Source: a virus
Direction: 5' to 3' (one strand)
Length of the DNA stretch: 64,000 bases
IMG/VR virus record: IMGVR_UViG_3300044608_002890
Shown: positions 1 through 64,000 of the stretch, one piece after another
Layout: each line of letters opens with the position of its first letter
How positions within the stretch are numbered: position 1 is the stretch's first letter
Notes under the pieces: model-generated
Told to the model about the DNA's origin: nothing
Seen by the model: only the letters and a program-made list of their open reading frames with translations
The model's database searches: none
Made by a program: the position numbers and the translations under genes

Positions 1-230
1 AAATGGCTCAGGCCATGCTTGAACAAGATTACTATGGTAAACGCGAAGCCATAAGCAATGACTGGCAGGTAAGAGTAGACAATGCCCGCCACGCAGGAAC
101 ACAGCCACCAGATCATCCTGGCTATCCTAGCTATCCTTCTGAAGCCGAAATCATAGCCAAAGCGGCCATACTCAACGGCTTTGTATCTCAAACAACAGCA
201 ACCCCCTTAGAGAAAACTTCTAAGAAGTAA
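1..230 (+). CDS. Conserved hypothetical T4-like phage protein, probably 5'-truncated by the window edge
   Basis: ORF 3..230 is open to the left edge; motif MLEQDYYGKRE...YPSEAEIIAKA..LNGFVSQ resembles a small family I recall from T4-like phages. Confidence 0.55.
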   Translation, partial: MAQAMLEQDYYGKREAISNDWQVRVDNARHAGTQPPDHPGYPSYPSEAEIIAKAAILNGFVSQTTATPLEKTSKK

Positions 231-238
231 TCTTGGCT

Positions 239-265
239 GGAGATCTTAGGATCTCCTTTCGGAGA
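239..265 (+). promoter_or_regulatory. Two mutually exclusive hairpins, one covering the GGAG RBS of the hydrolase gene
   Basis: GGAGATC(239-245)/GATCTCC(250-256) versus TCTCC(252-256)/GGAGA(261-265); ATG at 271. Confidence 0.5.
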
Positions 266-270
266 AATTC

Positions 271-804
271 ATGGAACGAATTCTTAAACCTGTTTTATTG
301 CTATTGGCTGGATTTTTGGTTGCAACCATGATTTTGAAAGTTGTAAATTTAAAGTTTGATCATCTACGCAACACTGAGCCTATGCAGGCAAACAGTATAA
401 CTGTCAAAGAACGTGAACGACAGTTAGAATGTTTGACACGAAACATTTACTATGAAGCTGCTCGCGAACCCTTTGAAGGCAAAGTAGCCGTAGCACAGGT
501 TACGCTGAATCGCACCGAGAGTGGTGTTTTTCCTAAGGACATCTGCAAGACCATCTATCAGAAGAATGTATTTTTTGATAAAGTTATCTGTCAGTTCAGC
601 TGGTATTGTGAACGTGCTACTCAGAAACGGCCTTTGCATGAAGAGGCTTACGAAGAATGCTACAGAGTAGCCAAAAAGGTCTTGCTCGAAGGTTTTAGAC
701 TCGAAGGGTTGACCGAAGCCTTGTATTATCATGCAAATTACGTGAACCCAGGTTGGAAGAAAGAAAAAGTTGCCACCATTGGTAACCACATTTTCTATAA
801 ATAA
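271..804 (+). CDS. Cell-wall hydrolase, SleB/Hydrolase_2 family, with N-terminal membrane anchor
   Basis: CLTRNIYYEAAREPFEGKVAVAQVTLNR, QFSW, ALYYHANYVNPGW and IGNHIFY motifs; hydrophobic N-terminus. Confidence 0.9.
   Translation: MERILKPVLLLLAGFLVATMILKVVNLKFDHLRNTEPMQANSITVKERERQLECLTRNIYYEAAREPFEGKVAVAQVTLNRTESGVFPKDICKTIYQKNVFFDKVICQFSWYCERATQKRPLHEEAYEECYRVAKKVLLEGFRLEGLTEALYYHANYVNPGWKKEKVATIGNHIFYK
796..803 (+). promoter_or_regulatory. T4-type late promoter TATAAATA
   Basis: Exact consensus, 5 nt before ATG 809. Confidence 0.7.
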
Positions 805-808
805 TATC

Positions 809-1162
809 ATGAACATACTAGACAAACTACGTGATCCTAATCATAAATTTTATGTCAGTGACGTAATCAACATACAAAAAATTTCGGAATTTTGCCGAAC
901 TAAATTGACTGCAGCTACGGCTGAAACCATTGCTTGGATTGGTCTAATACTAATACACGCTGCCACTGTTCCGACGCTTCTGGCAGTCATGAGCGGATTG
1001 ACCGAAAAAATGCCGCCGGTGGATCTGGTATTGTTTGTCTGGGCAGGTTTATCGCTTTTCTTTGTTAGAGCTGCTATTCTCAAGGACATGGTCATGGTCA
1101 TAACCATAGGCTTTGGATTTGTTGTGCATGCAGTCATGTTGGCCCTCATAACCTTCAAGTAA
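809..1162 (+). CDS. Small 3-TM membrane protein (PQ-loop/SemiSWEET-like or holin-like)
   Basis: Three hydrophobic helices. Start reassigned from 770 to ATG 809, which follows the late promoter and avoids overlap with the hydrolase. Confidence 0.65.
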   Translation: MNILDKLRDPNHKFYVSDVINIQKISEFCRTKLTAATAETIAWIGLILIHAATVPTLLAVMSGLTEKMPPVDLVLFVWAGLSLFFVRAAILKDMVMVITIGFGFVVHAVMLALITFK

Positions 1163-2121
1163 TGCCTACCTTTAGAGCCAATGTACTTTACATTGTTGGT
1201 CTAAACAACAGTCGACGTACAAGTATCAATGTACATCGAAGCTCTGCCAACAACAGACCAGCCATACCTAACTGGTCCATAACGCCCAATGTATATGCTG
1301 CTACTGGTTATGGTCCCAACGAAATTGATCCTCCTGTAGGAGCGTTGGAACTTGACCCAGTATTCTTAATAACCGAAAATTTTACCTGGAGAGCCGGAAA
1401 CACTGTAGTCGGAGCACCTGGATCCGGAAGTCAGAATCCCTATTCCTGGGATGCCAATCTTACCGTACAGGCCGAAACTGCGTTGTTTTTAAAAAATGAT
1501 GCCAACAACCATTTAACATTGCTTGTCGAAGGTGTTGACTATACCTATGCGTATGATACCATCACCAATCCCGCTGTGCCCAGACATTCATATACCTTTG
1601 GCACAACCTATGGACCAGGATTTAGTTTTTTGGCAACCAGCCTTCGTTATGACATAGCACAATCCGTAAAACCCTTGTCCCATTACATTGTAACGCTGCC
1701 ATCAGCTACCCTGAGCTATGGCAATGTTTGGTATCTGGATTTTACTAACCATAGATTGGCTTTTGCCAATGCCAGCCTAGCTGTTCCGGGAACAACAATT
1801 ACGCTAAGCACCGGTGAACCCATTGTGCCCGGTGAGTCCAATGTATTGCTCATAGAATCCATCATAGATGCCAACGAAGCAATTATTTTGGAGGACAGCC
1901 CAGGATATCCAGGATTTGAAAATCCTCGATATACAATTTTATTAGAAGGCTCGCCTTTTACTCGTTATCTTGTAGGCCAACACTATGGAATTTTCATTCA
2001 AAGTGACTTTCATAGCCCCGTAACCAAAACCCTAACAGCCAACAATGCCGGCGAAGCTCGTGCTTTGTTTTTGGCTGCTTATGGTCCCAATAGTCTAGTA
2101 GATGAACCTCAACAGATATGA
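1162..2121 (+). CDS. Hypothetical beta-rich protein, possibly virion-associated (319 aa)
   Basis: TAATG coupling to the upstream gene; carries IILED/ILLEG motifs shared with structural proteins in this window. Confidence 0.6.
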   Translation: MPTFRANVLYIVGLNNSRRTSINVHRSSANNRPAIPNWSITPNVYAATGYGPNEIDPPVGALELDPVFLITENFTWRAGNTVVGAPGSGSQNPYSWDANLTVQAETALFLKNDANNHLTLLVEGVDYTYAYDTITNPAVPRHSYTFGTTYGPGFSFLATSLRYDIAQSVKPLSHYIVTLPSATLSYGNVWYLDFTNHRLAFANASLAVPGTTITLSTGEPIVPGESNVLLIESIIDANEAIILEDSPGYPGFENPRYTILLEGSPFTRYLVGQHYGIFIQSDFHSPVTKTLTANNAGEARALFLAAYGPNSLVDEPQQI

Positions 2122-2369
2122 ATGAATTAACTGATGGTTTGGTCATAACCAAACGTTTTAGAACTGCTACAGAATTTTCCTTGTACATTGAAAATCGTGT
2201 TCTTGAAACAAAAACCGGATACATGGACAGCATAATTGCCTACTGTACCGAAGCCGACATCAACATCGAAAGCATAGGCAAATTAGTCAACACTAGCCTC
2301 AAAGAAAAAATTCGATGCGAAGCCGAAGAGCAAAACTACATGAAACCCCGTGCTAAACTTCCCATATAA
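2118..2369 (+). CDS. gp33: Late promoter transcription co-activator
   Basis: FSLYIE...YMDSIIAYC....IESIGKLVNTSLKEKIRCEAEEQNYMK; sits next to gp59 and gp32 as in T4. Confidence 0.85.
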   Translation: MNELTDGLVITKRFRTATEFSLYIENRVLETKTGYMDSIIAYCTEADINIESIGKLVNTSLKEKIRCEAEEQNYMKPRAKLPI

Positions 2370-3145
2370 TGAATGCCTATCAAGTCTACAAAAACTACTT
2401 AGCCCTCAGACTACATTTTACCAGCGACGATTATGATGTATTTCAGATGCAAGGTCGTGTCCGAGCCAGCCGCAAGGCTTTTGCTGCTCGCAAAGATCTG
2501 TTTAGCATAGAACGCATCAGCAAAAAATACGCAGACTCTGAAATCATAAACTTTTTAGTTGCAAACTTCGTGACCGGCGATCGTTGGGGCGGAGTATTTG
2601 ATACCGAAGCTCATGATCGATATCTGGACTGGACCAAACGCCAGGAAAGCATGAGCTATGTTTTCCGAGCCGAAGTAGAAAATCTAAGCAACTATTCAGA
2701 AGATTGGTCTGAATTACTGGCCACCAAAAAATCCAGTCATCCATATATAATAAAAGCCTTCTTAGGCGGCCATGTTAGTGTTGAAACCATGACCATTTTG
2801 GACATGCTCTCTGCAAAGAGTATTACCAGTCTAGCCATAGCCGATACCATCATATGGCCCAATCTACGAAGAATCGTAGTCAAGTACGCTCCTTTCCTCC
2901 AATTCGATCATGAACGATATTCAGAAATTTTTAGATCACGATTTAGATTTACAATCCCAGAGAATGAAAACTCTGGAGGAAATGGTGGTACAACTTCAAG
3001 AACAGAATGTAGCCATGCAGGAGCAGATAACCAGTCTGATGTTCTCGATGCGAGATACTCAGCGGTATCTCATAAAGCTAGCACAAAATCAACAAGACAT
3101 CACCAAAAGAGTCAGCATGTGGCCCTATCTGACTATTTCCAATGA
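2369..3145 (+). CDS. gp59: Loader of DNA helicase with low-complexity C-terminal extension
   Basis: MNAYQVYKNYLALRLHFTSDDYD N-terminus; VSVETMTILD and KYAPFL motifs; synteny gp33-gp59-gp32. Confidence 0.85.
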   Translation: MNAYQVYKNYLALRLHFTSDDYDVFQMQGRVRASRKAFAARKDLFSIERISKKYADSEIINFLVANFVTGDRWGGVFDTEAHDRYLDWTKRQESMSYVFRAEVENLSNYSEDWSELLATKKSSHPYIIKAFLGGHVSVETMTILDMLSAKSITSLAIADTIIWPNLRRIVVKYAPFLQFDHERYSEIFRSRFRFTIPENENSGGNGGTTSRTECSHAGADNQSDVLDARYSAVSHKASTKSTRHHQKSQHVALSDYFQ

Positions 3146-3158
3146 GGACGAGAGCTAG
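2910..3158 (+). CDS. Small coiled-coil protein nested in the +1 frame of the gp59 3' end
   Basis: 82-aa ORF with heptad-like helix ending RVSMWPYLTI; it ends just before the next gene. Confidence 0.55.
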   Translation: MNDIQKFLDHDLDLQSQRMKTLEEMVVQLQEQNVAMQEQITSLMFSMRDTQRYLIKLAQNQQDITKRVSMWPYLTISNEDES

Positions 3159-3163
3159 ACATC

Positions 3164-3355
3164 ATGAAGCACCATAAATATGATGAAGAGCGTGAACCAA
3201 AATTGCATAAAGTTCAAAAAGGCATGAGTTCGCGCATAGACAAACACAAGAAGTTAATATATAATTTGGCATCAACCTATAAAAAGGCTGATGTCGATTT
3301 AGATGATGAGTATGATGCAAATCTTTATTATGATACACATGCTAAACGACGTTAA
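3164..3355 (+). CDS. Small charged hypothetical protein upstream of gp32
   Basis: 63-aa ORF filling the gap before gp32; basic N-terminus, acidic C-terminus. Confidence 0.6.
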   Translation: MKHHKYDEEREPKLHKVQKGMSSRIDKHKKLIYNLASTYKKADVDLDDEYDANLYYDTHAKRR

Positions 3356-3387
3356 TACTACTAATACTTTTAATACGGAGAAATACC
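3353..3387 (+). repeat. TAATAC x3 at 9-nt period (plus AATAC) in the gp32 leader
   Basis: TAATAC at 3353, 3362 and 3371; AATAC at 3382; GGAG RBS at 3377-3380. Confidence 0.7.
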
Positions 3388-4332
3388 ATGGCATTTACTA
3401 GTCTTTCTGATCTTCGCAAATCGCGCGGAGGCTTCGACAAGCTGGTCAAAGAAGTAGAACGCATCAGCGCACCCCAAGCCGGAAACGATAAGAATGATGA
3501 TCGTTTTTGGACTCCCGATGTAGACAAAGCAGGCAATGGCTATGCAGTCATTCGTTTCTTGCCACCAGCCAAAGGCGAAGAATTTCCCTTTGTGCGTGTC
3601 TGGAAGCATGCCTTTCAAGGACCTACGGGCAAGTGGTACATTGAAAATAGCCTGACCACCATCGGCAAAAACGATCCGGTCGGTGAGCTCAATCAGGAGC
3701 TTTGGAATTCAGGTGTAGAAGCCAACAAAGAAGTTGCTCGTAAGCAAAAACGCAAACTAGAATACATTGTCAACATTCTGGTTGTCAGCGACAGCAAGCG
3801 TCCCGAAAACGAAGGCAAAGTCTTCTTGTATAAATTCGGTAAAAAGATTTGGGACAAGATCAAAGACGTAACCGAACCTCAGTTTGAAGATGAAAAGCCC
3901 ATCAATCCCTTTGACTTTTGGGAAGGCGCAAACTTCAAGCTTAAAATTCGCAATGTCGAAGGCTATCGTAACTACGATAAGTCAGAATTTGACAAGCCCA
4001 GCGCACTGAGCGAAGATGATGCTGATATTGAAAAAATTTGGTCTCAGCAACACAGTCTCATAGATTTTCATCATGAGCGTCACTTCAAGAGCTATGAAGA
4101 CCTCAAGAAGAAACTTGACAGCGTTCTAAATGCGCCTGGACAAGCACCACGTCGTGCCGAACAGATGAGTTTAGATGAGGACGAAGAACAAGTACCTTCG
4201 ACTCGTTTCGCATCAGCAGAAAAATCTGCTCCTCCGGCCAAGCCCAAGGCACCGCCACCGAGAAAAGAAACTGATTTTGATGATGATGAGGAAAGCCTCT
4301 CGTACTTTGCCAAACTAGCCAACGATGACTAG
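3388..4332 (+). CDS. gp32: Single-stranded DNA-binding protein
   Basis: DDRFW...DKAGNGYAVIRFLP, GKWYIENSLTTIG, GKVFLYKFGKKI, GANFKLKIR and NYDKSEF motifs; acidic tail. Confidence 0.97.
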   Translation: MAFTSLSDLRKSRGGFDKLVKEVERISAPQAGNDKNDDRFWTPDVDKAGNGYAVIRFLPPAKGEEFPFVRVWKHAFQGPTGKWYIENSLTTIGKNDPVGELNQELWNSGVEANKEVARKQKRKLEYIVNILVVSDSKRPENEGKVFLYKFGKKIWDKIKDVTEPQFEDEKPINPFDFWEGANFKLKIRNVEGYRNYDKSEFDKPSALSEDDADIEKIWSQQHSLIDFHHERHFKSYEDLKKKLDSVLNAPGQAPRRAEQMSLDEDEEQVPSTRFASAEKSAPPAKPKAPPPRKETDFDDDEESLSYFAKLANDD

Positions 4333-4333
4333 A

Positions 4334-4413
4334 GTCAGACTGACGATACCAGCCAAGCGTCCCTATCTGATGGCCGCTGGTATCCGAGTAGGCCAACATC
4401 GATTTAACTTTTT
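4334..4413 (+). ncRNA. Candidate structured RNA element of unknown class
   Basis: 9-bp stem GATACCAGC(4345-4353)/GCTGGTATC(4376-4384); loop segments complementary to downstream GTAGG and GGCCA; U-run at 4409-4413. Confidence 0.3.
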
Positions 4414-4424
4414 AAGGAACTAAA

Positions 4425-4652
4425 ATGAAAGCACTTATCGCATTGTTTGCAGCTCTTGGTTTGTCTGTAGCCGTTGCCGCTGACGCCAAGAAAGAAGAAC
4501 CCAAGAAAGAAGCTCCCAAAGCCGAAGCCGCTAAGCCCGACGATGGCAAGAAGCCTGTTGTTCGTCCCGTAGGCAAAGATGGTAAACCCGTAGAAGCTCC
4601 CAAGGGCGAAGTAAAGAAAGAAGAGCCCAAGAAAGCCGAAGCCAAGAAGTAA
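4425..4652 (+). CDS. Small exported Lys/Glu/Pro-rich protein with Sec signal peptide
   Basis: MKALIALFAALGLSVAVA|AD signal; KKEEPKK repeated; TAAGGA RBS. Confidence 0.8.
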   Translation: MKALIALFAALGLSVAVAADAKKEEPKKEAPKAEAAKPDDGKKPVVRPVGKDGKPVEAPKGEVKKEEPKKAEAKK

Positions 4653-4657
4653 TTGGG

Positions 4658-4679
4658 ATCGGGGCGGCAACGCCCCGAT
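4658..4679 (+). terminator. GC-rich hairpin with GCAA tetraloop; possible terminator or mRNA stabiliser
   Basis: ATCGGGGCG-GCAA-CGCCCCGAT just after the stop codon; no good U-tract. Confidence 0.45.
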
Positions 4680-4685
4680 TAAAAC

Positions 4686-4889
4686 ATGGCAAAATTTTCT
4701 TATAACGATTTAAGTGTAGCCTACATGTTGCTCTGCTTGGCCAAGCAACGTGAAGCCTTTAAACCCGAAGAGCAAGCAGGCGTTGACGAATGCATCGTCA
4801 AGCTCTATGAATTTTTAGATGTTCTTAAAAAAGATGTCGAAGGTCGGACCGTGATGTTTGACAATCTCGAACCTTCGGAAGAAGATTAA
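4686..4889 (+). CDS. Hypothetical protein (67 aa)
   Basis: ORF fills the gap before the convergent gene. Confidence 0.55.
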   Translation: MAKFSYNDLSVAYMLLCLAKQREAFKPEEQAGVDECIVKLYEFLDVLKKDVEGRTVMFDNLEPSEED

Positions 4890-6523
4890 TAACTCGCTAC
4901 ACGATCTAGGTAGCGAGTCAAGGTACTGGCTTCAGGTCTAATCTGAGGCTTCAATGGTATAATTCCCGATTGCTGTGGTTGCGGAGCTGCCTGAGAACTA
5001 TTGTTGTTTATGACAGTTGTACCTCCAGTTCCTTCGGCCTGCATGTCGCGATTGGCCGTGCTATAGGCCTGCATGACACTACCAGATTGACTGGGCGATG
5101 TGGGACTGAGGTTGGCAGTTGCTGGTTCTGCACCAGCAAGCGAAGTTTTTGTACCAATGTCACCAACTGTTGCAGCTTTGCCAGACATGAGCTTGCTGGC
5201 CATGGAATTTTCTTTGTTACCTGTAACACCGTATTTTTCTTTGGTGGCCTGATATTCCTTTTCAGAAACTTCTTGACCATTGATATAGTACTTACCGTCG
5301 GCATACATGCCTTCTATCTTACCCTGTGGACTAGCTACTGAAAAACTACCTGTCTTATTGGTTTGTATGTTGTTTTCTATTTTATTACTATTGCCGCCAA
5401 AGAAATTACTGATCCTGCCGCCTATGTTGCCTACGGCTTCGCCTATGCTTCCGCCAGCCATGTAGCCCAAAGCACCACCAGCTAGCCCTCCAACCACAGT
5501 TCCTGCGGGTCCAAAGAAGCTGCCGAAACTAGCACCGACCTTAGCGCCTGCAATGGCACCACCGGCTCGACCTACGCCACCACCAATGCCTTCGCCTTTG
5601 GTTATGGTGGCTTTTTTATCGGCTTCTTCTACCTTCTTGTTGTATTCGGCCTGAGATATTTCTCCGGACTTGAGCTGGTCCTGTGCAGCCATGACTTCGG
5701 CTTGCTTTTCGTTGCTGGCCTGTCCATATTTTTCATAGGCAAACATGCCGCCACCTATGGCACCAGTTACGCCAGCTGCTACTAGGCCGCCTTTGCCGCC
5801 CATGAACTTGGCTGCTTTGCTTAAAAATCCTCCACCAGCTGCTGGACTGGGTTTTGGAGCTGGAGCGCCCACCGTAGGTTTACGGTTAAGTACATCAGGC
5901 AAAATCTCAGCCGCAGCACCCAACAGAGTGCTGCCTGTGCTAGGAGCTTCGGCAGCCTGTGCTTCGGCTGGCTTCTGTTCGTCAAAACTTACTTTGCCTG
6001 CAGTGGATTTTACAGGACCACCGGCAGCCGGTGTAGATATCTGTGGTTTAACAAAGGTACCAGTAATGGCATCTCGGTATACACTGCCACGTCCCTTCTT
6101 TTCAAATTTTAGACTGCCTTCGGTTATTTTTCTTAGCAATGTAATTTCGCCAAGAACTTTCTGAAGTATGTCATTGTTGGCATTATAAACTTTGAGCAGT
6201 TTATCGGTATTGTCTTTGCCGGTCTTTTCTTTGGCTACTTTGGCCGATGCCTTGGGACCGGATTCAGGGGGTTTCAATGGCTTGGAAGCATCATCAGATG
6301 CTTCGAGACCACCTTTCCACCAGGTATTGAGATTGCCCAGAATGTCCTTGCCGGCCTGAGCAAATACTTCACGCGTGCCCATGGCCTTCACAGGCACACC
6401 TTCTATGAACTTCTCATAGCCTTCGGGCAACTGTCCCTGATTCTGTATGGGCCTGGCCTGCACGCCCAGCATGTTTTTGAACATGCCAGGCAAAGCATCG
6501 GCTGGTTTGGTCTTTTTTGCCAT
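4886..6523 (-). CDS. Tape-measure-like / baseplate hub protein (gp29 analogue)
   Basis: 545 aa, Ala/Gly-rich helical segments (GAIAGAKVGASFGSFFGPAGTVVGG); last gene of the gp54-gp26-gp51 operon; length similar to T4 gp29. Confidence 0.55.
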   Translation of the reverse strand: MAKKTKPADALPGMFKNMLGVQARPIQNQGQLPEGYEKFIEGVPVKAMGTREVFAQAGKDILGNLNTWWKGGLEASDDASKPLKPPESGPKASAKVAKEKTGKDNTDKLLKVYNANNDILQKVLGEITLLRKITEGSLKFEKKGRGSVYRDAITGTFVKPQISTPAAGGPVKSTAGKVSFDEQKPAEAQAAEAPSTGSTLLGAAAEILPDVLNRKPTVGAPAPKPSPAAGGGFLSKAAKFMGGKGGLVAAGVTGAIGGGMFAYEKYGQASNEKQAEVMAAQDQLKSGEISQAEYNKKVEEADKKATITKGEGIGGGVGRAGGAIAGAKVGASFGSFFGPAGTVVGGLAGGALGYMAGGSIGEAVGNIGGRISNFFGGNSNKIENNIQTNKTGSFSVASPQGKIEGMYADGKYYINGQEVSEKEYQATKEKYGVTGNKENSMASKLMSGKAATVGDIGTKTSLAGAEPATANLSPTSPSQSGSVMQAYSTANRDMQAEGTGGTTVINNNSSQAAPQPQQSGIIPLKPQIRPEASTLTRYLDRVASY

Positions 6524-7119
6524 TAGATTGGTCTACGAACAGTTGGACGAGGCATGCCATCTTCTCTGGGGGCTACAGGAGCTGCTACTGCACCCGCAGG
6601 CTCTGACAAGGGCATGTTGCTACCAGGATCAGCATAACTTACTGGTTGTGGTCTAGGTGCCATGTTTTGTTGCATGTTTTGTTGAGCAGGCATAATACCT
6701 CCAGATATCATTCCCGACGGAGGAGTTGGACTTGGAGTAAACTTAGGTGGCTCTGAACTCAAAGTTGGTGTTGCTACACCACCGGCTGCGCCAGCAATCT
6801 TTTCCTGTGTACGACCAAAAGCGCTAACACCCAGTACCGCACCCATAGCTACGTGGAACAAACCGCCGCCCTGCAAGGTAATTGGAACCCATTGGCGAAA
6901 GGCATCATTAGCTGCTTGTGTTTCCCAGAACTGTACAATAGTAAACATCACAGGAAATATGGCAAAATCAGCCAAACAGCAAAGCATATACATCATGGCC
7001 ATCATGGGACGCCATTTTTTGGTCATCCAATCCTCTTTGGCTTCATTGCCAGGGATTAATTTAGAATCTTCTTCTTTGGTTTCTTCGACCTTGGGTTCTT
7101 CTTTTTTCTTACCGAACAT
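6523..7119 (-). CDS. Holin of the 3TM gene-transfer-agent release type, with Pro-rich tail
   Basis: WMTKKWRPMMAMMYM...FP...W.P.TLQGGGLFHVAMGAVLGVSAFGRTQEK motif. Confidence 0.75.
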   Translation of the reverse strand: MFGKKKEEPKVEETKEEDSKLIPGNEAKEDWMTKKWRPMMAMMYMLCCLADFAIFPVMFTIVQFWETQAANDAFRQWVPITLQGGGLFHVAMGAVLGVSAFGRTQEKIAGAAGGVATPTLSSEPPKFTPSPTPPSGMISGGIMPAQQNMQQNMAPRPQPVSYADPGSNMPLSEPAGAVAAPVAPREDGMPRPTVRRPI

Positions 7120-7120
7120 C

Positions 7121-7288
7121 TCATGCTCCCTGTTGTGCTATGCGCCTCATGTTGGCTTTTTGGTTTTCTTCTTGTATATGTAACATCAGTAAATCAATGT
7201 ATACGGCCCGTTCCCAGGGCATCATGTTTTCAAGTACTGCTAGATCATAACCATGAAATTGCATCAAAGCAAAGTTTGAGCGAAACAT
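7121..7288 (-). CDS. gp51: Baseplate hub assembly catalyst (55 aa; absent from the ORF track)
   Basis: Hand translation MFRSNFALMQFHGYDLAVLENMMPWERAVYIDLL...; NFALMQ and ENMMPWER motifs; directly downstream of gp26. Confidence 0.8.
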   Translation of the reverse strand: MFRSNFALMQFHGYDLAVLENMMPWERAVYIDLLMLHIQEENQKANMRRIAQQGA

Positions 7289-7314
7289 GTTTTCTAAACT
7301 TTCCTGGGCCAGGC

Positions 7315-8010
7315 CTAGACGAAAAAATTGTCTAGACCCTCTAATTTTAATTCGTGATGCTTTTTACAGCTCGGACAATCCGTGACAACATCTAGGACTA
7401 CTCTGGGCATGGTGCTAAAAAAGCTCATCAACTTTTCTAACTGCTTGGTGTTAAGTTGTTCTATGAAGTTCACCATTTCTTCTCGAGTGCTTTCACGGGC
7501 ATCGTAAAATTCATTGTCCTGATGTACGCCTACGATGCAGTCACATAAAAGATCAATCACCTTATCAGCATCAGTGCTTAGATATGCTTCAAGACCTTCG
7601 TCCAGATGCGGATACCGCATGTCTATGGCAACACTTCTGGATAATGCTATGCGATTCTGGTGACCTTCGCTGTTAATAATCTTGGCTGAACCCAGATTTG
7701 TCTGTGTTTCAATTTTAGTACCACACTCACAATTTACTATGAGATCTAAAACTTCGCCTATGCTGGCTTTTCTGAGTTCTATGAACAAATGCACAAGATC
7801 AAAGAAAGCCAGTTGATCTATCTTAAGTTTATTGAATGTGCAATTATCAACAACTTCACTGACAATTCGGGTTATGTCTTTGCTCTCGGCATCTTTGAGC
7901 ATCAACAATACTTTGTGCTCCTTGACTAAAAATGGTCTGTATTTTACGGGTTTTCGTGTACTGGGTACAATGGTTTCATATGTCGGCACTTCAAGTACTG
8001 GTAAAGGCAT
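7315..8010 (-). CDS. gp26: Baseplate hub assembly chaperone
   Basis: MPLPVLEVPTYE..VPST.K.VKYRPFLVKEHKVLL, DLVHLFIELRKASIGE, CxC and CPSC motifs, ends GLDNFFV. Confidence 0.9.
   Translation of the reverse strand: MPLPVLEVPTYETIVPSTRKPVKYRPFLVKEHKVLLMLKDAESKDITRIVSEVVDNCTFNKLKIDQLAFFDLVHLFIELRKASIGEVLDLIVNCECGTKIETQTNLGSAKIINSEGHQNRIALSRSVAIDMRYPHLDEGLEAYLSTDADKVIDLLCDCIVGVHQDNEFYDARESTREEMVNFIEQLNTKQLEKLMSFFSTMPRVVLDVVTDCPSCKKHHELKLEGLDNFFV
7321..7327 (-). promoter_or_regulatory. Putative -1 ribosomal frameshift heptamer T TTT TTC
   Basis: Minus strand reads GAC AAT TTT TTC GTC TAG; the -1 frame is open into gp51. Confidence 0.65.
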
Positions 8011-8016
8011 GATATT

Positions 8017-8700
8017 TTAGGCTCCTGCTCCTAGAGAATTAAAGGTTCCTGCTCCAAGTTCTTGATTTACATCTCCAGTGATGGTGGCAAAATTCGGTGG
8101 ATCAGTAGGTATAATGCTGTTTCTATCCAAACTATTTCTGTTGGTATTCACACCGTATCTGGGCTCACCTTCGTACCAGCGTCTAAATCTGAAATTCACT
8201 TGTAAGAGATGAAAGGCATTCTGTATGCCATGATTTAGATCCAGTTGAGTCTGTGTTGCAGGAAATGCTTCTTCGAGTGTTATGGTGTAGACTTCGTTGT
8301 CCTGATCGTCAAGCTGTGTAATGTTTACAAAAGGAGCAATGTAGTCTTGCTGATAGCTTACAGTGTATTGGCGACCATCGACTATGCTCTGCATCCATCG
8401 ATCAAAAAGTTTTTTCACACGCATGTCTTGATCTACATGAAAAGCCAGCATCATGAATCCGCCATAGTTTATGCTTTTGGGTCTGTGTATGGCTGGACCC
8501 CAGCTACTGAAAACTTCGGCATTGATGTTGAGTTCAGGAAATACTGCACTTTCGGCCATGAGGCTCAGTGCCTGATTGCTATAATCCAGCCCTTCTAATA
8601 CCCGTGGTGGAGCAGCCAATAGTACTTCGAAACGATTTTTGCGAGCCAGACCAGTTTCGGCTACAGTGGATCTAAAATTCTCTATGCTGAAAGCGGCCAT
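8017..8700 (-). CDS. gp54: Baseplate tail-tube initiator (tube-protein fold)
   Basis: GLARKNRFEV, FDRWMQ, QLDDQD...YTITLEEAFP, VNFRFRRW; synteny. Confidence 0.75.
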   Translation of the reverse strand: MAAFSIENFRSTVAETGLARKNRFEVLLAAPPRVLEGLDYSNQALSLMAESAVFPELNINAEVFSSWGPAIHRPKSINYGGFMMLAFHVDQDMRVKKLFDRWMQSIVDGRQYTVSYQQDYIAPFVNITQLDDQDNEVYTITLEEAFPATQTQLDLNHGIQNAFHLLQVNFRFRRWYEGEPRYGVNTNRNSLDRNSIIPTDPPNFATITGDVNQELGAGTFNSLGAGA

Positions 8701-9260
8701 TAGTATGTCTTCCTGCTGTCACGCCAGACAGCTGTTTTATTGGCGCCAACAAATTGCTCTACGGGCAGTTGGCTGGCAGTGACCCAATCTGGGTAGGCTA
8801 TGTTAAGAAAACGACTTTCAACATGAGCATAGAGGTAGTGTTTGACACAGGCTTGCAATGGCCTTAGCGTGGCTGCACTCTGTATGAGATTCCAACTAAG
8901 TCGAATCTTTGTGGTTTGATCGTTTTTGTCATTGTTTACATAATCAGTCAATTTGGCTAGTATTTTGAATCTAACCATATAGGGCAAGTAATGAAGATTA
9001 AGACCATAGAATCCATCAGGAATCAATCTATAAGGAAAGACCAGTGGAAACCTATCCCAGTATGGCAATGTATCCTTGTGCTTGGCATCATAAAAGAACA
9101 AATACATGAAGCCCGGCAATGGTTTATTTGTAAGCGACCCACTGCTTCGCATGAGGCGTTCGGTCTGACCACGAACATTGGTCAGCTTGCGAACCTGTTG
9201 CTGATACCATTGATAACTGGCTTCAGGATCGGGTTTGATGTTATCGAATACAGATGCCAT
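8700..9260 (-). CDS. gp2: DNA end protector protein
   Basis: YDAKHKDTLPYWDRFPLVFP, GFYGLNLHYLP, CVKHYL motifs. Confidence 0.92.
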   Translation of the reverse strand: MASVFDNIKPDPEASYQWYQQQVRKLTNVRGQTERLMRSSGSLTNKPLPGFMYLFFYDAKHKDTLPYWDRFPLVFPYRLIPDGFYGLNLHYLPYMVRFKILAKLTDYVNNDKNDQTTKIRLSWNLIQSAATLRPLQACVKHYLYAHVESRFLNIAYPDWVTASQLPVEQFVGANKTAVWRDSRKTY

Positions 9261-9263
9261 GGG

Positions 9264-9728
9264 TTATTTATTTGATGATTTTATGCCTAGATCTTTTTCG
9301 GTCAGTATCATGAACTTCATGTTACGATCTTCACAGTATTCAAATGCAGCCTTCCATTTTGCGTCGTTTACACCATATTGAAATACTTCGTCAATGAATC
9401 TCTTGGTTATGCGTTTGGGTTTGACTGGTGGCCGGGTAAATTTTTCTGGTTTAATTTCGACAAGATACTTGGTAGTTTGATTGTTGCGGTCACGTACTTT
9501 CATGTAAAAATCCACAAAGTATCGGTGAACGCGTTGATCCAAGGGACTAACATAGGGTATGATTACAGTTTCACTGCCCCACTCCAGCACTGCAGAATTA
9601 TGATCGCACCATTTCATGAAACGAAGTTCCCAGGTACTACGCCAGACGATCTGTGTAATATCACCTCGATATTTTTCTGGATGCTCGACTCTATAGATTC
9701 CTCTATAGGTGTTCTTGTACTCAGCCAT
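9264..9728 (-). CDS. gp4: Head completion nuclease
   Basis: YRGIYRVEHPEKYRGD, RSTWE, WGSE..IPY, HRYFVDF, LVEIKP, VNDAKWKAA motifs. Confidence 0.95.
   Translation of the reverse strand: MAEYKNTYRGIYRVEHPEKYRGDITQIVWRSTWELRFMKWCDHNSAVLEWGSETVIIPYVSPLDQRVHRYFVDFYMKVRDRNNQTTKYLVEIKPEKFTRPPVKPKRITKRFIDEVFQYGVNDAKWKAAFEYCEDRNMKFMILTEKDLGIKSSNK
9265..9272 (-). promoter_or_regulatory. Late promoter AATAAATA
   Basis: Reverse complement of TATTTATT; 4 nt before the gp2 ATG. Confidence 0.55.
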
Positions 9729-9733
9729 AAATA
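9726..9733 (+). promoter_or_regulatory. Late promoter CATAAATA for the gp48 operon
   Basis: NATAAATA box upstream of ATG 9765; overlaps the gp4 start codon. Confidence 0.6.
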
Positions 9734-9749
9734 ATTTAACCCCTTCTAC

Positions 9750-9757
9750 TATTTATG
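9750..9757 (-). promoter_or_regulatory. Late promoter CATAAATA for the gp4 operon
   Basis: Reverse complement of TATTTATG; followed by a GAAGGGG RBS and ATG 9728. Confidence 0.6.
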
Positions 9758-9764
9758 GCGACTC

Positions 9765-11003
9765 ATGGAAAATTCCAATTACAGAAGTGCCGACTATGCC
9801 AAACGCAAAGAACTCGATGATCGACGTCGATTCATTAATCAAACAACAGGATCTTCTGAAGCTTCGATTTCTACTGGCAAGTATAACATTGGCACCTTGA
9901 GTTTTCCGGAAAATGTAAACAGCGATGATTTTCCACACTATGTAAGTTTTTACATCAACATACGTGGCAAATCAAAATTTAATACAGAAAACCGTTTCAA
10001 AGAGCAGGCCATAACCAGACCGCCTGATGCTGGTCTCACTCCTGATGAAATCGGCAGAGCCATTAACATCACTGCAGCCGGAGCAGGAGCGGTTCTTGGT
10101 GTTGGAGCGGTTAAAAAATTTGCTAGTCTTAAGTCCGGCCAACAGGTCAAGAAAGCTGGCGGCACACAACAGCAGGTTGATCTGGCCAGTAAAAATGCAA
10201 AAACCAGTGGAGCGGCTCAGACTGCCGGAGGCATAGCCGGAGGAGCTGCTGGTCTTGGTGTAAGCTGGTTGGCACAAAAGGCCGGGCCTGACATTCTTAA
10301 ACCCGATCAAAGCTATAGAATAAGCGATGTAATTACTCTAGCCGTACAGGAACCACCATCGGTAAGCTATGATGCCAAGTACAATGATACTGCACTAGGA
10401 ACCATTTTTGGTGCTTTGGGTAAAACCGCAGGTGCGTTGGAACAGGGTCGAGCAGCTGGCCTGGCCGCCGAAGCCGGAGTTTTGGGGTTAAGTGCTCTGG
10501 CTGGCGCAGCCATAGGTGCTAAACTACAGGGTACATTGGGTGGTGCCATAGGCGGTGCCATGGCAGCTGGCGGTGTCACAGGAGCAGCCGCACAGGCCAT
10601 GACTAAAATGAAAACCAACCCTTTTAGGGAAATGTTATTTGAACAAATTGACTACAGAGCCTTTAAATTCAATTACAGATTTTTACCAAAGAATCAATAC
10701 GAGGTTGATAATATAAAACGTATCATTGACATGTTCAAGTTTCATATGCATCCTGAATTAAGCACTGGAAATTTATTTTTTATCTACCCCGCAGAGTTTC
10801 AGATTGTTTATTTTTATAAGGGCCAGGAAAATACGTATTTTCATAAAATAGCTCCCAGCGCGCTGACCAATTTAAGTGTGAATTATGGTGGAGCCGGAGG
10901 CATGAGTAGTTTTCATGATGGAACGCCCACTGAGATAAACATGTCGTTATCGTTCCAAGAAATGGAACTGCTCACCAAAGAAAAAGTACAACTCGGATAT
11001 TAA
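9765..11003 (+). CDS. gp48: Baseplate tail-tube cap
   Basis: LSFPE....FPHYV.FYI, NPFREMLFEQIDYR.F.F.Y.F.PK, FKFHMHPE, FHDGTP....MSLSFQEMELLTK motifs. Confidence 0.9.
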   Translation: MENSNYRSADYAKRKELDDRRRFINQTTGSSEASISTGKYNIGTLSFPENVNSDDFPHYVSFYINIRGKSKFNTENRFKEQAITRPPDAGLTPDEIGRAINITAAGAGAVLGVGAVKKFASLKSGQQVKKAGGTQQQVDLASKNAKTSGAAQTAGGIAGGAAGLGVSWLAQKAGPDILKPDQSYRISDVITLAVQEPPSVSYDAKYNDTALGTIFGALGKTAGALEQGRAAGLAAEAGVLGLSALAGAAIGAKLQGTLGGAIGGAMAAGGVTGAAAQAMTKMKTNPFREMLFEQIDYRAFKFNYRFLPKNQYEVDNIKRIIDMFKFHMHPELSTGNLFFIYPAEFQIVYFYKGQENTYFHKIAPSALTNLSVNYGGAGGMSSFHDGTPTEINMSLSFQEMELLTKEKVQLGY

Positions 11004-11004
11004 C

Positions 11005-11733
11005 ATGGCCTATTTCGAATATTTCCCGGCTTTGTATTATACGCTCGATAACAACAAGACCGGACAAGTTGTACAGGACATTTTTAGACGAATTGCCATC
11101 AGCGAAGCTGTTAAAAATCAAAATGTTCTCTACGAGCTTTATAGCATTCAAGATGGGGATACACCAGAAATTTTGGCTGATAGATTCTATGATGATCCTG
11201 GGCTTTATTGGGTCATATTATTATGTAATGAAATACTAGACCCAAGATTTGCCTGGCCCATGGACTGGTACAGACTAGAAAAATACATAGAACGCAAATA
11301 TCCTAGCAACTTGTTTTTAGCAGCCAATGTATCCCATTTTTTTAACATTGGCGAGACTGTTAGTACAAATGATGGTAGCGCCAGAGTCATACACACAGAT
11401 GGCAATAAATTATCTGTCATCAACGTATCCGGTACGTTCGCAGCCAATGGTGCCAATTTAACTGGTCAGGTAGGCGGAGCTGTTGCTGTGTTACCATTTA
11501 CTGGAACAGTATTTGAAAACGGACCCGAGGCAGTACACCATTATGAATATACCGCTAATGGCACGTATGTTGATAGCATAACCTGGAATTCAGGCAATCA
11601 ACTTAACATGGAAGCAGTTTCCAACAGGCTGTATGAGATTCGTAACAATGATTCGCTCAGAGATATAAGGATTTTAAAACCTGAATTTGTACCTAGGTTT
11701 CTAGCAGAGTTCAAGAAGGCCATTGATCAATGA
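11005..11733 (+). CDS. gp53: Baseplate wedge subunit
   Basis: MAYFEYFP, YSIQDGDTPEILADRFYDDPGLYWVILLCN..LDP..AWP, HHYE, IRILKPE motifs. Confidence 0.92.
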   Translation: MAYFEYFPALYYTLDNNKTGQVVQDIFRRIAISEAVKNQNVLYELYSIQDGDTPEILADRFYDDPGLYWVILLCNEILDPRFAWPMDWYRLEKYIERKYPSNLFLAANVSHFFNIGETVSTNDGSARVIHTDGNKLSVINVSGTFAANGANLTGQVGGAVAVLPFTGTVFENGPEAVHHYEYTANGTYVDSITWNSGNQLNMEAVSNRLYEIRNNDSLRDIRILKPEFVPRFLAEFKKAIDQ

Positions 11734-13094
11734 AAGTTAGTGCGGTTTTAGAAAATCCTGGTGATGTAAACATCGAGCAAATGCTACTGGTCAGCACAAG
11801 AAATTTTGTGGTCGACCTCGATGATTACTTTGTCGAATTTAACCTTTACGAAGAAATTTTTAGTCCGGGCATGACTGGTTCTTTGGTCATAAGCGACAGT
11901 CGAAACCTCATAACCGAAATGCCCATAGTTGGTGATGAACTTTTAATGGTCAAATTTACTACACCAACATTCCCAAGCAGCATTCAGAAAACCTTTAGAA
12001 TAACCGGCATCACCGATAAGCACATTGTTCGTGGTCAAAATACACAGCTCTATACCTTAAATTTTTGTAGCCAGGAAATGGTTCTGGACATGAACTACCC
12101 AATCTACAAAAGTTTCGAAGGCAGCATAGACGACGTAGTCGTTAAAATTTTTGAAGATTATGTTGCCATGAGTCGTTCGTTGGATGCAACCGAAGCTCGT
12201 GATAGGATAGTTGAAAGCATCGAAGATACACCCCTGAAAATACTCACCGAAACCAAGAACAAAGTTAAATTTGTGAGTCCTGGATGGACGGCATTTCGTT
12301 GCATCAACTGGCTGGCCAGCAAGGCTTTACCCAAAGAAGGCAAGGCTTGCAATTTCATGTTCTGGGAAAGCAATAAATGTTTTTATTTTGCTGCGCTGGA
12401 AACAATTTTTAGAGATGTCTATCGTGACAAACGCTATGTTGGTGAATATACCTATGCCCAAAGCAATCTCAGGGAGGGCCCTAGTCGCGACATACAAAGA
12501 GAGATGTTTCTGACCGATAGCATAGAAAACATTGTTACTGTTGATCATGCGAAAAACTATACCAGTGGTTATTTGGCCAATAGACTCATTGAACTCGACG
12601 TAATGAATAAAAAGTATGAAGTCATTGACTATGATCATTCTTTGAGTTTTAACGAATACCATCATATGTCTGGCCAGACTGAAAAAGAAGCATTGCCATT
12701 TTTTGCATACAATACCTTGCGTAATCCCTTGTGTGATATTAGCTATTATCCCAAACACCCCAAGTTATTTGATGATTTTGATGAAAATGTAAACGAAGTC
12801 TATAAGGATGTGCATGGCAATCGCCGAAGCAATCTTCTGGAACTAGATACTTTTAAGCTCATCATGCATGTTCCCGGAAGAACAGATGTTGAATGTGGTC
12901 AGATGATACTACTAAACTATCCCATGATTGCTCCAAGAGATCAGAACGATAAAAGCAAATCTAAACTAGATCCTTTGTACTCAGGGCCCTATCTAATTAC
13001 TGCCATTCGTCATCAGATAAATCCTGTAAGACATAAAATGATTGTAGAATTGACCAAAGACAGTTTAACTGGGCAAAGTAATGAATCCAAATAG
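11730..13094 (+). CDS. Baseplate hub protein (gp27/late-control-D-like)
   Basis: NLYEEIFSPGMTG.L.I.DS, PIVGDE, FMFWES, VPGRTDVECG, YSGPYLITAIRH; lies between gp53 and gp5. Confidence 0.6.
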   Translation: MKVSAVLENPGDVNIEQMLLVSTRNFVVDLDDYFVEFNLYEEIFSPGMTGSLVISDSRNLITEMPIVGDELLMVKFTTPTFPSSIQKTFRITGITDKHIVRGQNTQLYTLNFCSQEMVLDMNYPIYKSFEGSIDDVVVKIFEDYVAMSRSLDATEARDRIVESIEDTPLKILTETKNKVKFVSPGWTAFRCINWLASKALPKEGKACNFMFWESNKCFYFAALETIFRDVYRDKRYVGEYTYAQSNLREGPSRDIQREMFLTDSIENIVTVDHAKNYTSGYLANRLIELDVMNKKYEVIDYDHSLSFNEYHHMSGQTEKEALPFFAYNTLRNPLCDISYYPKHPKLFDDFDENVNEVYKDVHGNRRSNLLELDTFKLIMHVPGRTDVECGQMILLNYPMIAPRDQNDKSKSKLDPLYSGPYLITAIRHQINPVRHKMIVELTKDSLTGQSNESK

Positions 13095-14205
13095 TCATAT
13101 TTTTAATCGCGATGGTTTTAATTGGTGGATTGGCGTAGTAGAAGATCGCAATGATCCAGAAAAGATGGGTCGTTGCAAGGTTCGTATCTTTGGGTATCAT
13201 ACCGATGACAAAGATGATTTACCCATCAAGGATCTTCCCTGGGCCTGGCCTATTCAGCCCATAACCAGTGCAGGCATAAGTGGTAAGGGCACAAGTCCAC
13301 TGGGACCCTTGCCGGGATCATGGGTAGTAGGTTGGTTTTTAGATGGCAAGGACATGCAACAGCCTGCATTTTTTGGTGTTATTTCAGCCAGAGCTGGAGA
13401 AATGACGTTTGACCCGTCAAACGATGATAAACCCAAAACAGACCAACCTGATACTACCACCAATCCCAACGATGGCTTTCTGAGGGATAGCCAGGGTGAA
13501 ATAGTAAGAGATTCACAGGGCGACCCTATACGCACAGGTAAACCACCAGTGCCTGGCTGGGAACTGGGCAAAACCAGCGAAAGATTTGAAAGTGGCGGTC
13601 GTGGTCCAGGAACCATAAATGATTACAATGGCAAGTCATCTGGAGATTTTGGTGGTGCCAGTTATGGCATTTATCAGCTTGCCAGTTATTTGCCAGCAGT
13701 ATCTGGCAATGGCAAAAGTAGACCGTCGGCCAAGGGCAGCCCATTGGAAACCTATGTGAAACGCAGTAAATATGCCAATGAATTCAAAGGACTTGCACCT
13801 GCCACTCCTGAATTTGATAATAAATGGAAAGAAATAGCCAGTAACGAAGCTAATGATTTTAGAAAAGACCAACACGATTTTATAAAATCTAGATACTATG
13901 ACGTCATGGTCACCAATCTCAAACGTTATGGTTTCAATGCAGACAAATACGGACCTGGTGTGCAGGATCTAATCTGGAGCACTGCAGTGCAACTAGGCCC
14001 AACCAACACCAGCGTGTTCACTGAACCGTTGAGCGGCAAAAGTACGTTGACTGATAAAGATGTTATCAATCTAGTTAGCGAATACAAAAAAGCACGAGTG
14101 CCAGTGTTGTTTAAAAGTTCTAGTGCAAGTATCCAAGAAGGTGTCAAATCTAGGTACGAAAGCGAAAAGATTGCTTTACTAAAGTTGTCTGAAGGCCAAG
14201 CATGA
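13081..14205 (+). CDS. gp5: gp5 N-terminal part: OB-fold plus VgrG3-like lysozyme domain
   Basis: WWIGVVEDRNDPEKMGRCKVRIFGYH...LPWA OB-fold; LGKTSERFESG...GGASYGIYQL muramidase-like motif. Confidence 0.85.
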   Translation: MNPNSHIFNRDGFNWWIGVVEDRNDPEKMGRCKVRIFGYHTDDKDDLPIKDLPWAWPIQPITSAGISGKGTSPLGPLPGSWVVGWFLDGKDMQQPAFFGVISARAGEMTFDPSNDDKPKTDQPDTTTNPNDGFLRDSQGEIVRDSQGDPIRTGKPPVPGWELGKTSERFESGGRGPGTINDYNGKSSGDFGGASYGIYQLASYLPAVSGNGKSRPSAKGSPLETYVKRSKYANEFKGLAPATPEFDNKWKEIASNEANDFRKDQHDFIKSRYYDVMVTNLKRYGFNADKYGPGVQDLIWSTAVQLGPTNTSVFTEPLSGKSTLTDKDVINLVSEYKKARVPVLFKSSSASIQEGVKSRYESEKIALLKLSEGQA

Positions 14206-16601
14206 TTGAAAATACCAACATATTAAACCAACAGGTCCAGAAACAAGTCATTGCCTGGATCTTGGCCAACAGGGACCGAGTTGGTTTGGAAAGCGTACCT
14301 GAGGGCACGTTATCTTCGACTCTTGAGCGCATTCTACCGGGCATAGTCAGTACCTATACTGGGGATGTTTATGCTCATACAAATCAGAGTCTAAACCAAG
14401 GTCCCAGAGAATTACTGGGTACTGCAAATCCATTCAATACCCTTACACAGAATCAAAATTTAAGTACTATTACAAATGCTGTATTCAGCAGACTGGGTAC
14501 CAGCGGAACATCATTTTTACAGAACAATTTTGTGGGTAGCATGGTCAATGGCCTGCAGGGCAATTTAGGTAATTCTGGTAACAACATAAACTTTGCATTG
14601 CTTTCGGCATCAATATCATCGCTCATAGGTCCATTGTTCACAAAACTTAATTCAGATGTTGGTGGCAATTTCATAGATGGTGTACTTCAAGGTGGCTTTG
14701 AGGTTGATGCTTTTTTGGAAGCCGATAGCTATACCTTTGGAGAAATAACTGACCCCGACACCGATCTCGAAGAATTGGATTTAGATTATACCAAAAACGC
14801 AACAGAAACTTTTCTCAATCAGGCCAAACAATTTGACATACAGGACAATGACAATCTTGAAAAACTCAATGTAGTGCGTGAAGGATTTGTTGATCCAACC
14901 GCAACATATCCTACCAAAGAATATGCCAATGGCAGCGAAGTAAATAAATTAGCTCAAGGCGAACCAACCAGCAGTTTGGTGCAGGCCAAGAACAATAGGC
15001 TCATGAAGGCTGCTCCTTTGCCAGGAGAAAATTATTTCAATGAACCACCCAGTGCCTACAAGGCCGAGTATCCCTATAATAAGGTCACTGAAACTGAAAG
15101 TGGTCATATCATAGAGATTGACGATACGCCTGGATCGGAACGCATACATGTATACCACAAGGCTGGCACCTACATAGAGATCGATCGCGATGGGAATACT
15201 GTTTTTAGACGCAAAGGATCAGACTATCAGATCATAGACAAAAATGGCTATGTTAGCGTGGCCGGTCATTTAAACCTAAGTGTGGCTGGTAGTGTAAATC
15301 TATTTGCTGGCAACAACGCCAATGTAGAAATCATAGGCGATGCTAAGTTAACCGTACACAACGATTTTGTGCTCGAAAGCGGTGGTAACATCAACATAAG
15401 TGCTGCTGATACCATCAGTATGCGTTCTGCCAACATTAGAATAGAAGCCGACAATGATTTTGATCTTCAGGTAGATCGAGTCTTTAAACAACGCGCCAAC
15501 GTTATTCATAGCATCAGTCAAGAAGAAACCTATGTTGAAGTGGGTGCAGATTACAACATGACCGGTAATGCTAAGGCTGCAATCTATTTCCAAGACAACT
15601 ATAAGATCAAATCCGATAAAAAAATTCAGCAGCAGGCCAAACAGGGCATAGAACAAAAGTCCGATGGACCCATAACCAGCAAATCACCGGCCGGCGGTCT
15701 AAGCATGAGTGCCACTGGCCTAGATCTTCGTAGCACAGGTGCGTTGAACATAGATGCAACCAGCATAAACATGCAGGACAATCAGGCGCCAGCTCTGTCA
15801 GGTTTTGATTTTGGTAATTTAGATACACCAACTAGACCAGAGGGTGCACGTAATAGCTTCGCTGGTGTATTAGTAGGTAGAAAAGATTTTGTTGGCATCA
15901 AAGTCGAAGATAGTCAGGCCATAAGCATAGCCGACAAATACTGCATAGATGCCGAAGAACAAGCTGATGATCCTGAAACCAAAAAAGCTCTTAGAGACAA
16001 GCTCATAAGCAGCGGTTTAGCAACTGAGGCTGATTTGGATAAAACGCCCGTAGAGCAGAGCGACAAAAAAGATGTAAAAACCGGCAACAATCAAATTGTA
16101 CCGCCCAGTGACTTCTGTTTAGGCCTATCCGAAGCGCCCGATGGATTCAAACTCAGTCCTAACTTCACTCTAGGCCAACTAACATCCAGATCGGCCTGCA
16201 GTGCAACACCACTTCAGGCACAATTGGGCATGAGCTATGGCCAACTGTTACAGAATCTTCAGGCCGTAGCCCTCAATGTATGTGAGCCTGTATTCAATCT
16301 GTATCCCAACATGTACATAACCAGCGGTTTTAGGTTGATGGGCAGCAACCCAACCAGCCAGCATCCCAAAGGACAGGCTGTTGACATTCAATTCAAGGGC
16401 ATAGCTGCCAGTGAATATTTTAAAATAGCCAATCTTTTAGCACAGGCACTTAATTACGACCAATTGCTGTTGGAATATTCTAATTATACAAAAAATCCTT
16501 GGATTCACATAAGTTTCAGCCATAATAGTAAGAATCGCAATCAGGTTCTTACTTTTTGGAACAATAAGACTCACAGCCAGGGATTGGTGCAGCTAGCATG
16601 A
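14202..16601 (+). CDS. gp5: gp5 C-terminal part: beta-helix needle plus C-terminal peptidase M15
   Basis: YPYNKVTETESGHIIEIDDTPGSERIHVYHKAGTYIEI; 8-residue beta repeats; LSPNFTLGQL...SGFR...SQHPKGQAVD...WIHIS (HX6D...H). Confidence 0.85.
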   Translation: MIENTNILNQQVQKQVIAWILANRDRVGLESVPEGTLSSTLERILPGIVSTYTGDVYAHTNQSLNQGPRELLGTANPFNTLTQNQNLSTITNAVFSRLGTSGTSFLQNNFVGSMVNGLQGNLGNSGNNINFALLSASISSLIGPLFTKLNSDVGGNFIDGVLQGGFEVDAFLEADSYTFGEITDPDTDLEELDLDYTKNATETFLNQAKQFDIQDNDNLEKLNVVREGFVDPTATYPTKEYANGSEVNKLAQGEPTSSLVQAKNNRLMKAAPLPGENYFNEPPSAYKAEYPYNKVTETESGHIIEIDDTPGSERIHVYHKAGTYIEIDRDGNTVFRRKGSDYQIIDKNGYVSVAGHLNLSVAGSVNLFAGNNANVEIIGDAKLTVHNDFVLESGGNINISAADTISMRSANIRIEADNDFDLQVDRVFKQRANVIHSISQEETYVEVGADYNMTGNAKAAIYFQDNYKIKSDKKIQQQAKQGIEQKSDGPITSKSPAGGLSMSATGLDLRSTGALNIDATSINMQDNQAPALSGFDFGNLDTPTRPEGARNSFAGVLVGRKDFVGIKVEDSQAISIADKYCIDAEEQADDPETKKALRDKLISSGLATEADLDKTPVEQSDKKDVKTGNNQIVPPSDFCLGLSEAPDGFKLSPNFTLGQLTSRSACSATPLQAQLGMSYGQLLQNLQAVALNVCEPVFNLYPNMYITSGFRLMGSNPTSQHPKGQAVDIQFKGIAASEYFKIANLLAQALNYDQLLLEYSNYTKNPWIHISFSHNSKNRNQVLTFWNNKTHSQGLVQLA

Positions 16602-16903
16602 CGGTTAGAGTGGCATGTCAGGGTGACAGTATTACTGCAGGTGTTCAGTATGTCATAACCAGGGCCGGGCAAAATACTGTTCGCATCAACAACAGACTAG
16701 TGGCCGTAGCCGATCCCAGCGGTGCTGCTCAGGTATCCAACCATCCAGGTGGGCACAACAACATAAAGATTGCTTCGGGTAGCAGCACCATTTTTATAGC
16801 CGGCAAGCCCTTGGCGCGAGCTGGCGACCCATTGACCTGCGGTACTCACGCTATTTCAAGTACCACGGGCACAATACTAAGTACTACGGTATTCACGTCC
16901 TAG
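16598..16903 (+). CDS. PAAR-like spike tip protein (gp5.4 analogue)
   Basis: GSSTIFIAGKPLARAGDPLTCG; directly after gp5. Confidence 0.85.
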   Translation: MTVRVACQGDSITAGVQYVITRAGQNTVRINNRLVAVADPSGAAQVSNHPGGHNNIKIASGSSTIFIAGKPLARAGDPLTCGTHAISSTTGTILSTTVFTS

Positions 16904-16909
16904 AATCAC

Positions 16910-16917
16910 AATAAATA
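16910..16917 (+). promoter_or_regulatory. Late promoter AATAAATA
   Basis: Intergenic box 4 nt before the gp25 ATG. Confidence 0.65.
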
Positions 16918-16921
16918 ATAG

Positions 16922-17311
16922 ATGTCAAGAGCTACCAGAACCTATTCCGATTTAGATTTCGCTTTCAGTCGTGCGGCTAACAATGATCTAGCTGTAAAAT
17001 ACGATGAAAACGCCATCAAACAGTCTGTTAGAAATCTTGTTCTAACAGCTAACTACGAACGCCCTTTTCATCCTGAAATAGGTTGTCAGGCACATGGTTT
17101 GCTATTTGAGAATTTTACACCCATAACTGAGCAAATTGTTAGGCAGACTGTGTATGATGTGCTTACCAAGTTCGAAGGCAGAATCTATGTGCTTGACATC
17201 AAAACCAATGCTTTGCAGGATGACAACCAGCTACAGGTTTCTGTGACTTTTAGATTTAGAAACGATCCAAACCCTATTACAGTAAATACATTCCTCAGTA
17301 GAGTTCGCTAA
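16922..17311 (+). CDS. gp25: Baseplate wedge subunit
   Basis: YSDLD, AIKQSVRNLVLT...ERPFHPEIGC motifs. Confidence 0.95.
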   Translation: MSRATRTYSDLDFAFSRAANNDLAVKYDENAIKQSVRNLVLTANYERPFHPEIGCQAHGLLFENFTPITEQIVRQTVYDVLTKFEGRIYVLDIKTNALQDDNQLQVSVTFRFRNDPNPITVNTFLSRVR

Positions 17312-19191
17312 TGGCCAATCTAAGAGTAACAGAGTTAGATTTTGATACCATCAAGAATAATCTCAAAGAATTTTTGAAGGATCAGGATACCCTAAACAGC
17401 TATGATTACGAAGGTAGCGCACTTAGTGTTCTATTAGATCTTCTCAGCTATAATACACATTACAATGCCTACTTGGCCAACATGCTGGCCAATGAAATGT
17501 TCTTGGACAGTGCAGTCAAAAGAGAAAGCGCTGTAAGCATCGCCCGTCATTTGGGATTTACTCCCAGAAGCACACGTGGTGCAGTAGCCACGGTTAATTT
17601 TACCATTGTTGATAACACTACAACATCACCAGAAGCTACACTTGAACGCTATAGTGTTTTTAATTTTTCCATCAATGGTAAATCCTATCCCTTTGTAAAC
17701 GAAGAAGCAAAATCGGTTTTTAATGTTGGTGGTGCTTATGCTTTTTTGAATGTTAAACTCAAGCAAGGTACTCCAGAAATATTTCGATATACTGTGACCA
17801 ATCCAGGTCCCGATGAGAAATATGTCATACCCAATGATAATGTTGATACATCCAGTATCTTGGTGTCTGTGCAGACTAGTTCAACAGATACTACTACCAA
17901 TACCTATAAGGTAGCTACCAGCATAGATGGCATTGATGGTACTGCCAGAAATGGCCGTTATTGTTTTCTAGAAGAGAATCAATTTGGTCGATACCAACTG
18001 TATTTTGGTGATGGTGTTGTTGGCTACAAGTTATCAGCAGGCAACATAGTAACCATAGAGTACTTGATTTCGCAGGGCAGTGCTTGCAATAGTTTACCCA
18101 CCGAAGAACTAGCTTTTACATTGTCATCAGTCCCCACAAACCTTACTACCAGTACCATTACTTCAAGAAGCGTTTTGAGTAGGCCGGCCTATGGTGCCAA
18201 CAAACAAACCATCAAAGAAATTAAATTTTTGGCACCTTTAATTAGATCTGCAGCAGATCGTGCAGTGACTGGCAATGACTATGGTGCTCTGATTACCAGC
18301 CTTAAACCCCAGATAGAAAGCGTAAGCGTTTGGGGCGGTGAGGAAAATGATCCACCAGTCTATGGTAAAATATTCATCAGTGCCAAACCCACAACTGGTC
18401 TTGTGCTTGATGAAGCCACCAAAGATGAAATAAAATTTGATATCCTGGCCAAAAGAAAAGTATTAGCCATTACACCTGAGATAGTAGACCCAGAGTACTT
18501 GCATCTAGGTCTAGATGTACGTGTCAAATATAATAGCAATGTCTCGGGCAGCAGCGCATCAAAACTTCAGAGTCTCATAAGATTAAAAACAGAAAATTAT
18601 TTTGATACTGAACTTGAAAAATTCAACAAGGCATTCATTTACTACAAATATCTAAATGAACTTGATGGTTTGGATGATAGTATTACAAGTATTCTCGTTG
18701 GTCTAAAAATTCAGAGACGTTTGGATCCCAGACTCAATGTTGCCAATGAGTATAGTAACTTCAACAACATCAAGATGTACAATCGTATTCATCCCAACAG
18801 CGTCCGAAGTACATACTTTACTATACTAGATCTTGACAACATCATAAAGACTGTATACTTCAGAGACAACGCTGGCAATCCACCCAATTACAATGGCACC
18901 GGGGAGTTAGAACTCTGGCAAGTGGATGAAAGTAACAATACTTCGTTTTTGTTGTTGCCCAAACAGGGCATGGTGAACTATGCTACCGGTGAAATAAGCA
19001 CCAAACAGTTTACACCACGAGGTTTTAGGGGCAGCATAGGTGATTTAAGATTCATGGCTGATGTTCAAGAAAGTAATTATGATGTACAGGTTGTAAGAAA
19101 TGTGCTTCTGACACTTGATGATAGCCCGTTCATACCATTGTCGGGTCTGAAACCTGGTTTAAATATTTCAGTCATAGCTGTCAGCGAATAA
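17311..19191 (+). CDS. gp6: Baseplate wedge subunit
   Basis: LRVTELDFDTIKNNLKEFL...YDYEGSALSVLLDLLSYNTHYNA, FGDGVVG, RAVTGNDY, VWGGEENDPPVYGKIFIS. Confidence 0.96.
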   Translation: MANLRVTELDFDTIKNNLKEFLKDQDTLNSYDYEGSALSVLLDLLSYNTHYNAYLANMLANEMFLDSAVKRESAVSIARHLGFTPRSTRGAVATVNFTIVDNTTTSPEATLERYSVFNFSINGKSYPFVNEEAKSVFNVGGAYAFLNVKLKQGTPEIFRYTVTNPGPDEKYVIPNDNVDTSSILVSVQTSSTDTTTNTYKVATSIDGIDGTARNGRYCFLEENQFGRYQLYFGDGVVGYKLSAGNIVTIEYLISQGSACNSLPTEELAFTLSSVPTNLTTSTITSRSVLSRPAYGANKQTIKEIKFLAPLIRSAADRAVTGNDYGALITSLKPQIESVSVWGGEENDPPVYGKIFISAKPTTGLVLDEATKDEIKFDILAKRKVLAITPEIVDPEYLHLGLDVRVKYNSNVSGSSASKLQSLIRLKTENYFDTELEKFNKAFIYYKYLNELDGLDDSITSILVGLKIQRRLDPRLNVANEYSNFNNIKMYNRIHPNSVRSTYFTILDLDNIIKTVYFRDNAGNPPNYNGTGELELWQVDESNNTSFLLLPKQGMVNYATGEISTKQFTPRGFRGSIGDLRFMADVQESNYDVQVVRNVLLTLDDSPFIPLSGLKPGLNISVIAVSE

Positions 19192-21930
19192 ATGGCACAA
19201 TATCTCAACAAGCGCATAAGTTCACTGGTAGCATCTCAGCTACCCAGCCATGTTCGACAGCAATACGAAACATTCGTTTTGTTTTCCGAAGCCTACTATG
19301 AATTTTTAGAACAAAGCAAGGCTCCACAGGAAGTCATACAGAACATACAATTATATGGCGACATAGACCATAGTGTGGATGAATTCATACGATATTTTTA
19401 TAAAAATTATTGTGCGGATTTTCCTGTAAATCCACAGGCAGATAAGAAACATACACTCAAGCACATCAATGATCTTTATAATAGAAAGGGATCAGAAAAA
19501 GCAGTAAAATTGCTTTTTAGATTGCTATACAATAGCGATGTCAGTTTTTATTATCCGGAAATTCAAGTATTCAAGGCCAGTGGGGCAAGATATCGAGATC
19601 GCATAAGCATTCGGGTCAACGCTCCCCTGAAAACCATGAATCGTTTGATTGGGCAAAAAATTGTAGGCGCAATTTCAGGAGCCACGGCTAGAATAACCGA
19701 TGTACAAAATGCAGATCTTTCCAATCAGGTACAAGAACTTTTCTTAGATCGTAAAACCCTCAGCGGCAATTTTACACCCAATGAGAACATCATTTGTTCT
19801 TTGCCTGGACAGAGTAACGAATTGTTTGTTAGTAAAACCTATAATGCGTTTCTGTCGCGCTTTCCAAGCAGCACTGAACTTGCCATAAACGTAGTTGGTC
19901 TTGAAGATGGTACATTGACGCCACAAGACATCATATATGCAGTAGCAAGAAGCGAAGAATGTGAAAACTATTTGACCAGTCCTGTGGATTTCATGAAAGT
20001 TTTAATGTTTCAAACCACAGGTAATAATTTGACCAATGATGAATACATTCAGAACTATGGCCCAAGATTGTTATATGGTACCAGCAGAATAACAATCATA
20101 TTGGAACTATTGGATACCAAAGATAGTAAAGAATATCTGGAGTACACCCTAAGAAACGAAGATACCATTGTAGTAACTGCTAATGTCAGACCTGTTGTGA
20201 CCAATGTTACTGTTATAAGCAGAGGATATAACTACAATGTTGGTGACATAGTTACTATAGACACAAACCTTGGCAACAATTATCTAAATGCCAAGGTTGT
20301 AGAAGTTAGTTATTTTAGTAAATTGAACGGTGATAGCAATCTGGCCAATGGCGGCAATATTACCTATGGCATAGTTAAGGTAGATCTTGACAGTTTTGAT
20401 AGCACCAATGTAACCTATGCCAATGCCAATCTCATACTAAGAACTCTAGATCTTACCAGAGCCAACGTAGTTGCTAGAGCTCGTTATGCCAATGACATGC
20501 CCAATCTTCATGCTGAGATTGCTGCAGGTAACCTAAGTCTTAGCTATGGCCAACGAGCCAATCTCAAGGCCCAGATAGGCGCTTTGTGTGAATATCCAGG
20601 CAACTGGAAAGTTGATCGTAGCAGCGGTGTTACTGAGGGACTCATCAGCGTACCTGAAAATCGTTTCGGTGGCATGGTCTTTCGTGGGCGCAAAGATGAT
20701 GGATCACAAACTGCCATATTTAATTCATTTGTAAGTGATGCATTTCTATTGCTTTTGGATAGAGCTGCTACCAGCAAAGAAGCAAGCAATTATCAGACCA
20801 TATTTTCTAACTTTACTGATATTTTTGATGCATTTGAACAAATAATATTGAAAATTATTGATACTGTAGAATTTAGAAGCACCAGCAGATATCTGAATGT
20901 TACTTCCTTCATAACTACTTTGTTTGGGCTGTGCAGAGGTACCAACCCTTCTACAACAGATCTAAAATACTGGAGAAACTATCTAAGAAGCGAGAATTAC
21001 GCACATTCAGCTAAACTTGATGTTGCATCCAGCATAGCTACAAGCATGGAAGCCAAACTAAATTATGAGAAGTCTTATAACCCAAATCTTCTCATAAAAA
21101 ACGACATTTACTTTCAACCGTTTAGTTATGTATTACAAACCAATGAGAATATCAATATATGGCGTGAAATTGTTAAAAAACTAGTTCATCCTGCTGGTTT
21201 GGTATTTTTTGGTAGACAGTCCATAAGCAATACACCAGACGCTGGTGGTGGCGGTGGCGTGGCTCCCCCAATACCTGGGACCATTGTTTCCACGGCTGGT
21301 GGCGGTTCAATTAAATCTATCTATCAATTCTTGAACATACCCATAAGGGTTCTTAAGTCATTACCTACGTTGGCACCACAGGCAACTGGCTTTACATCAC
21401 CGCAAAAATACATTCTATCAACTGTAACTGGCAGCTATCCATGGTCCAATGCCAACGTAAGCTACATTGGCGCAGGTCCAAGATATGAAACCATAGATCG
21501 TTGGAAAACCAGCTATAGTGCCACTGTAGATGGTCAAGATACAATGTATGCGCAAATACTTGCCAACATAAGCATCAGCCAATTTGATGCCGACAACATC
21601 AGAAATAAATTTGATATTTCTCCACCGCTATATACATCGAATGCCAATGGTAACTTTACATTCGCATTGACTGCATCGGCCAATGCCATTGAAGAAGGTC
21701 GTGTCATTACCTTCACAGTTAATACAGGTAATGTACCTAGCGGAACTGAACTTTACTATGTTATTGAGCAAGGTACACAACGAGCCAATGCCGATCCCAA
21801 CAAAGGCGACATAGCGTTTCTGTTAGAGGGCTTAGCAAGTGACACACCAGCTGCCAATGCCAATCAAATTAACTATCTCAATCCATCTTCAGTATCCGGT
21901 TATTACTACGTAAACTGGGACAATACATAG
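19192..21930 (+). CDS. gp7: Baseplate wedge initiator (gp7-like) with DUF4214-like insert and half an Ig-like repeat at the C-terminus
   Basis: LKHINDLYNRKGSEKAVKLLFRLLY; YFQPFSYV...W...VKKLVHPAGL.FFG; position between gp6 and gp8. Confidence 0.75.
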   Translation: MAQYLNKRISSLVASQLPSHVRQQYETFVLFSEAYYEFLEQSKAPQEVIQNIQLYGDIDHSVDEFIRYFYKNYCADFPVNPQADKKHTLKHINDLYNRKGSEKAVKLLFRLLYNSDVSFYYPEIQVFKASGARYRDRISIRVNAPLKTMNRLIGQKIVGAISGATARITDVQNADLSNQVQELFLDRKTLSGNFTPNENIICSLPGQSNELFVSKTYNAFLSRFPSSTELAINVVGLEDGTLTPQDIIYAVARSEECENYLTSPVDFMKVLMFQTTGNNLTNDEYIQNYGPRLLYGTSRITIILELLDTKDSKEYLEYTLRNEDTIVVTANVRPVVTNVTVISRGYNYNVGDIVTIDTNLGNNYLNAKVVEVSYFSKLNGDSNLANGGNITYGIVKVDLDSFDSTNVTYANANLILRTLDLTRANVVARARYANDMPNLHAEIAAGNLSLSYGQRANLKAQIGALCEYPGNWKVDRSSGVTEGLISVPENRFGGMVFRGRKDDGSQTAIFNSFVSDAFLLLLDRAATSKEASNYQTIFSNFTDIFDAFEQIILKIIDTVEFRSTSRYLNVTSFITTLFGLCRGTNPSTTDLKYWRNYLRSENYAHSAKLDVASSIATSMEAKLNYEKSYNPNLLIKNDIYFQPFSYVLQTNENINIWREIVKKLVHPAGLVFFGRQSISNTPDAGGGGGVAPPIPGTIVSTAGGGSIKSIYQFLNIPIRVLKSLPTLAPQATGFTSPQKYILSTVTGSYPWSNANVSYIGAGPRYETIDRWKTSYSATVDGQDTMYAQILANISISQFDADNIRNKFDISPPLYTSNANGNFTFALTASANAIEEGRVITFTVNTGNVPSGTELYYVIEQGTQRANADPNKGDIAFLLEGLASDTPAANANQINYLNPSSVSGYYYVNWDNT

Positions 21931-21946
21931 GTCTGCTAGGAACAAA

Positions 21947-22570
21947 ATGTCTGCTGATAAAGTTGTGCTAGTATATTGTGAAATGAATGGCAATAATCTT
22001 GCCAATGCCAGCAGCGTTGGTGGATGGATGCTGTTGGATACAAATTTTTTGAATATATACGATGATTTCATTGGTGTTACTCTCAACAATATGACACGCA
22101 ATGGCAGTCAATATGATGCAGATGCTGTTGATGGTTACTTGAGAACCATAGCCATACCATTACCAAAAAAATCTCGCGGAATACGCATAGATTTTATGAA
22201 TCTAGAAAATATCAATAATGCTGATGGTGGTTTAAATCGTGCTGCATTGTCTGATGTCTATGCTGCGGGCAATGGAACCAGCGTGTTTTTGGGCACTGAT
22301 TTCAACCATTTTGGAGTCAGTGCACATGGTGCCAACAACATAGGCAACACGTATGTGTCCTTGTCCACCATGGTAAATGTACAGAATACAGTGCAAGGAG
22401 TTGCGTTTTTTGGTAACCAGGGCACAACTAACAAACGGGCCAACGTAGGTAATGTATATTTCTTACAGACCGACGACATAGGCTTTGACATGAATAAGTT
22501 AATCATCAGCCAAAGTGATGGTTCATCCGAACGCATCAACATCAGAGACCTGAGAATCTGGATTCGATAA
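21947..22570 (+). CDS. Hypothetical beta-rich protein (207 aa)
   Basis: AGGA RBS; TAATG coupling to the next gene. Confidence 0.6.
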   Translation: MSADKVVLVYCEMNGNNLANASSVGGWMLLDTNFLNIYDDFIGVTLNNMTRNGSQYDADAVDGYLRTIAIPLPKKSRGIRIDFMNLENINNADGGLNRAALSDVYAAGNGTSVFLGTDFNHFGVSAHGANNIGNTYVSLSTMVNVQNTVQGVAFFGNQGTTNKRANVGNVYFLQTDDIGFDMNKLIISQSDGSSERINIRDLRIWIR

Positions 22571-25500
22571 TGCCGCATCGTCCATACGTCAATACCATAG
22601 CAACAATTGGAAAAATTGTTATCAACAACAATACCGCATCATTGCCGGTATTTTTCAGGCGCGATGCCAACACCGAGGGATCGGAAAATTTTACCTTTAA
22701 GATTCTGGCCAGCCCAGAATATGCACTTGGTGCCAATCTATCCACAACGGTGACTGTCTACGATAATAGCATCAATAGATCATTTCTGCTTACTACTACG
22801 CCCAACATCACATCGGCCAACGAAGGCGAAAGCTACATTGTAAACATTTATACAACAGAGATCGAAGATGGAACGGTGATGGCCTGGCAGATAGATGGTG
22901 TGCAGGCCTTTGATCTTGTCACACCTTTGAGTGGAAATGTCACCATAGTTAATAACTATGCCAATGTAAACATCATAACCATAAGAGATCGAGACACCGA
23001 AGGTCCAGAGACTGTGCATTTCATGCTCAAGTCTAATACAGACCCGCACATAGAACTCAACCAAAATCTCTATGCCAACGTAACTCTAGTAGACACCAGT
23101 CGTGCTCCCAACATAGCGCTCATAGCCAATGTATATACTGTGGCCGAAGGCGACGCTGTAGAATTCATGGTGCTAACAGCCAATCTGGAAAGCAATGTAA
23201 TTTTTAACTATACCATCGATGGTATTAGTCAGGTAGATTTGGTTTTTGGTACGTTGACTGGTAAAATGGCACACAATGCCTATAACAGCAACAACAATGG
23301 AAATGCCAATGTAGTGTTGCGCATAGCCAAAGACAGATTGACCGAAGGTACTGAAACACTTAGATTTACTTTGTTGTCCGACAACAGCATAAAACTTCTC
23401 AGCAACCTGCATGCCAATGTTGTCATAACCGACAACAGCCGTACTCCTGCTTACACAGTGTCATCCAATGTTGCCATTGTTGGTGAAGGTGGTAGTGTAA
23501 AGTTTTCTGTGCTTGGTACCAACGTTGACAATAATACAGCCATGGCCTATGTTCTCGAAGGCGTTACGGCTGATGACATTGTTGGTGGTGTATCCAAATT
23601 AGGTGGTGATATTGCGTTGCTTAGCACTGATGGTGGGTTCAGCGCCTGGGCCAATGTGGACGTTGGCATACGCGAAGACCGAGTTACCGAAGGCATAGAA
23701 ACATTGACCTTTGTGCTATTGAGAAATACTTTGATATCGCATAATACAAATTCATCGGTCAGTGTAGCTATTCAGGATCTGAGCCAGTATCCCACCCTAT
23801 CAGTGACGGCCAATAGATCATCGGTAGATGAAAATGGTGTTGTTCAGTTCAACATAGTAACCACAGATGTTCCTGCTAGTAGTAAATTTGAATATACCAT
23901 TACCCCCATGGCCGACGTTAATAGTCATGTTTCAGTTGGAACCTATACAACAACCAAAGGCATATTCGCTGTAAATTCAGCTGGCAGAGCCAATGTTGTT
24001 GTTTACATGAAAGAAGATTACATTACCGAAGGCGCTGAATTTCTAACCATTACCATACCAGCAAATCTTGCTGCCAATACCGATGGCACAAGCGCAACTG
24101 TATTGATTAATGATACAACTCAGGCACCAAATCTTGTTCTAAGCTATGATGTTAATCCGGTCAATGAAGGCAGCAATGTACGCATTACCTTTACGGGCAC
24201 CAATATTCCCGGAGGTACACCGATTTCTTGGAGTTTAACTGCGGGTTCTTCGGACATGACACCGACCAGTGGTACGGTCATCATGGATCTTAACCCAAGT
24301 TTCCCAACTACATCTAATAGCATTTTGCTGTCTGCAATAGCAGATTCTACTACTGAAGGTAACGAAACCTATACGGTTACAACTGGTGCTGTTAGTGGTA
24401 TAAATTTAACTGCTAAATCACTTTCGGGTACCATAAAAGACACTAGTGTCAGTCCGCCAACACCTCCACCACCAGCTCCACCAGCAACACCAGTTCCACC
24501 ACCAGTAGGTACAGTTCTAACTGATTTCTTTAATTGTGATTTGGAAATAACAACGCCAGCATCCAGCAGCAGCGGTGTGTATAGTTTTCCGGGATGGAAG
24601 GTCTATATGCCTGGCGAAGGTACTGTGCCATCACACCTCAGGCTCAATGGGTTTTCTACAATTTTAGGTTATCCAACACCACAGGATCCAACACCAGCAC
24701 CATTTAGTAGCTCTACGCCCTATGGTGATCAGGATGCTCCAACTAGTGCTTCATTTGGCTATGAATTTGTTGACGACAGCCTACCAGAATTTGGTGGCAT
24801 CAAAGCTATTCGTTTGTATTCTAGCTGTTTTGGTGTTCCTTTTAACATCATTCGTGGTCCATATTTGGTAAGTGATTATTCGTGCAATCTTGTGGCCGAT
24901 AGTGTAGTGAGTTTCCATTGGAAGGCTCAGTCCGGATCTGATGATTATGATGTGTTTGCCTACTTGGTTGAAGTTAATACTGGAGCAAGCATTTTGCTTC
25001 TTGATGACATCGGCTCAAGTTCTCCTTGGCAACTTGTTACTAGAAAAATTACAGCCGGCGAAGCTGGTACCTACAAGTTCGTTTTTGTTTGCGGAACATA
25101 TGATGCCAGTGGAGGAACAGCCAGCGGTGCTAGCCTTTATCTGGACAACATCTGTGTTGACTCTGAGCTTCCCTTGAGTTCTTTTGTGAATACATCGAGC
25201 CGTTATCTTAGTTCATCCACACTGACCGTAGGTACCGGAACAAAGAATTTGGTTGTTGGTACAGGTCTTAATTGGACCGCTGGCCAGGTTATAAAATTAT
25301 ACAATGGTAATAATTCCATGACCGGCACCATAGTAAGCTACAATCCATCTACTGGTGCTTTGGTTGTTGCTGTTGACAGCTCAGTTGGTTCTGGTACCTA
25401 TGGTAATTGGGGTGTAATCAACAAAGGTGGTGCAACTACACCTCCCGCAGTTCCTCCGCCACCACCAGCATCGGCTCCTGCAGCTCCTACGGCCATAGTT

Positions 25501-27576
25501 TTAGACGGGTTTTCAAGCACTCTGATTTCTCAGATCTATAGTCCAGGACCAGGATATAAAATCTTTGACATAGATTTTGGCGACAAAACCGGCGACTTTA
25601 CACTGACTCTTGACTTCTTGAACAACTATGATTGGGCTGAACTGGATTGGAATGGCAACAAAGTCAATACTGGGTTCAACAAAGGCATTCAAACCATAAC
25701 CATCAACAAGGCCACTAGCTCACCTAGCAGCATCAGGTTGACCATTAATCCCAACAATATTACGGGCTGGGAAACACAGACCGGTAATTTTACAGCAGGT
25801 GAAGTTAATCCCGGTGGCTGGTGGCAGGGTAGTGGCGTTACTGCAGTAGGTGCTACAGTACCCTCAAGTGGTACAGTAAGCCCACCGACCACAATACCTC
25901 CGCCATACACCACCAAGCCCGATGGAACTGTGTACTGTCCTACAAGTTATGTAGGTCGTAAACTCAAAGGTACTAGTACAGTCAATTCCAACAACGAAGC
26001 CGATGTTACTGGTTCTCTGAGTGGTGATGCTGTCTGGGGTAATAATTCTCAGGGCTATTCAGATGACAGTGACTTAAGCCGAGCCGTTGTTCATGCCGGC
26101 CTGGCCAGTGTGGGTGAACTCATAAAGGTTCGCATCACTGCCAAAGATTTTGTGGCTCCTATTACGGGATCTACAGTCAACGGTGTTACATCACAATCAC
26201 TAACCAATGGTTGGTGTGGCATAACCATGACCAGACTTACACCGTTGCCAACGCCTACCTATGCCATTACGCCACAGCTTGTCAGCGTTAATGAAGGTTT
26301 CATATTAATTTTTGATGTTAATACTACTTTAGTACCTGATGCTACTACGCTTTGCTACGGAATTTCAGGAAATACAAATGCTTTGGATTATGTGCATGTA
26401 CCATATTTTGATTCTTATACTGATGTTAGATCAGCCTACATAAACAGTGTTCAGTCTGGATCTACCTGGGGATCTTGGCCAGGTTCAAGAGCTCAACCCA
26501 CGCCCAATGCCATATTGTTTGCTAACTATCATTATGCAACCGTTGGCATAGGTGAGGGTAGATTAAGCCCATCCACGCTCAATACAGATTATCTGGTTCC
26601 AAAGAAAACAGTGCCCATAAGTTCCAACCGGACTTCTGTGACTCTCTACATAACTGCAGATCAATTGACCGAAGGACCAGAAACTCTTAGAATGACACTT
26701 AGCAATTGCGCCACCAGTACCCAGCTAGTGCAATCGCCCATCATTACCATCAATGACACCAGCACGACACCAGCACTGACCTGGAGTCTTACTCCCAATG
26801 TAAGCTATCAGGATGAAGGCAACAACATACAGCTTAACATTAATGCCAATAACCTTCAGCCTTCGCACTATGGAACTTCGGGGCGTTGGGTACGTATTAG
26901 AGTTGGTGGAACCAACATTACTACCGGCGATATACAAGGTGGCAATGTAAGTAACAGTGTAAAATTTACCAGTAATATATTCCCATATTCATTTGTCTGG
27001 GGGTTTGTGGCTGATCTCGTTACCGAAGGTGTAGAAGTAGCTAGATTCGATTTATTTACTTGGTTGGATGGGGCAGCCGAAGAATTGACGACCCCTGTGG
27101 CTTGTTGTTATGTTACCATTGGTGATACCAGTACTGCTCCAGCACCCCCGCCCCCACCACCAGGAACACCTCTGCCCGTCAATCCTAGCATTACATCGTT
27201 TGGTTGGAACATCGTTAATGATAGCACCTATTTGGCCACCCAAACCCAACTAGCTGGTTTGATATGGAGAACCGATCCAGATCCTGGTGATATCACACAT
27301 GCCGAAATACGTGTGTATCGCGGATCTACCTATCAGACATCCGGCAGTGCGCAGGTCATAAGAAATACATTGGGGAATTTCCCTGCATCTGGTTCTTACA
27401 GAATCTATGAATTTACACCAGGTGATGGCGTAGCCGTTGGCCTTGGATCTAACATAAACGATGGAGAAGTTTTAAGCTATCGTCTAATCTTTACCAGATC
27501 CAATGGAACAACCTTTAGTCCAACGTTCGATTTGCAATGGCATGTAGGAAATCAACAAGATACTAGCGGCGCTTAA
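22570..27576 (+). CDS. Giant virion surface protein with Calx-beta/Ig-like repeats, LCCL domain and poly-Pro linkers
   Basis: Repeats of NEG...T.V..GT...D..TEG.ETL.F.L...I.DTS; VWGNNSQGYSDDSDLSRAVVHAG. Confidence 0.75.
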   Translation: MPHRPYVNTIATIGKIVINNNTASLPVFFRRDANTEGSENFTFKILASPEYALGANLSTTVTVYDNSINRSFLLTTTPNITSANEGESYIVNIYTTEIEDGTVMAWQIDGVQAFDLVTPLSGNVTIVNNYANVNIITIRDRDTEGPETVHFMLKSNTDPHIELNQNLYANVTLVDTSRAPNIALIANVYTVAEGDAVEFMVLTANLESNVIFNYTIDGISQVDLVFGTLTGKMAHNAYNSNNNGNANVVLRIAKDRLTEGTETLRFTLLSDNSIKLLSNLHANVVITDNSRTPAYTVSSNVAIVGEGGSVKFSVLGTNVDNNTAMAYVLEGVTADDIVGGVSKLGGDIALLSTDGGFSAWANVDVGIREDRVTEGIETLTFVLLRNTLISHNTNSSVSVAIQDLSQYPTLSVTANRSSVDENGVVQFNIVTTDVPASSKFEYTITPMADVNSHVSVGTYTTTKGIFAVNSAGRANVVVYMKEDYITEGAEFLTITIPANLAANTDGTSATVLINDTTQAPNLVLSYDVNPVNEGSNVRITFTGTNIPGGTPISWSLTAGSSDMTPTSGTVIMDLNPSFPTTSNSILLSAIADSTTEGNETYTVTTGAVSGINLTAKSLSGTIKDTSVSPPTPPPPAPPATPVPPPVGTVLTDFFNCDLEITTPASSSSGVYSFPGWKVYMPGEGTVPSHLRLNGFSTILGYPTPQDPTPAPFSSSTPYGDQDAPTSASFGYEFVDDSLPEFGGIKAIRLYSSCFGVPFNIIRGPYLVSDYSCNLVADSVVSFHWKAQSGSDDYDVFAYLVEVNTGASILLLDDIGSSSPWQLVTRKITAGEAGTYKFVFVCGTYDASGGTASGASLYLDNICVDSELPLSSFVNTSSRYLSSSTLTVGTGTKNLVVGTGLNWTAGQVIKLYNGNNSMTGTIVSYNPSTGALVVAVDSSVGSGTYGNWGVINKGGATTPPAVPPPPPASAPAAPTAIVLDGFSSTLISQIYSPGPGYKIFDIDFGDKTGDFTLTLDFLNNYDWAELDWNGNKVNTGFNKGIQTITINKATSSPSSIRLTINPNNITGWETQTGNFTAGEVNPGGWWQGSGVTAVGATVPSSGTVSPPTTIPPPYTTKPDGTVYCPTSYVGRKLKGTSTVNSNNEADVTGSLSGDAVWGNNSQGYSDDSDLSRAVVHAGLASVGELIKVRITAKDFVAPITGSTVNGVTSQSLTNGWCGITMTRLTPLPTPTYAITPQLVSVNEGFILIFDVNTTLVPDATTLCYGISGNTNALDYVHVPYFDSYTDVRSAYINSVQSGSTWGSWPGSRAQPTPNAILFANYHYATVGIGEGRLSPSTLNTDYLVPKKTVPISSNRTSVTLYITADQLTEGPETLRMTLSNCATSTQLVQSPIITINDTSTTPALTWSLTPNVSYQDEGNNIQLNINANNLQPSHYGTSGRWVRIRVGGTNITTGDIQGGNVSNSVKFTSNIFPYSFVWGFVADLVTEGVEVARFDLFTWLDGAAEELTTPVACCYVTIGDTSTAPAPPPPPPGTPLPVNPSITSFGWNIVNDSTYLATQTQLAGLIWRTDPDPGDITHAEIRVYRGSTYQTSGSAQVIRNTLGNFPASGSYRIYEFTPGDGVAVGLGSNINDGEVLSYRLIFTRSNGTTFSPTFDLQWHVGNQQDTSGA

Positions 27577-27582
27577 ATCAAT

Positions 27583-27590
27583 CATAAATA
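27583..27590 (+). promoter_or_regulatory. Late promoter CATAAATA
   Basis: Intergenic box before gp8. Confidence 0.65.
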
Positions 27591-27614
27591 ATAGATGATC
27601 ACAACGAGGCAACA

Positions 27615-28979
27615 ATGGCTGCAATCATAACCAATTACTATCGCTTGTTCAATGCCAAGCAATTCGTAGAAAGCGTCAGGGAACCATGGGCAGGCGCCAG
27701 CGCCAATGCCAATACCTTTCATTATGTGTTTATTGGTCGACCACAAAGCTGGTCAAATGATAATCTGCCGCCTACTCCAGTCGACACCATAAATTTGCAA
27801 TTCGATGTCTGGAAAGACATGATTGCCATGAAGAAGGTCAATCGCGAAGACATGGCGCACGTCGTTGCTCGTGAAGACTGGGTCTCGGGTACGGTCTACG
27901 ACATGTATGACCATGATATTACTTCGACCAATCCAGCCTATAGTGGCGCTACTTCGTTGTTTCAAAGTAACTTTTATGTCGTAACCGATGAGTTTAAGGT
28001 CTACAAGTGCCTTTTTAACAATAACAACCAGGCTAGTACGGTCAAACCTACCAGCACCAGCACCAGCGCAGTACAATTAGGTGATGGTTATGTCTGGAAA
28101 TACATGTACACCATTGATACAGACAGCATCATCAAATTCCTAACACCGGAATTCATGCCGGTGTTGGCCTGTTCTACGGTACAGGCCGCAGCAGTTGACG
28201 GCGCCATTGATATCATAAAAGTTACCTATGCAGGCAATGCCTATGTTTCTACACCATCGGTGGTCATAGTTGGTGACGGCAATGTGGCTGCTGCAGCCAC
28301 AGCCACCATGGCTGGAGGTTTAATTACTGACATTACCGTTGGTACCAGAGGTACTGGATACCATGTTGCCAACGTTACTATTACTGGCGGCGCACCCAAT
28401 GCCAATGCTACGGCCCGTGCCATACTTGGTCCTCCGGGAGGGCATGGTTCCAATCCTGTTGACGAATTGGGTGGATACTATGTCATGATTAACAGTAAAT
28501 TGGTCTATGCCGAAGGCAGCGGTGATTTTCCTGTAACCAATGATTTCCGCAGAATTGGCATGATTCTAGATCCTCTGGTCTATGGCAGTTCCAACGTAAG
28601 AGCTACGGCCAATACCCTGACCACTCAATGGAGTTTCTTTGCCAACAGCACCAGTGCAGCCTTTGCAGTTGATGAAGTCATAACCGGTGGTACATCGGGA
28701 GCCAAGGCTCGCATCCTGACAACCACCAATGTAATTGTTGCTGGTAATAGTACAACGAGATTCATACAACCCTTGGATGACAGCAGCACCAATTTTACCA
28801 TGTTTCAGGTCAATGAGACCGTAACCGGTGGTACCTCAGGATCGACTGCAGTCATCAGACAAATCTATGGGCCCGAAGCCAACATACATTCTGGCATAGT
28901 AACCTATGTAGATAATCGTAGGCCCATAAGCCGGGCCGCCGATCAGTCAGAAAGCATTCACATTGTCATAGAATTCTAA
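27615..28979 (+). CDS. gp8: Baseplate wedge subunit
   Basis: YVFIGRPQSW, DWVSGTVYDMY, FYVVTDEFKVYKCL.N, GDGYVWKYMYTI, PPGGHG.NPVDELG, NDFRRIG motifs. Confidence 0.93.
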   Translation: MAAIITNYYRLFNAKQFVESVREPWAGASANANTFHYVFIGRPQSWSNDNLPPTPVDTINLQFDVWKDMIAMKKVNREDMAHVVAREDWVSGTVYDMYDHDITSTNPAYSGATSLFQSNFYVVTDEFKVYKCLFNNNNQASTVKPTSTSTSAVQLGDGYVWKYMYTIDTDSIIKFLTPEFMPVLACSTVQAAAVDGAIDIIKVTYAGNAYVSTPSVVIVGDGNVAAAATATMAGGLITDITVGTRGTGYHVANVTITGGAPNANATARAILGPPGGHGSNPVDELGGYYVMINSKLVYAEGSGDFPVTNDFRRIGMILDPLVYGSSNVRATANTLTTQWSFFANSTSAAFAVDEVITGGTSGAKARILTTTNVIVAGNSTTRFIQPLDDSSTNFTMFQVNETVTGGTSGSTAVIRQIYGPEANIHSGIVTYVDNRRPISRAADQSESIHIVIEF

Positions 28980-28988
28980 GGTAAACCC

Positions 28989-31900
28989 ATGCCATACGTT
29001 TCTAGTCAGTTCCCTTATTATGACGATTTTGATCAAAACAAGGGTTACCATAAAATCCTGTTTCGACCTGGTCGTGCAGTACAGGCACGAGAGTTAACGC
29101 AACTCCAGACCGTTCTACAGGATCAGATAGGTACACTGGGTAAATCCTTCTTCAGAGAGGGTAGCTTTGCGTTCGAGGGAGATCCTCCTTCGTACCGTGC
29201 AAATTTAGATTATGTCAAACTGGCAACTTCATACAATAGCGTGGCGGCCAATGATGTAATCTTGGGCATGATAGGTAAACGTCTAAAAAACAATGCCAAC
29301 GTCACTGCAACCGTTGTCAATGCCATTGCTTCCATAGGTTCAGATCCACCAACTATTTACGTTACCTATGATGGTACTGCTGATGACGGTGTTACTAAAA
29401 CCTTTAACAACAGTCAGATTCTTACTGAATATGTCAATGGAGCTGCCAACATACAGCTACAAGCAGCATCATCGGGTGCTACTGGCAAAGCTACCGCCGT
29501 AGGACTCACAGAAAATTATATTTTCGTTCGAGATACATTTGTAAAGGTCAACAAGCAACTGGCCATTGTTGGCAAGTATGGTGTGCTTAGCAGCAACAGC
29601 ATAGGTTTTAGAGTTAATGAAGACATAGTAACCTATGCCGATGATTCGGCTCTTAGAGATCCAGCAGTGCTAACCGAAGGCAGTGCTGATAGCAATTATT
29701 ATGCTCTGGGTGCAGATCGATACAAACTAAGTGTCAGTCTTGAAAGCAGACCATTGCTTTCAGATACCGATGATACCGACCCCAACTTCTTTGAATTCAT
29801 CAGAGTACAGAATGAAGTACCAAGCTGGGTTCGCGAGGACATCATCTATGATACGCTTGCCAAAGAATTGGCCAAACGCACCTACGAAGAAAGTGGTGAT
29901 TATACTGTAGAATGCTTTAAACTTCAGCTCATGGAGCATGCCAACGCTAGCAACGCCCAGGTTGTAGGATACTACAACAGCGGCGGGTTGGCTAACAGCA
30001 TGGTGGCGCTCATGGGCAAAGGTCTGGCCTATGTGCGCGGCTACAGAATTGAAACCAATTACGATACACCCATAACCATAACCAAGCCCCGAACCTATGC
30101 CAATGTAACAACTACTACAGTTGACATGACAGTAGGAAATTGGGTACGTGTAACCAATGTTTATGGTTTACCCAATCTGGCCAATGATTTAGAATTAGTA
30201 GATATTTATAGTGACTACAAAGCTGGTGCACATTCAATTACGGGCCAGGGTAACAAAATTGGTACTTGCAGAATACGGCACATAGAACTTGAAAGCGGTA
30301 ACCCACAAGACTATGTCACTGGTTTTTACTATGCTTCTTGGAAACTTTATATTTTTGATGTTCAGCTTTTGCCAGGATATGAGTTTTCACGATCAGCCAA
30401 AATGCTCAGGGGCGATGGTGCCGGAGGTGCTGGTTTCAGTTGTAACTTTGCGGCCGAACCATTGCCCATGCCTGGTTCGATAAATCTGTTGTCGGGCAAT
30501 GTTTATGCAACTGGATATCAAACAAGTTTCACGAAAACTTTGGCTGACCCCAGAGCAGTTAGATCGACACTTTTCAGAGATTATATTCACGTTAAAACGC
30601 CAGGGTTTACACCTGCAGTTCAAAATTTCCGCATAGACAATGTTTTAAACGATTCTAATGTTTTACTAGGTGTGAATGTTCCAACAGTTACTGGAACTTT
30701 TCCATTTTTTGTTCACATAGTAAACATCAAAGAGCCAGAAACTGCCAGTTATATCGTAAAACTACCCTTTGATTATGTACGAAGTGTAGATGCCAACAAT
30801 GACAGCACGGTATTTACTGCGGCTAGCTGGAATACTGCCACATTATCGGCTAATTCTGCCAGCATTGTCATAAGCGGAGCAGTCAACGAGTCTTGGACTC
30901 AACCAACATTGTACAACAGTCTCATTGTTGTTACTACGGGATCCAAAGCCGGTAACGTGTATACTGGCACAGACGGTAGATTGGTTCTTAGCAACGCACA
31001 AAAAACGTTAACAGTGGATCTTGCCAGTATATCTGGTGTTTCTACCGCAGATATTCATCTTGTGCTTCCTAGAACCAAAACACTGGATCGTGCTTCGCGT
31101 CGCAGCAAAACACTCAACACCAATCGTACCTATGATGTAACCAATGCTACAGCGTATTCCGCTGATGTCATAGAACTAGACCGTGCCGATGGCAAACGTC
31201 TGGTAAGTGTGTATGAGAGTGTACCTGGCACTACTGGTAGTTTTAATGCAACAAGTGCCATAGAAATCACCAGTAATTATACTTTTGATACTGGTCAAAG
31301 AACAACACACTATGCCCGGGCAAGAATAATACGCAGGGCCGGAGCGCCTGTTCCACAGGCACCCATACAGGTTACCTATGATTATTTCAGCCATGGTGCT
31401 TCGGGTGATTATTTCAGTGTAGAGAGCTACACGGACAACGGTGTTGATTATCAGGACGTACCTAGTTTTGAAACCAATCAAGGCAAAGTATATCTTAATG
31501 ACTACCTAGATTGTAGGCCGGTCATAAATCATGCAGGTTCGGGTTACTCAAGCACTGGTGCCATAAAGCCCGACCATATACTTTCAAATTATAACTTCAC
31601 AACCAGTCTTAGTTATTTTCTCGCACACAACGCAATGATTGGTTTGAGCACCAATGGTACTTTTAATATTAAATACAGTGGTGCCGCCCCCAATGGTCAG
31701 GCAAGAGATCCTGAACCAGCTGATGACAGCATGCCATTGTATGTAATAAGAATGCGTCCCTATGTTCGTGACATGCTTACCGATGTAGATGTTGAAAATC
31801 TTTGTGTTGAGCGTTACACCATGAAGGACATTGGCAAGCTTGATCGTAGAATCACCAATCTAGAATATTATACTACCCTGAGCTTGTTGGAAAAGCAAAC

Positions 31901-32063
31901 CGAAAGTCTACAGATAAAAGATGCCGCAGGACTGGATAGGTTTAAAAATGGTTTCATAGTAGACAATTTTACTGGATTTGGTGTGGCAGATACAGCATCC
32001 ACAGCTGCCATAGATTTCAGATCCAATGAATTAAGACCAAAATTTTCACGCAAGACGTTCTAA
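28989..32063 (+). CDS. DUF4815-type virion structural protein, part 1
   Basis: FPYYDDFDQNKGYHKILFRPGRAVQARELTQLQ, LAKRTYEESGDY, RYTMKDIGKLDRRITNLEYYTTLSLLE, RFKNGFIVDNF. Confidence 0.8.
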   Translation: MPYVSSQFPYYDDFDQNKGYHKILFRPGRAVQARELTQLQTVLQDQIGTLGKSFFREGSFAFEGDPPSYRANLDYVKLATSYNSVAANDVILGMIGKRLKNNANVTATVVNAIASIGSDPPTIYVTYDGTADDGVTKTFNNSQILTEYVNGAANIQLQAASSGATGKATAVGLTENYIFVRDTFVKVNKQLAIVGKYGVLSSNSIGFRVNEDIVTYADDSALRDPAVLTEGSADSNYYALGADRYKLSVSLESRPLLSDTDDTDPNFFEFIRVQNEVPSWVREDIIYDTLAKELAKRTYEESGDYTVECFKLQLMEHANASNAQVVGYYNSGGLANSMVALMGKGLAYVRGYRIETNYDTPITITKPRTYANVTTTTVDMTVGNWVRVTNVYGLPNLANDLELVDIYSDYKAGAHSITGQGNKIGTCRIRHIELESGNPQDYVTGFYYASWKLYIFDVQLLPGYEFSRSAKMLRGDGAGGAGFSCNFAAEPLPMPGSINLLSGNVYATGYQTSFTKTLADPRAVRSTLFRDYIHVKTPGFTPAVQNFRIDNVLNDSNVLLGVNVPTVTGTFPFFVHIVNIKEPETASYIVKLPFDYVRSVDANNDSTVFTAASWNTATLSANSASIVISGAVNESWTQPTLYNSLIVVTTGSKAGNVYTGTDGRLVLSNAQKTLTVDLASISGVSTADIHLVLPRTKTLDRASRRSKTLNTNRTYDVTNATAYSADVIELDRADGKRLVSVYESVPGTTGSFNATSAIEITSNYTFDTGQRTTHYARARIIRRAGAPVPQAPIQVTYDYFSHGASGDYFSVESYTDNGVDYQDVPSFETNQGKVYLNDYLDCRPVINHAGSGYSSTGAIKPDHILSNYNFTTSLSYFLAHNAMIGLSTNGTFNIKYSGAAPNGQARDPEPADDSMPLYVIRMRPYVRDMLTDVDVENLCVERYTMKDIGKLDRRITNLEYYTTLSLLEKQTESLQIKDAAGLDRFKNGFIVDNFTGFGVADTASTAAIDFRSNELRPKFSRKTF

Positions 32064-32072
32064 GGTCCAGAC

Positions 32073-34751
32073 ATGTTAAAAGAATTAGGTGTTGTTATTG
32101 ATGAACCAAGGTCTCTGATCGATGTAAAATTGCGGAAGGCATATTACAGCCTCGTAGGCCGCGATGTAGATCTAGAGGGACTACAATACTGGGGTAACCT
32201 CATTCAGACAGGTTCAATGACCTATGAGCAGGTTATAAATTTCATTGCCAATCCCACAAACTTCCCTTTGGTTGGACAGTATAGAGATCAGGGCAATGGC
32301 AATCCGGTTCAAAATTTAATCAGGCGTGATAATGATGGCAATGTTGAATTTCTAGAAGCTGCATTCAATACACAGTTCGATAGGGCCAACCTAGGCTATC
32401 AGGTTACGGGCGATATCATTAGTTTGCCATACAATCATGCAATCTATGTTCAAAATAAACTAGCCAGCAGCAACGTAAACATCAATCCCTATGGAATTGT
32501 TAGTTTCATAGGTACGATGGTACTAACACCACCAGACAATAGCATACAACCCAAACCTACCAGTGTTCCTCAGGTACAGAATGACCCCAATGACAACTAT
32601 ACTACAATTGTAAACAATTTCAAACAAGAAATCGCCAGTAAACAAGGCAAGGTTGTAACCGCAGACAGTGATTCGGGGTTTTATGGTAGTTATTACGGTG
32701 AATGGGAACTTCTAGGACAGGGAACACAGGAACTTGATCCCACCGATAACAAATATAAACGTGTTGATACCTATGTAAAATATCGTTATGATTTTAGCAT
32801 CAAACCACAGTACCAAACAGTAACCAAAGCAGGGCAGCGTCGCGATGTAGTCTATGATCAGAACATCAGACCCAAAATGAGCGACATAAGAATTAATTTT
32901 TCTGCTCAGGGTATGAAACCCAGAACACGTCTCAATGCCTTCTTTGGTGATCGTAATGTAACCAGCGCCTGCATGGCTACTACTTATAGACCCGATGGCC
33001 AACCCATCATTAGCGATCAACTTGTCACAGACGAACGTGGTGAGATACGAGGTACCTTTACCTATAGCGAAAGTGATCTGAACTTCGACGCTGGTTTTTA
33101 CATCTTTGCACTTAGCGACAGTTCTAGAAATGACAATGATAGAAACACCTATGCTTCAGCAGTGTTTAATGGGTCAGGTTTAACTGGATATGCTGAAGAA
33201 ACATTCAGAACTCGCATGGGCGAATTAACAGTCAATAAAACCAGTACTGTTACTGTTTCTGATCCCAGAACTGTTGTAGTAGGTGAAGGTCCAGCAACAC
33301 CACCACCGGTTGTAGCTGGAACGCCAAAAACAGACCTTGATCTTCTTGAAGCGTTTTTCATCTATGGTTTTGGTCGCCGCCCAACGGCCGAAGAAAAAGC
33401 GCATCTCTATGATAAATGGCAAAGTTATGGTGTACATACCATGACTACCTGGAACAACATAGTCATGCAGAATCCTAGCAACGGTGCCAATACCAATGGC
33501 AACGAAATTTTTCGTGAATATGGATTTTTAAGAGTTGATCAAGTACTAAGCTACGTAGATAGGGCCATTTCGGTTGTACCCAATGGTACTGATAATGCTG
33601 ATTTACGAAGCAAGTATCTGGCTGCAGCTACGTATAACTATGGAAAATATGACTGGTACTATGAAAAAGACAAACCCATATTTCCGGCCACCATAAATTA
33701 CATGCAGTTTTTGAACCTAGATCCAACGCAGAGCCTAACACCGCCTTGGCTCACAGATCTAAGCTATGACTGTTTCAATGCCGAAGGTAAAAAAGTTTGG
33801 AATGCTTTGTTTAATTCTTTGGCTGATGTTTATACATTCATAGGTGGTTACAAAACTGCACAGGACTATGGAGGACAAATGGCATGGTATGCGCGTAGTT
33901 ATGGTTTCATAAACTATGATAACAATGGTGTGGTCAGCCTAGGTACACCAAAGATGCCCAAACAACAGATTTATGTTCGCGATACCAGCGACATATCCAA
34001 TTCACATGTTATAACCACCGTCTGGGACAGCACCATAACCGATGATTGCATGCAACCGCATCGAGTGGTAGTTGCTCCGGCAACTGGTGGTACTACGCAA
34101 AGCTCATCTGCATACATTAACATAACCATGTCAAGTGACGCGTTCGAAACTGCTTATAACATTTTTACATCCAATAAATCCACAGGTGCCCTTGCAGCTG
34201 GTAGCGGTGGATCTGGCACTGGACCAGGCTGGAACAAACCCAAGAATGAGTATCCCATAAATGAATTTTCTGGCGCTCCTGAAATGTGGCAACCACTTGC
34301 AACCTACGGCTCCTATACTGGCAACCTTATCATCCCCAATACTCCCTATGTGCTTCAATGCTTACATTATGGAAACCACACAACGCAGATAATTATTGCC
34401 GTAAACAATGGCCAAAACGGCAACACTTCACCAGTTCCCATTCGCATATCCTGTCTAGAGACTGGTACTTTTTATGACACCTGGATACCTCCAGTAAGTG
34501 GTAGTGGATACTGGGATGATGGTAGTTCGAATTCTAATTATGTAGATGTATACACACAATACAAGGGAACGGATCCATTGGGTATTAGCGCACTAGTAAA
34601 CCAATATAAACCAGTAAGTTTACAAATATCAGTTCGTGATGCCAATGAGGTTGTAACTGCTCCGCCAGCCAATGGTGGTTATGGTGGTGGAACTACGGGT
34701 GGTGCTGGTGCAGGCTCAGACAATAATGTGGTCAAAGAAATCCCACGATAA
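32073..34751 (+). CDS. DUF4815-type virion structural protein, part 2, with inserted domains
   Basis: QVTGDIISLPY, NINPY...GTMVLTP, GMKPRTRLNAFF, LVTDERGEIRG continue the family sequence. Confidence 0.7.
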   Translation: MLKELGVVIDEPRSLIDVKLRKAYYSLVGRDVDLEGLQYWGNLIQTGSMTYEQVINFIANPTNFPLVGQYRDQGNGNPVQNLIRRDNDGNVEFLEAAFNTQFDRANLGYQVTGDIISLPYNHAIYVQNKLASSNVNINPYGIVSFIGTMVLTPPDNSIQPKPTSVPQVQNDPNDNYTTIVNNFKQEIASKQGKVVTADSDSGFYGSYYGEWELLGQGTQELDPTDNKYKRVDTYVKYRYDFSIKPQYQTVTKAGQRRDVVYDQNIRPKMSDIRINFSAQGMKPRTRLNAFFGDRNVTSACMATTYRPDGQPIISDQLVTDERGEIRGTFTYSESDLNFDAGFYIFALSDSSRNDNDRNTYASAVFNGSGLTGYAEETFRTRMGELTVNKTSTVTVSDPRTVVVGEGPATPPPVVAGTPKTDLDLLEAFFIYGFGRRPTAEEKAHLYDKWQSYGVHTMTTWNNIVMQNPSNGANTNGNEIFREYGFLRVDQVLSYVDRAISVVPNGTDNADLRSKYLAAATYNYGKYDWYYEKDKPIFPATINYMQFLNLDPTQSLTPPWLTDLSYDCFNAEGKKVWNALFNSLADVYTFIGGYKTAQDYGGQMAWYARSYGFINYDNNGVVSLGTPKMPKQQIYVRDTSDISNSHVITTVWDSTITDDCMQPHRVVVAPATGGTTQSSSAYINITMSSDAFETAYNIFTSNKSTGALAAGSGGSGTGPGWNKPKNEYPINEFSGAPEMWQPLATYGSYTGNLIIPNTPYVLQCLHYGNHTTQIIIAVNNGQNGNTSPVPIRISCLETGTFYDTWIPPVSGSGYWDDGSSNSNYVDVYTQYKGTDPLGISALVNQYKPVSLQISVRDANEVVTAPPANGGYGGGTTGGAGAGSDNNVVKEIPR

Positions 34752-34809
34752 TTTTGCCATTGAAAATGAAAGATAATTTGTTTAAAAAATATGCTAGAAA
34801 AGGTCACTA

Positions 34810-37116
34810 ATGTCTACCTATCAGTACGAATACGTTGATGCCTGCACTACCCAAGTCATGAGGGGAGTAGCCACCATATTGTTTTCTGCCTTTGTAGGGT
34901 CTAATTACAAAAGATCTGGAGAAAATAATCCTACGCTTGGTACTACATCACCAGCTGTTGGGGAACGTGGTTATGGTATTTTGCAAGACAATCCTCACTT
35001 GGGTGATGGTCAGGATTTCACACAAGTTACTACGAACTTTGTGGCTAAGAATCGTGGTGCAAATCCGATATTTTGGTACGTAGATAGTCGTAGTGCTTGG
35101 TACAATGGAATAAATCGTACGCATAATCCAGAATTCAAACTCTGCATGCCTGGCAGTAAGTATTCTGTGGCTGATCCCATAGCACAGAGTTTCTTTGTGG
35201 TAGGTCAAACCGTAATGTTGACCAAGATTGATGTGTATTTTAGAAACAAAGATACTACATTGCCTGTGCATCTTGACATTAGACGCAACATCAATGGCGT
35301 GCCTGGTCCAGAAGTTATTCCTTTTAGTAGCGTAGTGCTGTATCCTGAGTTGGTACTTACCAGTGAAGACGCCAGTCTGCCCACGACGTTTTATTTCAAT
35401 GGCATAGTACACCTCGAAGAAGGTGAATACAGCATAGTTCTGAGAAGCGACAGCATAAACTATGAAGCCTGGGTCAGTGTAGTCAATGAACTTGATGTCC
35501 AGCGTAAAGTAAAAATTAACACACAGTCTGTGCTTGGATCGTTGTACAAGAGCCAAAATTTGAGCACCTGGACACCTGACCAATTGGCTGACCTAAAATT
35601 CACGCTGTACCGAGCAGATTTTGATACTTCGGTCTATGGTTGGCCGGTGTTTACCATTCATCCCAATCATTTTGAGTCGCTTTTGCTTGAAGAAAATCCT
35701 CTGGAATTTCATCCAGGTAGCAACAACATTCGAGTATATGCTCCTGGTCATGGACTCAGGACCGGCGATAATGTCTACATAGATGCCAGGAGTTTTACTA
35801 CCAGCACCTTTGTTGACAATCTTGCTAGTGTATCTGGTTCATATATTGTGCGTGGATACACTGCCGATGATTTTGCCATCAGAGGTTTGGCCACAGGCAA
35901 TGCTTCGATCATCACCAAACCAACAAGAACCGGTGGTAAGAGCGTAAGCATAAGAAATTCCCATAATTTACTTTTTGACACTGTTTATGCTGAAGTTCCT
36001 TACTATGCTGCGGGCACCAAAGATGATTATTTGGGCCTGGGCATGGGCAAAGGTGCCTATAAGGTTCTTAATGCCAATACCAGAACCTTTGAATTTGGGC
36101 AGTTCACGTTGAACAAAGAATTAAACTTTGCTTCTACCATGGTCATGTTGAATCCTGCAGCCAATGGGCACATCAACGTACCACTGAATGCTCCGTATCC
36201 AACTGAGCAAAACTATGATACCTTTGCCTTGTATTTTCCCCTCATCACAGACAATAGATATGTAAGCCCTTTGTTGGACAAAGGAAAATTGAAAATCAAT
36301 CTAATTAAAAATCAGGTTGATTCTCAAGATGTTCTGACCAATAATTACATGGTTGAGGACCTGCCCTATGTTGTTGCCAACAGTTATACAACATCCATAA
36401 GCCTGGTTAATAATACCAATACACTGGGAAGAATTTTTACAACAAATGCTTCGGAAGCAGCTAATTTCATGGCACTTGTACCTGGAAATCACCTGGGTGT
36501 GGCCATGGGAGCAAATTTGCATGGTTATTATAGAGTATTAAGAACTGACACCAATGGTACCAATGCCAATATTTTCATATCTGCCATAGAAACACGTAAA
36601 ACTGCTACTGTTGGTAACCAAAATCTCATTTTAAATACTACAACCAATGCACTTAATGCTCCGTATGTTTCAAATGTTTATGCGTACTCGCCCAATATAC
36701 TAGTTGATAACAGTAGCATCTACATTATATACGGAAGAAGATATGTTGATGATCTAGCACCACGCAATAGTTCATCCAAAGCCAAATACATTACACGTGA
36801 AGTTAAATTTGCCAACCCCAGCACCAGTATTTTCCTCAAACTCGATGCCTGCATACCAGAAAAAACCAATCTAAGATTCTACTATAGAACCAAACTCACG
36901 TCGGATACCGAAGAATTAGCAGACAAGCATTTTGAAGAATTTCCTGTTGTAGTGTTACCAACCAGTAAAGACGGTGATGAATACTTTGAAATCGAAACAC
37001 AAATTGATAATTTACCACCGTTCCAAAGTCTGCAGGTCAAAGTTGTGTTCGAAGCCAAAACATATGCTGGTTTGCCACCCAAAGTAAAGAACCTTCGCAT
37101 CATAAGTTTAGCATGA
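34810..37116 (+). CDS. DUF4815-type virion structural protein, part 3
   Basis: DPIAQSFFV, LTKIDVYF, GSLYKSQN.STWTPDQ..DLKFTLYRA, AKYITREV, PPKVKNLRII. Confidence 0.75.
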   Translation: MSTYQYEYVDACTTQVMRGVATILFSAFVGSNYKRSGENNPTLGTTSPAVGERGYGILQDNPHLGDGQDFTQVTTNFVAKNRGANPIFWYVDSRSAWYNGINRTHNPEFKLCMPGSKYSVADPIAQSFFVVGQTVMLTKIDVYFRNKDTTLPVHLDIRRNINGVPGPEVIPFSSVVLYPELVLTSEDASLPTTFYFNGIVHLEEGEYSIVLRSDSINYEAWVSVVNELDVQRKVKINTQSVLGSLYKSQNLSTWTPDQLADLKFTLYRADFDTSVYGWPVFTIHPNHFESLLLEENPLEFHPGSNNIRVYAPGHGLRTGDNVYIDARSFTTSTFVDNLASVSGSYIVRGYTADDFAIRGLATGNASIITKPTRTGGKSVSIRNSHNLLFDTVYAEVPYYAAGTKDDYLGLGMGKGAYKVLNANTRTFEFGQFTLNKELNFASTMVMLNPAANGHINVPLNAPYPTEQNYDTFALYFPLITDNRYVSPLLDKGKLKINLIKNQVDSQDVLTNNYMVEDLPYVVANSYTTSISLVNNTNTLGRIFTTNASEAANFMALVPGNHLGVAMGANLHGYYRVLRTDTNGTNANIFISAIETRKTATVGNQNLILNTTTNALNAPYVSNVYAYSPNILVDNSSIYIIYGRRYVDDLAPRNSSSKAKYITREVKFANPSTSIFLKLDACIPEKTNLRFYYRTKLTSDTEELADKHFEEFPVVVLPTSKDGDEYFEIETQIDNLPPFQSLQVKVVFEAKTYAGLPPKVKNLRIISLA

Positions 37117-37337
37117 AATACAAAGTTGAAGACAGACCTGGTCTCGTTCGCGATTCCAGGTCCAAGGCCATTATTGTTGAAGATCAAGAAGCTCTGAATC
37201 GCTACCTCAAAGAACGAAGCTATAGATTACAGCTGGCATCCACTAATCAGGGACTGGAGGATCAGATAAATAACCTTAAGACCGAAGTAAACGAACTTAA
37301 GAATCTGGTCCAGCAACTGATTAGTCGAGATCGCTGA
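37113..37337 (+). CDS. Small conserved coiled-coil protein following DUF4815
   Basis: KVEDRPGLVRD..SKAII motif and C-terminal coiled coil. Confidence 0.7.
   Translation: MKYKVEDRPGLVRDSRSKAIIVEDQEALNRYLKERSYRLQLASTNQGLEDQINNLKTEVNELKNLVQQLISRDR
37265..37272 (+). promoter_or_regulatory. Possible internal late promoter GATAAATA
   Basis: NATAAATA box about 65 nt upstream of ATG 37337, but inside a CDS. Confidence 0.35.
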
Positions 37338-40045
37338 TGCCTGTAACCTACCTATATACCGAAAATACTCTTGCTCAATGGCGTACCTATACCAACATCA
37401 TAGGCGCCAACGTTGGTGATCTTGACCGGCTCTACTTGCCTTTTCCAGGTAATGTTGATCTAGTATCTGCCATCAATTCAATCTATAGCATTCTCATCAC
37501 TGTCAATGGTGTTGCCAATGCTACGGCAACAGATTTGGGTAATGTCAAAGGTCTTAATACCAATGCCAATACCAACATCATCATGGCCATCAATGAGCTG
37601 CATGGTAATATTGGTCCTCTGCCCAATCTTCGTACTTCGGCCAACACAAATTTAGTCTATGCCATAAACGAAATTTACGGCAATGTTGGTATTCTGGCCA
37701 ACCTTAAAACCAATGCCAATGCCAATGCAGTAGTTGCCATCAATGAGCTCTGGGGCAACGTTGGCCCACTGCCCAATCTCTACACTACTGCCAATGCCAA
37801 CATTGTCTATGCAGTCAATGAGCTCTATAGCAACATAGGCAATCTTCTTACTCTTAATACCACAAACAAAACAACTATTGTTGGATCTATCAATGACATT
37901 TTGTCCAATGTCATTGGCAATCTTTATACCCTAAACACCACAGTAAACACCAACATAGTTGCCGCCATCAATGATGTCATGGTTGGTGAGAATGATTTCG
38001 TTGTTGGTAATATTGATATACGTGGTGAATTCACTACCAGAGATTCCCTGCTAGAACTAGCATCCAACAATCTTCTCAATCCCGATGATGTCATAGACAT
38101 AGGATTTTTTGGCAAAACACCCGAAACATTCTATCTCTGGTCCGAAGAGTATGGCAATGTTTACATACGTGAAGGATACAGCGATGCACTAGGAAGAATC
38201 ATCCTAGAAGATGCTTCGGGCAATGTAATTTCCGAAGATTATTTGGGTGATGCCAATACCATTGTACGGCACGTAGGGTTGTTCAGAGACGCATCACAGT
38301 TTGACAATAGGTTTGTTTTCTTTGCCAATCTGCTAGCAGAGCCAGAAGCTAACATCATAGACACCAGCAACATCAGCTATGCTCTGGCCAATGTTGCTGC
38401 TGAATACTTCATAGGTAACCTCAGAGGCTGGGCTGATTGGGCTCGACAGATATGGGCCACGAATGTCATAGAAAATGGCAATACCACCTATGGTAATGTA
38501 TTTTTCCAGAATACTCGTTCCAGACAATCCATTGGCGTTACAGGGTTGGGCATTGATTATAATCCCATTTCTGGTATTTTCAGTCTAGACTTCACAGAAA
38601 TAGCCGCAGGCATTTTGGGTTTAGGTAATACCGATGGTTTACCCGAAGGCAATGCCAATCTTTATTACACCAATGCCAGAGCACAGGCCTTTGTTGGGGA
38701 ATGGTTGACCTTTGCTGATCCATTGAATTTTGACAGCGTCAATGGCATAGTAGATTTAAATTTTTTAGACACTGACAATGTACCTGAAGGCAATGTAAAC
38801 TTTTACTTTAGCAATGCTTTGGCTAGAAATGCCATTAGCAACGTTGGAAACATACTGCTCTATGATCCATTGACTGGTGAGCTTTCCATCAATACTGCCA
38901 TCATGGGCAATGTAGTAAGTGTCAATGCCAAAGACGGCGAAGTAACTCTCAATACCGATGAAGTGCCCGAAGGCCCTGCGGGCAATTTGTATTTTACTAC
39001 CAATAATTGGTTGGCCAGACTGGCCTTTGTATATACCAGCAACATTGCCGAAGATCCCAACAGCAATCTAGCCAATACCACCATTGGCAACGTATATTTC
39101 ACCAATGCTCGTGCCAGAGCCGCTGTTGGTAATGCTGGTCCAGAAATAAACTATGACCGAGCCAATGGTTTATTCAGTCTTAATGTGAATGCCATTTTGG
39201 CAGGTGTGAGTTCTGTGAACGGAGCCAATGGTAATGTCATACTTTATACCAGCAACATAGCCGAAAATCCCAACAGCAATCTAGCCAATACCACCATTGG
39301 CAATGTATACTTTACCAATGCCAGAGCACGACATGCTATATCGGTCATAGGTGCTGCTACATATACTTCGGCCAATGGTGAGATTTACGTTCCCGGGCCA
39401 TATGGTCTAGCCTATAAGCGTTTCATTTATACTTTAGGCACAGCTTCAAATGTCATAACCGGCCCTGACGACAACGGTCATACATTGCTGATCGACATGG
39501 CAGCAGCCACAGATGTATATGTCAATGGCATAAGAGCCATTTCTGGCATTGACTTTACCATCAACAATAGCCTTGCTTCCAGTAATGTTTTATTCAATAC
39601 AATATTACCCATTGGAACACGCATACTTACACAGGAAATTACAGGAAATCTTGCAGTAAGTCAGGGTTATGTTACTGAAACAAGAACTGATTATCTTGAA
39701 CCTTTGAATCTACCCACTGTACCGGCTAATGCCAATGTTTTTGTGGATTTGGCATATGGAGCGAATACTGTATTTTCTGTGAATGTAAATAGTTCAATGC
39801 AGTTCAATTTCATAAATCCACCGTTGACCACCAACAAAGCCTTTGTGTTTACTATATTTACTAGAATGAGTTCATACAACGACGGTAGTTATTCTTATAC
39901 CTGGCCGGCCAATGTACATTGGGATGATGATTCAACACCCCCGATAACTGCCATTCCGGATCGTACCGAAGCATATTCTTTTTGGACACTAGACAATGGC
40001 AATGTTTATTATGGTTATAAAAACCTAAGCGCAGCAAGAACGTGA
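37337..40045 (+). CDS. Tail fibre/whisker-like protein with about six 25-aa repeats and NLYFTNAR repeats
   Basis: Tandem G.L.NL.T.AN.N.V.AINE repeats; NLYYTNARA repeats. Confidence 0.7.
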   Translation: MPVTYLYTENTLAQWRTYTNIIGANVGDLDRLYLPFPGNVDLVSAINSIYSILITVNGVANATATDLGNVKGLNTNANTNIIMAINELHGNIGPLPNLRTSANTNLVYAINEIYGNVGILANLKTNANANAVVAINELWGNVGPLPNLYTTANANIVYAVNELYSNIGNLLTLNTTNKTTIVGSINDILSNVIGNLYTLNTTVNTNIVAAINDVMVGENDFVVGNIDIRGEFTTRDSLLELASNNLLNPDDVIDIGFFGKTPETFYLWSEEYGNVYIREGYSDALGRIILEDASGNVISEDYLGDANTIVRHVGLFRDASQFDNRFVFFANLLAEPEANIIDTSNISYALANVAAEYFIGNLRGWADWARQIWATNVIENGNTTYGNVFFQNTRSRQSIGVTGLGIDYNPISGIFSLDFTEIAAGILGLGNTDGLPEGNANLYYTNARAQAFVGEWLTFADPLNFDSVNGIVDLNFLDTDNVPEGNVNFYFSNALARNAISNVGNILLYDPLTGELSINTAIMGNVVSVNAKDGEVTLNTDEVPEGPAGNLYFTTNNWLARLAFVYTSNIAEDPNSNLANTTIGNVYFTNARARAAVGNAGPEINYDRANGLFSLNVNAILAGVSSVNGANGNVILYTSNIAENPNSNLANTTIGNVYFTNARARHAISVIGAATYTSANGEIYVPGPYGLAYKRFIYTLGTASNVITGPDDNGHTLLIDMAAATDVYVNGIRAISGIDFTINNSLASSNVLFNTILPIGTRILTQEITGNLAVSQGYVTETRTDYLEPLNLPTVPANANVFVDLAYGANTVFSVNVNSSMQFNFINPPLTTNKAFVFTIFTRMSSYNDGSYSYTWPANVHWDDDSTPPITAIPDRTEAYSFWTLDNGNVYYGYKNLSAART
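39032..39320 (+). repeat. Internal direct repeat YTSNIAE.PNSNLANTTIGNVYFTNARA x2
   Basis: 37-nt identical core at 39054-39090 and 39267-39303. Confidence 0.85.
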
Positions 40046-40046
40046 C

Positions 40047-43000
40047 ATGGCAATCAGTCGTTCAAGAAAAAATAGGCCCATAGCTGAAGACGAGCGTTAC
40101 TTTCCGTATTTCCCTAGCGCATATCGAGCCTTCATTAAGAGCTTCCCCATGGAAGCTCGCATACATGTCCGCCAACCAACCTATGTTATCGACAAAGGAT
40201 TCTTGACCTTAGAAGACGACACTGGTTTATTTGTTCTTGAAAATGATGAAAAATATACCCTATTAAATCCCAGAAATGTAGGTGGTGACGATGCTACGGG
40301 CGATGGTTCCTATGAGAAGCCCTTTGCTAATATTACACCGGCTATCAACTATGTAGTTAACCAACAACTGAAACCACCCATGGGTCGTTGGGCCTTTGTA
40401 ATTTATCCTGGTGATTATGTTGAACGTGGTCAAGATGTCATTAGAAAAATTACCTATCCTGATTACAGGCTGGCACTTTTTACCGACACCTTCTATAATC
40501 CCATAACAAAGTTGCCTGCAGATAAACGGTATACCATCAATGGCCGATCAAAAAAAGACAACTATATAGGTCACTGGGCACTATACAACCAATCCTGGAC
40601 CTATGAATTTCACTACATAGGAGCTGGCGGCAACACCAGAGTACTTTATCAGAATTTCCCAGATTACTATGATCCTGTTACGGAAAAATATCGCAACAAT
40701 TATGCCGTAAACGGTTCGAGTAAACTAGGATATTTGGGTCTTTGGCCAACCATTTGGAATAGCCGAACCAAACCACCTACGGGTGGTTTTAATCTCCATG
40801 AAGGCAGCTATACCTTCAATGCCCCTGCTGATGGTTATTATAGAGTTCATTACTATGTTGAACATAGCTATACCAGCACAAGGTCCAACATAGCCAATGC
40901 TGTAACCAATCAAATGCTCATCAATGGAAATATCCATCCAGGCATGTATTGGGAAGAACGCTATAATCATTACTATATTGATTCTACCTGCACCAATCCA
41001 TCTGTTAATGTAGATCTTCATGAAAAAGGCAACATTATTCTGCATGGCATTAGCAACATTGTCACTGACAAGTATCTAAGTGGCACTGGCAGTTATTACA
41101 TCAATTCCGGCGGTGGCGCCATCATACCTTTTGAAGCCAACTCTGGTCTAGATTTAGGAACAAGCGATTTTACCATCGAAGGTCATTTTAATTTTGGCAG
41201 AGGAGGCAGAAGTGGCAGTCTCATAACCAATGGTGCTGGTTTATTGGGTAGACGTGCTTTCGAATTAACCTATTCTGGTAGCGTTTTTAATTTCAAAATT
41301 TATGACAAAAATTCAACAGCCAGAACCACATCATTAAGCAGCCGTACTGTTAATACCAATGTCTGGGTTCATGTTACAGTAATGCGCAAGCAAACCGAAG
41401 TATACATGTTTGTTGATGGTATTCAAATAGATCGTAAACCTACCCAGGTATCAAGTTACGTACGTAACGTGGGCTATGTTCCTAATGTCTTTACCTATGA
41501 TCTTGCCAATGGTCCGGGAAGTTTTTACATAGGCGGCCATCAATCTGGCAGTGTATTCAGCGATTTAAAATATAGCAAAGGTCCTAACGTCTGGATCGAT
41601 AGCGTTCGTGTAAGCAACATAGCAAGGTACGAACTACCCAACATAAATTCGCCAACGGTATTTTTTACAGCTGCCCCCGGTGATGCCAGTAATGCAATGA
41701 TTTTGAATTTATCCAACAACATCATTGATACTGGATATGACGAACGAGCCATGTTGGCCTATGGTGCAGTCTTACCTACCACATATTCACCCTTTGACGA
41801 ATCAACCAATGTCAATGCCAGCATACTATTCACACCAACTAATTGGCTGAGAATCCCTAATCACCCCGCATTCAATCTACCCAATGACTTTACCATAGAT
41901 TTTAGATTATTGCAGAGTGTTGGAAAGCAAGATTCTTTTTGTGTAATTTCCAAAAGTCATCCCAGCATAACCAGTAAAAAAAGCTTCAGCATCATTGCCA
42001 AGAGCACGGGTTGGGATCTAAAGTTTAGCCAGACTGGTACAACCTGGACAACGCGAAGTATCTCTACTGGTAGACCCTGGAACGATTGGAACAGTTACCG
42101 TTTAAGCAAGAATGGCGCCAACATAAGATTTTATGAAAATGGTATCCTACTGTACAGCAACATTCTGCCCTTTTCGAACATCTTTGCCAGTGATGCCAAC
42201 ATAACCCTGGGAAGCGAAGGCGACACATCAACTGCAACTTCTGCAGCAGTTCTTAACAACATAAGAATTGTTTCCAATGCCTATACCACGGTCAATGCCT
42301 ATGTTCCTCTGACAACTGATTATGGTTATGATTTTCTGGAGACAACTGCCAATGGAACGCCAGAATCAGATACCATTTTGTTGATGGGCCAACCTGGAAA
42401 TGTACTTACCGATGCCAGTTTATTTCAGCACAATGTTATTGCCAAGTATCTAAGCTCTACCAATACTGCCAACGGCAATGTATTTGGCATACCATTGAAT
42501 CCTTTTACTGACGTTGGTACAGGTACTAGTTACACCTGGGATTCAACCGACTTGCAGTACGTAAAGTTTGACCCCAGTTCAAGATTTAATATTCTACAAA
42601 ATGGCACATTTACCCTGGAGTTTTGGGTAAGAAATAACAATCCTCGCAAGGCCAATGTAGTTGACATCATTACCACAGGCATAAAAAATCTACCTTCGGT
42701 GAACGGCGATTTAACTCTTGCGCTAGAGGGCTCAAGCTTCAAAATTTACACTAAAAGGCCGTCAGTCAATACTAGAGACTATCCTGGTGTCATAAAAACC
42801 TGGAACTACCCAACAGGATTGTCCTGCGGGTCAGTTAGCAATCCAGCTACCTGGAACCATTTTGCCTGGGTGAGCGATGCTGGACGTTGGACTTTTTATA
42901 TCAATGGTTCCAATGTGGTCAGCAATGTTAATACTGGAATAAATCAGGTCCTGGCCACAACAGGCGATCCAATTAATTTTAACATATCCAATGGTTTGAT

Positions 43001-46000
43001 GGTTTGCCGACCATCCACTCGCCGGGCGTTTAAGGGATCTAGTACATCACAGTTCATAGGTCAGCTTCATGGTCTTAGAATATCCAATTCCATACGCTAT
43101 GCCAATGCTTTTACCAGACCCAGTGAACCCTTTGTAAACGATGCACAAACAGAATTTTTAGAATTCAATGGTCCTCTGACCGGAGCATCACAAAGTATTG
43201 CTTCCTATGCAGTCAATTTACAGCGTGGAAGAATTTACATGTATGATAATCCAGGAATCCTAACTCTGGGTTCCAGTGATTTTACCATAGAAACCTACAT
43301 AAAATTAACTAGGGAACTTCCAAGCTATACGGATCCCAGTGATCCGGGATATATTAGTACGGGTCATGCATTCCATTGGACTTCAACTAGAATAGCATTG
43401 ATCGATCAACTTTTTTTACAAGCTAATTATACTTACTATGCCCAAGCGTACAAAGAAGCCGGCATTTTCATTGGTAGAACCGAATTATATGTTCTAAACA
43501 ACAGCATAAATTTAGGATCGGTGCAACATGGTATGATAGTTGACCTTTGGTATCATGTAGCTGTTGAGCGCGTAGGAAGCACTATTACATTTTACATAGA
43601 TGGCAACTCCGTAGGATCAACATCCATAGCTGGCGACTTTTTCCCACATGCCAACGGTAACCGTCAGTTATGGTTCGGTGCGCAAAAATCTGGTGGGCCT
43701 TTCAGTGCTAAATTTAGTAATTTTAGAGTAAGCACTGTAGCCAGGTACAATGGCAACTTTACTATTCCTCAAGACATTTTTACAAGTGATGCCAGCACAA
43801 GATTTTTGGGTATGAATCAGCCCACACTTACGGCCCGCATAAGAAATACCGACACGGCCTTCTTGTATACTCAAGGCACAGTTGATGTAATTCTTGATGA
43901 TAGCCCATTTCCCGCAGCTGGAGCATCTTCGGCAATAACAGTCTATGGTAAAATACGAACAACAACAAACACACCGTTTGCATCCGATGTAAACAAATCG
44001 CATCTTTTTCTATATGGCAGCATTGACAACCCCAAAGAACCCATTATAGATGGCGGACAGGGTGATTATACCGTTGAATATCAACTCTATAAGTATCGTC
44101 CCTGGGTATCAGGTCAAACATTATTCTATGTAAAAGGTAGCATAAGTGGTTTCAATTATATTGCTCTTACAACAGATTTATCAACTAGTCGTAAGTATAG
44201 GTTAATTTGTCCAACCAATAATAATCTAAGTTGGCGGGATCTTTACCTGGGTGAATTTTTACCAGAATTGAATCGTTGGGTACACGTGGTGCTCATGAAA
44301 AGAAATGATACATTGACCTTGATAGTTGATGGTAAGATTGTATTCAACCTTATAGATGCCGGATTTAAACTAGGCAACATTAGCATAGCCTTGGGTGGCA
44401 GACAGAAAGGTACTAGTACTATTGCAGATGGACTATTGATTAGTAACTACAGATTTTCGCGTGTGGCACAATACGAAGCCCGAATTAACTATCCTAACAA
44501 TGGATTGACTAGCAACGAAGCCTTGTTTGCCAGCAATGTGGTAGCTTTGGCGCAGTTCAACAACGAAAATTATCGCAGACATCCTTCACAATTTGCATAT
44601 CAGAGCTACGCTGATGGTAGAAATCATGGTTTTGAACAAACCATCTATTTGGCCAATGGTCAACATACCATCAATGTAAGTGCCATTACACAAAATCGTC
44701 AGGGTATCTGGGGCGGTGATATCATGACTGCCAATGGACAAATTATCTGGGAAAGTCGCAGAGATGCTCGCGATAATAGCATCAACAATCTAAGACATCC
44801 AGATAGTTCAGTACGTGGCATACACATCAGATATGCAGGCAGCAAACCACTGTATTTTCAGAATGCTCTTGTTAATGCCGTTGACTATGGTTCTAGTGCC
44901 AAAATGCGGTATTTTCCAGCCAATACTTTGTCCAATGTAAATTACAATCCGTTTGAGGTGGAATTTACAATCAAACAAGGCGCTACTAAAACTGTCATAG
45001 TGCCTGATGCTATTAATCCTGATCCTGACCTTAAGAACAGGCGCCGCATAATTTATCAGGGACGTTATCGTGAAATACAGGACATCATGCGTGGGTATTT
45101 CCTCAACGTAGGCATCGAAGGCACTAAACTGAATTTAAATCAGGGTGGTGGTAAAATCACCACGTTTGAAAATTGCACTTTCCTCTATCCCAATGTTACC
45201 TATCTTGGGACTGAATACCTAAGTGCACCAGTAACAAACTTGACAGGATCTGGTGGAACACAAGGTACAGGCCGACTGCTAATCAAACGCAGCATCTTTG
45301 GAGATACTCAACGCAGGTTGACCAAATCCATGTTCCAAAGCAGCCATACAGCATATGGCAATAAATGGTGGTTATACAGAAAATATCCATTGTTTGTTGC
45401 TAACTTGGATGTGGCAGCAGTTCGGAATACCAGCAGAGTGGTCATGAACGATGTAATTTTTAATGCGCAAGTTCAGGCCAATAGCTTTGTAGTCATTAAT
45501 AACAACATACCAGCACAATTAACCGAAGTTGCCATAACCTTTAAATATGGTTCCATTCCAACGCAACGATACACCATTGCGCCCGGAGCAAATTTAACGC
45601 CATCGTTGTTGTTCTATGGTAATGTTGTTACAACAGCATCACCGGAATTCACCAACACTGTTAGCATATATCTACCCTGGAATGGTTACAAGACATCAGC
45701 TCAAGAACAAACCAGCACCATTGTTCAATTGCCTGATATACCCGCAGGCAATTTGCTTGTCGAAGCCGGTGACGAATTTCTTTTAGAAAATAGCGATCCA
45801 TTGATCTATGTTTATTCCGTGCCCGCTGGTGTTGGCAATGTTTATCCCCGTATAGAGACTACTGGTCTGTTGCCAGCCAAATCTAGTTACTGGAGCATTA
45901 AACTAAGCATGTATCGTAATGAACCATTTCAAAGAGTAGCACCTGGTGCTTATGAAAGCATATGGTTCCATGGCAACTATCTACCCAAAGGCACCAAAGG

Positions 46001-46505
46001 TGTAGTCAGCATAGGCAAAATTTTACCCAATAGCTTGGCTCTTTTGGCCTACCCCATAAGTAACCGAACAGTAACTATCTCTGGAGTCAGGAGTACATTG
46101 CCCGGACAAAATTATTTTAAACTATTGCTGTGGCGCTGGGGTACTATTGCTGGTGAAACGGTAACTCTTACCTTAACGCCTCAAAATATATTTGATTTGA
46201 ACACCTGGTATGATGTTGAAGTTGATTATGCCGATGGTTTACTTAAACTCATAGTTAACAATGAAACCATTGCAGAATCCGATCAAAACAATGTATTCCC
46301 GCTAAAACCTGCAGCTGCGTTTAATTTAGATAATAATAATACTGCCAAGTTCATACTAGGAAAACCGCCATTGTTGGATTATTATTCTAGTTACACGACA
46401 TCTAGCTGGCGTGGCTATATACGCAGTCTCGAAGTAAAATCCGGAGCCGATGTGCAAGTAAGCCAGGCTGGTGTATACAACGGAACCTATAGATGGTTCT
46501 TGTAA
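40047..46505 (+). CDS. Giant multi-LamG (concanavalin A-like lectin) virion protein
   Basis: Repeated DFTIE.W/F...W.H.A..R......F.DG motifs (about five domains). Confidence 0.8.
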   Translation: MAISRSRKNRPIAEDERYFPYFPSAYRAFIKSFPMEARIHVRQPTYVIDKGFLTLEDDTGLFVLENDEKYTLLNPRNVGGDDATGDGSYEKPFANITPAINYVVNQQLKPPMGRWAFVIYPGDYVERGQDVIRKITYPDYRLALFTDTFYNPITKLPADKRYTINGRSKKDNYIGHWALYNQSWTYEFHYIGAGGNTRVLYQNFPDYYDPVTEKYRNNYAVNGSSKLGYLGLWPTIWNSRTKPPTGGFNLHEGSYTFNAPADGYYRVHYYVEHSYTSTRSNIANAVTNQMLINGNIHPGMYWEERYNHYYIDSTCTNPSVNVDLHEKGNIILHGISNIVTDKYLSGTGSYYINSGGGAIIPFEANSGLDLGTSDFTIEGHFNFGRGGRSGSLITNGAGLLGRRAFELTYSGSVFNFKIYDKNSTARTTSLSSRTVNTNVWVHVTVMRKQTEVYMFVDGIQIDRKPTQVSSYVRNVGYVPNVFTYDLANGPGSFYIGGHQSGSVFSDLKYSKGPNVWIDSVRVSNIARYELPNINSPTVFFTAAPGDASNAMILNLSNNIIDTGYDERAMLAYGAVLPTTYSPFDESTNVNASILFTPTNWLRIPNHPAFNLPNDFTIDFRLLQSVGKQDSFCVISKSHPSITSKKSFSIIAKSTGWDLKFSQTGTTWTTRSISTGRPWNDWNSYRLSKNGANIRFYENGILLYSNILPFSNIFASDANITLGSEGDTSTATSAAVLNNIRIVSNAYTTVNAYVPLTTDYGYDFLETTANGTPESDTILLMGQPGNVLTDASLFQHNVIAKYLSSTNTANGNVFGIPLNPFTDVGTGTSYTWDSTDLQYVKFDPSSRFNILQNGTFTLEFWVRNNNPRKANVVDIITTGIKNLPSVNGDLTLALEGSSFKIYTKRPSVNTRDYPGVIKTWNYPTGLSCGSVSNPATWNHFAWVSDAGRWTFYINGSNVVSNVNTGINQVLATTGDPINFNISNGLMVCRPSTRRAFKGSSTSQFIGQLHGLRISNSIRYANAFTRPSEPFVNDAQTEFLEFNGPLTGASQSIASYAVNLQRGRIYMYDNPGILTLGSSDFTIETYIKLTRELPSYTDPSDPGYISTGHAFHWTSTRIALIDQLFLQANYTYYAQAYKEAGIFIGRTELYVLNNSINLGSVQHGMIVDLWYHVAVERVGSTITFYIDGNSVGSTSIAGDFFPHANGNRQLWFGAQKSGGPFSAKFSNFRVSTVARYNGNFTIPQDIFTSDASTRFLGMNQPTLTARIRNTDTAFLYTQGTVDVILDDSPFPAAGASSAITVYGKIRTTTNTPFASDVNKSHLFLYGSIDNPKEPIIDGGQGDYTVEYQLYKYRPWVSGQTLFYVKGSISGFNYIALTTDLSTSRKYRLICPTNNNLSWRDLYLGEFLPELNRWVHVVLMKRNDTLTLIVDGKIVFNLIDAGFKLGNISIALGGRQKGTSTIADGLLISNYRFSRVAQYEARINYPNNGLTSNEALFASNVVALAQFNNENYRRHPSQFAYQSYADGRNHGFEQTIYLANGQHTINVSAITQNRQGIWGGDIMTANGQIIWESRRDARDNSINNLRHPDSSVRGIHIRYAGSKPLYFQNALVNAVDYGSSAKMRYFPANTLSNVNYNPFEVEFTIKQGATKTVIVPDAINPDPDLKNRRRIIYQGRYREIQDIMRGYFLNVGIEGTKLNLNQGGGKITTFENCTFLYPNVTYLGTEYLSAPVTNLTGSGGTQGTGRLLIKRSIFGDTQRRLTKSMFQSSHTAYGNKWWLYRKYPLFVANLDVAAVRNTSRVVMNDVIFNAQVQANSFVVINNNIPAQLTEVAITFKYGSIPTQRYTIAPGANLTPSLLFYGNVVTTASPEFTNTVSIYLPWNGYKTSAQEQTSTIVQLPDIPAGNLLVEAGDEFLLENSDPLIYVYSVPAGVGNVYPRIETTGLLPAKSSYWSIKLSMYRNEPFQRVAPGAYESIWFHGNYLPKGTKGVVSIGKILPNSLALLAYPISNRTVTISGVRSTLPGQNYFKLLLWRWGTIAGETVTLTLTPQNIFDLNTWYDVEVDYADGLLKLIVNNETIAESDQNNVFPLKPAAAFNLDNNNTAKFILGKPPLLDYYSSYTTSSWRGYIRSLEVKSGADVQVSQAGVYNGTYRWFL

Positions 46506-46511
46506 CCACAT

Positions 46512-46519
46512 CATAAATA
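46512..46519 (+). promoter_or_regulatory. Late promoter CATAAATA
   Basis: Intergenic box before the long fibre gene. Confidence 0.65.
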
Positions 46520-46564
46520 TAGAGTATCCATGTATGATTTTTCATTCTATTCAAAGAAAAGCAA

Positions 46565-49500
46565 ATGGCTCTATCACTTAACATAACTGCATCATTTCCG
46601 AGTACGGCAACTTTGCCCAACTATGCCGTTACTCAGTTGGAAATTGCCAACAGTGCAGTTACTGCTAGGATCATTGATCGAAATACGGTCACAACGGATT
46701 ACATTACCGAAGGTTCTGCTAACCTATATTTTACCAATGCTCGTGCTCGTGATGCTTTGACAGTGACCGGTGGAGCATCGTATGATAGCAGCAATGGCAT
46801 ATTGTCTGTAGGTGGTCCAGGCCTATGGCCCAATACCGACAATGTTGCCGAAGGATCTGCAAATCTTTATTTCACCAATGCTCGAGCACGGGCTGCGATA
46901 TCGGCCTTTGACAATTCCATCATCTATGATGATGTCAACGGTACAATCAAAGCCAACTTAGCGGCCATAGGTGCCATAGGTGGAGGACCCAATGTTATAA
47001 GTGTCAATGGTCAGGTTGGCCTGGTTTATCTAACTACTTTGAACATCATCGAAAGTGGTGATAGCAAATATTTTAGCAATGCTCTAGCACAGGCTGCAAT
47101 TTCTGGCGCCTCGGGCATACTGGTTAATGATGGCACTATCAGCATAGATGATACTGTTGACATCTTAGTAAACAACATAACAGCCAACAGCATAACATTG
47201 GTGGATCAAAACAATGCCCTGGCCAATGTCACTATACTTTATGATGCAAATTCTAATTACATTACTGTAGAAGCCAATATTCGCCCCACTGAGGACAATG
47301 TCTTTACTCTGGGCACTGCAGGATCAAAGTGGAATGAGATCAATGCGCATGAATTGACTGTAGATTTCATAACAGCTACCAGCAACATAACCACCACAGG
47401 CGACATTGTAGCACGAAATCTCTTTGGTAACATCACTGGTGAAGTTCTAAAAACCATTACCATTACAGCTACTGGCAGTACGCTCATCATAGACACGGCC
47501 AATGATCCTGATTTGTTTTTACCACAGGGAACTGTGGTTGATTTTAATGCAAGTTCAGATAGCCTCATAGGCATTGGTTTTGATATAGGTATTGTAGATG
47601 GAAGCAATGTACTGGATAGCTCCAACATTACAGGCATAAGCTACACCGTAGGCAATGATTCTGCAGCCACCTATGCAGACTGGGAAGCCAGCTTTACTGG
47701 TCCCAACACCAGAGTATTGAGCTATGTTATTCCGCAGGGAGCTTCTTCGAATCTCATATACTATGCAACCAGCTATGAAAATTCACGTGGTCGCATCGTA
47801 ACTGCTCCGCCATTTACAACCGATGATCTTACTGAGGGTAACCAGAATTTATACTACACTGATGAACGTGTTCAAGCTGTTTTGTCACTTGTAGTCGATG
47901 CCAATGTTGGCATGTTATATGATGAAGTTTTGAATATTATTAGTCTAGAACAAAACATAGGCACTGACGCAGGTCCAATTTTTGCCAATGTTACCGCTAA
48001 TGCTTTCTTTGGTGGTAACTTCTATGGAACATTCATAGGCAATATTCAAGGTGCTGTGGCTAACCTTAATCATCTAACTACCGATGATTTGGCCGAAGGC
48101 AGCACCAATCGATACTATACCACAGACCGCGTGAGGACTGCTGTATTTGCTGGTCCGGGTCTGACTTATTCATCCATAACCGGTGAATTTGAATTACCCT
48201 TTACTGGCGTTGATGCAGGTACTTATGGCAATCCCAATGCCATAGCAAAAATAACCGTAGATGATTTTGGTAGAATTACCAGTGCCAACAGCATCGGCAT
48301 ACTCATTAATTCTGCCAATGTTCTAGAAACTTCTAATGTTTTCTTCACCAATGCCAGAGTTTGGGCCAATGTTGCTCCACGCATAGCCGAACTCACCACC
48401 ACCAACATAGCCGAAGGTGCCAATCTTTATTTTACAAATGCTCGTGCCCGAGCTGCCATAGGTTCTGAAGATGCCAATTTAATTTACTATGAAAACAATG
48501 GTAAATTCCAGGTCAATGTCACAACTTCGGGTGGTGGGGCAGTAACTAGTGTAAACGGACAGACCGGCATTGTTGTTTTAACAACTGCCAACATAGCCGA
48601 AGATTCCAACCTGTATTTTACCACAGATAGAGTCTGGGCCAACATAGGTGCCAACATTGGTAACCTAAATTTCTGGGTTGCATCACACAATACAACAACA
48701 GGCATTGCAGAAGGCACTAAACTATTCTTTACCAATGCTCGAGCTCGCGCCGCCATACAGGCAGCAGACAACAGCATAATCTATTATGAAGCCAATGGTG
48801 GAATTCAGGCCAATCTAACTGCCATCAACAGTGTCTCAAGTGTCAATGGACAGACTGGAACAGTAGTCCTTACTACTAGCAATGTATATGAAGGTGCCAA
48901 TCTATATTTTACCAATACCAGAACACGGGCAGCCGTAGGAACTGCTAATGCTACTGCGCTGATTTATTATGAAGCCAATGGTAACTTCCAGATTAATGTC
49001 GAAGCAGTTGCAGCAGTTACCAGCGTTAATGAACAGATTGGAGCAGTTTCATTATCTACTAGCAACATTGCAGAGGGTGCCAATCTATACTTCACCAATA
49101 CCAGATCACGAGCAGCCGTAGGTACTGCCAACAGTACTTCATTGATCTACTATGAAGGCAATGGTAATTTTCAGGTCAACATACCAGTTGTGGGTGGTGT
49201 TAACAGTGTCAATGGTCAGACCGGTGTTGTTTCATTAACCACCACCAACATAGCCGAAGGCGACAATTTATACTTCACCAATGCCAGAGTTTGGTCCAAC
49301 ATAGCTTCACGCATCTCAGAGCTAACTACCAGCAACATTGCCGAAGGAGCTAATTTATACTTTACCAATGCCAGAGTTTGGTCTAATGTTGGTCCTCGCA
49401 TTGCAGAGTTAACTACCAGCAACATTGCCGAAGGCTCCAATCTATACTTTACCAATGCCAGAACACGCGCAGCTATTTCTGGTGGCACTGGTGTAACTTA

Positions 49501-51928
49501 CATACAAGCCAATGGTCAAATCAACATAGGTCAAGATGTTTCACCAACTACGGATGTAGAATTTAGAAACATCATCATTACAGGTAATTTAAAGGTTCAA
49601 GGAACACAGACCATAATTAATGCCAGTCAATTGGCTATTTCTGATAACATGGTCTACCTAAATGAATCCACACAACAGGCCATTGCCAATGCAGTAGGTG
49701 ATGGTGCAAATGTTGTTTATACTACTGTTCAGGACCATGGCTATCCTGTTGGTACTGTAGTAAGAGTTACTGACATCACCCCAAATACCTTCAATCAGAC
49801 TAGTTATGTGACCATACTGGCCACCACTAGCAATACCTTCACCATAGCCAATGCCACTACTGATACCTATGTAAGCGGAGGCAATGCCTTTGGCAAATCG
49901 TCCATAAATCCAGACCTAGGCTGGGCCGGTGGATACAATGATGGTACCTATCATCATGCTGGCATGTTCAGAGATGCCACAGACGGTGTATTCAAAGTAT
50001 TTGATAGTTATACTCCTGAACCCGATGCCAATATTTACATAGACACTGCGCATATCTCTTTTAGACTGGCCAATCTGGCTGCCAAGGAATTCATAGGCCC
50101 AGTCATAGGCAATGTCAGCAGTCTAGCAAACCATACTACCAGTAATCTAGTTGAGGGTGCCAACCTTTACTTTACTAATGCCAGAAGCCGCGCAACCGTA
50201 GGCACAGCCAATAGTTCTACGCTCATTTATTACGAAGCCAATGGCAACTTCCAGGTCAATACACCTGTGGTTGGTGGTGTAAACAGCGTCAACGGACAAA
50301 CTGGTGTCGTTACCTTAACTACCAGTAACATTGACGAAGGATCAAATCTATATTTCACCAATGCCAGAGCACGAGCAGCCGTAGGCACTGCGGCTGCTAA
50401 TGCCAAAGGACTGAGCTACGTAGAAAGCACAGGCGAATTTAGCCTGGCTGACAGTGGCGCTACTTCGGGCATCTATGGTACCGCATCGCTCATACCACAG
50501 ATAACCGTTGATCGCTATGGTCGCATCACAGCAGTCAGCAACATAGCTTCTATTTCAGGCGTCAGTAGTGTAAACGGTCAGACTGATACTGTTGTTCTCA
50601 CTACGGCCAATATTGCCGAAAGTGGAAACTTATACTTTACCAGTACACGGGCACGAGCAGCTGTTGGTGCTGTTGGTTCAAATCTTACTTACTATGAAGC
50701 CAATGGTAACTATCAGATTACCATGCCTGGTAGTAATCAGCAAATCATATTTAATAATGGTGGTCAGCTAGGTACTTCGGGAAGTTTAACCTGGGATGGT
50801 AGTTCGTTAAAAGCCACTCTTTTGGAGTCTACTCAGAGTTCTGGAGATGAGGGCGGACAATTAACATTGGCCAATGCGGCAACAAATAGTACATTGAACG
50901 GTCCCATAGCCATTGATATCTATCAAAATAGGCTAAGAATCTTTGAGACCGGTGGTTCCAATCGTGGTGCCTTCATTCCATTGGATGCTGCTAGCACAGG
51001 AGTTGGTAGTAATCTATTGGCCGGTGGTGGGGGTGGTTCTGTTTCAAGTGTAAACGGTCAGACTGGTGCTGTTGTACTCACTACAGCCAATGTAGCTGAA
51101 AGCGGAAATCTATATTTCACCAATGCCCGAGCCAGAGCTGCCATTACAACTGCTGCAGCCAATGCCAAGGGACTTAGCTATGTAGAAAGCACTGGTGAAT
51201 TTAGTCTGGCCGACAGTGGCGCTACTTCGGGCATCTATGGTACCGCATCGCTCATACCACAGATAACCGTTGATCGCTATGGTCGCATCACAGCAGTCAG
51301 CAACGTAGCAGCTGCCGGTGGCGGTGCCAGCAGCAATTCATTTAGCACCATAGTAGTAGCCGGTGGCTCCAATGTTGTAGCGACATCGCCCACTGATACA
51401 CTAACACTTGTAGCCGGTGGTAATGTCACCATCACCACCGATGCAGTCACTGACACCATAACCATATCAGCCATAGCCGGAGGTGGTGGGGCCGGTGGAA
51501 ATCCTTTCGACCAAGATCTGAATACTGCCAATGCCGTACAATTTTCTAGCCTGGGCATAGGTACTCCGGCATCAGGCACTACGGGTGAGATTCGCGCCAC
51601 CAACAACATAACGGCCTATTATTCAGACGACCGCCTCAAGAAGAAATTGGGCAACATAGAAAATGCTCTGGATAAAATTCGATCGCTACAGGGCTTTTAT
51701 TACCAAGCCAACGAAGTGGCTCAGAGTCTGGGCTATGATGTGCGCCGAGAAGTTGGTCTTTCTGCACAGCAGGTACAACGCATCATGCCCGAAGTAGTCA
51801 CAGGAGCGCCCATAGATCAGCAATATCTGACCATCTGGTACGAAAGGCTCATACCCTTGATTGTTGAAGCCATCAAAGAAGTCAAAGAAGAACTAGACCA
51901 ACTCAAGAGGAAGGACCATGGCTCTTAA
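46565..51928 (+). CDS. Long tail fibre with T.NIAEG.NLYFTNAR repeats and C-terminal peptidase S74 intramolecular chaperone
   Basis: About 17 NLYFTNAR-type repeats; V.SVNGQTG.V.L repeats; YSDDRLK...IENALDKI..L.G chaperone motif. Confidence 0.85.
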   Translation: MALSLNITASFPSTATLPNYAVTQLEIANSAVTARIIDRNTVTTDYITEGSANLYFTNARARDALTVTGGASYDSSNGILSVGGPGLWPNTDNVAEGSANLYFTNARARAAISAFDNSIIYDDVNGTIKANLAAIGAIGGGPNVISVNGQVGLVYLTTLNIIESGDSKYFSNALAQAAISGASGILVNDGTISIDDTVDILVNNITANSITLVDQNNALANVTILYDANSNYITVEANIRPTEDNVFTLGTAGSKWNEINAHELTVDFITATSNITTTGDIVARNLFGNITGEVLKTITITATGSTLIIDTANDPDLFLPQGTVVDFNASSDSLIGIGFDIGIVDGSNVLDSSNITGISYTVGNDSAATYADWEASFTGPNTRVLSYVIPQGASSNLIYYATSYENSRGRIVTAPPFTTDDLTEGNQNLYYTDERVQAVLSLVVDANVGMLYDEVLNIISLEQNIGTDAGPIFANVTANAFFGGNFYGTFIGNIQGAVANLNHLTTDDLAEGSTNRYYTTDRVRTAVFAGPGLTYSSITGEFELPFTGVDAGTYGNPNAIAKITVDDFGRITSANSIGILINSANVLETSNVFFTNARVWANVAPRIAELTTTNIAEGANLYFTNARARAAIGSEDANLIYYENNGKFQVNVTTSGGGAVTSVNGQTGIVVLTTANIAEDSNLYFTTDRVWANIGANIGNLNFWVASHNTTTGIAEGTKLFFTNARARAAIQAADNSIIYYEANGGIQANLTAINSVSSVNGQTGTVVLTTSNVYEGANLYFTNTRTRAAVGTANATALIYYEANGNFQINVEAVAAVTSVNEQIGAVSLSTSNIAEGANLYFTNTRSRAAVGTANSTSLIYYEGNGNFQVNIPVVGGVNSVNGQTGVVSLTTTNIAEGDNLYFTNARVWSNIASRISELTTSNIAEGANLYFTNARVWSNVGPRIAELTTSNIAEGSNLYFTNARTRAAISGGTGVTYIQANGQINIGQDVSPTTDVEFRNIIITGNLKVQGTQTIINASQLAISDNMVYLNESTQQAIANAVGDGANVVYTTVQDHGYPVGTVVRVTDITPNTFNQTSYVTILATTSNTFTIANATTDTYVSGGNAFGKSSINPDLGWAGGYNDGTYHHAGMFRDATDGVFKVFDSYTPEPDANIYIDTAHISFRLANLAAKEFIGPVIGNVSSLANHTTSNLVEGANLYFTNARSRATVGTANSSTLIYYEANGNFQVNTPVVGGVNSVNGQTGVVTLTTSNIDEGSNLYFTNARARAAVGTAAANAKGLSYVESTGEFSLADSGATSGIYGTASLIPQITVDRYGRITAVSNIASISGVSSVNGQTDTVVLTTANIAESGNLYFTSTRARAAVGAVGSNLTYYEANGNYQITMPGSNQQIIFNNGGQLGTSGSLTWDGSSLKATLLESTQSSGDEGGQLTLANAATNSTLNGPIAIDIYQNRLRIFETGGSNRGAFIPLDAASTGVGSNLLAGGGGGSVSSVNGQTGAVVLTTANVAESGNLYFTNARARAAITTAAANAKGLSYVESTGEFSLADSGATSGIYGTASLIPQITVDRYGRITAVSNVAAAGGGASSNSFSTIVVAGGSNVVATSPTDTLTLVAGGNVTITTDAVTDTITISAIAGGGGAGGNPFDQDLNTANAVQFSSLGIGTPASGTTGEIRATNNITAYYSDDRLKKKLGNIENALDKIRSLQGFYYQANEVAQSLGYDVRREVGLSAQQVQRIMPEVVTGAPIDQQYLTIWYERLIPLIVEAIKEVKEELDQLKRKDHGS
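50450..51304 (+). repeat. Perfect 93-nt direct repeat at 50450-50542 and 51212-51304
   Basis: Base-by-base identical (DSGATSGIYGTASLIPQITVDRYGRITAVSN). Confidence 0.92.
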
Positions 51929-54122
51929 TCCGTCGGGTCCGCTTAGCGCCGGCGGACCAGCCACAGGCATCAGCATAAACCTCGAGCTCGTAGGCCTGCT
52001 CAACGAACGTTCCAATGTGTCTGCAGCCAGTCTAGGCGACAATGTATTCAGATGTCTGGCCAACGTATCCAATGGCACCAGACCTGGCGATGGCAGTTTT
52101 CATATCAATACCACAAGTTCCATTAGCATGAGCAACTTTTATGGTCGTGGTCTGCCCACCAGCGTAGAATACCTTGTTGTTGCTGGGGGTGGTGGTGGAC
52201 ACTCTGGTACGATTTTTGGGGGCGGTGGTGGTGCTGGCGGATTTCTCTGGGGCAATGCCAACATAGTAGCTGGTTGCAATTACGAGGTTATAGTTGGTGC
52301 CGGTGGTTCTGGCACGGCTCCATCCAACTTTTTCTGTACGTATGCATTTCGCTCAAGGGGTGGCAACAGTGTTTTTGGAAGTGTCACGGCCTGTGGTGGA
52401 GGTGGTGGCGGCGGTCATCAAATAACAGGTCCTGCTGCTGTAAACTGGCAAGCCTATCCAGCTGAAACCGGCGGCAGTGGTGGCGGTGGTGGCTACTGTA
52501 GACCGGGTTGCGCAGTTAACCCCAAACCCGGTGCTGCAGGTACGCCTGGTCAGGGTAATAGTGGAGGAAGTGCCCTAAGTGCACCTTCTAGTCTGTTGGC
52601 TGCTGGTGGTGGCGGTGGAGCTTGCTCAGCTGGAAGCAATGGTTCAGCGTTTCCAGTGGTCCTGGGTGGTGCCGGCGGCGCTGGCTGTTATTCGACCATT
52701 ACAGGATCCAACGTAGCCTATGCCGGTGGCGGTGGTGGCGGTGCTAGCATTGCCCCAGCGGCTTCTCCGGGAGGTGTGGGTGGTGGAGGTCAAGGATCAA
52801 GGGCAAGCCCGGTCATAAGCAATGCTACGGCTGGAACTGTCAATACCGGTGGTGGTGGCGGAGGTGGCAGTATAACACCAGGTCTAGCAAATCATCAAAT
52901 GAGTCAATCAGGGGGATCGGGCATTGTTGTGTTGGCCTATTCAAGCAACATAGGACCCATACCCTACATCAGTCCATCTTTGACTTTCACTGTAAGTTGT
53001 ACCAGCCGACCAGGTTTTCATGTATATTGTTTTACTTCGGGTCGTGGTGTGGTGCGTTGGGGCATAGATCCCGGCAACATAAGAGCCGATGTATTGGTTG
53101 TAGCCGGTGGCGGCAGTGGTGGTTCAGCAGCACCAGCCATCGAACATGCTATGGGTGGCGGTGGTGCTGGTGGATTAATTCTTACCGGAGCAGTGCTCAG
53201 ACCCAATGTTCTTTATACAGTCACAGTGGGTGCTGGAGCTCCGGGCACCACTGTCTCCCCCAGCCCAGTTGCTGTCGTCGCACCTGGATCAACAGGGAGC
53301 AACAGCGTGTTCGCCAACACTGCAGTAGGTCTTGCTTTTTGTGCCAAAGGTGGTGGGGGTGGTGCTGCAGGCCTATTTTGTGCGCCACTGTATCCCACTG
53401 TGGCCTGTCCAGGCCAAGATGGTGGTAGTGGTGGCGGTATGGGTGGTGGAGGACCTGCAAATTTTCAAGCCGGTGGTAGACCAATTGATACAGCCGGAGC
53501 ATTCATAGGCAATGGCATACAGGGTTACGAAGGTGGCAACAGGACTGTAGCGGGTCCTGCAGGTAATGGCGGCGGAGGAGGTGGAGGAGCTTCACAATGC
53601 GGGCAACATGCAGCTGTTCCGCCATCAACAAGTTCCAATGGCGGCAATGGTGGTGCCGGTCGTGCCACCACCATAGCGGGCCCGTCGACCACCTATGGTG
53701 GCGGCGGCGGAGGTGGCGGTGGTGCGCTGAGACCAACCTTTCCAAACTTCAATGCGAGCTCAGCTCCCGGTGGCATAGGTGGTGCCGGTGGCGGTGGCAA
53801 TGGTGGCGGTCCCAGAGTTTCTACACCAGCTCCCCTGCAAGGATGCACTACCTGGGGTTGTCCGGGTACAGTCAATACCGGTGGTGGCGGTGGTGGTGGT
53901 GGCGGACAATGGCCATCGACTCCATTTCCTGCTCACGTAAACTGTGGTGGTGGTGGAGGTTCAGGCATAGTCATAGTAGCTTACCCAGACTGCTGGGGCA
54001 ACATTGCCAGTGTGACGCCTGGTTTGACATACACAGCCAAAATGCCCGGAGCTCCGGGTTGCAGAGCCGGCTACAGAGTGTACTGTTTTACTGCAGGAAC
54101 AGGCACAATTTGCTGGTCATAA
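51918..54122 (+). CDS. Glycine-rich adhesin-like protein (gp38-type polyglycine), two modules
   Basis: Two copies of [EY/DV]LVVAGGG.G...GGGGAGG ... GGSGIV..AY; follows an S74-bearing fibre. Confidence 0.75.
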   Translation: MALNPSGPLSAGGPATGISINLELVGLLNERSNVSAASLGDNVFRCLANVSNGTRPGDGSFHINTTSSISMSNFYGRGLPTSVEYLVVAGGGGGHSGTIFGGGGGAGGFLWGNANIVAGCNYEVIVGAGGSGTAPSNFFCTYAFRSRGGNSVFGSVTACGGGGGGGHQITGPAAVNWQAYPAETGGSGGGGGYCRPGCAVNPKPGAAGTPGQGNSGGSALSAPSSLLAAGGGGGACSAGSNGSAFPVVLGGAGGAGCYSTITGSNVAYAGGGGGGASIAPAASPGGVGGGGQGSRASPVISNATAGTVNTGGGGGGGSITPGLANHQMSQSGGSGIVVLAYSSNIGPIPYISPSLTFTVSCTSRPGFHVYCFTSGRGVVRWGIDPGNIRADVLVVAGGGSGGSAAPAIEHAMGGGGAGGLILTGAVLRPNVLYTVTVGAGAPGTTVSPSPVAVVAPGSTGSNSVFANTAVGLAFCAKGGGGGAAGLFCAPLYPTVACPGQDGGSGGGMGGGGPANFQAGGRPIDTAGAFIGNGIQGYEGGNRTVAGPAGNGGGGGGGASQCGQHAAVPPSTSSNGGNGGAGRATTIAGPSTTYGGGGGGGGGALRPTFPNFNASSAPGGIGGAGGGGNGGGPRVSTPAPLQGCTTWGCPGTVNTGGGGGGGGGQWPSTPFPAHVNCGGGGGSGIVIVAYPDCWGNIASVTPGLTYTAKMPGAPGCRAGYRVYCFTAGTGTICWS

Positions 54123-54125
54123 ATA
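54118..54125 (+). promoter_or_regulatory. Late promoter CATAAATA
   Basis: Overlaps the upstream stop codon; followed by AAGGA RBS and ATG 54138. Confidence 0.6.
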
Positions 54126-54137
54126 CAAGGAATAAAC

Positions 54138-54512
54138 ATGGCTCATTATGCAATTCTGGATGAGAACAATGTTGTTGTCCAGGTCATAACCGGTAAAGAT
54201 GAACATGAAGGTGATGAAGACTGGGAAGCAGTTTATGCTGAATTCTCTGGTGCAACGGTCAAAAGAACCAGTTATAACACCAGCTTGGGCGTGCATAAAC
54301 ATGGTGGTACGCCTTTTAGAAAAAACTATGCTGGCATAGGCTATAGTTATGATGCAGAAAGAGATGCATTCATTCCACCCAAGCCCTTTGCCAGCTGGAT
54401 ATTGGATGAATTTAGCTGTACCTGGCAACCGCCCGTGGCATATCCCACTGATGTAACACCTGGTGAAATTTGGGTCTGGGATGAAGAACTCATAAACTGG
54501 AGAAAACTCTAG
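54138..54512 (+). CDS. Conserved hypothetical protein accompanying Gly-rich fibre-tip genes
   Basis: MAHYAILDENNVV.QVI, KRTSYN, FRKNYAGIGYSYD...DAFIPPKPF.SW.L.E..C.W.PP motifs. Confidence 0.75.
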   Translation: MAHYAILDENNVVVQVITGKDEHEGDEDWEAVYAEFSGATVKRTSYNTSLGVHKHGGTPFRKNYAGIGYSYDAERDAFIPPKPFASWILDEFSCTWQPPVAYPTDVTPGEIWVWDEELINWRKL

Positions 54513-54530
54513 TATTTTTTGGATATAATC

Positions 54531-55133
54531 ATGCAACAAACCATGAATTTTGACCTAAAACATTATGTATACAGGATAGACAATTTTCTAGATCATGATT
54601 TTTGTCGTTCTCTGATAAAAAAAATAAAAAAATATGATTATTCGGTCAACACCGACAAGAAAACCTGGCACAAGCATTCTTACTATGATAACATAACCGA
54701 AAAAAATATTTCGCATGACAATGATCTAAGCGTTTGTTATGATGATTCTCAAGAAACCAAATACATCCATGACAAGCTCAACCAAGCCGTAGCCGATTAT
54801 CCCAAGCATGTTGGTGTTCGGGACTGGTGTGGTCCAGTCAAAGAATTGTCACATCTGCGTTACAATGGCTACGGTGTCAATACCGAAATGCGACTTCATG
54901 TTGATCATATTCATTCCCTGTTCGATGGACAACGCAAAGGCGTGCCTGTATTGACCTGTTTGGGCACTCTCAACGATAATTATGAAGGTGGAGAATTTCT
55001 GATGTTCAATGGTATGCAATATCCCATGCCTACGGGTACCCTTTTGATTTTTCCCAGCAATTTCCTGTATCCACATGCAGTCAAACCCGTGAAGCGCGGC
55101 ATTCGTTATAGCTATGTAAGTTGGGGGTGGTGA
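54531..55133 (+). CDS. 2OG-Fe(II) oxygenase, prolyl-4-hydroxylase-like
   Basis: LHVD (HxD), LNDNYEGGEF, FPSNFLYPHAV, RYS motifs; ATG 54531 preferred over TTG 54519. Confidence 0.88.
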   Translation: MQQTMNFDLKHYVYRIDNFLDHDFCRSLIKKIKKYDYSVNTDKKTWHKHSYYDNITEKNISHDNDLSVCYDDSQETKYIHDKLNQAVADYPKHVGVRDWCGPVKELSHLRYNGYGVNTEMRLHVDHIHSLFDGQRKGVPVLTCLGTLNDNYEGGEFLMFNGMQYPMPTGTLLIFPSNFLYPHAVKPVKRGIRYSYVSWGW

Positions 55134-55134
55134 T

Positions 55135-55731
55135 ATGATCATAAACCCAGTATTTCCCACACCTGTTGGTATTGAAAAATTTGAATCTGGTCTTAGCAAC
55201 AAGGAAATAGATTTCATTAAGAACCTGGAAAAAAGACCCAACATGGGCAATTTAACCAGTGTTGATACATATTTGCTGAGTTTGAAACCCATGGCCAGAC
55301 TCAAGAAATTTTTCACAGAAGCTGTGAACAGCTATTTTCAAGAAGTTTATCAGCCCAAGTTTGATGTAGAATTGCGCATCACACAAACCTGGGCCAATTA
55401 TTCCGAACGTGGCATGTTTCATCATTATCATGCCCATCCCAATAGTTTTGTAAGCGGTGTCTTTTATGTACAGACCAATGAATCGGATAAGATTTTCTTT
55501 AATAAAAATATCTACGAAAATATTCAAATCCCAACAGAGAATTTTAATCTTTTCAACAGCATGAGCTGGTGGTTTCCGGCCGAAGTCAACAATCTCATCA
55601 TGTTCCCTTCGGGTCTACATCACAATGTGCCCGAAGTATCCGAAGAACATACTCGCATCAGCATCAGTTTCAATACCTTTCCCCAGGGTATTCTTGGCAA
55701 CATACACAACTTGACGGAGTGCAAATTGTAA
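55135..55731 (+). CDS. Putative 2OG-Fe(II) oxygenase (TIGR02466-like)
   Basis: HYHAHPNSFVSGVFYV, LIMFPSGLHHNV, RISISFN motifs. Confidence 0.88.
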   Translation: MIINPVFPTPVGIEKFESGLSNKEIDFIKNLEKRPNMGNLTSVDTYLLSLKPMARLKKFFTEAVNSYFQEVYQPKFDVELRITQTWANYSERGMFHHYHAHPNSFVSGVFYVQTNESDKIFFNKNIYENIQIPTENFNLFNSMSWWFPAEVNNLIMFPSGLHHNVPEVSEEHTRISISFNTFPQGILGNIHNLTECKL

Positions 55732-56636
55732 TGAAAACATCATTCATCATCAACGGTGGTTTAGGCAGAGTAATCACATCCATTCCTGCTCTGGAAAAAT
55801 ACGTAACTCGCAACCCCGAAACTTATGTTTTGGTCTATGCCTGGGCACCCATCATCATGGGCAATAAAATTTTAACCAAACATGTTTATGATGCCTATTC
55901 GGTCAAGGGCATGTTCGACATCATCAAACATACACGCATACAGCAGCCTGAGCCCTATTACAACAGCGATTATCTCAATGGTAGAATCAGCCTGGCCGAT
56001 GCCTGGAACCAGGAAATCAATGCCGATACTGAACCCATGCCCATACCCAGAATTGTGCTGAGAAAAGATGAATTGGTCAATGGTCAGCAAATACGCAAGA
56101 ATTATTATAGGAAAATCATTGCCTTTCAGCCTTTTGGCAGCACCGCAAACATCACAGACAAAGAAGTTGCTGACAATACTAAAAGGTCATTATCGATAAA
56201 TACTACTAGGAGTCTGGTTAAATTTCTCAAGAAGCAGGGCTATGGTATTTGGCTCATGACCGATAAGAACATACCTTTTCTAGAGGCATCGGATTTCATA
56301 AATTATTATACGCAGAATGTAAGAGAAGTAGCAGCTGCGTTGCATGCCTGTGATTATTTCTTGGGCATAGATAGTTCTGGGCAGCACCTGGCCAGGAGTT
56401 TTGATATACCTGGCACCATAATCATGGGCGGTACCAATACAAAAAACGTTACCTATGCCGATCATTTCAACATCTACAATGATGTTCCGGATCGAGCCTA
56501 TATGCCCTATAGATTAACGGATCATGATTGGTGGATAAGCGAGACGCTTAACGAAAACATCATGGAATTTGATGACAAACGAATTAAAGATCTTTGTAAT
56601 AATGTATTGAAACATCTTAGAAAAACGACAAAGTAG
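55731..56636 (+). CDS. GT9-like (heptosyltransferase-like) glycosyltransferase
   Basis: INGGLGRVI, FQPFGS, CDYFLGIDSSGQHLA...G.T; start reassigned to ATG 55731 (TAATG coupling). Confidence 0.75.
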   Translation: MKTSFIINGGLGRVITSIPALEKYVTRNPETYVLVYAWAPIIMGNKILTKHVYDAYSVKGMFDIIKHTRIQQPEPYYNSDYLNGRISLADAWNQEINADTEPMPIPRIVLRKDELVNGQQIRKNYYRKIIAFQPFGSTANITDKEVADNTKRSLSINTTRSLVKFLKKQGYGIWLMTDKNIPFLEASDFINYYTQNVREVAAALHACDYFLGIDSSGQHLARSFDIPGTIIMGGTNTKNVTYADHFNIYNDVPDRAYMPYRLTDHDWWISETLNENIMEFDDKRIKDLCNNVLKHLRKTTK

Positions 56637-56642
56637 ACTTTA

Positions 56643-56978
56643 ATGGCACGATACCTAGACTTCAGCTTAGACCAAGGCGCATCATTCAGTCGAATCATAA
56701 ACTATCAGGATGCCAACAAGAGTAATCTTAGCCTTGCAGGCTATGATCTAAGAGCACAGATGCGCAGAAGCTATTATAGCTCCAATGCCAATGTCATAAC
56801 TGCTGCGGTATCGGATGCTGCAACCGGTCAGTTTACCCTGAGCATGTTAGCCAATGTAACCAGCAATCTCAAGGCCGGTCGTTGGTTCTATGATGTCGAA
56901 GCCAATACTGCTAATGATGCATCGGTTATAAGAATCATTGAAGGCATCATAACTGTTTTGCCTGGAGTAACTCGATGA
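56643..56978 (+). CDS. Small beta-sandwich virion protein preceding gp13
   Basis: LDQGASF...DLRAQMRRSY...L.L....T..LKAGRWFYDVE...RIIEG..TV.PGVT pattern. Confidence 0.65.
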   Translation: MARYLDFSLDQGASFSRIINYQDANKSNLSLAGYDLRAQMRRSYYSSNANVITAAVSDAATGQFTLSMLANVTSNLKAGRWFYDVEANTANDASVIRIIEGIITVLPGVTR

Positions 56979-57718
56979 ACCCAACCAATCGTCAAGAACT
57001 AGTAGACTATTGTCTAAGAAGACTGGGGCATCCAGTCATAGAAATCAACGTTGACGACGACCAGATCGAAGATCGCATCGATGATGCCTTTCAATTCTAC
57101 AGAGAATTTCATTACGATGCCGTTGAAATGGTGTATCTCAAACATGAGATGACAGCCAATGACATCAGCAATACCTATGTAACTCTTAGCGATGCCGTAG
57201 TTGGAGTGAATCGCATTCTGCCGTTCAGCAGCAAGACCACCAGCGGCATGAACATCTTTGATATACGCTATCAGATTCTAATAAATGATCTGTACAGCAT
57301 CATGAGTACGGATCTGATTTACTACCAGCAAGTCAAGGGTCAATTGGAATTGATTCAGCAAGTGCTGGTGGGCACCAAACCTGTGCGTTTCAATCGCCAC
57401 ATGAATCGAGTCTACATAGACATGAGCTGGAGCTCGGACATCAAGGCCGGAGAGTTCTTGATCTTTGAATGCTGGCGCATACTGGATCCCAGTACCTATG
57501 CCGATGTATACAATGACATGTGGTTAAAACGCTATGCGACAGCTCTCATCAAACGACAGTGGGGCGACAATCTCAAGAAGTTTGCGGGCATGCAGTTACC
57601 AGGTGGCGTTCAGCTCAATGGACAGCAAATCTACGATGAAGCCATCGAAGACATAAAAAACATTGAAGCTGAAATACGCAGTACCTTTGAGATGCCTGTG
57701 GATTTCTTTACGGGTTAA
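56975..57718 (+). CDS. gp13: Neck protein
   Basis: RQELVDYCLRRLGHPVIEINVDDDQIEDRIDDA, WLKRYATALIKRQWG.NLKKF.G.QLPGGV. Confidence 0.95.
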   Translation: MNPTNRQELVDYCLRRLGHPVIEINVDDDQIEDRIDDAFQFYREFHYDAVEMVYLKHEMTANDISNTYVTLSDAVVGVNRILPFSSKTTSGMNIFDIRYQILINDLYSIMSTDLIYYQQVKGQLELIQQVLVGTKPVRFNRHMNRVYIDMSWSSDIKAGEFLIFECWRILDPSTYADVYNDMWLKRYATALIKRQWGDNLKKFAGMQLPGGVQLNGQQIYDEAIEDIKNIEAEIRSTFEMPVDFFTG

Positions 57719-57784
57719 TGAAGTCTTTTTCTTCATTCCCACAGTACCATTGTATGCAGATCTTAGAAGGGTGTCGATAATCAA

Positions 57785-58549
57785 ATGCCAGTAAACCCAT
57801 ATTTCCATAGCGGCGTGCCCATGGGTAGGCGTTCGGAGCAGAGTCTCTATGAGGATCTGATCATTGAGACACTCAAGATATACGGTCATGAGACCTACTA
57901 TGTGCCGCGTTCTAAATTCAACCAGGACCAGATCTTGACCGAAGATCCCCTGCAGACCTATGAGCATTTTTACCCCCTGGAAATGTATCTGGAAAATGTT
58001 CAGGGCTTTGAGGGTGAAGGTGAACTACTGAGTAAATTCGGAGTTGAGTTGCGTGATACTGCTACTTTCATCGTAAGTCGAAGACGCTGGCAACAACTGG
58101 TAGGAAACTTTGGTCAGACCATCCTACAACGCCCTAGCGAAGGTGATGTCATATATTTTCCTTTGACCAAAAGTTATTTTGAAATCAGGAAGGTCATTGG
58201 CAATGAACCCTTTTACCAGGCCGGTGCGCTGTATGTGTATAAATTGGTCTGTGAACTCATGCAGTACAGCCTGGAGCGCTTCGATACCGGCAATGAAGAA
58301 GTTGATGAATATGCTGATACGGTCATTGCAGCACAGACAACTGCCAATTTTGAAATACAACTAGAAACTGGCGATAGATTCCTCAATGAAAACGGTGAAT
58401 TCATGCTGCTAGAAAGTTATAGCCCCGACAGCTTTGTGCTGGAAGGCCAGACCACAGTAGTATCTCAGAACGCAGCCTTTGATACCGACATTGATGACAT
58501 ACTAGACTTTACGGAACGAAATCCGTTCGGGGAGGTGGCACGTGCTTGA
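57785..58549 (+). CDS. gp14: Neck protein
   Basis: EQSLYEDLIIE..KIYG, LSKFGVELRD, RPSEGDVIYFP, PFYQ, DFTERNPFGE. Confidence 0.95.
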   Translation: MPVNPYFHSGVPMGRRSEQSLYEDLIIETLKIYGHETYYVPRSKFNQDQILTEDPLQTYEHFYPLEMYLENVQGFEGEGELLSKFGVELRDTATFIVSRRRWQQLVGNFGQTILQRPSEGDVIYFPLTKSYFEIRKVIGNEPFYQAGALYVYKLVCELMQYSLERFDTGNEEVDEYADTVIAAQTTANFEIQLETGDRFLNENGEFMLLESYSPDSFVLEGQTTVVSQNAAFDTDIDDILDFTERNPFGEVARA

Positions 58550-59300
58550 TAGAACCTGGTACTGGGGTACTACTCGCAAGGCCATCATTGCCTTTGGTAA
58601 CCTGTTCAACGACATCTATATTCAGCGTCGCAATAGTGCTGGAACTTTAATTCAGAACTTCAAGGTGCCCTTGGCCTATGCTCCACGGCAAAAAATGATT
58701 GCCAGAATTGAGCAACAGCCCAGCATAGACGATCAACGAGCGCAAATAACATTGCCCAGAATGAGTTTTGAAATACTGGGCATGGACTATGATCCTCAGA
58801 GAAAAATAAGTCCCATACAAAGCAATCGTGCAATCTTTAGCAACGATCCTACCAAGATAACACAGCAATACGCACCCACGCCCTACAATCTCAACATAAA
58901 CCTCTATGTCTATGCCAAGAATCAGGATGACGGTCTACAAATCATAGAACAAATTCTTCCTTACTTTAATCCAGACTTCAATCTAAGCCTCAAAGCCATA
59001 CCACAGCTAAACATACAAAACGATCTACCGGTCATCCTGAACAATGTTTCGTACGAAGACGAATACGAAGGTGATTTTGCAGTTCGTAGAGCAATAATTT
59101 GGACACTTGCTTATACGGTTAAGATTAACTACTATGGACCAGCACAACAATCTGGTATCATACGCCGAGTTTATGCCAATACCTTTAGTGATGTTGCTTT
59201 GACTACCAATCTGTCAAACTACTCAGTTTCGGTTACACCGGGCAATGCACAGCCCAATGGCAATTTTGAATTCAGCGAGACGTTTACGGATTTTGAATGA
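58542..59300 (+). CDS. gp15: Tail sheath stabiliser / completion protein
   Basis: FGNLFNDI, KVPLAYAP, TLPRMSFE, QIIEQILPYFNP; GTG start with GGAGGT RBS. Confidence 0.95.
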   Translation: MLDRTWYWGTTRKAIIAFGNLFNDIYIQRRNSAGTLIQNFKVPLAYAPRQKMIARIEQQPSIDDQRAQITLPRMSFEILGMDYDPQRKISPIQSNRAIFSNDPTKITQQYAPTPYNLNINLYVYAKNQDDGLQIIEQILPYFNPDFNLSLKAIPQLNIQNDLPVILNNVSYEDEYEGDFAVRRAIIWTLAYTVKINYYGPAQQSGIIRRVYANTFSDVALTTNLSNYSVSVTPGNAQPNGNFEFSETFTDFE

Positions 59301-59710
59301 AGAACATACCCGAGCTCAATGCTCTGTTCAATACCGAACCCATGACCAAGGAAAGCCTGCCCATACCCATGGACAAGCCTGGCCTGAGCATGGATCAACA
59401 AGATGATTTTGACCTGGCTAGACAGACTCTCAGGAGAGTCATACTCAAAGGTCAGGATGTTCTGGACGACATCAGCGAATTGAGTCGCAACAGCGAACAT
59501 CCACGCAACTACGAAGTCACTGGACAGATCATGAAAGCACTAAGTGATACTGCTAAAGATCTTTTGGAACTCCAGAAACGAGCACAGGCACTCAAGACAC
59601 CCGATACCGCAGAAAAACCTGCAGGCAGCATAGGCACACAGAACAACGTAGTATTCGCAGGATCAACCACAGAACTGCTAAAGCTGCTTAGAAACGAAAA
59701 GAGTATCTAA
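59297..59710 (+). CDS. gp16: Terminase small subunit
   Basis: DDFDLARQTL, SEHPRNYEV, NNVVFAGSTTELLKLL. Confidence 0.92.
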   Translation: MKNIPELNALFNTEPMTKESLPIPMDKPGLSMDQQDDFDLARQTLRRVILKGQDVLDDISELSRNSEHPRNYEVTGQIMKALSDTAKDLLELQKRAQALKTPDTAEKPAGSIGTQNNVVFAGSTTELLKLLRNEKSI

Positions 59711-61398
59711 TGCAGGCCTCCTACATGGGCAATTCCAACCTCAAGCAGGTTGGGTATAGCATAGATTACACTCCGCATCAGGTTCGGGAAATCATCAAGT
59801 GTAGCCAGGACTACATCTATTTCATAGAAACCTATTGCCAGATTGTGACTCTGGATCATGGCCTGCAACCCTTTAAGCTCTATGATTGCCAGAAACGCAA
59901 GGTGCATACCATCATAGGTAACCGCAAGGTCATACTCATGGAAGGGCGCCAGCAGGGCAAGACCATTACTGCTGCGGCCTGCATACTCTGGTATACACTT
60001 TTCCAGGAAAGCAAAACTGTAGCCATTCTAGCCAACAAGAGTTCCAGTGCTCGTGAAGTTCTGTATCGCTATCAACTCATGTATGAAATGCTGCCCATAT
60101 GGTTGCAACAGGGTGTCAAGACCTGGAACAAGGGCGACATAGAGCTAGAAAATGGTTCTAGAATTTTCACAGCAGCTACAACATCATCTGGTATACGTGG
60201 TAAATCCGTAAACTGGTTATACATAGACGAAGCTGCCATCATACCCAACAATGTAGCCGAAGATTTCTTTACCTCAGTTTATCCTACCATCAGTGCCGGT
60301 GAAACCACAAAGATTCTGCTTACCTCTACGCCCTTGGGCTACAACCATTTCTGGAAGTTCTGGAACGAAGCTGAAGAAGGTCGCAATGGCTTTGTGAATC
60401 TTTTCATACCCTATACAGAGATACCTGGTCGTGATGAAAAATGGGCGCAAGAGCAACGATCCTTGTTGGGAGAACTTCGCTTCAACCAAGAAGTTTTGTG
60501 CAAGTTCCTGGGGTCGAGTCTTACCCTCATTAACGCTGACACCATTGGTCGCCTCAGTCCCAAGACGCCTATCTTCAGCAACGATGGTCTGGACATCTAC
60601 GAAGAACCGCAGCGATCTGTGATGATTGACGGAAAAATGGAAGGCCGCAACCATAACTATGTCATAGTAGCCGATGTCAGTCGTGGTGTGGGTGGTGACT
60701 ACAGCGCATTCGTTGTCATAGATGTTACTGAATACCCGCACAAACTGGTGGCCAAATATAGAAACAACAAAATACATCCCTTGCTTTATACAGATGTCAT
60801 ACACAAAGTAGCCAGGGATTTCAACAAGGCCATGGTGCTCATAGAACTCAATGATAATGGTCAACAGGTAGCCGATACACTCTGGGCCGATCTAGAATAT
60901 GAAAATGTTCTATATGTAAACAATGATTCTAGATCTGGTCAGCACTTGAGCATGGGCGGTAATGGCGCAGTTCCTGGTGTCAGAACCAGCAAACAGGTCA
61001 AACGTCTGGGATGTACATTGATCAAAGGCATCATAGAAAACACCAAGCTATTGATTTTCGATGCAGATGTCATTAGCGAAATGAGTACCTTCATAGAGAA
61101 AAAGAATAGCTATGAAGCCGATGAAGGTTATCATGATGATTTAATCATGTGTCTGGTGTTGTATGGCTGGTTGAGCAATGATACCTACTTCAAAGAAATA
61201 TTGAACAGTAATTTGAAGAAAGAATTGTTTGAAAATCAGACAGCTCTTATCGAAGCCGAATTGACACCGTTCGGCATCATAGATACAGGTTTGAACAACA
61301 GCAATCAGCCCGTAGTAGAAGCCGGTGATGTATGGTTCAACTCTGATCCGTTTTCTGAAATTGACAAAATGAAGCGAAAGTGGTTAGAAAATGTCTAA
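59710..61398 (+). CDS. gp17: Terminase large subunit
   Basis: GRQQGKT Walker A, LYIDEAA Walker B, DVSRGVGGDYSAF nuclease, HDDLIMCLV. Confidence 0.97.
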   Translation: MQASYMGNSNLKQVGYSIDYTPHQVREIIKCSQDYIYFIETYCQIVTLDHGLQPFKLYDCQKRKVHTIIGNRKVILMEGRQQGKTITAAACILWYTLFQESKTVAILANKSSSAREVLYRYQLMYEMLPIWLQQGVKTWNKGDIELENGSRIFTAATTSSGIRGKSVNWLYIDEAAIIPNNVAEDFFTSVYPTISAGETTKILLTSTPLGYNHFWKFWNEAEEGRNGFVNLFIPYTEIPGRDEKWAQEQRSLLGELRFNQEVLCKFLGSSLTLINADTIGRLSPKTPIFSNDGLDIYEEPQRSVMIDGKMEGRNHNYVIVADVSRGVGGDYSAFVVIDVTEYPHKLVAKYRNNKIHPLLYTDVIHKVARDFNKAMVLIELNDNGQQVADTLWADLEYENVLYVNNDSRSGQHLSMGGNGAVPGVRTSKQVKRLGCTLIKGIIENTKLLIFDADVISEMSTFIEKKNSYEADEGYHDDLIMCLVLYGWLSNDTYFKEILNSNLKKELFENQTALIEAELTPFGIIDTGLNNSNQPVVEAGDVWFNSDPFSEIDKMKRKWLENV

Positions 61399-61409
61399 TT
61401 ATGGCTTTC

Positions 61410-61417
61410 TATAAATA
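61410..61417 (+). promoter_or_regulatory. Late promoter TATAAATA
   Basis: Exact consensus before gp18; AAGGAG RBS downstream. Confidence 0.8.
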
Positions 61418-61458
61418 AATGGTAATTAATTCGCTATGTCAACTTTAAGGAGAATAAG

Positions 61459-63186
61459 ATGGCATTTCAGCTTTCACCAGGTGTACTGGTAACTGAAAGG
61501 GACCTTACCGATGTAGTCCCAGCAGTCGCCACCACTGCTGGTGGGTATGCCGGGCATTTTAACTGGGGACCAGTTAACAAGGTCGTAGCTGTTGATAGCG
61601 AGAGATCGCTAACCAAGAGCCACGGAACTCCCGACAGCTCCACCTACGAATCATTTTTTACAGCAGCAAATTTCCTTAGCTATGGCAACAACCTTCAAGT
61701 TGTTAGAGCCGGAGCGACAGCACATAGAAATGCAGTGGCGGCTGTGAACCTAAGCAACACCGGTGGTACAGCCACCATCATCAATAACCAAGATTCTTAC
61801 GAAGCAAATGCTTCGTTTTTTGCTGGCACCATAGCCTTTGATACTGGTATTTTTGCAGCCAAGTATCCTGGTACCTGGGGCAACAGTTTGAAAATAAGCA
61901 TGGCTGATGCCAATACATTTTCTAGCTGGACCTATGCTGCTCAGTTTGATGGCAATCCCGGCACCAGTGACTATGCTAGTGTCAGAGGCGGTTCCTTGGA
62001 TGGACTGCATGTCATTGTCATTGACGAAGATGGTTTGTTCAGTGGCACTCCTGGAACGGTGTTGGAAAAATTCCCATACCTTAGCAAAGCAAGCGACGCC
62101 AAGAAAAGCGATGGCAGCTCTGCATACTATAAAGATGTGCTAAGAGACCAGAGTGGATATGTGTATGCCATTGCACATCCAGCATCAGCCAACCTAGCAC
62201 CAGGAGCAAATACAGCCTGGGGTACTACAGTTGTTAGCACTACTTTTGGTAACCTCATAACAGCAGTAACATCAAGCTTTGTTGGTGGTGCTCTTGGTAC
62301 TCCAACCGACGGTGATGTAACTACTGCATACGACGAGTTCAAGCAAGACGGTTTATATGACCTAAGTTTGGTACCCATTGGTAGTTATGGTGCTAACGTA
62401 ATAAGCTATGTAGTAAATAACATCTGTGAAGTGCGCAAAGATTGTGTAGCGTTCTTTGGACCACCTCTTAGCAATGTATTGAACCGTACCAGCACAACTG
62501 TTGCTACTACTGCAGTTACTGGCTACAGAGATGCCATTAACCTTAATACCAGCTATGCTGTCATGGACAGTGGTTGGAAATATCAGTACGATCGTTACAA
62601 TGACACTTATCGTTGGGTTCCATTAAACGGCGATATTGCTGGTTTATGCGCCAGAACAGATTTTGTAGCTGATCCATGGTATAGCCCTGCAGGTTATAGT
62701 CGCGGCGTTATCAAGAACGTAGTCAAGTTGGCATACAGCCCAACACTTACCGATCGTGATAACCTCTATAAGAAGGGCGTTAACCCTGTTGTTAGCTTCC
62801 CTGGTCAAGGTACGGTATTGTTTGGTGACAAGACTCAGCTTACCAAGCCCAGTGCATTTGATCGCATCAACGTTCGTAGATTGTTCATTGTGCTAGAAAA
62901 AGCCATTGCGACCGCAGCCAAGTATCAGCTGTTTGAGTTCAATGATGCATTTACACGTGCACAGTTCCGCAATCTCGTAGAACCATTCCTGCGTGATGTA
63001 CAGGGTCGCAGAGGCATTACGGACTTCAAGGTAGTTTGTGACGAAACAAACAACACCGGTGAGGTCATAGATCGTAATGAATTTGTGGCTGACATCTTCA
63101 TCAAGCCAGCTCGTTCCATCAACTTCATTACCCTGAACTTCATTGCTACCCGCACAGGCATAGCATTCGAAGAAGTTGGCGCCTAA
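61459..63186 (+). CDS. gp18: Tail sheath protein
   Basis: FQLSPGVLVTE, RWVPLNGDIAGLCARTD, SAFDRINVRRLF, FIKPARSINFITLNF. Confidence 0.97.
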   Translation: MAFQLSPGVLVTERDLTDVVPAVATTAGGYAGHFNWGPVNKVVAVDSERSLTKSHGTPDSSTYESFFTAANFLSYGNNLQVVRAGATAHRNAVAAVNLSNTGGTATIINNQDSYEANASFFAGTIAFDTGIFAAKYPGTWGNSLKISMADANTFSSWTYAAQFDGNPGTSDYASVRGGSLDGLHVIVIDEDGLFSGTPGTVLEKFPYLSKASDAKKSDGSSAYYKDVLRDQSGYVYAIAHPASANLAPGANTAWGTTVVSTTFGNLITAVTSSFVGGALGTPTDGDVTTAYDEFKQDGLYDLSLVPIGSYGANVISYVVNNICEVRKDCVAFFGPPLSNVLNRTSTTVATTAVTGYRDAINLNTSYAVMDSGWKYQYDRYNDTYRWVPLNGDIAGLCARTDFVADPWYSPAGYSRGVIKNVVKLAYSPTLTDRDNLYKKGVNPVVSFPGQGTVLFGDKTQLTKPSAFDRINVRRLFIVLEKAIATAAKYQLFEFNDAFTRAQFRNLVEPFLRDVQGRRGITDFKVVCDETNNTGEVIDRNEFVADIFIKPARSINFITLNFIATRTGIAFEEVGA

Positions 63187-63196
63187 GGAGATATAG

Positions 63197-63781
63197 ATGT
63201 CCACCGTATTTAACGTAGATAGATTCAAGGCTGCGCTGACAAACGGTGGGGTTCGCCCCAACCAGTTTGCCGTGTTCCTTAGCTTTCCGACCTATGTTGG
63301 AGCACAGGCCGTTGCAGTTGCACGTGCTCCATTCCTGGTAACTGCTGCTGAGCTGCCAGGTCAGGACATTGGTCCGGCCACAGTATTTTACCGTGGTCGT
63401 GAAGTTAAGTTTGCTGGCGATCGTATATTTGCTCCCTGGACCATCACAGTATTGAATGACTCAGATTTCAGCATTCGTACTGCCATGGAACAGTGGATGA
63501 ACGGCATGGAAGACTTGGTCAACAAGTCCGGCCGTTTGAACCCATCAACCTATCAGCGCGATTTGGATGTATTCCAACTGGATCGCAATGGTGCGGTGCT
63601 TAAGGGTTATAAGCTAGTCAGCGCATTCCCCTCAAACCTTGCTCCAGTACCTCTGGACTTTGGTGCCAATGACCAGATCAGTAACTTTACTGTGACCTGG
63701 CAGTATCAGCACTTTACTGTGACCAATGCCAGCACTACGCAGACACTTAGCATTGCCAGTGTCTTTAGTGGTGCTCTTTAA
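63197..63781 (+). CDS. gp19: Tail tube protein
   Basis: GGVRPNQF.V, FYRGREVKFAGDR.F.PWTITVLND, FTVTWQY. Confidence 0.95.
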   Translation: MSTVFNVDRFKAALTNGGVRPNQFAVFLSFPTYVGAQAVAVARAPFLVTAAELPGQDIGPATVFYRGREVKFAGDRIFAPWTITVLNDSDFSIRTAMEQWMNGMEDLVNKSGRLNPSTYQRDLDVFQLDRNGAVLKGYKLVSAFPSNLAPVPLDFGANDQISNFTVTWQYQHFTVTNASTTQTLSIASVFSGAL

Positions 63782-63797
63782 TTAGTTTGGATTAGTT

Positions 63798-64000
63798 ATG
63801 GCCATATCATTGTTTGGTTTTACCATCAGCCGTGCAAGTCCGGAGGATACGACCAATAGAGCCCAAAGCTTTATTACGCCGACTCCGGATGACGGCGCCA
63901 GTACCGTGCAGGCCGGCGGTTACTTCGGCACCTTTGTTGATTTAGATGCAACGGCCAAGTCAGAGTCAGAACTCATAACACGTTATCGCGAAGCCAGCAT
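63798..64000 (+). CDS. gp20: Portal vertex protein, 5' part (runs off the window)
   Basis: Hand translation MAISLFGFTI...PDDGA....GGYFG..VDLD.....ELITRYRE; follows gp19. Confidence 0.88.
   Translation, partial: MAISLFGFTISRASPEDTTNRAQSFITPTPDDGASTVQAGGYFGTFVDLDATAKSESELITRYREAS

Follow-up and report, generated by a model that had tools for sequence, protein, structure and literature searches.

The junction between the gp26-like and gp51-like reading frames of an uncultured marine T4-like phage is very probably a programmed -1 ribosomal frameshift site, at which one gene would give rise to two products: a 231-aa gp26 and a longer protein that carries a gp51-like domain at its C-terminus. The junction lies in a stretch of 64,000 nucleotides (IMG/VR record IMGVR_UViG_3300044608_002890, analysed as a whole and called the window here), and all of the window features described are on the minus strand. 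The gp26-like ORF ends GAG GGT CTA GAC AAT TTT TTC GTC TAG. A preliminary description had proposed a frameshift from this ending, and the features on which the proposal depends are as follows.

7315..8010, minus strand: gp26-like baseplate hub / hub-assembly chaperone gene, 231 aa (PF12322, E 3.2e-55; phrog_150, E 6e-59)
7337..7341, minus strand: SD-like GAGGG (codons Glu-Gly), a candidate 5' stimulator; GAGG ends 10 nt before the heptamer
7321..7327, minus strand: slippery heptamer T TTT TTC (X XXY YYZ, in phase; codons TTT 7326-7324 and TTC 7323-7321)
7293..7319, minus strand: weak downstream hairpin, 10 bp, interrupted, starting 1 nt past the heptamer (z +0.64, not significant)
7121..7327, minus strand: -1 extension with the gp51-like domain, 68 codons (FF + 66 new residues), matching phrog_634 (E 2.9e-21) and ending at TGA 7123..7121
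7286..7288, minus strand: ATG of a 55-aa "gp51" stub, the gene-caller start, at codon 13 after the slip and inside the conserved domain

The heptamer is in the phase that had been claimed for it (7327..7321), and the 0-frame stop TAG follows one codon past it (7317..7315). The -1 frame reads FF-RLGLAQESLEN-M... and is open from the slip site to TGA 7123..7121, so that a fusion of 230 + 66 = 296 aa is predicted beside the 231-aa gp26, the two sizes given at the outset. The 55-aa ORF that begins at ATG 7288 matches phrog_634, "baseplate hub assembly catalyst", and the closest AGGA to this ATG is indeed 13 nt upstream. When the 13 pre-ATG codons are added, the phrog_634 score rises from 64 to 77 bits and the start of the match moves from profile position 69 back to 56. 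The residues LAQESLEN, which the preliminary description had likened to the N-terminal part of gp51 homologues, are therefore part of the gp51 family. All three profiles (PF12322, phrog_150 and phrog_634) are matched significantly.

In the proposed mechanism, ribosomes translating the gp26-like gene would reach U UUU UUC with tRNA-Phe in both the P and A sites. A fraction would slip back one base (UUU UUC to UUU UUU) and read on through the gp51-like domain to make the 296-aa fusion; the remaining ribosomes would terminate two codons later and release the 231-aa gp26. Stimulation is likely to come from the SD-like GAGG, which ends 10 nt before the heptamer, and from the 0-frame stop one codon past it; in a cyanophage-like clade a stem-loop 4-5 nt downstream may contribute as well. 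By analogy with lambda G/GT or P2 E/E+E', the gp26 part common to both products would be a module resembling tail assembly chaperones, with the tape measure and the hub as its targets, and the -1 extension would add gp51 activity in a fixed low ratio. The slip, its efficiency and the protein partners of both products are what we infer here; the signals in the sequence, how well they are conserved, the homology to T4 and the similarity in fold are observed.

Much of the evidence comes from relatives: 120 IMG/VR loci collected by means of the gp26 protein and a gp26 alignment, plus GenBank relatives of five lineages. The sequence NNT TTT TT(C/T/A) is found in phase at 113 of 115 distinct junctions (27-66% protein identity), although these junctions are related by descent and the counts given here are thus non-independent trials. 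Neighbouring codons drift synonymously (GAA/GAG, GGN, CTA/TTA/CTG, CAA/CAG) and the heptamer survives, which is the outcome that the alignment of gp26 3' ends suggested in the preliminary description had been meant to look for. The residue before the two phenylalanines varies (N, S, D, H, A), yet its codon ends in T throughout: AAT, AGT, TCT, GAT, CAT or GCT. Elsewhere in gp26, T is the last base in only 59% of the codons for Ser and 32% of those for Ala. Repeated amino-acid replacements before FF that keep the T show that selection acts on the nucleotide. The first Phe codon of the heptamer is TTT in 110/110 junctions, the second is TTC in 100/110 (vs 25% of Phe codons elsewhere in gp26), and the 0-frame stop is one codon past the heptamer in 101/110. 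Part of this nucleotide conservation is protein-level, since the FF motif and the upstream Glu-Gly pair are themselves conserved residues.

The two exceptions to the heptamer are Ackermannviridae (L045:1989-2165 and L046:1920-2105), in which gp26 ends GAG ATT TTC ATT TAA, without a canonical heptamer; their gp51-like peptide is still in the -1 frame, within an unannotated gap of ~500 nt. The same out-of-frame arrangement as in the window recurs in over 100 independent assemblies, and cultured phages of several families have it too: Kyanoviridae, Emdodecavirus, Schizotequatrovirus, Chrysonvirus and the pelagiphage Mosig. In Mosig the heptamer is present and the 0-frame stop is mutated (TAG to TTG), which leaves gp26 8 codons longer. 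Five complete or near-complete heptamer-bearing genomes have one PF12322 gene each, and there is likewise a single gp26 place in each of the 944 phage records matched by tblastn. The best 120 gp26 homologues are every one 229-239 aa long, and a word-based search for longer proteins gave no in-frame fused relatives. Three database proteins (P0201, P0121 and P0133) have the gp26 C-end and the gp51 part in a single frame, and may be natural fusions or the result of homopolymer sequencing errors.

U UUU UUC is not known to be an especially efficient slip site in bacteria. The related U_UUU_UUA and U_UUU_UUU are far less shift-prone in E. coli than A_AAA_AAG (2016 review, PMC5009743). Among the candidate stimulators, the upstream element shows a codon bias of its own: the Glu codon that forms the SD-like sequence is GAG in 76/98 relatives vs 29% GAG elsewhere in gp26. 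The SD-like element of E. coli dnaX is likewise spaced 10 nt from its heptamer, as in the window. Such SD-like 5' stimulators are a major feature of dnaX -1 frameshifting (PMC5009743).

On the downstream side, the picture differs between the window and one group of its relatives. A downstream RNA stimulator in the window was considered and rejected, as 7320..7250 folds no better than shuffled sequences; no covariation of two candidate hairpins was found in the window's clade, and RNAalifold over all clades gave no consensus structure. A further hairpin at 7311-7343 (minus strand; 9-10 bp, GGGTCTAGAC / GTCTAGGCC) holds the heptamer in its loop and is probably incidental, as relatives have not kept it. 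A 12-bp stem of the cyanophage-like clade, beginning 4-5 nt past the heptamer, has compensatory changes at 10/12 pairs; its covariation score was reached by 0/500 shuffles and is above all slid controls. When 11 positions of the locus were compared across clades, mean folding z was lowest (-1.5) for the 55 nt past the slip site.

The -1 frame is always open across relatives, as a frameshift had been predicted to leave it. Its peptide is conserved from the slip site onward (FF-R-x-x-L-S-H-x-S-L...), including the residues before the window's ATG, which are conserved as protein. A PWER motif is found at residue 36 of the -1 peptide in nearly all relatives, and this constant position means that the extension is without indels. 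Taken as sequence, the -1 part is under purifying selection.

Three other explanations of the junction have to be weighed. One, which we regard as highly improbable, is that there is no recoding at all: gp26 and a small gp51 would be separate proteins, the latter starting at ATG 7288 or another available codon, perhaps by termination-reinitiation after the gp26 stop, and the T-run would be kept only by the FF motif and by AT-rich genomes. ATG 7288 with its AGGA is there in the window, codon 5 after the T-run is an ATG in 47/110 relatives, GenBank annotators call such gp51 stubs, and TTT is the preferred Phe codon (75%). Given ATG 7288 and a codon-5 ATG in about half of relatives, a free gp51 stub could also be made. 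As for gp51 being made only from ATG 7288 or a CTG, which the preliminary description had named as a way for its proposal to fail, many relatives are without a start codon for an independent gp51. The first ATG is at codon 4, 5, 6, 8, 13 (the window), 16, 20 or 21, or there is none; an ATG lies upstream in the -1 ORF in 3/110 only. No ATG precedes codon 16 in 48/110 junctions, and in 35/110 ATG, GTG and TTG are all absent from that stretch, yet the peptide is conserved there and codons 3-15 of the 48 ATG-less junctions have, for the three codon positions of the -1 frame, entropies of 0.94, 0.79 and 1.43, a periodicity which indicates that the start-less stretch is translated. Nor is the start position conserved among database stubs: a search with the extension profile found 2094 database proteins, almost all of them stubs of 46-100 aa, and these begin at profile positions 1, 5, 6, 7, 10, 13, 17 and 22, a scatter to be expected because gene callers take any available start. 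(In the GenBank records of S-WAM1, ACG-2014d and Mosig, L049 to L051, the gp51 part is unannotated or a 44-aa stub.) Protein selection, moreover, cannot explain a third-position T that is invariant over five amino acids and two Ser codon families, nor the minority codon TTC at the second Phe, nor GAG over GAA. Finally, the extension can function within one protein alongside a gp26-type domain, as T4 gp51 shows.

The second explanation is transcriptional slippage: RNA polymerase would insert one additional U at the T6 run, and a transcript of this kind, translated normally, would give the same fusion. The homopolymer is present and some relatives have T7-T8; as the products are identical, sequence analysis cannot fully separate this from a ribosomal slip. 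Still, we think it very unlikely. Known bacterial cases need runs of about 9 A or T (PMC5009743), the run here is held at 6 T and then C in 91% of relatives rather than lengthened, and three features, GAGG at a distance of 10 nt, a 0-frame stop next to the site and, in one clade, a covarying stem, are of the kind that stimulates ribosomal frameshifting. The last explanation is that the junction is an artefact or in decay, through a homopolymer sequencing or assembly error or a frameshift-broken pseudogene 51. Homopolymer runs are error-prone, and a few database proteins (P0201 and P0121 among them) do read both parts in one frame. Against this, the arrangement is shared by those many independent assemblies and by cultured phages of several families, and its -1 part is conserved by purifying selection; these comparisons of sequence effectively refute this explanation, to which we attach almost no probability. 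Programmed ribosomal frameshifting is the reading followed below.

T4 itself offers a natural point of comparison. The preliminary description had called the junction a switch in a T4-like phage; this would apply to non-Teven T4-like phages and fails for T4, where genes 26 and 51 are adjacent and divergently transcribed, so that no frameshift can join them. That the two are treated as separate genes in T4 had been stated correctly: they are separate paralogous genes on opposite strands. In T4 gp51 (249 aa), residues 1-201 make up a complete PF12322 domain (E 4e-52) and the tail beyond it matches phrog_634; T4 gp26 (208 aa) has the PF12322 domain alone. Since gp51 is a gp26-type domain with an in-frame tail, the short and the long form each have a gene of their own in T4, and these genes are paralogues. 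Residues 200-244 of T4 gp51 align with the -1 extension of the window, starting at the exact junction, where F-R-L in the window is matched by F-K-L in T4 gp51. T4 gp26 ends GLKEFFELL, and the same GL-x-x-FF motif precedes the window's slip site; the corresponding junction in T4 gp51 is without a T-run (GTG TTT AAG). Both T4 proteins are listed as hub assembly chaperones, and gp51 is described as essential, of unknown function and absent from particles (Leiman et al., 2010, PMC3004832, Table 2 for the listing). Both are homologous to the window gene through PF12322, and the difference lies in the arrangement: two paralogous genes on opposite strands in T4, one gene and a frameshift in the window and most other T4-like lineages. 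The frameshift state is the more widespread of the two, and which of them is ancestral is a matter of inference.

A DNA-level search against GenBank phages gave essentially no match for the window; at the protein level (tblastn), its gp26 gene reaches no more than 38% identity with cultured phages, for the most part cyanomyoviruses, and the nearest relative of the -1 extension is that of Pelagibacter phage Mosig (62%). The gene order is gp4, gp2, tube-like, gp26, gp51 part, three-TM protein and 545-aa Gly-rich protein, and is common to S-RIM44, phiM12 and Mosig. The neighbours that matter for the comparison with other tail assembly genes are these.

8017..8700, minus strand: tail-tube-like protein, 227 aa, upstream of gp26 (phrog_3629, E 1e-27; phrog_45 "tail tube", E 1e-25)
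6523..7119, minus strand: three-TM protein, 198 aa, the downstream neighbour (PF11351 GTA_holin_3TM, E 1.7e-5)
4886..6523, minus strand: 545-aa Gly-rich protein, putative tape measure (gp29 counterpart), from position, length and Gly-zipper hydrophobic segments

The gp26 gene therefore has a profile-supported tube-like gene upstream and, past the intervening three-TM gene, a tape-measure-like gene downstream. The 545-aa gene is tape-measure-like in position, length and composition; its phrog matches are weak only, a Pfam search gave no match and so no tape-measure family, and its syntenic counterpart in phiM12 carries the annotation "similarity to phage tape measure proteins". The three-TM protein (6523-7119) separates the gp51 part from the tape-measure-like gene; instead of a lysis holin, it may be a membrane protein of the tail module.

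The fold of gp26 was approached through an AlphaFold model (pLDDT 87.8). Neither Foldseek with the full model against the PDB nor a gp26 sequence profile against the PDB found a significant match. An exhaustive structural aligner placed residues 1-90 of the full model closest to 3fgx (Z 7.2), 2ob9 (Z 7.0) and 3klu (Z 6.7), with the next match at Z 4.8; a Z of about 7 is below the level that this aligner regards as safe. When the N-domain was folded alone, the same three came first (2ob9, Z 7.1 over 82 residues; 3fgx, Z 7.0; 3klu, Z 6.3; next Z 4.4). The top matches span 81-85 residues, most of the N-domain. Of these structures, 2ob9 is the HK97 tail assembly chaperone and 3klu is YqbN, an XkdN-type tail chaperone of a PBSX-like prophage. 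Beyond the gp26 family, BFVD gave weaker matches, several of them named "tail assembly chaperone" and one "pre-tape measure frameshift protein G". The matches are moderate, but they stand clear of the rest and are functionally coherent, and the modelled structure suggests that the shared N-part has a chaperone fold.

The proposal that gp26 and gp51 are a G/GT pair gains support from the architecture of T4 gp51, from this N-domain match and, less firmly, from the tube-like and tape-measure-like flanks. As in lambda gpG/gpGT, the gene would encode an assembly protein absent from the virion, with a -1 slip at an X XXY YYZ heptamer only a few codons ahead of its stop, and it lies between a tube-like gene and a putative tape measure gene; the short product is predicted to be abundant and the long one to share its N-part and add a C-domain, and the window's N-domain model resembles the solved HK97 chaperone (Z 7.1). 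P2 E/E+E' also slips on a T-run (T TTT TTG). There are differences as well. The window family, PF12322, is without sequence similarity to the known chaperone families; the short product is larger (231 aa) and has extra domains whose four Cys form CxxC-like pairs, the extension, at 66 aa, is short, a three-TM gene separates the chaperone gene from the tape-measure-like gene, and the known role of the T4 homologues is in baseplate hub assembly, not tube initiation. E. coli dnaX (A AAA AAG) shares the SD-like 5' element, the nearby stop and a 3' stem-loop (here in some clades), whereas its shifted product is the shorter one, made at an efficiency of about 50%, and the shifted product here is longer.

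The -1 frameshift of tail assembly chaperone genes is conserved (Levin 1993; Xu, Hendrix and Duda 2004, 2013, 2014, as cited in PMC5009743), and G-T frameshifting has been described as conserved in long-tailed phages "except T4" (2016 review, Atkins et al., PMC5009743). A search of open-access papers and preprints found no report of a gp26-gp51 frameshift. The arrangement is seen in cyanomyoviruses, pelagimyophages, phiM12-like, KVP40-like and Aeromonas phages, and on balance we favour a wider reading of it, held with less confidence than the frameshift itself: gp26/gp51 would be the missing G/GT-equivalent pair of T4-likes, the frameshift would be ancestral and prevalent, a duplication in T-evens would have fixed the long form in frame as gene 51, and the hundreds of 40-80-aa "gp51" stubs in databases would be annotation artefacts of a true product that is a fusion of ~300 aa. 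Because T4 would make the same pair from genes 26 and 51, one reported gap would be filled and the "except T4" exception to the tail-chaperone -1 frameshift rule removed. If this is true, T4 gp26 and gp51 would acquire a concrete, testable role, after decades in which it has been unclear what they do in hub assembly; the annotation of gene 51 would be corrected in hundreds of ecologically important marine phage genomes, where it is an arbitrary-start stub or missing; and the two states would provide a natural comparison of recoding and gene duplication as answers to the same stoichiometry problem.

Two further observations concern the gp26 protein (7318-8010, minus strand). It has two Cys pairs, C-E-C-G (residues ~94-97) and C-P-S-C (~213-216), which suggests a zinc ribbon in its C-terminal half; the second pair is replaced by N-P-x-T-K in cyanophage-like relatives. 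There are also faint links to gp28: T4 gp26 (L044:3806-4429) has a weak match (E 9e-4) to phrog_1140, the "baseplate hub distal subunit" gp28, and the model of the gp26 N-domain matches a gp28-like protein (BFVD A0A482N3E3, E 2.5e-3), so gp28 may share the chaperone-like domain.
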